Part shown: one piece after another, positions 1-32,000 of the stretch | How positions within the stretch are numbered: the stretch's first letter is position 1 | How the letters are laid out: each line of letters opens with the position of its first letter | Assembly (NCBI GenBank): GCA_016196885.1 | Contig: JACPWU010000025.1 | Coordinates: 4,471 to 36,470 of the forward strand | Length of the DNA: 32,000 nt | Direction: 5' to 3' | Origin: Chlamydiota bacterium | GTDB lineage: Bacteria > Auribacterota > JACPWU01 | Position numbers and translations under genes: made by a program | Notes under the pieces: generated by a model | Database searches by the model: none | What the model was told of the DNA's origin: nothing | The model's input: the letters and a program-made list of their open reading frames with translations, nothing else

Positions 1-102
1 ATCTCTCCTGTGAAAAGTTCTAAAAGAGAAGGCCTAATGAGTATCGCTTTGGCCAAGGTCAATCACAGGCATGGTAAAACCCTTCAATCCTTGGCGGAGT
101 GA
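1..102 (+). CDS. possible 3' end of an antitoxin gene (partial, runs off the window start)
   Basis: Frame 1 is open from base 1 to TGA at 100-102 (...GLMSIALAKVNHRHGKTLQSLAE*). It ends just before or overlapping the Doc-family ORF, where a Phd/AbrB-type partner would sit. The 33 visible residues contain no diagnostic motif. Confidence 0.3.
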   Translation: MSPVKSSKREGLMSIALAKVNHRHGKTLQSLAE

Positions 103-499
103 ATCTCTTTTGAAAAATATTCTTTTTCTGACCTTGGCAGAAGTGATTATGATCCATAACAATCAGATTGAGCTGTATGGGGGTCGTGGGGGTGTTCAGG
201 ATATGCGTCTTTTGGAATCTGCCTTGGCACAACCACAGGCCCAATTTCAGGGTGTATGGTTGCATCCCGATCTTTTTGAAATGGCTTCGGCTTATGCTTT
301 TCACATTTCTCAAAATCATCCTTTTATGGATGGGAATAAACGTACTGCTCTTGCTTGTGCTCTTGTATTCTTGGAGATCAATGGTGTTTCTCTGTTGGAT
401 CCAAAGCAAAAATTATTAGGTGCTGCTTGGAGGTTAGCAGGAGGAGAGTTGAATAAAAAAAAATTCTCAGATCTTTTGAGAAGTCTTCCTGAAGAATAA
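71..499 (+). CDS. doc: Doc (death-on-curing) / Fic-fold type II toxin
   Basis: The ORF carries the Doc variant of the Fic motif, HPFMDGNKRTA, and the typical N-terminal LTLAEVIMIHNNQIELYGG...LLESAL. The start is ambiguous: ATG 71 would overlap the upstream partial ORF, while in-frame TTG 110 lies 8 nt after that ORF's stop and gives a more typical Doc N-terminus. Confidence 0.85.
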   Translation: MVKPFNPWRSESLLKNILFLTLAEVIMIHNNQIELYGGRGGVQDMRLLESALAQPQAQFQGVWLHPDLFEMASAYAFHISQNHPFMDGNKRTALACALVFLEINGVSLLDPKQKLLGAAWRLAGGELNKKKFSDLLRSLPEE

Positions 500-500
500 A

Positions 501-2354
501 TTATGAGTTTCTATCTTCCAACGCCTTGTGTGAGCGGGAGGCCGATTTTCGCTCGATTTCGTTGAGCACCCTTTTTCTCAGGCGAATGCTTTTGGGGGTG
601 ACTTCGACCCGTTCATCATCTTCAATATATTCTAGGGCTAGCTCCAGCGTCCATTCTCTGTGCGGCGTCAAACGAATGGCCTCGTCTGATCCAGAGGCAC
701 GCATGTTGGTCAATTTCTTTTCTTTGATCGCATTGACGACGAGGTCATTGCCCTTGTTGTTCTCGCCTACGATCATGCCTTCATAAAGATCAGCCCCTGG
801 TCCCACAAAGAGCATACCGCGCTCTTGTAAATTGTTGAGGGCAAAAGCCACGGTCTTTCCGAATCCTTGAGAAATAAGAACGCCCGTTTGCCTTCTTTCG
901 ATGCCCCCTTTATAAGGCTGATATTCTAAAAAGACGTGATACATGATAATGGTCCCTCGTGTGAGGGTCATACATTCCCCACGGAAGCCTAAAAGACCGC
1001 GAGAGGGAATGGTGAATTCCATGCGGAGGTTTCCCGAAGAAGTTTTCTCCATGTGTGTCATGGTTGCTTTGCGGGGCCCAAGGGCTTGAAGGACGACTCC
1101 TTGATATTGTTCTTCGATTTCAATGACCAGATTTTCGACGGGTTCCAAAATTTCTTTTCCCATTTCTTTTAAGATCACTTCGGGACGGGAAACTTCAAGC
1201 TCGTAGCCTTCCCGCCGCATGGTCTCGATGAGAATAGCCAGTTGGAGCTCGCCTCGACCCGATACTTTCAGGGCTTCACCCTCCTGTGTTTCTTCAACAT
1301 GGATTCCGATATTGGTTCTGGCCTCTTGAATCAATCTTTCTCGCACGTGTCTTGAAGTCAAAAATTTTCCACCATCTTTTCCAGCCAGGGGGCTGGAATT
1401 GTGCGCGAATGTCATTGAGATCGTGGGTTCATCAATTTTAATGAGAGGCAGGGCCTCTGGATTTTCAGAATCCGCGACCGTTTCTCCGACATTCAATTTT
1501 TCAAGACCCGCGATGCAAACAATGTCTCCGGCGCTGACTTCCTGAACAGGGATTCTCTGCATTCCGCGATAAGTGAAAAGTCCTGTAATTTTTCCTTTGA
1601 TTTGGGTGCCGTCGCTTTTAATCAGCGTGACAGGGCTTGCAATTTTCATCTTCCCGTGGTAAATACGCCCCATTCCCAGAACTCCGAGATAATCATCATA
1701 GTCCAACATGGTGATAAGCATCTGCAGAGGTTTTTCAGGATTTGCGATCGGGGGAAGTACCCGGTGAATCAATGTTTCAAAAAGGGGTTTTAAATCTTGG
1801 CTTTCATCTTTCAAATCTATCCAAGCCTTGCCTTCTCTTCCTGAGGCATACACCACTGCAAAGTCTAATTGCTCATCTGAAGCGTTCAGATCGCAAAAAA
1901 GATCAAAGGTTTGATCTAAGACCTCATGCGGTCGGGCATTCGGACGATCCACTTTATTGATGATGACGACAGGCTTTAAATGTAATTCAAGCGATTTTTT
2001 GAGGACAAATTTTGTCTGGGGCATGGGGCCTTCAAAGGCATCTACGAGAAGAAGGACGCCATCGACCATTTTAAGAATACGTTCCACCTCGCTTCCAAAA
2101 TCCGCATGGCCGGGGGTATCCACAATATTGATGCGGACGCCTTTGTATTCGACAGAGGCTATTTTGGAGAAAATAGTAATGCCCCGTTCTCGCTCTAGCT
2201 CATTCGTGTCCATGAGCCTTTCGGTGATTTCCTCGGTCGGCTTAAACTCCCCGCTTTGACGTAAAAGTGCATCGACCAGGGTTGTTTTTCCGTGGTCTAC
2301 ATGAGCGATAATCGCAATATTTCTAATCTCTGGACGTCTTTTTTCAGCACTCAT
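501..2354 (-). CDS. typA: translational GTPase TypA/BipA
   Basis: 617 aa with GTPase motifs AHVDHGKTT (G1), DTPGH (G3) and NKVD (G4), and an EF-G-like domain order without domain IV, typical of BipA. An AAGGAAAG Shine-Dalgarno sequence precedes the ATG on the minus strand. Confidence 0.97.
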   Translation of the reverse strand: MSAEKRRPEIRNIAIIAHVDHGKTTLVDALLRQSGEFKPTEEITERLMDTNELERERGITIFSKIASVEYKGVRINIVDTPGHADFGSEVERILKMVDGVLLLVDAFEGPMPQTKFVLKKSLELHLKPVVIINKVDRPNARPHEVLDQTFDLFCDLNASDEQLDFAVVYASGREGKAWIDLKDESQDLKPLFETLIHRVLPPIANPEKPLQMLITMLDYDDYLGVLGMGRIYHGKMKIASPVTLIKSDGTQIKGKITGLFTYRGMQRIPVQEVSAGDIVCIAGLEKLNVGETVADSENPEALPLIKIDEPTISMTFAHNSSPLAGKDGGKFLTSRHVRERLIQEARTNIGIHVEETQEGEALKVSGRGELQLAILIETMRREGYELEVSRPEVILKEMGKEILEPVENLVIEIEEQYQGVVLQALGPRKATMTHMEKTSSGNLRMEFTIPSRGLLGFRGECMTLTRGTIIMYHVFLEYQPYKGGIERRQTGVLISQGFGKTVAFALNNLQERGMLFVGPGADLYEGMIVGENNKGNDLVVNAIKEKKLTNMRASGSDEAIRLTPHREWTLELALEYIEDDERVEVTPKSIRLRKRVLNEIERKSASRSHKALEDRNS

Positions 2355-2364
2355 CTTTCCTTCA

Positions 2365-2416
2365 TACTGTGAGAAACATGGAATATAATCTTTAAAAGGT
2401 TTTTCGCCTCACAGTA
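2365..2416 (-). promoter_or_regulatory. 9-bp perfect stem-loop in the typA leader, adjacent to its Shine-Dalgarno sequence
   Basis: TACTGTGAG (2365-2373) and CTCACAGTA (2408-2416) are perfect inverted repeats with a 34-nt loop. On the minus strand the 3' arm ends 10 nt before the typA ATG, next to the GGAAAG Shine-Dalgarno sequence. Function unknown. Confidence 0.3.
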
Positions 2417-2506
2417 CTAGCCCACATTTAAACTTTAATTTAAGGAATAGCTTAGCAAGGTGGTACATCTTACCATGGTTTTGGTAAAGAGCAAGGGTGG
2501 AAAATA

Positions 2507-2609
2507 TATCAAAAATCAAAATGCAAATATCAAAATGACAAATCAAAATGTAAAAATTCTTCACTTTAAAGCCAAGAGGGTTTCTTTTTGATATTTGCAT
2601 TGTCATTTT
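2507..2609. repeat. AT-rich repeat cluster: 3-4 tandem ATCAAAATG units plus a 16-bp perfect inverted repeat
   Basis: ATCAAAATG occurs at 2515, 2529 and 2542 (13-14 bp period), with a partial copy at 2508. AATGCAAATATCAAAA (2520-2535) is the exact reverse complement of TTTTGATATTTGCATT (2586-2601). Confidence 0.6.
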
Positions 2610-2639
2610 AATTTTTGCTATGAAAGTCGGGCTCATTTT

Positions 2640-2707
2640 GTAGTCGCCCCATTTATGGGGCTGCCGTGTGCCCCTTGCATGGATTGCCCGATGAATCGGG
2701 CGACTAC
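2640..2707. repeat. REPIN-like element, copy 1 (two inverted GTAG-headed REPs, 24-nt spacer)
   Basis: GTAGTCGCCCCATTTATGGGGC ...24 nt... GCCCGATGAATCGGGCGACTAC. Each half is a GTAG head followed by a short palindrome, and the two halves are near-perfect inverted copies of each other. It lies in the intergenic region between two minus-strand genes. Confidence 0.8.
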
Positions 2708-2800
2708 AAAAAAAGCATGATGGGAAGAACTTTCATCACACACGATGATCTCGAAAGATCATTAAAATTGATATTTTCACATGGAGGCTTATGCCGGGGC

Positions 2801-4012
2801 TTATGCCAAAAATCGAGAGGCCGAGATTCGATAAACGTTTTTGCTCTCTAGTTTGCAAATATTTTCTTCTCTGCAAATTTGAACCAGAGGGATGTGATGG
2901 AGGGCCTCTTGGGTTTTGTAATGGTGGCGGGGAATGATCCCATCTGATAGTTTGGTTTCAATGAGAAGCCAGGGTTCTTTGTTTTTAACAATGAGAAAAT
3001 CGGTTTCTTCTTGCTGTCTATTTCGGATGTAGAATAACTCGAAAGAGTGCTCGCTTGATTCTGTCCATAAGGATGTTTGTGACAAAAGCTCAACGGCAAC
3101 GTAATTCTCAAACCGTTTGCCGGGATCTTGAATGTGCGTCCAGTCGTAAAGATAACATTTGGGGGCCTTCAGAAGGGAGCGCTTGATGTTTTTGGTATAA
3201 GGATGGATTTTGAAAGCCAGAAAAAAGTCCTCCAATCGGCGGAGATAATTTTTAACAGTCGGATGGCTTAGTTCCAGGTGTGAGGCGAGTGAGGACTCCG
3301 AAAGAGGACTCCCTGCCATTTCGGGAAGAAGAAGGTATAGGTCGTACAAGTATTCTTTGTCTATGATTCTGGTGAGAGTTCCGATGTCTTCTTTCAAGAC
3401 GGTGTCCATGTAATCTTCAGACCATTTGGATAAAAATACTTTGGATCCCTTTAGAAAAGGCTCTGGGAAGCCTCCGTATTCAATGAGGGAATCGAGCGTT
3501 TCTCGAGCGTTCGGATGGGTATCCATTTTTTTTTGGATGAAGTCTTGAACTCCCTTGGGTGTCGAGAGAGATTTTTTAGAAGAATGGAATTCAGAAATGG
3601 AGAGGGGAAAGAGATGAAATGTGAAGTATCTTCCTGAGAGGCTGTCTCCCGCCCGTTTGAAAATGTCGAGTTTTACAGATCCTGTTACAATGAAATGGTA
3701 GTGGTCGGACAGACTGTCAAAAATCGCTTTTAGGGCGTTTTTCCATTTCGGGATTTTATGGATTTCGTCGAAGCAAACCCATTGTTTATGAGAACGGGGA
3801 GGCCGATCTTCCGTCAAGAAAAGCTGATTTTCCTTGTATCGGTTTCGGACCGAGCGCAAATCCCATAAATAATACAAAGCCTCTGTTTTAGCTTCTTTGA
3901 GTTTAAGCTTAGCCAGAGTGGTCTTCCCGCATTGGCGAGGACCTGTGATGAATCTCATTTGTCTCCCCCAGGTCTCAGAGAAGGCGAGTGTAGATAAGGT
4001 ACGTTCCAGCAT
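2801..4012 (-). CDS. AAA ATPase of the AAA_14/DUF4143 family with a C-terminal PD-(D/E)xK-like motif
   Basis: 403 aa with Walker A GPRQCGKTT, Walker B VCFDEIH, and a C-terminal ETDFLIV-x9-LLIETK segment (a D...ExK pattern). Confidence 0.85.
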   Translation of the reverse strand: MLERTLSTLAFSETWGRQMRFITGPRQCGKTTLAKLKLKEAKTEALYYLWDLRSVRNRYKENQLFLTEDRPPRSHKQWVCFDEIHKIPKWKNALKAIFDSLSDHYHFIVTGSVKLDIFKRAGDSLSGRYFTFHLFPLSISEFHSSKKSLSTPKGVQDFIQKKMDTHPNARETLDSLIEYGGFPEPFLKGSKVFLSKWSEDYMDTVLKEDIGTLTRIIDKEYLYDLYLLLPEMAGSPLSESSLASHLELSHPTVKNYLRRLEDFFLAFKIHPYTKNIKRSLLKAPKCYLYDWTHIQDPGKRFENYVAVELLSQTSLWTESSEHSFELFYIRNRQQEETDFLIVKNKEPWLLIETKLSDGIIPRHHYKTQEALHHIPLVQICREENICKLESKNVYRISASRFLA

Positions 4013-4024
4013 AATAACAATTTA

Positions 4025-4080
4025 AAGTATTCATTTCAAAAAGTCAATACTTATTTAAGTATTCATTTAAAATAGTCATA
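4025..4080. promoter_or_regulatory. two ~25-bp direct repeats in the divergent promoter region (candidate operator)
   Basis: AAGTATTCATTTCAAAAAGTCAATA (4025-4049) and AAGTATTCATTTAAAATAGTCATA (4057-4080) repeat with a 32-bp period. They lie 13-68 nt upstream of the DUF4143 ATPase start, between it and the divergently transcribed sugar operon. Confidence 0.4.
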
Positions 4081-4160
4081 TCCGTCTCATTGCTTCCTCT
4101 TCTTGTTTTTTGGGACTTTGTTCTTTAAAATAGAAAAAATTGTTATTTAGGAGATGAAAA

Positions 4161-5105
4161 ATGGCTTTGACATTGGTTACAGGCGGTGCAGGCTTTATTG
4201 GTTCTCATGTGGTAAGAGGTCTTTTAGAAAAAGGTGAGAGGGTTCGTGTTTTTGATAATTTTTCCAGTGGCAAAGAAGAAAATTTAAAAGAGATTCAGGG
4301 TCAGGTCGATGTTATAAAAGGTGATTTGACGAATGAAACAGAAATAAACTCTGCCCTGAAAGGGGTGGATTTTGTTTTTCATTTGGCTGCCATCCCTTCT
4401 GTTCAGCGCTCCATTGAGGACCCCATTCGAATTTATAAGGCCAATGTCTTGGGGACCTTGAATCTTCTTTGGGCAGCGCGAAAGGCCGGAGTGAAGCGTT
4501 TCATCTATTCTTCGAGTTCATCTGCTTATGGGAATCAACCCACTTTGCCGAAAGAAGAGTCTATGAAGCCGGATCCCATCAGCCCTTATGCTTCTTCGAA
4601 ATTGGCGGCCGAATATGATTGTGCTGTGTTTCACGCGGTGTATGGGGTTCCGACTGTGATGCTTCGATATTTTAATGTGTTTGGCCCTCGTCAGGACCCG
4701 GCTTCCTTGTATGCGGCGGTGATTCCCCGTTTTATCAGCCGACTTTTGAAGAAAGAGCCGCCGATTGTTTATGGAGACGGGCTTCAAACCCGTGATTTTA
4801 CTTATGTGGAGGATGTGGTGCGGGCTAATCTTTTGGCTTGTGAGGCAAGCGAAAAAATATTGGGTCAATGCTACAATGTGGCCTGCGGGCAAGAGATTAC
4901 CTTGTTGCAATTGTTGGATGAAATGCAGAAAATTTTAAAGGTTAAGATTTCCCCCCGATTTGAACCTTCTCAAATAGGAGATGTTCGAGCCTCCCGGGCC
5001 TCCATTGAAAAGGCAAGAAAGGCTTTTGGTTATGAACCAACGGTCTCATTAAAGGAAGGGTTGAAAAAAACGATTGCGTGGTTTGTTTCAAAAGAAAACA
5101 GATAG
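4161..5105 (+). CDS. NAD-dependent epimerase/dehydratase (extended SDR, UDP-sugar 4-epimerase-like)
   Basis: 314 aa with TGGAGFIGSH Rossmann motif, SSSSAYG, and the catalytic YASSK (YxxxK). An AGGAG Shine-Dalgarno sequence lies 7 nt upstream of the ATG. Confidence 0.9.
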   Translation: MALTLVTGGAGFIGSHVVRGLLEKGERVRVFDNFSSGKEENLKEIQGQVDVIKGDLTNETEINSALKGVDFVFHLAAIPSVQRSIEDPIRIYKANVLGTLNLLWAARKAGVKRFIYSSSSSAYGNQPTLPKEESMKPDPISPYASSKLAAEYDCAVFHAVYGVPTVMLRYFNVFGPRQDPASLYAAVIPRFISRLLKKEPPIVYGDGLQTRDFTYVEDVVRANLLACEASEKILGQCYNVACGQEITLLQLLDEMQKILKVKISPRFEPSQIGDVRASRASIEKARKAFGYEPTVSLKEGLKKTIAWFVSKENR

Positions 5106-5188
5106 ACGTATAGGGAAGGGGTTTAGCGAGAGATTTAGCTTTCCCCTTTTCTTGCCTATTTTTCTCTCAATTGCTATCATACCCGCTT

Positions 5189-7117
5189 ATGTGTGGAATC
5201 ACCGGATTTAATTGGAAAGAAGCTGAATTGGTTCAGGCTATGGGGCGCCAGATTGCGCACCGGGGGCCGGATCAGCAGGGTTTTTACGCCGATGAAGGGG
5301 TGTCTTTGGCTCATCAGCGCCTCAGCATTATAGATTTGTCTGAACATGGGCGCCAGCCTATGACAAGTGAGAACTGTTCTGCTTGTACCCGGAAACTATG
5401 GGTCGTATTTAATGGCGAGATTTATAATTTTAAAGAAGTCCGCACTTTCCTAGAATCCAAAGGTCATCAATTCCATAGCCATTGCGATACCGAGGTGATT
5501 TTGCATGCCTATGCTCAAGAAGGTCCTGAATGTCTCCACCGTTTTAATGGAATGTTTGCGATTGCGATATGGGATGGGGCCCGAAAAGAATTTTTCCTGG
5601 CTCGGGACCGCTTAGGCGTAAAACCCCTTTATTATTATTGGAAGGAGGGACGTTTTGTCTTTGCATCAGAGATTAAAGCCATTCTCCAAGATCCTAAAGT
5701 GTCTCGCGAAGTCAATCCCAAGGCCATTTACGATTATTTAGGATTCGAGTTTGTTCCGGCCGATCAAACGATGTTTAAGGATATTTACAAACTTCCGCCC
5801 AGTCATTGGATGCTTTTGCGGGGTCGAGAGCTTCAAATCAAAAAATATTGGGATGTGAAATTTTCCTCACAAGAAGAAATGGCTCAGATGAATCGACCCA
5901 AGATGGTCAAGGAATTGATCGAGCGATTGAGCGAGTCTGTGCGAAAGCGTTTGATCAGTGACGTGCCTTTGGGCGTTTTTCTTTCGGGAGGGTTAGATTC
6001 AAGTGCCGTGGTGGCGATGATGAGCCGCCATATGAAAGAGCCGATCAAGACTTTTTCTCTGGGCTATGAAGACCCTACTTACAGCGAATTAAATTTTGCG
6101 CGGCAAGTGGCTGAGCAATTTAAAACAGAGCATACCGAGATTATCATTGATCCCATCACCGTTCCTCTTTTTGAAAAAGCGGTGTGGCATTTGGATGAGC
6201 CCATGACAGATCTTTCTACCATTCCTTTTATGCTCATTTGCAGAAAGGCGAGGCAAAAGGTGACGGTCTGTTTGAGCGGGGAGGGGGGCGATGAAGTTTT
6301 TGTAGGGTATGATCGCTTTAAGGCCAGCAAATTCGATCAAATGTTTCAAAAAATTCCAGCGCCACTCCGAAAATATTTAATTTATCCACTTGTTCAAAAA
6401 TTACCTGATCAATCCCAGAAAAAAGGTCTCCTCAATGTGATTCGAAGGTTTATGGATGGTTCAGCTTTACCTCAATCGGGTCAACACATGCGCTGGCAAT
6501 ATTTTCTGAATCCTGCGAACAACCCTCGTCTCTTTTCGGATGAAGTTTTAGGTCAAGTCAACGGATCTCCTTTCCATTTGATTGAGAAGGCCTTGACACA
6601 ATGTTCTTCCACGGATCGTCTGAATCAAGAGATTTATGTGGATCTTCGATTTACCATGCCGGACAGTGTCTTGATGAAAGTGGATAAAATGAGCATGGCG
6701 ACGGCGCTGGAGGTAAGAGTCCCCTTTTTAGATTATGAATTTGTTCAATTCAGCGCGGGTCTTCCGAGCAATTGGAAATTGGAAGGCTTTCAGACCAAGG
6801 CGATTTTCCGAGAGGCTTTGAAAGGAATTTTGCCTGACAACATTGTGGGTCGCGGGAAACAGGGCTACAGCTTTCCCATCAAAAATTGGCTGCGTCAGGA
6901 ATTAAAAGATTATATGAAGGAACTATTAAATGGGTCTCCTCTCATTCGCCAATATTTAAAACTGGACTATATACATCAATTGATTGAAGAGCATCTGGCC
7001 CGCACGCACAATCACAACCATGTCCTCTGGGCCCTTATGAACCTCGCTTTGTGGCACAAGATTTTTGTGCTGGATCAATGGGCAGGGCATCGCTTGGAAG
7101 ACCGTGCTGTGGTTTAG
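5189..7117 (+). CDS. asparagine synthase (glutamine-hydrolysing) family amidotransferase
   Basis: The N-terminal MCGITG provides the Ntn nucleophile Cys2, which requires the ATG at 5189 rather than the track's TTG at 5171. The PP-loop motif SGGLDSS is present, and the total length is about 640 aa. Confidence 0.9.
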   Translation: MCGITGFNWKEAELVQAMGRQIAHRGPDQQGFYADEGVSLAHQRLSIIDLSEHGRQPMTSENCSACTRKLWVVFNGEIYNFKEVRTFLESKGHQFHSHCDTEVILHAYAQEGPECLHRFNGMFAIAIWDGARKEFFLARDRLGVKPLYYYWKEGRFVFASEIKAILQDPKVSREVNPKAIYDYLGFEFVPADQTMFKDIYKLPPSHWMLLRGRELQIKKYWDVKFSSQEEMAQMNRPKMVKELIERLSESVRKRLISDVPLGVFLSGGLDSSAVVAMMSRHMKEPIKTFSLGYEDPTYSELNFARQVAEQFKTEHTEIIIDPITVPLFEKAVWHLDEPMTDLSTIPFMLICRKARQKVTVCLSGEGGDEVFVGYDRFKASKFDQMFQKIPAPLRKYLIYPLVQKLPDQSQKKGLLNVIRRFMDGSALPQSGQHMRWQYFLNPANNPRLFSDEVLGQVNGSPFHLIEKALTQCSSTDRLNQEIYVDLRFTMPDSVLMKVDKMSMATALEVRVPFLDYEFVQFSAGLPSNWKLEGFQTKAIFREALKGILPDNIVGRGKQGYSFPIKNWLRQELKDYMKELLNGSPLIRQYLKLDYIHQLIEEHLARTHNHNHVLWALMNLALWHKIFVLDQWAGHRLEDRAVV

Positions 7118-7228
7118 AGCCTGTCCATTATGGTGCAATTTCCGCTCTATTGTGGTGTAGGTTGTCCTTCTAAAGATTTGACTGTGGTAGGTATGTCTGC
7201 GAAAGGTATCCTGATTGCTAACATTTTC

Positions 7229-7257
7229 TTGAGATTTAGGATAGTATCATAGATAAT
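7229..7257 (+). promoter_or_regulatory. candidate sigma70-type promoter giving a leaderless toxin-antitoxin transcript
   Basis: TTGAGA (7229-7234), a 17-nt spacer, then GATAAT (7252-7257). The PIN-gene ATG at 7264 is 7 nt after the -10 box and has no Shine-Dalgarno sequence. A small palindrome, AGTAT-N8-ATACT, overlaps the spacer and the -10 box. Confidence 0.35.
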
Positions 7258-7263
7258 ACTGCC

Positions 7264-7692
7264 ATGAAGCCTCTCCGGATTGTGATGGATACCAACGTTC
7301 TCATTTCCGCTTTACGATCTAATCAAGGGGCCTCTTTTCAGTTGCTTCGGCGGGTTGATTGTCAGAAATTTCAACTTTGCCTTTCGGTGCCGCTTGTTTT
7401 GGAGTATGAGGCATCGGCAAAAGAGATTGTTTTGGAGACGGCGTTAACGAGGCGTGATATAGATGATGTGATAGATTATGTTTGTACTGTGGCAGAGCCG
7501 GTGAAAATATACTTTTTATGGAGGCCTGTTCTGCGTGATCCAAAGGATGATATGGTTTTGGAGTTGGCTGTCACAGCGGGTTGTGACGCGATTGTAACAT
7601 TCAATAAATCGGATTTTTTAGAGGCTGTTCAGTTTAGAATTAAGATTTTAACACCAAAAGAATTGCTGGAAAAAATAGGAGAGCTTCCATGA
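7264..7692 (+). CDS. PIN-domain toxin (putative toxin-antitoxin system toxin component)
   Basis: 142 aa with N-terminal IVMDTNVLISAL (first acidic PIN residue) and C-terminal IVTFNKSDF. The gene overlaps the downstream RHH gene by 4 bp (ATGA). Confidence 0.85.
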   Translation: MKPLRIVMDTNVLISALRSNQGASFQLLRRVDCQKFQLCLSVPLVLEYEASAKEIVLETALTRRDIDDVIDYVCTVAEPVKIYFLWRPVLRDPKDDMVLELAVTAGCDAIVTFNKSDFLEAVQFRIKILTPKELLEKIGELP

Positions 7693-7925
7693 GTAACATC
7701 AGTCTCAGATTACCAAATTCTCTACATCAATTTGTCCGTTACCTTGCCGAAAAGGAACACGTTTCAATCAATCAAATGATCACCCTTGCCTTGACTGAGA
7801 AAATATCGGCTCTGATGACAGAGGAATATTTAGGTAAACGAGCAAAAAAGGGAAGTAAGAGAGCATTTTCAAAAGTTCTGAACAAGGTTTCAAATACTGA
7901 GCCAGCACCGCATGACCAATTCTAG
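7689..7925 (+). CDS. ribbon-helix-helix / HicB-type antitoxin
   Basis: 78 aa. ISLRLPNSLHQFVRYLAEKEHVSINQMITLAL has an RHH pattern (beta strand, helix, helix), followed by a basic tail RAKKGSKRAF...EPAPHD that is typical of this antitoxin group. Confidence 0.8.
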   Translation: MSNISLRLPNSLHQFVRYLAEKEHVSINQMITLALTEKISALMTEEYLGKRAKKGSKRAFSKVLNKVSNTEPAPHDQF

Positions 7926-8658
7926 GTTTAAAATTCAAAAAGGATCAGGCTCTTCTTTCCGGCGTTATCAAGAGCTGGTCGTAGGGACGCGTGATTTAGG
8001 GTTCTTGATCAAGTATGAGTTGATAACGATGCTTTTTGGAAACTTCCCAGGGGCGCTTGGAATTTTGCTTAGGAAATGGACGTATCCCTGGATTTTAGGG
8101 CGTGTGGGTCGAGGGGTTCTTTTTGGACATCATATCACTTTGAGGCATCCTCGAAAAATTTTTATTGGGGAGGGTGTGATCATTGATGACTATGTCATGT
8201 TGGATGCGAAGGGCGAGACGAATCGGGGGATTGAATTGGGGGAAGGCGTTTTTATCGGACGTCAGTCTATTTTATATGGTAAGAACGGAAATATCGTCTT
8301 AGAGAAAAAAGTGAATGTAGGGCATCGATGTATTTTTTATTCTTCCAATCAATTAACGGTGGGCGAAGGGACTATGGTCGCGGCAGATTGTTATCTCATG
8401 AGCGGTGGGGCCTATGATTTACAGTCCCCAGAAAAATTTTGCGATCAGGATGGCATGAATACCAAGGGGCCTCTTTCAATTGGATCTAATGTTTGGTTAG
8501 GTGCAAAGGTGGTTGTTTTGGATGGCGTTTCGATTGGTGAAAATTCGGTGATTGGGGCAGGGGCCGTGGTGGTAGAGCCCATTGCGAAAAATTCAATAGC
8601 GGTGGGTGTGCCGGCTAAAATTATAAGAAGTAACCCCTCCGACTCCCCTTTAAAATAA
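7912..8658 (+). CDS. left-handed beta-helix (hexapeptide-repeat) acyltransferase
   Basis: 248 aa with repeated [LIV]-G-x4 hexapeptides (IGENSVIGAGAVV, etc.) and an N-terminal RYQELVVG...PGALG segment. The start overlaps the antitoxin gene by 14 nt. The last 8 codons and the stop codon lie inside MITE-like repeat copy A. Confidence 0.85.
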   Translation: MTNSRFKIQKGSGSSFRRYQELVVGTRDLGFLIKYELITMLFGNFPGALGILLRKWTYPWILGRVGRGVLFGHHITLRHPRKIFIGEGVIIDDYVMLDAKGETNRGIELGEGVFIGRQSILYGKNGNIVLEKKVNVGHRCIFYSSNQLTVGEGTMVAADCYLMSGGAYDLQSPEKFCDQDGMNTKGPLSIGSNVWLGAKVVVLDGVSIGENSVIGAGAVVVEPIAKNSIAVGVPAKIIRSNPSDSPLK

Positions 8659-8761
8659 AGGGGAGGGACTGTGGATGTTGAGCTAAGGGTAAAGAATCTT
8701 GATTTGGAGGAAGTTTTGTTTTTCTCCCCTCTTTAGTTCAAAGAGGGGTAGGGGGAGTTAA
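8631..8761 (+). mobile_element. ~130-bp MITE-like palindromic element, copy A
   Basis: The ends TAACCCCTCCGACTCCCCTTT and AAAGAGGGGTAGGGGGAGTTA are imperfect terminal inverted repeats (16/21 matching). Each end also forms a local hairpin (CTCCCCTTT/AAAGGGGAG and CCCCTCTTT/AAAGAGGGG). A second copy in the same orientation is at 11039-11167. Confidence 0.7.
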
Positions 8762-8792
8762 GTTTTAAGCCAAAAATTTTGGAGGATTTAAA

Positions 8793-10886
8793 ATGATGAA
8801 AGTAGGCATTATTGGGGCGGGACAAATTGCACGGGTTCATGGGCCCGTGATTCTTCAGCAGCCGAACACTCAGCTGGTGGGCATTGCAGATCGGGATTTG
8901 GCGAGGGCGTATGCCCTAGCGAATGCCTTGGGAAATCCCAAGGTGTATGATGATGCGGCGAAAATGATTGATGAAGCAAAACCGGATGTGGTGCATGTGC
9001 TGGTTCCTCCTCAGCATCACGCTGCGGTGAGCATTATGGCGATGGAGAAGGGCTGCCATGTGCTGATTGAAAAGCCTTTGGCGCTCTCTATGGAAGATGC
9101 CCAGCGTATGCTAGAGGCATCTCGAAAATATAAGGTGCATCTGTGTGTAAGTCACAACATGGTGTACGAAGAGGTGGTTCAAAAAGCCCGCAAGTTAGTT
9201 TCGGACGGGGCGATTGGTGAAATCGTTTCTGTTGAGGCTTGTCATGTGTACAACGCCCGTCGAGATCAAAATTTGTTGGAAGAGGGGGCAGAACATTTTT
9301 ATTGGTCCTATCGTCTCAATGGGGGACCTTTGCAGGATTTGATTCCCCACATGGCTTCGCTCGTTTTTGAATTTGTTCCCGAAATTAAAGAGCTTCATTC
9401 TGTCTCTTTTAACCGGGGGGTTTTGCCCAAGGGTTGGGATGATGAGATTCGGGTGCTGATAGGATCTGGAAAGATATCAGTCTATCTCACGATTTCTCTG
9501 AGTGAAAGGCCCGATACGATTACCTTAACGCTAAAGGGAACGAAAGGGATGATTCAGGCCAATCTCTTCAATGGTGTTTTGACCCTTCAGCAAAAATCAA
9601 CACTTCCGAGAGCTGCAGTGCGAGGACTTTCAGGTTTTCAGGTGGCCGCACAAAATTTTAAGAATTCTGTGAAGAATATTTTTAAATTTTTAATGGGCAA
9701 AGTGGATAAATCAAGCGGGATCGGCCATGTGGTTCCACGTTTCTATCAAGCGATTCAGAAGGGTGGAGAGCTTCCCATTTCTGTGGATAAAAGTTTGAGG
9801 GTGGTGGAACTCATGACGCGTTTGTGGCCGAATAATCGCGTGATGCCTGAAAAGAAAGAGGCAAAGGTTTCTTCTCGTACGGGACCCCTTGTTTTGGTGA
9901 CAGGGGCCTCGGGGTTTTTAGGAATTCATTTGGTGCGTAAATTGCTTGCTCGAAATTTTCGTGTTCGTGTTTTGTTAAGGGCCAATAGTTCGCATCAGGG
10001 ACGTTTGAGAAATGAAGATGTGGAAATGGTTCAAGGCGATCTTTCGGATGGGGCAGCTGTGGCAAAAGCGGTTCAGGGCGTGAAAATCATTTATCATGCG
10101 GGTGCTCCTATGAACAACGACCCTTTTGAGCATGAACAGACCACAGTGGTTGGCACAAAAAATATTATTGAAGCGGCCTTGGCGAATCATGTTGAGCGTG
10201 TGGTTTATATCAGCACTTTGGCGGTGTGTGAATTGAATACTTTGAAGGATCATGATGTCGTTCGAGAAGATGTCCCTTACCAGAAAAATTCATCGCGAAT
10301 GGGTCCTTATACAGTGACTAAAATACAGGCGGAAAAACTACTGCTCGAGGCCTATGAGAAAAATAAATTGCCAGTCACCATTGTTAGACCGGGCATTATC
10401 ATTGGTCCTATGGGACGGGTCTTTTTTCCGCATTTGGGCTTCAAAAATCAGGACACTTTGTTTTTAATGGTGAAAGGAGGAAAGAATCCTCTTCCTCTCA
10501 CCTATGTAGATAACACGGTAGATGGAATTCTTTTAGCTTCTCAAGAACCGAAGGCCGTCGGGCAGATTTATAATTTGATAGATTCATCAAACATTACGGT
10601 GAAGGATTATCTGGAGAATTTTAAGAAAGTGACAGGGATTCCCTCTCGTATTTTGAAGATGCCCTTTTTTATCCCTTACTGTGCGTTCGGTGCTTTTGAA
10701 TTAGCCGGGGCGATGGGCCTTATGAAAAAAGGAAAGGCTTCTCGGGCCCAATTTAAATGGAAGCATCAGACGGTGACATTTGATAGTTCGAAGGCCACGG
10801 CTGAGTTGGGCTGGAAGCCCATTGTTCCGATTGAGGAGGGAATGAGGCGGACTTTCGAATGGTATAAGGAACATTGCGGGTCTTGA
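8793..10886 (+). CDS. fusion protein: Gfo/Idh/MocA oxidoreductase (N-terminal) + NAD-dependent epimerase/dehydratase SDR (C-terminal)
   Basis: 697 aa. The N-terminal half has IIGAGQIARVH and the LIEKPLA signature. The C-terminal half has VTGASGFLGIHLV and YTVTK (YxxxK). A GGAGGA Shine-Dalgarno sequence lies 6 nt upstream. Confidence 0.85.
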   Translation: MMKVGIIGAGQIARVHGPVILQQPNTQLVGIADRDLARAYALANALGNPKVYDDAAKMIDEAKPDVVHVLVPPQHHAAVSIMAMEKGCHVLIEKPLALSMEDAQRMLEASRKYKVHLCVSHNMVYEEVVQKARKLVSDGAIGEIVSVEACHVYNARRDQNLLEEGAEHFYWSYRLNGGPLQDLIPHMASLVFEFVPEIKELHSVSFNRGVLPKGWDDEIRVLIGSGKISVYLTISLSERPDTITLTLKGTKGMIQANLFNGVLTLQQKSTLPRAAVRGLSGFQVAAQNFKNSVKNIFKFLMGKVDKSSGIGHVVPRFYQAIQKGGELPISVDKSLRVVELMTRLWPNNRVMPEKKEAKVSSRTGPLVLVTGASGFLGIHLVRKLLARNFRVRVLLRANSSHQGRLRNEDVEMVQGDLSDGAAVAKAVQGVKIIYHAGAPMNNDPFEHEQTTVVGTKNIIEAALANHVERVVYISTLAVCELNTLKDHDVVREDVPYQKNSSRMGPYTVTKIQAEKLLLEAYEKNKLPVTIVRPGIIIGPMGRVFFPHLGFKNQDTLFLMVKGGKNPLPLTYVDNTVDGILLASQEPKAVGQIYNLIDSSNITVKDYLENFKKVTGIPSRILKMPFFIPYCAFGAFELAGAMGLMKKGKASRAQFKWKHQTVTFDSSKATAELGWKPIVPIEEGMRRTFEWYKEHCGS

Positions 10887-10900
10887 AAAAATTCAATATA

Positions 10901-11026
10901 CCTATGCACTTGACTTTAGCTGTCGTACATTTGTAGTCGCCCCATTCATGGGGCAATGCGTGGATTGCCCGATAAATCGGGCGACTACGCTTAACGAATT
11001 AAGGTACTTAAAGTAAAGTGCATAGG
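10901..11026. repeat. REPIN-like element, copy 2 (core 10933-10988) embedded in a longer 126-nt palindrome
   Basis: The core is GTAGTCGCCCCATTCATGGGGC-AATGCGTGGATT-GCCCGATAAATCGGGCGACTAC. The outer arms CCTATGCACTTGACTTTA and TAAAGTAAAGTGCATAGG are inverted repeats (17/18 matching). Confidence 0.8.
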
Positions 11027-11038
11027 CATAAAATTTAA

Positions 11039-11167
11039 TAACCCCTCCAGCTCCCCTTAAAAAATAAGGGGAGAGTAAAAAAGAGGAAAAAAAGAGGAAA
11101 AGTAGATGGGATAAGGTTTTTTTGTTTTTCTCCCCTCTTTATTTTAAAGAGGGGTTGGGGGAGTTAA
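11039..11167 (+). mobile_element. ~130-bp MITE-like palindromic element, copy B
   Basis: The ends match copy A (TAACCCCTCC..CTCCCCTT...AAGGGGAG on the left, GTTTTTCTCCCCTCTTTA....AAAGAGGGGT.GGGGGAGTTAA on the right), while the central ~50 nt have diverged. Like copy A, it ends about 30 nt before the next plus-strand start codon. Confidence 0.7.
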
Positions 11168-11195
11168 TTTTTTTGACAGAATCTAGGATTTTATT

Positions 11196-12332
11196 ATGCG
11201 CATCGGCGTCATGCTTCGCAGCCTCAAGCAATTGGGGGGAATTAAAGTTTATACCCTTAATATTCTTGATCACTTGCTAAAAATTGATTCGAAGAATGAA
11301 TATGTTTTTTTCTACAATGATGAGAGTCTTTTGGGTCTTTATGCCAAACATCCAAATGTTCAAGAAAGAATTGTTAAATTTCCCACAAAGATTTTATGGG
11401 ATCAGGTGGGGATCCCCCTGGCCATTCGAAAAGAAAAAATAGATCTCATTTTTAATCCCAAGCTTTCCATTCCTCTCTTCACACAGGCCAAAACCTTATT
11501 TCCTTTGCATGGGCTAGAACAGTTTGCGGTCTCTGAAATTTTTCCTGTACTTGACCGATGGTATTTTAAACTTATGATGCCACTTTTTGTCCGTCGGGCG
11601 AGTCGCGTGATTTCCATGACCAAGATGGGGGTGGATGAGATGGTGAAATACTTGGGTGTTCGCCGTGAAAAGGTGGCACCTATTTACGAGTCTTATCATG
11701 AGCGTTTTAAAGTTCTTCCCAAAGAGAGTGTAGAGGGGCTTCGGGAAAAATATCATTTGCCTGAAAAGTATTTGCTCTTTGTGGGCGGACTCAATCCCCT
11801 CAAGAATTTCAGTAATATTTTAAGGGCTTTTCAGCTTCTAAAGAAAGATTGGCCTCATAAATTAGTGGCTGTAGGTTTTAAACGCTGGAAGTATGAAGAA
11901 GATTTGGCTTTGGTTTCAGAACTAGGGCTTCAAAACGATGTCCTTTTTACAGGTTTTGTTCCAGATGAGGATTTGCCAGGTCTTTATAATTTGGCAGAGG
12001 CTTTTGTTTTTCCTTCTCTTTATGAGGGTTTTGGAATTCCGGTGCTTGAGGCCATGGCCTGTGGGTGTCCTGTGATCACGACCACCACAGGTTGCTCCAG
12101 GGAAATTGCAGCTGACGCCGCCCTTTTGGTTAATCCTCGAGAACCTCGTGAGATCGCAGAGGCCATTTCAAAAGTATTGTCGGACGACCCTCTGAAAAAA
12201 ACAATGATTGAAAAGGGTTTGGCTCAAGCGAAAAATTTTAGTTGGGAAAAAACGGCTCGCGAGACATTGAAGTTGATGGAAGAGTTGGTATTTAATGAGG
12301 CTGGTAAGTTGGGAAAAAAAGATGTAAAATGA
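11196..12332 (+). CDS. glycosyltransferase family 4 (GT-B, retaining)
   Basis: 378 aa with the EGFGIPVLEAMACGCPVI segment (E-x7-E motif) and a typical GT4 C-terminal domain. Confidence 0.9.
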   Translation: MRIGVMLRSLKQLGGIKVYTLNILDHLLKIDSKNEYVFFYNDESLLGLYAKHPNVQERIVKFPTKILWDQVGIPLAIRKEKIDLIFNPKLSIPLFTQAKTLFPLHGLEQFAVSEIFPVLDRWYFKLMMPLFVRRASRVISMTKMGVDEMVKYLGVRREKVAPIYESYHERFKVLPKESVEGLREKYHLPEKYLLFVGGLNPLKNFSNILRAFQLLKKDWPHKLVAVGFKRWKYEEDLALVSELGLQNDVLFTGFVPDEDLPGLYNLAEAFVFPSLYEGFGIPVLEAMACGCPVITTTTGCSREIAADAALLVNPREPREIAEAISKVLSDDPLKKTMIEKGLAQAKNFSWEKTARETLKLMEELVFNEAGKLGKKDVK

Positions 12333-12353
12333 GGGAAAAAGGGGTGGTGTACC

Positions 12354-12593
12354 GTGAATTATCTTAAATACATCGTTCGTGATCCTAAGATTTGTGGAGG
12401 TGAGCCTGTTGTTAAGGGTACCCGTGTGACAGTGCGTACTCTTTTGGCAAGTCTTGCAGAGGGGTCAGCGGTACAATCTATTTTAAAAGATTTTCCAACG
12501 GTGAGTGAAGATGCTTTAAGAGCTGTGATTGCTTTTGCTGCTATTTCTGCTGTAGAGGATTTACCAGTCTCAAGTCTACCTCGATTTCAATGA
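12354..12593 (+). CDS. DUF433 domain protein (antitoxin-like)
   Basis: 79 aa starting at GTG, preceded by an AAGGGGTGG Shine-Dalgarno sequence. It carries CGGEPVVKGTRVTV, which matches the DUF433 core motif. Confidence 0.8.
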   Translation: MNYLKYIVRDPKICGGEPVVKGTRVTVRTLLASLAEGSAVQSILKDFPTVSEDALRAVIAFAAISAVEDLPVSSLPRFQ

Positions 12594-12651
12594 AAATAAA
12601 ATACGTGTGGCACATCCTCAAAATCCTACCTAAATATCTCAAGAGGTCATC

Positions 12652-13584
12652 TTGGCGCGGTTGAATAAATCTCTTCTCATCCGATGGATTGTAGGCATTG
12701 GTCTTATTGTCTATCTTTTTACCCTTATTAATTTTCATGAATTTTCTGAAATTCTTTCCAAGGCTTCTTTACCTTTTTTCTTTTTGGCGGTGCTTTTGGT
12801 CTTGGTGGATCGCGTTTGGATGGGCTCGAAATGGAACATTTTATTAAAGGTTCAAGGATTAAACGTTTCTATGTTTGAATGCGTTCGCGTTTATTTTATC
12901 AGTTCTTTTTTAGGGTTGGTTTTGCCGACCAGCGTGGGGGGCGATTTGGTTCGTTTGTTCAGTCTCTCTGTGGAAAAGGGGGAACGGGAAAAAGTAGCGG
13001 CTTCGCTGGTGGTGGAAAAACTTCTTTCCATGATGGCGCTTCTTCTTTTGGTTATTTTTTGCGTTTTACTCCTGGTGATGACGTCGGCCATGACGGGCTG
13101 GCGTTATTTCTTGATGGCCTTGGGTGTATTTCTAGGCATGGGACTCATTTTTGTGATTTCTCTTCTTTTTTTACCTGTCGAGCGGCTTCGAAAAGCGGAA
13201 GGAAAATGGCTGAAGAAAATAGCGCGTGTATTTTTGGCCTATCATGAATTTAGGCGTTATCACAGAGCTATGTTTGTTTTTTTTATTGTTTCTGTTTTTG
13301 AGCAGTGCATGCCTTTTTTATTTAATTATTCCTTGGCCAAGGCCTTTCATTTGCCGGGGAGTGCGCTTACTTATTTTATGATTGTCCCAATGATCTATAT
13401 GATTGCTAGACTCCCTATTTCGGTAGACGGAATGGGCATTGCCGAGGCCCTTTTTGTTTTTCTATTTCCTTTGATGGGTCTCGATAAAACGCATTCTTTG
13501 CTTCTCGCCTTAGCAGGCCGATTGGCCACTACTTTAGGCCATTTGATTGGTGGAATTTTTTATTTTTGGAAGAAAAAATCATGA
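12652..13584 (+). CDS. UPF0104 / lysylphosphatidylglycerol-synthase-TM-type flippase-like membrane protein
   Basis: 310 aa, polytopic (about 8 hydrophobic segments), with the family-typical LPTSVGGDLVR loop. The TTG start has a GAGG Shine-Dalgarno sequence 6 nt upstream. An in-frame TTG at 12661 is an alternative start. Confidence 0.75.
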   Translation: MARLNKSLLIRWIVGIGLIVYLFTLINFHEFSEILSKASLPFFFLAVLLVLVDRVWMGSKWNILLKVQGLNVSMFECVRVYFISSFLGLVLPTSVGGDLVRLFSLSVEKGEREKVAASLVVEKLLSMMALLLLVIFCVLLLVMTSAMTGWRYFLMALGVFLGMGLIFVISLLFLPVERLRKAEGKWLKKIARVFLAYHEFRRYHRAMFVFFIVSVFEQCMPFLFNYSLAKAFHLPGSALTYFMIVPMIYMIARLPISVDGMGIAEALFVFLFPLMGLDKTHSLLLALAGRLATTLGHLIGGIFYFWKKKS

Positions 13585-13627
13585 TATAGAATTTGTAATA
13601 GATGGATAGAGTATTTTGGAGAATAAA

Positions 13628-14311
13628 GTGAAGCTTTCTATTCTAATGCCGGTCTATAACGAAGCATCTACTTTGCGTGAGATTGTCGAGCAGGTGTCGA
13701 GGGTGAACCTTGATAAAGAGATCATTCTTGTTGATGATGGCTCGACGGACGAGACCCCTCAAATATTAAAAGATATTCAAAAAGAATATCCACAATTGAT
13801 TGTTCGTCATCATGATAAAAATAGGGGAAAAGGATCCGCGGTCCGAACGGGATTGACTGAGGCAACGGGGGATTATGCGGTGATTCAAGACGCAGATTTG
13901 GAATATGATCCACAGGAATATCACAAACTTTTGGAGCCTGTGACACGATTTGGTGCCCAAGCTGTGTATGGGTCCCGGTTTATCGGGGTGCATAAAAATA
14001 TGTTCTTCTGGCGTTATCTGGGGAATAAATTTTTGAGCCTTGTTACGGATCTTCTTTACAACACCCCCCTTTCAGACATGGAGACTTGTTACAAATTAGT
14101 CAAAATGGATATATTAAAGTCTCTCTCTTTGAAGTCGAAGCGCTTTGAGTTTGAACCTGAGATTACAGCGAAATTACTCAAGAGAAAGATACGGATTTTC
14201 GAAATTCCCATTTCCTATGCTGGGAGAGAATATGCAGAGGGTAAAAAAATCACTTGGAAAGATGGACTCTCAGCCTTATGGACACTTCTCAAGTATCGTT
14301 TTTTAGATTAG
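13628..14311 (+). CDS. glycosyltransferase family 2 (soluble, DPM1-like)
   Basis: The protein has LSILMPVYNE, DDGSTD and QDADLE (DxD) motifs. I prefer the GTG at 13628 (GGAG Shine-Dalgarno sequence 6 nt upstream, N-terminus VKLSILMPVYNE) over the track's TTG at 13616. Confidence 0.9.
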   Translation: MKLSILMPVYNEASTLREIVEQVSRVNLDKEIILVDDGSTDETPQILKDIQKEYPQLIVRHHDKNRGKGSAVRTGLTEATGDYAVIQDADLEYDPQEYHKLLEPVTRFGAQAVYGSRFIGVHKNMFFWRYLGNKFLSLVTDLLYNTPLSDMETCYKLVKMDILKSLSLKSKRFEFEPEITAKLLKRKIRIFEIPISYAGREYAEGKKITWKDGLSALWTLLKYRFLD

Positions 14312-14394
14312 AAAAACCTCGGACGCTGTTTCTTTTTTTTGTCCTGATCATTGCGGCGCTTTTCCCCCGGTTTCTCATTTCTTGGGGAGTTTAG
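14278..14394 (+). pseudogene. 38-codon ORF encoding one TM helix: possible N-terminal stub of a disrupted membrane (GT-C-like) gene, or a small membrane peptide
   Basis: Translation is MDTSQVSFFRLEKPRTLFLFFVLIIAALFPRFLISWGV*. The basic-then-hydrophobic N-terminus resembles those of ArnT/GT39-type proteins. Its TAG stop (14392-14394) lies inside the left terminal inverted repeat of the 14391-14718 element. Confidence 0.25.
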
Positions 14395-14718
14395 CCCGCA
14401 TTTCTCATCAGATTTCGTTGCGAGGAACGCCTGAGTCTGCCTTGGATGCGAGGAAGACGACTGAGGCCATGTGAGGCATACTTTACAGCATGTTGAGCGT
14501 GGCCGACCGAGTCTGTACGGAGAGACGAGGCGGAATCGGAGAAGAGCAGCAGAAATGTGATGAGAAACAAACATGACTTTCAGTCACAAAGGGGGATGAA
14601 AATCACCCTTGTAGTCGCCCCATTTATGGGGCTGCCCGATGAATCGGGCGACTACAAGTCATCATAACTTATTGTATAAGAATAACTAAAGACTATTTTC
14701 AGATGAAATGCGGGCTAA
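14391..14718. repeat. 328-bp segment bounded by inverted repeats, with a relatively GC-rich non-coding interior and a nested REPIN
   Basis: TTAGCCCGCATTTCTCATC (14391-14409) pairs with the reverse complement of GATGAAATGCGGGCTAA (14702-14718): 13 nt are perfect and 17/19 match overall. A second internal pairing joins TTTCTCATC (14401-14409) with GATGAGAAA (14559-14567). I found no convincing ORF in any frame. Confidence 0.55.
14611..14655. repeat. REPIN-like element, copy 3 (1-nt spacer)
   Basis: GTAGTCGCCCCATTTATGGGGC-T-GCCCGATGAATCGGGCGACTAC. Both REP halves are identical to those of copy 1. Confidence 0.8.
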
Positions 14719-14777
14719 TATATCACCTGTGCTAATATGGCTCCCATTATTTAACCTTGGAAAGGTAATAAACCTTG

Positions 14778-15728
14778 ATGTCAAGTTCTTCTCCTGAGTT
14801 GTCCATTATTATTCCTCTGATGAATGAAGAGGAAAATATTCCTGAACTGATTCCTCGGGTTTGCGAGGCTTTGAATACTCTAGCCCGGTCTTACGAAGTT
14901 ATCTTGATAGATGATGGGAGCACGGATCGGACATGGGAACTTCTAAAAAAGGTCCGGGGAGAGGATGAAAGGATTCGCCTCATTCGATTTCGAAAAAATT
15001 TTGGTCAGACGGCCGCATTGAAAGCAGGGTTTGATGCGAGTCGGGGCAAGGTGATTGTCACCTTGGATGGGGATTTGCAAAATGATCCGCGTGACATTGG
15101 AAAGTTGTTGGGTGCTCTGGAAGAAGGATACGATATCGTGAGCGGTTGGCGTTATCCCCGCCAGGATCCCTTCTTGAGCCGAAGGCTTCCTTCTATCATA
15201 GCCAATGGTGTCATTTCTCTGACCACCCAGGTAAAGCTGCATGATTATGGATGTACGCTGAAGGCCTTCAGGGCGGAGGTGGCCAAAAATTTGGATCTCT
15301 ACGGTGAAATGCACCGCTTCATTCCAGCCATTGCGAGTTGGATGGGGGTGACCGTGGCTGAGGTGAAGGTGAGTCATCAGGCTCGGAAAAGGGGGAAGTC
15401 GAAATACGGAATTTCTCGGACTTTGAAAGTTCTTCTGGATCTGATCACGGTCAAATTTCTTTTGAGTTATTCCACCAAGCCCATTCAGATTTTTGGATTG
15501 ATGGGGCTTCTCACCGGAGGGGCGGGCTTTCTTCTTTCCATTTATTTAGCCTTTGTGAGGCTCTTTCTTCATCATCCCATTGGGGGAAGACCTCTCTTGC
15601 TGTTGTCGGTACTTTTAATATTTATTGGGATTCAATTTATTACCATGGGGCTTTTGGCAGAAATCCAAATTCGGACCTATCATGAGTCTCAGAAAAAATC
15701 AATCTATGTGATTAAGGAGGAGATTTAA
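14778..15728 (+). CDS. GT2 polyprenol-phosphate glycosyltransferase (GtrB/CsbB/ArnC-like) with two C-terminal TM helices
   Basis: The protein has LSIIIPLMNEEENI, DDGSTD and LDGDLQND motifs, and two C-terminal hydrophobic helices (IQIFGLMGLLTGGAGFLLSIYL and LLLLSVLLIFIGIQFITMGLL) typical of Und-P-sugar synthases. The ATG at 14778 is one codon inside the track's TTG start. Confidence 0.9.
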   Translation: MSSSSPELSIIIPLMNEEENIPELIPRVCEALNTLARSYEVILIDDGSTDRTWELLKKVRGEDERIRLIRFRKNFGQTAALKAGFDASRGKVIVTLDGDLQNDPRDIGKLLGALEEGYDIVSGWRYPRQDPFLSRRLPSIIANGVISLTTQVKLHDYGCTLKAFRAEVAKNLDLYGEMHRFIPAIASWMGVTVAEVKVSHQARKRGKSKYGISRTLKVLLDLITVKFLLSYSTKPIQIFGLMGLLTGGAGFLLSIYLAFVRLFLHHPIGGRPLLLLSVLLIFIGIQFITMGLLAEIQIRTYHESQKKSIYVIKEEI

Positions 15729-15730
15729 GT

Positions 15731-17374
15731 ATGAAAAGAAGGTTTCACGGAATTATTTTAGGTATTGGGATTTTGATGATGTTTGCAATCAATGGGCACT
15801 GTGAAGCAGTTCACCCTTGGGCGGTTTGGTCGGCTTCTGACGGAAATGATTTAGAAATTTATGCCTCACATGAGGGAGATAGTTCTTGGAATGTTCCCGA
15901 AAAAATTCATTCGGATAATGCTGTTTCTGATACCTCTCCTGCCATTGTAATTGATTCCACAGGTAAGGCTTTTGTTGCTTGGGTAAGAGAAAATGGAGAT
16001 AAAGAGGAAATTTATTGTTCGAGATGGGATGGTTTACGTTGGTCTTTGGAAGAGCCTGTGGGTGTTCTTCAGGGTGTGCGATTTTCTGTGCCAGCTGTGA
16101 CGGTAGATGACAAAGGAAATCCTTGGATTGTCGCTTCGGGTGTGAAAAATAATGGTCAGGACGAAATTTATGAAACACATCGTACTGTGACGGGTTGGAC
16201 AGCGTGGATGCGTGTGAATCAAGAGGATGCATCTCCAGATGTGGACCCCACCGTGATGGCTTATCAAGATCAAGTTTGGGTCATTTGGAGTGGGTATGAT
16301 GGTGAGAATTATCAACTTTTCGGAAGACATTCCAATGGGAAAAGCTGGACTCAAGAGGAAAAGCTTTTTCAAGGGGGAGGATTTTCGCAGAGTTTTCCTT
16401 CTCTAAGCGTTGAAGGTGGGAAATTCAAGCTTTCTTTTTACAAAAGCGATGAAGGGATGTTTAGCTTTTGGGATGGCCAGAATTGGTCTTTTCCTTCTTC
16501 TGCTACATTTTCGCTAGAAGAAAACTTGATTAACATTTGGAAATCTCAAGCTGTTTATAAAGGTCAGACCGCTTGGTTTGAGGGTCCAGAAAATAGAGGT
16601 GCTTTTAATATTTTACTTAAATCGGATGAGGCTAAAACTTCTACAAAATGGGTTGCTCGTTTGAAGAAGCTTTTTGATATATCAGGAAATGAAGCTTGGG
16701 CGGCCACTGCAAATGTTTACACTGCTTTTGGAGACAGTATTACAGAAGGAGGATATCCTCCTTTTTTACAAAATCGCTTGAGTGGGGCGACGGTTGTAAA
16801 CAGGGGGAGAGGAGGAGAGCTTACGGACGGTGGTTTGAGCCGAATTGGGGGTGTTTTGGCGGCTGATAGTCCTGAGTTCATTCTGATTATGGAAGGAACC
16901 AATGACGCTGGGAATGAGCATTCTCAGGAATCGATTGCTTTTAATTTGGAACAGATGGTTGCCAAAGCAGCAGCTACAGGGACCAAACCCATCCTTTCAA
17001 CCATTACTCCTCGTAAGGACAACCACAATGGAAAAGTGGAAAAGGTGAATGCCCTGCTTCGAGAGTTTGCGGGCTCTAACGGAGTTCCCTTAACAGACAA
17101 TTATGCGGTGATTATTGCCAAACCCATTGCTGAATTTGATAGTTTGTACACGGATCATCTTCATTTCAATAGTGCTGGAAATGACATCATTGCCCAAGAC
17201 TTTTTTGACACGATTAACAGTGTTAAAGGGGGTGGCAGCGGCGGTGGCGGTGGGTGCGGTTCTGTGAAACCCAATTTTCCTTCGAAATGGAATTTGAATT
17301 TGGAACCTTTGTTGTTCTCCATTTTTGTTTTCTTAATTTTGAGAAAAATGAGAAGAGTTTCTAAAGCCCGTTGA
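15731..17374 (+). CDS. secreted repeat-domain + SGNH/GDSL hydrolase protein with a Gly-rich linker and a C-terminal TM/basic sorting-type tail
   Basis: An N-terminal signal peptide (MKRRFHGIILGIGILMMFAINGHCEA) is followed by 4-5 tandem ~45-50 aa repeats (pattern ..W....G..EIY......G..W..PE..). The SGNH blocks are FGDSITEGG (I), GTNDAG (III) and DHLHFN (V). The protein ends with GGGSGGGGGCGS, then NLEP-LLFSIFVFLIL-RKMRRVSKAR. Confidence 0.85.
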   Translation: MKRRFHGIILGIGILMMFAINGHCEAVHPWAVWSASDGNDLEIYASHEGDSSWNVPEKIHSDNAVSDTSPAIVIDSTGKAFVAWVRENGDKEEIYCSRWDGLRWSLEEPVGVLQGVRFSVPAVTVDDKGNPWIVASGVKNNGQDEIYETHRTVTGWTAWMRVNQEDASPDVDPTVMAYQDQVWVIWSGYDGENYQLFGRHSNGKSWTQEEKLFQGGGFSQSFPSLSVEGGKFKLSFYKSDEGMFSFWDGQNWSFPSSATFSLEENLINIWKSQAVYKGQTAWFEGPENRGAFNILLKSDEAKTSTKWVARLKKLFDISGNEAWAATANVYTAFGDSITEGGYPPFLQNRLSGATVVNRGRGGELTDGGLSRIGGVLAADSPEFILIMEGTNDAGNEHSQESIAFNLEQMVAKAAATGTKPILSTITPRKDNHNGKVEKVNALLREFAGSNGVPLTDNYAVIIAKPIAEFDSLYTDHLHFNSAGNDIIAQDFFDTINSVKGGGSGGGGGCGSVKPNFPSKWNLNLEPLLFSIFVFLILRKMRRVSKAR

Positions 17375-20304
17375 AAACGTTTGTTTGGCTTGCAGTGATC
17401 ATTCTCTTGGGGATGATCCTGAGGACTTTTTATTTGGTCACCCCTACAGTGGATTCAGATCAAGCTGTTTTTGGTCTGATGGCCATGCATATTTTAAAAG
17501 GGGAGTTTCCACTTATTCAATGGGGTTTCCCTTACATGTCTTCGGGGGAATCCTTTTTTGCAGCCCCCTTTTTTTATTTTCTGGGGGCTTCTCCTTTTAC
17601 GCTCGACTTAGCTATCGCCATTGAATCTTTGATTTTTGTCTGGCTCATTTTTTTTGTGGGCCGAAGAATCGGAGGCTCTCAAATGGGGCTTCTCTCGGCC
17701 CTTTACGTGGCGATCCCCCCTTCCTATCTCGCCATTCATTGTGTTTTGGCTCGAGGGGCCTACATTGAGACGCTGATTTTGGGGACCCTTGCCTTTTGGA
17801 TGGCCCTTCGCATTTTTTATCCAGAGGGCGGGAAAGACCGGGGACCTCTTTCTTATTTTTTGCTGGGCACCGCTTTTGGCCTGGGCCTTTGGTTTCATTT
17901 TCTGATTATCTTTTTCATGGTACCCATTGGCTTTTTTTTTCTCATCAAGCCCAAAACACTTTTCAGAAAAGAGATCTCACTCTTAGTTTTAGGATTTCTT
18001 TTAGGAAGTCTTCCGTTTTGGGTCCACAATTTTTATCACGGCTTCGAAGGCATTGCCTATCTTTCCAGGCATGAAAAGAGGCATCACACTTTTTGGCAGG
18101 GGTTGTCCCAATATGTGGGAAGGGATCTTTGCATTATCTTAGGCATGTTTCGCGATCATATTCAAACCGCCTTGACTTGGGTGAATGTCCCCTTCATTAT
18201 TTTGTACGCGGCTTTTTTAGTTTATGGTTGGGGCCAATGGCTGAAATCCTTTTTTCACAAAGAGCCTTTGAAGGGGATTGGGCTTGTGCTTATTTTTCTT
18301 CTTTTTTATATCTTGATCGTGGATGAAAGTGAGTACATCGAGAAAGATACACGAAGATATTATGTCCCCCTTTTCGCGGGGCTCCCCCTTCTTTGGGCTT
18401 GGGTGGTTCAATCCTGGTCAAGGCGGTCTCGAGTTCTCAAAATTTCTCTCGTCAGTGCCTTCCTGTTTTTTCATCTCTTCACGAATTTCCGAGAAGCGGC
18501 TGTCTTCCATCCGGATTCGTTCAAACCTTATCAGGAAAAGGTTCGCAAGGAAAAAGAACTGATTCATTTCTTAGAAGAGAAAAATCTTCGCCAAATTAAT
18601 TACGAAGATTATTGGCTGGGATTTCGATTGAATTTCATAGCACAAGAAAAAATCATTTTTGCTCGAACATTCTACGAGCGCTATCGTCCCTATGAAGATA
18701 TTTTGGAGCGCTCAGATCATCCTGTCTTTCTGGATGGGGCCAGCCAAAAATTTGGCCCCCTTTTCAAAATCATCGGGGGGAGTTGCGAGGAAAATCGTGT
18801 GGGAGATTGGAGTGTGTATCATGATTTTGTGGAGCCACAAGGTCGTTATCGTCAAGTCAATCTTCAGAATGCTCACGTTTCTGCCTCTGACCGGACAGAG
18901 GAGGCAAAATATGTTTTGGATCGTGATGCGGAAACCGCATGGACGAGTGGACGGCCTCGCTCGCCTGGGATGTGGGTCCAAATAGACCTGGGAAGGACCT
19001 ATTCTCTGGGCCTCCTGCGGCTTTGGGATCGTCCTCATCATTTTCGGGATACGGCGCTTCAAGTGAGTGTTCAAGTGAGTTTGAATGGCGAGGAATGGAA
19101 AGAGGTCATTCCTCCGACACGGGGAGATTTTTATTATTGGAATGGCCCCAGAATTTACGGTTGGGAATTGGGCTATCGCTCGGAGGCGCGCCTTGGCCCT
19201 GTTCAGGCGCGGTTTATTCGTATCACTGGGCACGAGGCTGATTCTCAGCATCCTTGGATGATCTATGAAATTTTTGTCTATGAGCATGTGGGGGAGGAGA
19301 GGAATGTTAAGGATCAACCTCGGGTCATTCAGGCGATTCAAGAATTGAAATTAGAAAAAGTCTACGCCGATCGCTGGCTGAGCTCTAAAATCAAGGAAGA
19401 CACCCAGGGAAAGGTTCAAACGGTGGAGCCTTTTAGCTATCCCCACTTCTATGGGGAGATGCCAAGCCGCCTCATCGAATGGGGCCCTCATGTAGGCTTT
19501 GCAGTGGAAGATGCGGACGCGGAGCAATTTGAAAAGGAGGCCCAGCAAGAAGGTTTCAACCTCTCTCGTCGAGATTGTGGAAGGTGGAGTCTTTTTTATT
19601 TTTCCCATTGGGGTGGAGAAGAGGAGGAAATGGGAAAGGTCCCCAGTTTTTGGTGGACGGGTTTTGGAATTCTTAAAACCAATAGAAAGTTGAGGAGCGA
19701 GTATTTGGGCATAAGAGCTAGAAAATATGCGGAGAAAGGGGATTGGGCCTCTGCTCTGCGATATGATGAAAAAGCCTTGGAACGTTATTCCAACCATCAA
19801 GGGGTTCGGTGGGAATTGATTCAAGTTTTGGAAAAGCTAGGTCGGCTTGACGAGGCTCAAGAACAATTGGAAGAATTAAAATGGCAAACGGAACCTCGGG
19901 AGAAAATGCCCATTCTCTTTGAAAAGGGAGTCGAATTTTTGGGATTCTCGATCGAGTCTCATGAGGCCCATACGGGTCAGACGCTTCCTATTTATTATTA
20001 TTGGAGATTGAATCAAGATCCAGGATCCGGGATGGGTGTTTTTGTTCATCTGAAAGGCCCGGGCCCTTTGATTCAAGGGGATCATAAATTTTTGGATCGT
20101 AACATGAAAGTGTGGCCGGCCCTGGAGGGGGAGATTTTTTATGAGGAAGAGCTTTTAAAAATTCCAGAAGTCACGCCTCCGGGACAGTACGAAATTTGGT
20201 TGGGTTTATTCGATTTGGGAACCGAGAGGCGCTGGAAGGTCAAGAAGACGGAGCTGAAAGAGAATCAAGGGGCTGTTTTTGTGGGAAGAATCCAGGTAAA
20301 ATGA
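17371..20304 (+). CDS. GT-C glycosyltransferase (GT39/ArnT-like) fused to an F5/8-type-C (discoidin) domain, TPR and a C-terminal beta domain
   Basis: 977 aa. The N-terminal ~380 aa are polytopic, with DSDQAVFGLMAMHIL in the first loop. A discoidin-like segment (DRDAETAWTSG...WVQIDLG...ARFIRI...IYEIFVYE) lies at about 18880-19290, and a TPR-like segment (EKGDWASALRYDEKALE...LGRLDEAQ) at about 19700-19870. The TTG start overlaps the upstream stop codon (TTGA). Confidence 0.85.
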   Translation: MKTFVWLAVIILLGMILRTFYLVTPTVDSDQAVFGLMAMHILKGEFPLIQWGFPYMSSGESFFAAPFFYFLGASPFTLDLAIAIESLIFVWLIFFVGRRIGGSQMGLLSALYVAIPPSYLAIHCVLARGAYIETLILGTLAFWMALRIFYPEGGKDRGPLSYFLLGTAFGLGLWFHFLIIFFMVPIGFFFLIKPKTLFRKEISLLVLGFLLGSLPFWVHNFYHGFEGIAYLSRHEKRHHTFWQGLSQYVGRDLCIILGMFRDHIQTALTWVNVPFIILYAAFLVYGWGQWLKSFFHKEPLKGIGLVLIFLLFYILIVDESEYIEKDTRRYYVPLFAGLPLLWAWVVQSWSRRSRVLKISLVSAFLFFHLFTNFREAAVFHPDSFKPYQEKVRKEKELIHFLEEKNLRQINYEDYWLGFRLNFIAQEKIIFARTFYERYRPYEDILERSDHPVFLDGASQKFGPLFKIIGGSCEENRVGDWSVYHDFVEPQGRYRQVNLQNAHVSASDRTEEAKYVLDRDAETAWTSGRPRSPGMWVQIDLGRTYSLGLLRLWDRPHHFRDTALQVSVQVSLNGEEWKEVIPPTRGDFYYWNGPRIYGWELGYRSEARLGPVQARFIRITGHEADSQHPWMIYEIFVYEHVGEERNVKDQPRVIQAIQELKLEKVYADRWLSSKIKEDTQGKVQTVEPFSYPHFYGEMPSRLIEWGPHVGFAVEDADAEQFEKEAQQEGFNLSRRDCGRWSLFYFSHWGGEEEEMGKVPSFWWTGFGILKTNRKLRSEYLGIRARKYAEKGDWASALRYDEKALERYSNHQGVRWELIQVLEKLGRLDEAQEQLEELKWQTEPREKMPILFEKGVEFLGFSIESHEAHTGQTLPIYYYWRLNQDPGSGMGVFVHLKGPGPLIQGDHKFLDRNMKVWPALEGEIFYEEELLKIPEVTPPGQYEIWLGLFDLGTERRWKVKKTELKENQGAVFVGRIQVK

Positions 20305-20311
20305 AACATCC

Positions 20312-23026
20312 ATGACCAAAGCCAATTCAGGTCCATCTTCTTTCAAATCTTTTCTGTCGGACAGTTTTTATGTTCTGACACTCTTTTTTCTTCCTTTCAT
20401 CCGATACGGAAAAATGATGGCTTCCTGTCTTGCGGGTCCGTTATTTTCAACAGCAGACATGAGTGGCATCCATTCCAACCAGCTCTTCTTTTTTGAAAAT
20501 TTAAAGAGAGGAATCCTATCCCTCTGGAATTCCCATGTCTCTTCAGGATTTCCCATTTTTGGAGATATTCAAAATGCCCTTTTTTATCCGCTTCAGGGTC
20601 TTTTTTTCCTATTGATGAAACAAGGCGTGTTGAAACTTCATGCAATGCAAATGATGGAAATTTTTCATTACTCCTTGGCCGGAATTTTTTCTTATGTTTG
20701 CGCTCGCTCTTTCAAATGGAGTCGTTTCGCCTCATTTGTTACAGGTCTTTCCTACATGTTCTCAGGTTTCTTGTGGGCCCATGGAGCTCAGGCAAATACG
20801 GTAGAGGCTGCTGCTTGGCTGCCTCTGATTTTTATGTGTATGCATCAAGCATTCGAGAAAAAAAGTTTTGGTCACGCCCTCGCTTGTGGTTTCGCATGGG
20901 CCCTTTCCTTCCTGGCGGGGGATTCCCAAGGTACCTTTTGTGTTTTTTTCTTTCTGGGGCTTTATTTTATTTTTCAGTGCGTTTGGGAAATAGGAGACCG
21001 TGGATTTTCAATGAGGATTCTTTCATATCCTTTCCTTTTTGGCCTTGTAGGATTGACCTTTATGGGTGTTGCAGCCATTCAGCTCTTACCCTCTCTTGAA
21101 TGGGCGAGGAGGGCCTCACCCCTTTCGCTTCCTTTTTCGAACCTCACGGCGCTTTCTCTGAAACCCCGTTATTTCCTCAGTTTTCTCATTCCCTTTTTTG
21201 TCCCGGATGGGGAAATAGGATTAAAGGAGGGATACGTCTATTTGGGGCTTTTGCCGCCTTATTTTGCCTTTGCTTCTCTTCTGTATGTCAAAAAGGAAAG
21301 AAAAATCCTTTTTCTTGCCCTGATGGCTCTTTTGTCTTTTTTCTTGTCAATGGGGAGCGATAGTTTCATCCATTTTCTTTTCTATCGTTTCATTCCGGGG
21401 AGTTCTTTTTTTTCACCTCCTCGATTTATTTTTCTCTTCAGTTTTTGCGCGGCCCTTCTGGCGGGATGTGGGATAGAATTTCTCATTCGAGAAAAAGGAA
21501 GGCTGCCCTTCTTAAGTTTACTTTTAGGGGGGCTTGGCATCTCTCTAGGAGTAGGGTTCTGGATTCAAATTTCAGGAGGGCCTCTTTCAAGAGGGGATTT
21601 GCTGGATCGTTATTATTTATTCCTTCTTGTTTTGGCGCTTTCCTGTTTGGCCTTAAAAGTTTTTGAGAAGGGAAAATCTTCCCGAGGGAGCCTCTTCTTC
21701 CTGACTTTTATTTTGCTCTTTGATTTGTTGAGTGCGACCTCCTCCTTTCAAAAAACTGAAAGTACTTTGTCTTGTCCCATCTCAAATTCTCACGATTTTT
21801 TGCAAGGATCTCGGGGTCTTTTCCGTGTCAAAGATGAAATCGGACTTTGGAAGCCTCTGAGGGATGAACAGGCTCCTCTCATGGACCGTGTGGAAGGGAA
21901 TGAGGAGAGTTCTGCACGTTTAGATTTATATTCTCGTTTCCTCGCAAAAACCGTTGAGAACGCCCGGCTTCTGGATTTCTTGAACACCCGATTCTGGGTG
22001 ACGTCAGACGAGCCTATGAATGAGTCCTGGTCAAAAAAATATCGTCGGGTCAAATTGAGTCGCATTCATTCCAGAAAAGAATTAGAAATTCACTGGCCTC
22101 GAGAAAAGGATGTCATAAACTCTATTCAGCTCGTTTCTTGTTTAGAAAATGCCCAGGACATTCGTCAGGGGACAACCGTTGCTCAATTACAAATAGTAGA
22201 TCATAAGGGTAAATTCTACACCTTCCCCATACGGGCAGGACTAGAGGCGTCCGAGGGGATGTATGATCGCCCGGATATTTTTTTGAAAATCAAGCACCAT
22301 CGAACCCTGATTGCCTCTTCCTCAAATGTCGAGGGAGAAACTTATCAGGCCCATCAGTATCTGGCGCATTTCGATCTTCCGAAACCGATTCGGCCTGTGA
22401 GGGCTGTTTTTCATTATCTTGTTGCCGAGGGTGATTGGATGGTTCAGTCGGTGACGTTGAATGATGTGAATATTTTTGACTCCAAAGATCGTTTCAAGAA
22501 AGTGGCCCCTCAAGTTTTTGAAAATCAATATGTCCTGCCGCGCGCATTTTTAGTCCCCCGGGCAGAAGTGATTCCGAGTAAAGAAGATATTGAAAAAGAG
22601 CTTTGTGATTTAGAACCCTCTGAAACGGTTCTGCTTTCGAAAGCGCCGCCAGGCTATGTTCCTCTTCCCCTTATTTCTGAAAACTCAAAAAAGACAGAGG
22701 TTGAAATTAAGAAGTATTCTCCTGAAGAAATTTTGCTTGAAACAGATTGCCTTCGTCAGGTTTTTTTAGTCATAAGCGAGAATTTTTATCCAGGATGGAA
22801 AGCGGAAGTAGACGGCCAAAAAGCGGAAATTTACCAGGCCAATCTTTCTTTCAGAGCCCTGCTTTTAGAGAAAGGCAAACATACCATTCGAATGGTTTTT
22901 CACCCGGCCTCATTTAAGTGGGGATTAAGACTTTCTCTGGGCTCTCTTTCTTTTTTAGGGCTTTATGCGATTTTTTCTCTTCTGATGAAGAGACGTTGGG
23001 CGTCCCATTTAAAATCCGAGTCCTAA
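20312..23026 (+). CDS. YfhO-family membrane protein (GT-C fold glycosyltransferase)
   Basis: 904 aa. The polytopic N-terminal half contains LWNSHVSSGFPIFGDIQNALFYP. The C-terminal ENFYPGWKAEVDGQKAEIYQANLSFRALLLEKGKHTIRMVF followed by a final TM helix is the classic YfhO ending. Confidence 0.85.
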   Translation: MTKANSGPSSFKSFLSDSFYVLTLFFLPFIRYGKMMASCLAGPLFSTADMSGIHSNQLFFFENLKRGILSLWNSHVSSGFPIFGDIQNALFYPLQGLFFLLMKQGVLKLHAMQMMEIFHYSLAGIFSYVCARSFKWSRFASFVTGLSYMFSGFLWAHGAQANTVEAAAWLPLIFMCMHQAFEKKSFGHALACGFAWALSFLAGDSQGTFCVFFFLGLYFIFQCVWEIGDRGFSMRILSYPFLFGLVGLTFMGVAAIQLLPSLEWARRASPLSLPFSNLTALSLKPRYFLSFLIPFFVPDGEIGLKEGYVYLGLLPPYFAFASLLYVKKERKILFLALMALLSFFLSMGSDSFIHFLFYRFIPGSSFFSPPRFIFLFSFCAALLAGCGIEFLIREKGRLPFLSLLLGGLGISLGVGFWIQISGGPLSRGDLLDRYYLFLLVLALSCLALKVFEKGKSSRGSLFFLTFILLFDLLSATSSFQKTESTLSCPISNSHDFLQGSRGLFRVKDEIGLWKPLRDEQAPLMDRVEGNEESSARLDLYSRFLAKTVENARLLDFLNTRFWVTSDEPMNESWSKKYRRVKLSRIHSRKELEIHWPREKDVINSIQLVSCLENAQDIRQGTTVAQLQIVDHKGKFYTFPIRAGLEASEGMYDRPDIFLKIKHHRTLIASSSNVEGETYQAHQYLAHFDLPKPIRPVRAVFHYLVAEGDWMVQSVTLNDVNIFDSKDRFKKVAPQVFENQYVLPRAFLVPRAEVIPSKEDIEKELCDLEPSETVLLSKAPPGYVPLPLISENSKKTEVEIKKYSPEEILLETDCLRQVFLVISENFYPGWKAEVDGQKAEIYQANLSFRALLLEKGKHTIRMVFHPASFKWGLRLSLGSLSFLGLYAIFSLLMKRRWASHLKSES

Positions 23027-24044
23027 TCTTGCTGCAAATCCCTGTAAAAGGATATTGAGATAGCTCGATAGATTTTACCCATTTGTAATTTTTTGACGGA
23101 ATTTTGCCTTTTACCCATCGGCCTAAATAAATATCAAGAGATTCTATGAGATGGGTGTAAACATGTTTCACTTGTCTTATTTTTTCTCCTGCTGAAATTA
23201 AAATACCTATTTCTTGATGTGAATATTTTTGAAGTAATTTTGATCCTTCTTTTTTTTCTGAGACGCGAAAGTTAGGAAATTCCCAAAGGCCTCCCAAAAG
23301 ACCTTTCAGAGGTCTCTGATGAATTAAAATTTTGTCTTCTTTCCAAATGATGCCTCCCACTGTTTTAATCGCTTTTTGTACAACGCGTTTCATCAGGGGA
23401 GGGTAATCAGCTTGGAGCCCTTTTGCAAAGGCCTGGCAATTTTTTTGGAGAGGACAAATCAGACACTGCGGATTCTGGGGGGTACAGATTGTTGCCCCTA
23501 ACTCCATCATGGCTTGATTAAAATCTCCCGCTCTTCCGTGAGCCAAGATTTTTTCCGCCTGTTCTTGAATTTTATCTTTGTCATCTGGGGTGAGAAAAAG
23601 TCGTGAAATGACACGTCGAACATTCCCGTCTACAACAGGTGTGTCTTCATCAAACGCAATGCTGGCAATAGCACTTGCGGTGTAGGGGCCAATCCCTGAA
23701 AGTTGAATCAATTCTTGTGCCGATGTGGGAATTTTCCCCTGATATTTTTGAACAATTTCTTGTGCCGCCTTGTGAAAGTTTCGTGCTCTTGCGTAATAGC
23801 CAAGTCCTTCCCAAAAAGGGAGAATATCATCCACTGTGGCCTGAGCCAGTTTTTGAATCGAAGGAAACCTTTTCATCCACCGCTCATAATAAGGAATCAC
23901 GGTCTGAACTTGCGTTTGCTGAAGCATAATCTCCGAGACCCAAATGGCATAAGGATCTTTCGTTCGCCGCCAAGGGAGGTCCCGCTTATGCTGGTCGTAC
24001 CAGGAAAGAAGAGAGTGTTGGATATTTTGGGTGTTTTGCGACAT
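22914..24044 (-). CDS. mutY: A/G-specific adenine DNA glycosylase MutY
   Basis: 376 aa with DLPWRRTKDPYAIWVSEIMLQQTQV, HhH-GPD LSGIGPYTASAI, the 4Fe-4S cluster C-x6-C-x2-C-x5-C (CTPQNPQCLICPLQKNC), and a C-terminal NUDIX-like domain. Confidence 0.95.
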   Translation of the reverse strand: MSQNTQNIQHSLLSWYDQHKRDLPWRRTKDPYAIWVSEIMLQQTQVQTVIPYYERWMKRFPSIQKLAQATVDDILPFWEGLGYYARARNFHKAAQEIVQKYQGKIPTSAQELIQLSGIGPYTASAIASIAFDEDTPVVDGNVRRVISRLFLTPDDKDKIQEQAEKILAHGRAGDFNQAMMELGATICTPQNPQCLICPLQKNCQAFAKGLQADYPPLMKRVVQKAIKTVGGIIWKEDKILIHQRPLKGLLGGLWEFPNFRVSEKKEGSKLLQKYSHQEIGILISAGEKIRQVKHVYTHLIESLDIYLGRWVKGKIPSKNYKWVKSIELSQYPFTGICSKIRTRILNGTPNVSSSEEKKSHKALKKKESPEKVLIPT

Positions 24045-24136
24045 TTTTGGACCTCATTCTCACAAATTCATTTCTTTTTAGCTATGAGAAAATATATCTC
24101 TTTCTCTAAGAATAGGTTAAGAAAATAATTTTTTAG

Positions 24137-24266
24137 GTATATGCACTTGACTTAAAGATGTCGTCCATTTGTAGTCGCCCGATTTATCGGGCTATCCACG
24201 GATTGCCCCATGAATGGGGCGACTACACTTAACGGATCAAGGATATTTGAGTCAAGTGCATATGCC
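24137..24266. repeat. REPIN-like element, copy 4 (core 24171-24226) in the same long outer palindrome as copy 2, but with the core inverted
   Basis: The core is GTAGTCGCCCGATTTATCGGGC-TATCCACGGATT-GCCCCATGAATGGGGCGACTAC, which is the reverse complement of the copy 2 core with 2 mismatches in 56 nt. The flanks (ATGCACTTGACTT..TGTCGTCCATTT on the left, CTTAACGGATCAAGG..AGTCAAGTGCAT on the right) are collinear with the copy 2 flanks. Confidence 0.8.
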
Positions 24267-24332
24267 TTTAATTTTTTTTGACTTTTTTGACTCGCTTTGT
24301 GTCTCTATATTTGTAACAAAGAGAGGGGCTCC

Positions 24333-27300
24333 ATGAATCATATTAAATACCTTCAAAAAGGGGTTTCTTTAGCCCTTTCTCTTTCCCTTCTTTTTTATGA
24401 TGTCTCCTTGGGTTCGGCTCAAGAATCCCAGGGAATGTTGGCGCCTCTTCCTCTGGAAAAGGCCCATTCTGTTGAAAAGCTAAATCTAGATTTGAATCCA
24501 TCTCTCAAAGAACTTCAAATTCCATCGGAGTTTGGAGAAGTGATTGAACGTGAGATTATCCCTGATCGGCCTCTTCTTTTTATTATTGAAGACATTCATT
24601 GTAATCCAGAGGCGCAAGAAAATATCAAAAGGATTTTAGAAATATTAGAAAAACAGGTAGAAAAAAAAGAAGGGATGGGTGATGGAGGAAGAATGAGGGA
24701 AGAAGGACGCGGGGGGAAGGACGCAAAAGAACTTGAGTCGTCTATCGTCCATCGTCCATCCTCTCTTTTTCATGTCTTTTCTGAGGGAGCCGAAGGTCCC
24801 ATGGAACTGTCTTTTTTTACCGCTTTCCCTGATAAGGATGCTCTTGCACGAGCTACTGAAAAATTCCTTCAGAAAAGTGACATGGACGGTGTGGAATCTT
24901 TTCTGGTGACAGAGGGGCCTGGGAAAACTGAGGGAGTAGGTGTTGAAGATTTAAAAGCCTATGTCAAAAATGTGGAGTACATGGGAGATTTTCTTGAAGA
25001 AAAGGAACTTCAAGAACATGTTTGGCAGAATTTGGAAATGGTTTTTAGAAAGTTGAGGGAGAAAATTTATTCTAAGGCGTTAAAATTTTTTTTTGAACAA
25101 AAACAAAAATACAGTGACTTTAAAATAGATCTCACCACTTATATTCAATCTCTTGAAAAAATATATCAAGAAACCTTTCAAAAAAAGTTTGGAGCTGAGA
25201 AGCCGTTTTTGAGGCGCTATCTCAAGCTTAACCGCTTAGAGACGCGTCTTGACTCTAGCAGGATTGAACAGGAATATTTGAAGTTTCTTGAAACCTTAGA
25301 GAAGAAACTTCCTCAAGAAGAATCTGCTTTGATTCTTCGTCATGTCCTGGAGCGCAGATTAGGACGTGAAAGCGATCAAGATCATTATACCTTTTTGAGT
25401 CGATACGCTCATCTTGTTAAAGGAGCCGAGATTCCAAATTTGAAATTGCTCTTCAGACAGATGAAACTTTTGAAAAAGCTTTCGTGGAAAGATCTGGAAG
25501 AAGAGATCCATCAAGTTGAAGCGGAGCTGACCACGATTTTGACAAAGACAGAACAGGAAAAGAATTTGGTTGCCTTGGAAGGTGATTATGAAATTTTGAA
25601 ACGAATTATGAGCTTGGAAGGAAAGAGAGAAGACATCAAAACCGTCTATCGTCACTCGTCGTCCGTAGATCGTACAGAAAACCGTTTCGTCACAGAATTT
25701 GTTGCCAAACTCAAAACTTTGTATCTACGAACGACGAACGACGAGCAACGAACGACAGCTTTTGAATCCCCCGACTTCGGAGACATTTTTGAAAAGGCAG
25801 AAAAATTCTATTCGCAGGTTCTCGACCGCGATGAAATTTTTATGAAGAATGCGCTTCATGTTCTTCAAGAGAAAAAGCTTTCTTATGCTGCTTTGGTGAT
25901 GGGTGGTTTTCATACATCGGGAGTTGAAGAGACCCTTAAAAAGGCGCATATTGGCTATTGCGTGATTACTCCCCGAATGACTCATTCCGATGACCGAAGT
26001 GTTTATTATCAGAAAATGAAGGAAATATTTGAGGTTCTGGGGGGAATGGATGATGGCCTCAAGAATGCCTCTTTTCCCACACTGAAAAAGATTGCGCTTC
26101 ATCATTTTATGACTCAAGCTCAGGCGATGGGCAGAGTGATGATTGAAGAAGCTAGAATTTTGCCCAAAGGTTTCTTTGATGCTTGGGAAAGCAAAGCCCA
26201 AGACCTTGCTTCTGTGATCGAAGCATTGGAAAAAAGCCATCCTGAATCGGCAACCGTTTCAGGAGGTGAGTTTACTCTACAAACCCTTTTAGATCTGACA
26301 GAGCTTTCAGCTCCTGAATTAAGAACCCTGCTTCAAGACAATCAAGTTCGCCCCTTTTTAGAACGTTACATTGAAAATCTTTTGGCGTTCTCCGGGCATG
26401 AAGGGAAAGATTGGCGAGTGCTTTTGGGAAATGAAGAAGAGCCTCCTCAATTTCCTCCTTCAGGTGGAGGCATTGTAAGTGCGATTAGAAATTCAGGTGC
26501 AGGAAACTGGATGGTGCTTTTGGCCCTTTTACCTTGGTTGTGGATGACGGCTTGTAAAGGAAATCGAGAGACAAGTTCAACTTCATTAGAACGCGCTCCG
26601 CCTGTCGCTTCACCCGTTCAAGCACCTCAGTCTTTAGAACTTCCGCCTATGCCAGCTTCAGAGCCCTCGGTTTCTCCTGAAAAGGTAGCTCCTGCATTGA
26701 ATCTTCCGTCCATGCCCACTGAAAGCTCTAATCAAACCATTATTCCAAATACCCAAGAGCTAAAAGATAGATTTTGGGCGCAGGAAAATGGGACGCTTCA
26801 GCTAAGTGTGGGCGCCGATGGTTGGGTGACTTTGACTTATACACTCACAGGCGATTACCTAGGAACCAAAGTATCTATCCCAAGCGCTTTTCGAAACTCA
26901 GGTGTGATAGAAGTGGAAATGAAGGGTCCTGGATCTGTTGAAATTAAGCCGAATGATCAAGGAGGCCCCTTCGTCAGCGAAAACCAAAAACTTCAAGTTA
27001 ATCCAAACGACTACGGAGGAAGTGTAAGCAGTCTGACTGTTGGCTTGGTGCAAAGTAAATTAGGAAACAGCAGTGGAACGGTCAAACTTCGCTTTGTTCA
27101 TCGTCCTTCAGGTGGAGTCATTATTGCTCTTAAAGAGTGGATGTTAAAATACATCGTCCCCTTAAAATGGGCGCCCTCTTACGACACGCGCATTGCACCT
27201 CTCCTGGAAGAATTTCTTTTTGGATTGCCTCTTGTTGTTGTGAGTTTACTAGGTTTTGACCCTACTTGGGTCCTGGCAGCCAATTTTATTTCCAGATCTC

Positions 27301-30300
27301 TCTTCTTGCTTCCTCAACACCAAGGAGGGAGATGGATTGCAGGTTTAGTGGCTCTTTCGAGTTTTATCTTCACTTCAATTCCCATTTATTTTCATTTGTC
27401 GCTGATTGTTTTGCCCGTTGTATGGATGATTGCTATTGCAATTCATACGAAAATCAATAAAGGTGACCAACCCAGATTCTTTTCTTCACGATTTTTACGG
27501 GCAGAGGCCGTTTTTTCTGCGGCTCTTCTTTTCTTGACCAGTTTAACTCAACCTTTGGTGAACGCGGGTGCTGCTTCTTCTGTTCAGATCTATTCTATTG
27601 ATTCAAAAACTGTTTTAGCGTTGAAGAAGGGCTTATCGGGGATTGGGAAATATCTTAGCCCTCAAGTTGGAATTCACAGACAGACGGGAGCTCCGCAGGA
27701 TTCTGTGCAGATTAATTCCCAAGGAAATATGATTGGGAGTCCTGCCAATTATGGAGCGCCTTCTAAGGATGCAACTTATCTGCCTCTGCTTTTGCATTTG
27801 GCTCAGGGCAACCCTCTTTTGAGTGATATGGGGGTCACTCGCCAGCAAGCTCTGAATTTTGCCCTTCAAGAACTTCAATCCTTGAGGCAATTTCAAAGGG
27901 ATTATGAAGGCACAGAAATTTATGCAGGTTTTTTCCCTTGGAATGAATACAAAGAGGATGGTTCTCGTCGCCTGTCTGAATATGGGGGCCGTCGCATGGT
28001 TCCCTCATTGGATAATGGCCAGCTCAGTTTTGCCCTTGCCTCTATTGCAGGGGCTTTTTGGAATGCTCAAACAGGAACACTGGAAAAACAAGTTCAAGAT
28101 TTGGCTGTAGACATTTTAAATCATCAGGACTATGGAAAACTTGTCAATCCTCAAAATGGACTTCTCTATGCTGAATGGGATTTTCAGCGGCATGGTCAAC
28201 CTCTAGATTCTCGGATGGGTACGCTTTGGACAGAATGGTCTATTCCTCATCTCTTTGCGCTTTGGTCAGGAAAAATAAAAGAAGAGAGCTGGGCAAGATT
28301 CACGAATCCCACATTTGAATATCACTTGGAAGCAGGTCGTGTAATTGATATGCCCCAAGGATGGATTTTCTCGGCTCATGAGCTTTGGTATTTACAGTAT
28401 GTTCCGCGATTAATCATGAAATCAAAGCTAGCTCCCCTCTATCGAAATTATCTTTATCTCCATGCTCAACATGCCATAGAAAAAAATATGCCTGGATTTG
28501 TGGCTACGGAATACAAGCGCAGTGGCTATAAGCAAGGAGGTATCGATGTCCCTAAAAAAGGTCATGGGGGTGAAATTCGGTCTTCGATTGATGATGAAAC
28601 AATGGCCGCTCCTTATGGAACAGCCCTTCTTTCACTGATCGATTTACGCATGCTTCCCTGGGTTCAATACCTCTTTGAGCAACCTGGGGTGGTTCAACGC
28701 TATGGACCAGTGACCTCTTTTACGAGGGCAGAGGGGGCCTCTAACATGCACACAGCTGACAACACTTTTTCTACTGCCAATGCTTTAGCCGAAGGATGTA
28801 CCATTGCCAATAACCTGCCCGGTGGGGTCGAAGCTGGAATTATCAGTTATTTCAAAAATCAATATGGTTTAAGCGAGGCAGATTTAATTCGTGCCTTTAA
28901 TCTTCATGCAGATTTGATTCTAAAAAGGCTCGGTCTGTCTGAATTTCGAGCGGTTCAAGCTGCGGAAATTCCTCTTCCTCCTGAAAAGAGAGATTATTCT
29001 GTCGAGCCGCGTGCCGAAAAGAAAATGCCAGACGCTGTTAATGTGATGGATCGTTTGAAACCTCAAGGGGGTTGGTATCATGGCAAGAATATTCACGTTC
29101 CTGCGGAATATCGGTCTTGGGCATCAGAAATAGGCCAAACTTGGGTGATGAAAAAGGGTGAGATTGTTGCGGACTATCAAATCTCTTCGGATACTCCTTG
29201 GGCCTGGTTGGGAACCAAAATAGAACCCACTGTCTCGATTGGAGAGGCAAAATATATTTCTCTATGGGTTCCGGTAGACCTGAGAGGTGAGATATGGAAA
29301 ATAGAATTAAAGAATAGCAAAACCGAACTGGCTTCTCGCATCCAAGTCAATACAGATGATCAAGGTGTAGAAACCAGTGCTGACGGAAAATGGAAAAGGC
29401 TTGTGTATCCTGTCAATTTGGATGAGTCTTTAACCAGACAAGAAGGTTTGGAGTTTAACTACTTTGCTCTTTCGACTGAAAAACCTTCAGGGCGTTTTCA
29501 CATTCGAGATATTCAGATTTATAAAAACAAGCCTGTTTCTGGAGGTACACCTGTTCGTGATGAGGCAAGTCCTGCTTCTGACAGAGGGACTGCTTCATCT
29601 AAATCTCAGAGTTCTGTCACCCTTCCCGCCATGCCAGGAGAAGCACCCACAGCAAAATCTATTTCGCTTTCTGAAGTCCAGGCTGCTTATCGGGAAATTC
29701 AGATTTTGAATGGGACTAATCCTAGTGAGGCCCGTCTGAAATTGGGTCAATTGGTGGGGCGAATCAATGCAGGAGTCACAGGAATTCCATCTGGGCAAGA
29801 AGAAAAGTGGAACGCCTTTTTTCAACAGCTTAAAGAGGCGTATCAACAGGCGGGTGGAACATCTAGATCTACGCCTTCCGCTCTGTCCCCGGCTCGGGCA
29901 AGTTCAACTCCACAGTCTGCTCCTACGCCGGCGGCGATTCCTGCAAAAACACCTGCTGGAGTGATTATTCCGACGGTAGATGAACTGAGAAAAAAATGGT
30001 GGGCCCAAGAAAATGGAACACTTCAAGTGGCTGTAGATTCAAATACGGGCTGGGTGACGTTGACTTATAGCCTCACAGGCGAGTTTATGGGGACTAAGGT
30101 TTCTATTCCCGCTCAGCTTCAAAATGGTGTCATCGAAGTTGAAATGAAAGGGCAGGGTTCTGTCGAGATTAAGCCCAATGATCAGGGAGGTCCCGTGGTT
30201 AGACAGGGACAGAAACTTCAGGTTCCTGCACAAGGGGTCGGTAGTCTGACAATCGGACTGGTTCAGGGTAGACTGGGCAACAGCCGTGGTTCTGTGCAAC

Positions 30301-31961
30301 TTCGTTTTACGCATCGGACAGGCGGTGGTGTGATTCCATTCCTCAAGCGTTGGGTTTTGAAGCATGTTCCTGAACAATGGATGAATTGGCGGATTTATTA
30401 TGACACTCAAGTTGCTCCAAAACTAGAAGAAGTACTTTTCATTGTGCCTGCCCTTGCAACGGCTCTTTTGGGACTGAATCCTTTCTGGGGGATAGGAATC
30501 AATGCGCTTTCGAGAATTGCCTTTGTCTTTTCACATCCCAGTGGTCAAAGAAAAGATCCTGCATGGATCGCACTCTCAAGTTTTGTCCTGACATCTCTTC
30601 CTTTTCTTTTAGGCTTTTTGTTTCCTTTATCGTCAGCGATACTTGCTTTGGGACTTGTGCTAACGGTTATCCCTGCCGCCATGGTTCATCGTGCGGTGAA
30701 TTTAAGAGCCAGACCGAACTTTGAAGAATTTGTGAAATGGTTTGATAAAAACTATCGGGTTGGCAAAAATCTCCAGTATTTTGCCTTCTTCCTGACACTC
30801 GATCAGATGAATTCCGCTTACTTTCTCACTTTAAACGACGCCATTCGAGCATTTTCCCATAAAAAAGACCTCAGTCAAAATGAAGAAAGTGAGCTTTACG
30901 ATTTCGTGATTGATGCCATCATTGCGGCCCGTCATCCGGAGTTGATTCAAGGGAAGGAACGCCCCTTGGATTCTATCATCGTTCGGATGGAAGCCTGGGG
31001 AGCTTTGAATATATTTGGGCGTGATTTGAATATGGAGCCCTTGGCTCTCGTAGATATTGAGAAAACGATGAGAGAAGCGCGGTTTTTTAATTATCAAAAT
31101 GCGAATCTCCGGGTACAGATTGGATCAAAAAAAGTTTCTTGGCAAACCAGGGCTCAGATTACACAGCGTTATTTATACGAAGGAAATGAGTATGAGCTCG
31201 AGGCAACGCCTCTTCCACAATTATCTTCTTTCTCTTCGGAGGCGGTTGGGGCGAATCTTTTTGAAATCACAAAGGTCGAAGATTACCCCATCCTTTTTGC
31301 TTATCTTGTCTTAAGACAGCGTTTGAGAGATATTCAAGCAAAACTTTTGAAGGAAACAATTTCTGACCCTTATCAAGCTGGTTCAGCGCCTATTTTGCCC
31401 CTCATTGACTTCACCTTGCTGGAAAAAAGTCAAGAGGGCCTTCGTTTAGAAGAAATTATTCAGCAAGTTCCTGGTTTTGCAAAGCCCATTGTGACAGACC
31501 TTAATCGAACGGAGGAAGAATTGAGAGAAGCCTTGATGGAGATCGGAACGGATCCCCATCAAGTTCATATCATTTCTCTTAAAGGTGATCAAAATCCAGG
31601 AGAGGCGCTTATTGAAAAAGTGAAGGCCTTATGGAAAAAGGAACACCCCGAACAAGATTTAGATTTTCGAACCGTTCGATTTTTGGGACATCAGGAACAC
31701 AAGCGTGAGTTTAAGACCGTGATGCAAAGACATGGTGTTAAAGATGCCTATGGGGATGATTTGGCGGTTGTTTTTGCCATCGCTTGCGGAGATCGGGAAG
31801 CCATTCGAAGAGCGTTCGAGAAACTGGGCATGAACTCTCGCCAAATAGATCAACTTCTGGCCGGCAGTGGAGACCTGAAACCCATTCCCGTCCTTGCTTC
31901 CATGAAAAATCAGTTAGAGCGATTCCGCAAGACCGCCGAAATTACTCGGCTCAGTATGTAA
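24333..31961 (+). CDS. giant (2,542 aa) multidomain secreted/membrane protein of unknown function
   Basis: This is an uninterrupted ORF. I place the start at ATG 24333 (GAGAGGGG Shine-Dalgarno sequence at 24321-24328, signal-peptide-like MNHIKYLQKGVSLALSLSLLFYDVSLGSAQE) rather than the track's upstream TTG at 24297. See the findings for the domain content. Confidence 0.85.
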   Translation: MNHIKYLQKGVSLALSLSLLFYDVSLGSAQESQGMLAPLPLEKAHSVEKLNLDLNPSLKELQIPSEFGEVIEREIIPDRPLLFIIEDIHCNPEAQENIKRILEILEKQVEKKEGMGDGGRMREEGRGGKDAKELESSIVHRPSSLFHVFSEGAEGPMELSFFTAFPDKDALARATEKFLQKSDMDGVESFLVTEGPGKTEGVGVEDLKAYVKNVEYMGDFLEEKELQEHVWQNLEMVFRKLREKIYSKALKFFFEQKQKYSDFKIDLTTYIQSLEKIYQETFQKKFGAEKPFLRRYLKLNRLETRLDSSRIEQEYLKFLETLEKKLPQEESALILRHVLERRLGRESDQDHYTFLSRYAHLVKGAEIPNLKLLFRQMKLLKKLSWKDLEEEIHQVEAELTTILTKTEQEKNLVALEGDYEILKRIMSLEGKREDIKTVYRHSSSVDRTENRFVTEFVAKLKTLYLRTTNDEQRTTAFESPDFGDIFEKAEKFYSQVLDRDEIFMKNALHVLQEKKLSYAALVMGGFHTSGVEETLKKAHIGYCVITPRMTHSDDRSVYYQKMKEIFEVLGGMDDGLKNASFPTLKKIALHHFMTQAQAMGRVMIEEARILPKGFFDAWESKAQDLASVIEALEKSHPESATVSGGEFTLQTLLDLTELSAPELRTLLQDNQVRPFLERYIENLLAFSGHEGKDWRVLLGNEEEPPQFPPSGGGIVSAIRNSGAGNWMVLLALLPWLWMTACKGNRETSSTSLERAPPVASPVQAPQSLELPPMPASEPSVSPEKVAPALNLPSMPTESSNQTIIPNTQELKDRFWAQENGTLQLSVGADGWVTLTYTLTGDYLGTKVSIPSAFRNSGVIEVEMKGPGSVEIKPNDQGGPFVSENQKLQVNPNDYGGSVSSLTVGLVQSKLGNSSGTVKLRFVHRPSGGVIIALKEWMLKYIVPLKWAPSYDTRIAPLLEEFLFGLPLVVVSLLGFDPTWVLAANFISRSLFLLPQHQGGRWIAGLVALSSFIFTSIPIYFHLSLIVLPVVWMIAIAIHTKINKGDQPRFFSSRFLRAEAVFSAALLFLTSLTQPLVNAGAASSVQIYSIDSKTVLALKKGLSGIGKYLSPQVGIHRQTGAPQDSVQINSQGNMIGSPANYGAPSKDATYLPLLLHLAQGNPLLSDMGVTRQQALNFALQELQSLRQFQRDYEGTEIYAGFFPWNEYKEDGSRRLSEYGGRRMVPSLDNGQLSFALASIAGAFWNAQTGTLEKQVQDLAVDILNHQDYGKLVNPQNGLLYAEWDFQRHGQPLDSRMGTLWTEWSIPHLFALWSGKIKEESWARFTNPTFEYHLEAGRVIDMPQGWIFSAHELWYLQYVPRLIMKSKLAPLYRNYLYLHAQHAIEKNMPGFVATEYKRSGYKQGGIDVPKKGHGGEIRSSIDDETMAAPYGTALLSLIDLRMLPWVQYLFEQPGVVQRYGPVTSFTRAEGASNMHTADNTFSTANALAEGCTIANNLPGGVEAGIISYFKNQYGLSEADLIRAFNLHADLILKRLGLSEFRAVQAAEIPLPPEKRDYSVEPRAEKKMPDAVNVMDRLKPQGGWYHGKNIHVPAEYRSWASEIGQTWVMKKGEIVADYQISSDTPWAWLGTKIEPTVSIGEAKYISLWVPVDLRGEIWKIELKNSKTELASRIQVNTDDQGVETSADGKWKRLVYPVNLDESLTRQEGLEFNYFALSTEKPSGRFHIRDIQIYKNKPVSGGTPVRDEASPASDRGTASSKSQSSVTLPAMPGEAPTAKSISLSEVQAAYREIQILNGTNPSEARLKLGQLVGRINAGVTGIPSGQEEKWNAFFQQLKEAYQQAGGTSRSTPSALSPARASSTPQSAPTPAAIPAKTPAGVIIPTVDELRKKWWAQENGTLQVAVDSNTGWVTLTYSLTGEFMGTKVSIPAQLQNGVIEVEMKGQGSVEIKPNDQGGPVVRQGQKLQVPAQGVGSLTIGLVQGRLGNSRGSVQLRFTHRTGGGVIPFLKRWVLKHVPEQWMNWRIYYDTQVAPKLEEVLFIVPALATALLGLNPFWGIGINALSRIAFVFSHPSGQRKDPAWIALSSFVLTSLPFLLGFLFPLSSAILALGLVLTVIPAAMVHRAVNLRARPNFEEFVKWFDKNYRVGKNLQYFAFFLTLDQMNSAYFLTLNDAIRAFSHKKDLSQNEESELYDFVIDAIIAARHPELIQGKERPLDSIIVRMEAWGALNIFGRDLNMEPLALVDIEKTMREARFFNYQNANLRVQIGSKKVSWQTRAQITQRYLYEGNEYELEATPLPQLSSFSSEAVGANLFEITKVEDYPILFAYLVLRQRLRDIQAKLLKETISDPYQAGSAPILPLIDFTLLEKSQEGLRLEEIIQQVPGFAKPIVTDLNRTEEELREALMEIGTDPHQVHIISLKGDQNPGEALIEKVKALWKKEHPEQDLDFRTVRFLGHQEHKREFKTVMQRHGVKDAYGDDLAVVFAIACGDREAIRRAFEKLGMNSRQIDQLLAGSGDLKPIPVLASMKNQLERFRKTAEITRLSM
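24662..24771 (+). repeat. ~110-nt imperfect palindrome lying in-frame inside the giant ORF
   Basis: GGATGGGTGATGGAGGA (24673-24689) pairs with TCGTCCATCGTCCATCC (24745-24761): 14 Watson-Crick pairs, 2 G-T pairs and 1 mismatch. The A-run and T-run flanks extend the pairing. The segment encodes the low-complexity peptide EGMGDGGRMREEGRGGKDAKELESSIVHRPSS. Confidence 0.5.
25644..25759 (+). repeat. second in-frame palindrome inside the giant ORF, sharing the GTCTATCGTC motif with the first
   Basis: CTCGTCGTCCGTAGAT (25655-25670) pairs with ATCTACGAACGACGA (25723-25737) as 7 bp, one mismatch, then 7 bp. The right arm continues as an ACGAACG-type 7-mer repeat. Confidence 0.5.
26757..27470 (+). repeat. 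intragenic module, copy 1 (beta-sandwich-like domain + CPBP-like TM domain)
   Basis: The module runs ELKDRFWAQENGTLQLSV...VEMKGPGSVEIKPNDQGGP...VKLRFVHRPSGGVI, followed by a TM region. It aligns by eye along its whole length with 29978-30710 at both the protein and DNA levels. Confidence 0.85.
29978..30710 (+). repeat. intragenic module, copy 2 (beta-sandwich-like domain + CPBP-like TM domain)
   Basis: The module runs ELRKKWWAQENGTLQVAV...VEMKGQGSVEIKPNDQGGP...VQLRFTHRTGGGVI, followed by a TM region. It is a paralogous copy of 26757-27470. Confidence 0.85.
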
Positions 31962-32000
31962 TCAGAGTTTTGTCAGGTCATTTCTTTAGATAAAATAAAC

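Follow-up and report, generated by a model that had tools for sequence, protein, structure and literature searches.

Ordinary CPBP proteins are known as stand-alone membrane proteins of about 200-350 aa that serve in CAAX processing and bacteriocin immunity, in the maturation of peptide signals and in C-terminal sorting. Far larger proteins are found in other systems: a very large GH189 protein devoted to beta-1,2-glucan is a multi-pass inner-membrane protein, and MARTX toxins and the giant ORFs of Omnitrophota are mosaics in which the ends are conserved, the enzyme modules between them vary and a protease is built in. The TIKI superfamily, which includes ChaN (PF04187), TraB/PrgY, erythromycin esterase and the MARTX effector RRSP, is characterized by a 2His/2Glu constellation, as in RRSP and Bcr135 (PMC6254334). 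GH162 endo-beta-1,2-glucanases such as TfSGL from Talaromyces funiculosus (PDB 6IMU, clan GH-S) have been reported almost exclusively from eukaryotes (PMC12102758). Here, we describe a gene that can be compared with each of these systems. It lies in the window, the whole 32,000-nucleotide stretch of DNA that was analysed, and encodes a genuine 2,542-residue multi-pass membrane protein of an uncultured, environmental Chlamydia-like bacterium (Table 1). The joint explanation that we favor, and consider probable, is that this protein is a TIKI-headed membrane mosaic whose GH162 cargo is flanked by two divergent CPBP cassettes. The layout drawn up in a first, sequence-only reading has held up: after a signal-like N-terminus come a large helical domain and a hydrophobic segment, then duplicated modules with a glycosidase and a beta-rich domain between them, and last a C-terminal domain that could not be placed. 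The whole protein and eight sub-segments gave no significant match in Pfam or NCBIfam, and an Rfam search of the whole window returned no match.

Table 1. Features of the 2,542-codon gene and its product, in window coordinates.
Feature	Position	Strand	Details
Whole gene	24333..31961	+	2,542 codons plus stop codon
N-terminal signal-peptide-like segment	24333..24425	+	aa 1-31; Lys-containing start, VSLALSLSLLF, ending ...GSA before Q; read from sequence
TIKI/ChaN-like hydrolase head (predicted)	24450..26252	+	aa 40-640; includes ~300-aa helical insertion
Hydrophobic segment TM0	26496..26555	+	aa 722-741, NWMVLLALLPWLWMTAC; hydropathy
Beta-rich domain, copy 1	26715..27104	+	aa 795-924; paralog of aa 1870-1995
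CPBP-like four-helix cassette 1	27105..27479	+	aa 925-1049; E959/E960, H996 (in LLPQH), H1038 and N1042 (HTKIN, 1038-1042)
Fifth helix, internal signal-peptide-like	27492..27560	+	aa 1054-1076, AEAVFSAALLFLTSLTQPLVNAGA followed by ASS; hydropathy
GH162 endo-beta-1,2-glucanase domain (predicted)	27660..29012	+	aa ~1110-1560, boundaries approximate
Beta-rich (putative CBM-like) domain after GH162	29250..29777	+	aa ~1640-1815
Beta-rich domain, copy 2	29940..30317	+	aa 1870-1995; paralog of aa 795-924
CPBP-like four-helix cassette 2	30318..30722	+	aa 1996-2130; E2032/E2033, H2068 (in FVFSH), H2119 and N2123 (HRAVN, 2119-2123)
C-terminal domain	30780..31958	+	aa 2150-2542; no Pfam or PDB sequence match

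Each of the two modules consists of a linker, a beta-rich domain and a transmembrane block, and the modules share 49% identity over 268 aa (E 5e-80), in agreement with the earlier view of them as diverged copies. The motif positions listed in Table 1, and the motif spacings of 37/42 residues in copy 1 and 36/51 residues in copy 2, are exactly as first claimed. Like the CPBP/Rce1 superfamily (PF02517; MrtJ, MroQ), the cassettes have a four-helix core in which a Glu-Glu pair starts helix 1, an [F]xxxH motif ends helix 2 and HxxxN lies in helix 4, at spacings of 36-37 and 42-51 residues. Both copies have the Glu-Glu pair at the start of a membrane helix and HxxxN in the fourth core helix; the FxxxH motif is regular in copy 2, while in copy 1 (FLLPQH) the His is shifted by one residue. 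Unlike CPBP proteins, both window copies have lost the Arg of the motif-1 EExxxR, reading EEFLFG and EEVLFI, an absence that the sequence-only reading had also recorded. The cassette family further differs from CPBP in an N-terminal helix of its own ('GGVI..LK.W') and in an invariant G-x-R that follows the motif-2 His; moreover, it takes the form of a cassette repeated within proteins of 2-7 kaa, whereas CPBP proteins stand alone in the membrane.

Across 19-24 homologous blocks with 20-45% identity (alignment A5), the motif-3 His and the motif-2 Phe are invariant, the first motif-1 Glu and the motif-3 Asn are at least 90% conserved, and nearly all blocks have the motif-2 His, whose column differs by one between two subtypes. 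P0065 carries Asp in place of the motif-3 Asn, and the second motif-1 Glu is Thr in some paralog cassettes. Conservation over this many homologous blocks indicates that the motifs are not due to chance. The conserved polar residues fall within predicted membrane helices, and an AF2 model of cassette 2 (m4d49e0705c67; pLDDT 88, pTM 0.82) comprises one short and four long helices. The beta-rich domain of copy 1 has no Pfam match and no homolog outside the 2,542-aa protein among 74 retrieved proteins.

The cassette profile retrieves about 20 relatives, nearly all within giant proteins, and the more distant of these link the family to CPBP. The canonical EExx[F/Y]RG is present in P0007, P0059, P0060, P0065, P0071 and P0072, and distant relatives also carry FxxxH and HxxxN. 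The Rce1-like Pfam family PF02517 is the commonest Pfam match among cassette members, with sub-threshold matches to 7 of 19 (best E 3.6e-4) as against 2 of 19 for the next families. P0060 scores 21.0 bits for a cut-off of 22.4, and the matches of P0060 and P0065 cover positions 11-92 of 93 in the model, reaching from motif 1 to motif 3 through the same residues as the cassette profile. In NCBIfam, CPBP_JDVT_MrtJ matches five members and MroQ two (of 19; all sub-threshold), and in a BFVD fold search CAAX proteases provide the top match and five of the top 32, those of giant viruses leading the list, at non-significant scores (best E 0.34).

The profile check that the sequence-only reading had proposed for its CPBP/Rce1 call was negative in the window: neither cassette matched PF02517 at or below its gathering threshold, even as an isolated block, nor any NCBIfam CPBP model. 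Foldseek found no Rce1 in the PDB. The call gains indirect support from relatives with canonical motifs and sub-threshold matches, but not from a PF02517 match of the window copies. No Rce1 turned up when PDB sequences were searched with P0060 alone or with cassette profiles A3 and A5, and an unverified sequence of human RCE1 found nothing in the PDB; aligned by hhalign, the same sequence, which carries little weight, matched at motif 1 only (E 0.0037, probability 9%). A search for homologous proteins with A5 came back empty; hydrophobic words had most likely flooded its list of candidates. Searches for bona fide CPBP proteins with a synthetic consensus (tblastn, plasmids) and a synthetic protein (viral contigs) found nothing, and in viral contigs a degenerate DNA pattern for EELxFRG matched unrelated genes. 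The motifs and sub-threshold matches of the relatives, together with the cassette 2 model, indirectly support the assignment of the cassettes as putative divergent CPBP/Rce1-superfamily domains (glutamic-type intramembrane endopeptidases) that have lost the motif-1 Arg.

It is possible, if rather unlikely, that the cassettes are instead CPBP-derived pseudo-enzymes, acting as structural staples that tether soluble domains without cleavage in the manner of APH-1 in gamma-secretase. Such a role would fit the loss of the motif-1 Arg in both window copies and the replacement of the second Glu in some paralog cassettes, and also the presence of two or three cassettes per protein, flanking cargo such as Fic in P0060 and GH162 here; the even number of helices per cassette means that flanking domains keep their side. 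However, the CPBP catalytic residues (first Glu, both His, and Asn, or Asp in P0065) are kept in about 24 cassettes at 20-30% identity, which would not be expected of a pure structural anchor. A second alternative, that the cassettes are an unrelated four-helix membrane domain whose E...H...HxxxN likeness arose by convergence or chance, draws on the fact that every match to a CPBP model or structure lies below the curated or significant threshold, and on the hhalign alignment confined to motif 1. We regard it as very improbable, since two independent libraries rank CPBP first among cassette members, the Pfam alignments reach from motif 1 to motif 3, the EExxFRG signature is complete in distant members, and the best BFVD fold matches are enriched in CAAX proteases.

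At the other end of the protein, what had been described as a mostly helical domain of about 700 aa does contain a large helical region, but its likely enzymatic identity had been missed. The domain is a predicted TIKI/ChaN-like hydrolase with a D-x-H/E/H constellation; its candidate catalytic residues are D87-x-H89, E151, R499 and H527 (in GGFH), and the 2His/2acid set D87-x-H89, E151 and H527 is invariant or nearly so in alignment A2. As in the TIKI proteins RRSP and Bcr135, an acid-x-His, then a Glu, then a His after Gly-Gly each follow a predicted beta-strand; in short family members the acid-x-His and the Glu are 28 residues apart. An AF2 model of the head (pLDDT 78) shows seven strands, several of which lead into motif residues. 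In contrast to the TIKI superfamily, the head has its two halves separated by the helical insertion, and its Pfam matches are below threshold and in relatives only: PF04187 matches 4 of 15 head relatives (best E 2.9e-6, all below cut-off; for P0045, E 3.2e-5 and 24.5 bits against a cut-off of 27.7) and does not match the window head itself. Foldseek with the head model found no significant match and no TIKI structure in the PDB, probably because the insertion swamps the comparison, and no head relatives were found in genome contigs.

The domain between the cassettes, initially recognized as six-hairpin-glycosidase-like, can be assigned more sharply. Profile A4 aligns with TfSGL (6IMU) over about 440 positions (E 9e-64) and with 8XUJ (E 8.7e-20), and PF26157 (SGL_GH162) is precomputed for P0001, whose sequence is 100% identical, as well as for 9 of the 12 stand-alone homologs. 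No match to this region came from the local Pfam copy. In TfSGL, the residues E262 (general acid), H316 and D446 (general base) correspond to E1301, H1349 and D1476, which are invariant or nearly so in A4. These alignments strongly support the prediction of a GH162 endo-beta-1,2-glucanase with conserved catalytic residues. Unlike TfSGL, the domain comes from a bacterium, has a beta-rich domain fused to its C-terminal side and lies within a giant membrane protein. In this last respect the 2,542-aa protein recalls the very large GH189 protein, also a giant with an SGL-clan (alpha/alpha)6 domain; unlike that protein, it has no GT84 or GH94 domain, its (alpha/alpha)6 domain is of GH162 type with hydrolase-type residues, and its membrane segments are CPBP-like cassettes.

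A search for homologs encoding the pieces separately, as the sequence-only reading had suggested, recovered the GH162 and beta-rich unit as stand-alone, secreted-type proteins of 700-950 aa, in which the post-GH162 beta-rich domain is conserved with GH162. This beta-rich domain has no Pfam match and shows no kinship with beta-rich copies 1 and 2 by hhalign. Signal peptides start most of the stand-alone homologs, and the stretch LTQPLVNAGAAS of the giant protein aligns with LSSPLINVHAAE, the end of the N-terminal hydrophobic leader of the stand-alone homolog P0046. This alignment equates the helix that follows block 1 with the signal peptide of the stand-alone GH162 homologs. For the C-terminal domain, which had been called unplaceable, a profile found nothing credible in the PDB, and the domain occurs only in the Chlamydial paralogs P0002 and P0003, with the last ~220 aa also in P0005.

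The TIKI-like head is N-terminal in 53 retrieved proteins, giants of Chlamydiota, Omnitrophota and Elusimicrobia, and is common to 44 matches of the whole-protein search; eight giants retrieved via the cassette profile only also have it at their N-terminus (E 1e-61 to 1e-120). Judged by sequence, the 2,542-aa protein is a member of an undescribed family of giant mosaics (about 1.4-7 kaa) that join a TIKI-like head to variable enzyme cargo and occur in Chlamydiota, Omnitrophota, Elusimicrobia and uncultured lineages related to them. Like MARTX toxins and the giant Omnitrophota ORFs, they show conserved ends, variable internal enzyme modules and a candidate built-in protease, and belong to host-dependent lineages; MARTX-like secretion, autoprocessing and delivery would be purely hypothetical for them. 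Unlike MARTX toxins, the 2,542-aa protein has no RTX repeats and no cysteine protease domain, and the TIKI-headed proteins, at 2-7 kaa, fall far short of the ORFs of >20 kb that have been discussed for Omnitrophota.

The cargo of sister giants includes isocitrate lyase with malate synthase, FBPase, PGI, PGM, hexokinase, PPDK, Fic and others, and many of these giants carry glycolytic, gluconeogenic or glyoxylate enzymes.

The gene starts at an ATG at 24333, within an enclosing plus-strand ORF (24297-31961) and downstream of a GAGAGGGG ribosome-binding site, and its product is 100% identical over the 2,516 aa compared to the MAG protein HYS08_08395 at NCBI (Chlamydiae bacterium; P0001). Its 2,542 codons contain no internal stop, as the first reading had stated. 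P0002, from a Chlamydiae MAG other than the source, joins the regions equivalent to aa 5-712 (E 1e-288) and aa 1984-2542 in a single ORF, which argues against an assembly chimera, and it carries two cassettes in the same ORF; P0003 likewise contains the N- and C-terminal regions within one ORF. An assembly chimera or hidden frameshift fusing TIKI-like, CPBP, secreted GH162 and second CPBP genes, which might be suspected because the source is a metagenome-assembled genome and because a GH162 unit with stand-alone, signal-peptide-bearing homologs retains a signal-like helix inside the ORF, is scarcely credible against 7.6 kb without a stop codon, even G+C content along the gene, the same end-to-end order in the single ORFs of P0002 and P0003 from a different MAG, and the combination of head and cassettes in eight unrelated giants. 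An opposite-strand mutY and a 290-bp spacer lie between the gene and the glycan locus next to which the first reading had placed it, and any functional link between the two would be conjectural.

The N-terminal segment has a hydropathy peak of 1.49, and family members have comparable N-termini. Lys and Arg residues are more numerous after TM0 than before it, which suggests that TM0 runs out-to-in, and for this reason we rejected 'LWMTAC' at its end as a working lipobox. By hydropathy, each transmembrane block has four hydrophobic helices, with the extra helix after block 1 only, and the Lys/Arg bias places both ends of both cassettes on one side of the membrane. No hydrophobic segment is apparent between the glucanase, supposedly exported, and cassette 2. 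On these two observations, the predicted topology does not close.

We propose the following working of the TIKI-headed mosaic. The TIKI-like head would be exported by the N-terminal signal, and TM0 would return the chain across the membrane. Cassette 1 would be membrane-embedded, its catalytic face turned to the Lys/Arg-rich side; in both cassettes the retained motif-1 Glu, motif-2 His and HxxxN are predicted to come close to one membrane face. The GH162 and beta-rich unit looks like a once stand-alone secreted enzyme that has kept its signal-peptide-like helix, and this helix may export it to trim a glycan of beta-1,2-glucan type in the envelope or periplasm. The CPBP cassettes may anchor the chain and probably cut a peptide bond close to the membrane, whether within the giant protein or in a partner.

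The analysis reveals a divergent, unannotated branch of putative CPBP domains that is used as a repeated cassette in giant proteins, always together with a TIKI-like head. It also places predicted GH162 enzymes in bacteria, both as secreted stand-alone proteins and embedded in a giant protein, which points to a part for glycans of beta-1,2-glucan type in the envelope biology of the organisms that bear them. A bolder reading, in our view quite unlikely, is that the TIKI-headed giants are an unrecognized class of modular membrane polyproteins of host-dependent lineages (environmental Chlamydiota, Omnitrophota, Elusimicrobia), in which the CPBP cassettes, and perhaps the head, cut the chain at the membrane to release or position swappable cargo, here the GH162 glucanase and in sister giants the enzymes named above. 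If true, bacteria would here have an analogue of viral polyprotein processing, or of MARTX cargo delivery, based on an intramembrane protease. If the cassettes are active, the TIKI-headed giants would be self-contained processing machines, and would offer an entry to the function of the many giant ORFs that lack annotation in Omnitrophota, Chlamydiota and similar lineages.

The giant gene lies within an uninterrupted plus-strand ORF (24297-31961), and its likely start, ATG 24333, is seven bases 3' of GAGAGGGG. From this start the 2,542 codons are free of stops, as the sequence-only reading had claimed, and G+C is even along the whole gene. A partial NCBI entry of a Chlamydiae MAG, HYS08_08395, matches the product at 100% identity across 2,516 residues. 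Two paralogs from a different Chlamydiae MAG, HYS07 (P0002, 3,150 aa, and P0003, 2,304 aa), are single ORFs in which the N-terminal region of the window protein (E 1e-288 and 0) is combined with its C-terminal domain and with two cassettes; since each holds the same combination in one ORF, the giant ORF appears very unlikely to be a chimeric join. The two proposed diverged modules, each a linker, a beta-rich domain and a transmembrane block, align with 49% identity across 268 residues (E 5e-80), and all six motif positions reported for the two blocks proved exact when the sequence was re-read. The sequence-only observation holds, and its interpretation is broadly correct in outline.

Neither PF02517 nor any NCBIfam model matches the whole giant protein or the isolated four-helix membrane blocks (cassettes 1 and 2). 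The earlier assignment of both blocks to the CPBP/Rce1 superfamily of intramembrane endopeptidases thus fails the literal Pfam test, but gains transitive support from relatives with canonical motifs and sub-threshold Pfam and NCBIfam matches. A profile of seven cassette copies (A3), searched against 1.84 billion representative proteins at E<=1e-3, retrieved 22 proteins, almost all giants (2,000-7,000 aa) and often with two or three cassettes apiece; the short, repetitive hits P0067, P0069, P0073 and P0075 appear spurious. Invariant in the extended alignment are the motif-3 His, a Phe four residues N-terminal to the motif-2 His, and the Arg of a G-x-R turn after that His; conservation is 90% or higher for the motif-1 Glu, a Pro, a Tyr and the Asn in HxxxN. 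Motif 1 of distant members (IEELLYRG, IEEAIFRG, IEEGLFRG, LEEVLFRV, KEEIIYRG, LEESIFRG) is the canonical EExxxR signature, whose Arg has been lost in the Chlamydial copies. When aligned members were scanned singly, Pfam Rce1-like was the commonest match (seven of 19; best E 3.6e-4, below the curated threshold), with every other Pfam family found in at most two of the 19; in P0060 and P0065 this match extends from position 11 to position 92 of the 93-position profile, and its residues coincide with those of the cassette-profile match. NCBIfam independently gave CPBP_JDVT_MrtJ in five and MroQ in two of the 19, all below curated thresholds. For cassette 2, the AF2 model made from the 19-sequence alignment is confident (pLDDT 88, pTM 0.82): four long helices follow a short N-terminal one, with the EE in long helix 1, the motif-2 His just past helix 2 and HxxxN near the end of helix 4, so that all motifs lie toward one membrane face. 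We consider remote homology of the cassettes to the CPBP superfamily probable. Because it is precisely the catalytic residues that are conserved, we lean slightly toward cassettes that may still cleave peptide bonds.

Residues ~50-570 of the N-terminal head are common to ~40 other giants, with H89, E151, R499, G-G-x-H527 and a Pro invariant and D87 nearly so. PF04187 (ChaN, TIKI superfamily) matches four of 15 head members (best E 2.9e-6) and P0045 (3.2e-5) below cut-off, and also matches P0063; one head member matches DUF5694. The head's pattern, an acid-x-His followed by a Glu (28 residues on in short members) and a late His, corresponds to the 2His/2Glu arrangement of RRSP and Bcr135 (PMC6254334). 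In an AF2 model of the head (pLDDT 78) every motif sits at a beta-strand end and a ~300-residue helical insertion lies between the halves; a Foldseek search with this model returned no match. We predict that the head is a TIKI-type hydrolase, a protease or esterase, and regard this as likely. The hydrophobic segment after the head, TM0 (aa 722-741, 26496-26555), ends in the lipobox-like LWMTAC, to which ...SFMGC corresponds in the paralog P0004; LWMTAC was dropped as a lipidation site because charge bias speaks against a signal-peptide orientation.

The six-hairpin-glycosidase-like domain recognized between the cassettes can be sharpened to GH162. Stand-alone proteins of 500-950 aa, most of which begin with a signal peptide, are homologous to residues 1091-1830, and their profile matches the GH162 endo-beta-1,2-glucanase TfSGL (6IMU; E 9e-64 across ~440 positions) as well as 8XUJ (E 8.7e-20); precomputed Pfam annotation places PF26157 (SGL_GH162) on these homologs and on the window protein. 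In the alignment, the counterparts of TfSGL E262 (general acid), H316 and D446 (general base), whose roles are given in PMC12102758, are E1301, H1349 and D1476, each of them invariant or almost invariant. A beta-rich domain C-terminal to GH162 (aa ~1640-1815), for which no database match was found, accompanies GH162 in the stand-alone proteins. Since PMC12102758 describes GH162 as a family confined almost exclusively to eukaryotes, the bacterial clade is notable in itself. Stand-alone bacterial SGL_GH162 proteins with signal peptides (P0046-P0057) are present in many metagenomes; at two loci, L001 and L002, the stand-alone gene (L001 8001-10703) adjoins genes for a 3,361-aa protein, polyphosphate kinase, Ppx and a ROK kinase, and the 2,533 visible residues of the 3,361-aa neighbor match none of three family profiles.

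The fifth helix (aa 1054-1076) comes immediately past cassette 1, where the protein reads RFFSSRFLR-AEAVFSAALLFLTSLTQPLV-NAGA/ASS, and BLAST aligns LTQPLVNAGAAS with LSSPLINVHAAE at the signal-peptide end of the stand-alone homolog P0046. By this likeness the GH162 unit looks like a secreted enzyme captured along with its signal sequence, which argues for its export, possibly with a cut at AGA/A. Counts of K and R put the flanks and B-C loop of both cassettes on the same side, and the K/R-rich side is classically the cytoplasm; the counts also give TM0 an out-to-in direction. An exported head, an out-to-in TM0 and an in-to-out fifth helix would be compatible with these counts. Hydropathy, however, reveals no hydrophobic segment between the glucanase and cassette 2. 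Either cassette 2 is inserted contrary to the charge bias, or the glucanase is internal and the fifth helix a relic. Between head and GH162 there is one transmembrane segment in P0002 versus six in the window protein, so parity differs.

Upstream of the giant gene lie GT4, LPG-synthase-TM-like, two GT2, GDSL/BNR, PMT_2-discoidin-TPR and YfhO genes, with sugar-nucleotide enzyme genes farther upstream. The giant gene is set apart from these glycan genes by mutY on the opposite strand and by a spacer of 290 bp, and a function shared with the locus is possible. This spacer, from which mutY and the giant gene diverge, contains a nested inverted repeat of 157 nt (arms 37 nt outer, 28 nt inner) that folds into a single long hairpin (dG -79 kcal/mol, z -11.4 vs shuffles). 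Rfam gives no match for it and the window has no second copy; it may be a MITE-like element or else a structure with a regulatory or terminator role.

Coordinates of motifs, neighboring genes and the intergenic hairpin
Feature	Position	Strand	Remarks
Motifs, copy 1	EE 959-960, H996, HTKIN 1038-1042 (aa)	+	Read from translation
Motifs, copy 2	EE 2032-2033, H2068, HRAVN 2119-2123 (aa)	+	Read from translation
Three small genes in or beside the sugar-nucleotide and glycan locus	71-499, 2801-4012, 7264-7692		Fic/DOC, AAA_14/DUF4143 ATPase, PIN-domain
Unusual fusion in glycan locus, 697 aa	8793-10886		GFO/IDH/MocA oxidoreductase + NAD-dependent epimerase
Unusual fusion in glycan locus, 977 aa	17371-20304		PMT_2 (GT-C) + F5/8 type C (discoidin) + TPR
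YfhO-like gene	20312-23026		3' end overlapped ~110 nt by mutY (22914-23026)
mutY ORF	22914-24044	opposite	HhH-GPD + NUDIX_4
Hairpin	24123-24279		Nested inverted repeat

Eight giants retrieved through the cassette profile alone have the N-terminal TIKI-like head (E 1e-61 to 1e-120), and head and cassette therefore belong together. Where a source is named, family members come from MAGs of Chlamydiae, Omnitrophica, Elusimicrobia, Endomicrobia and Auribacterota or from 'bacterium F11'. By Pfam domains, the interior of TIKI-headed giants is highly variable, with cargo from central metabolism (isocitrate lyase with malate synthase, FBPase, PGI, PGM, aldolase, transaldolase, hexokinase, PPDK, glutamate dehydrogenase, UDP-glucose dehydrogenase) and beyond it (ARMT1-like phosphatase, Fic, M48 peptidase, ABC1 kinase, methyltransferase, an intein-like piece). 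Central-metabolism cargo lies inside TIKI-headed ORFs of 1.6-4 kaa in P0005, P0009, P0012, P0022, P0028-P0030, P0033, P0034, P0041 and P0065. In P0060, a giant from Omnitrophota, two CPBP-like cassettes flank a Fic cargo domain, and the window too has a Fic/DOC gene. In the Chlamydial paralog P0006, aa 1198-1270 weakly match an intein splicing domain (E 6.5e-5, below cut-off), and there is a weak NB-ARC match as well. The window protein's C-terminal domain is found in Chlamydial paralogs only, including the isocitrate-lyase giant P0005. The literature examined on giant Omnitrophota ORFs mentions neither CPBP, CAAX nor TIKI. The best classification of the window protein is as a new architectural variant, assembled from known kinds of domain, in a so far undescribed family of giant mosaic proteins with TIKI-like heads.
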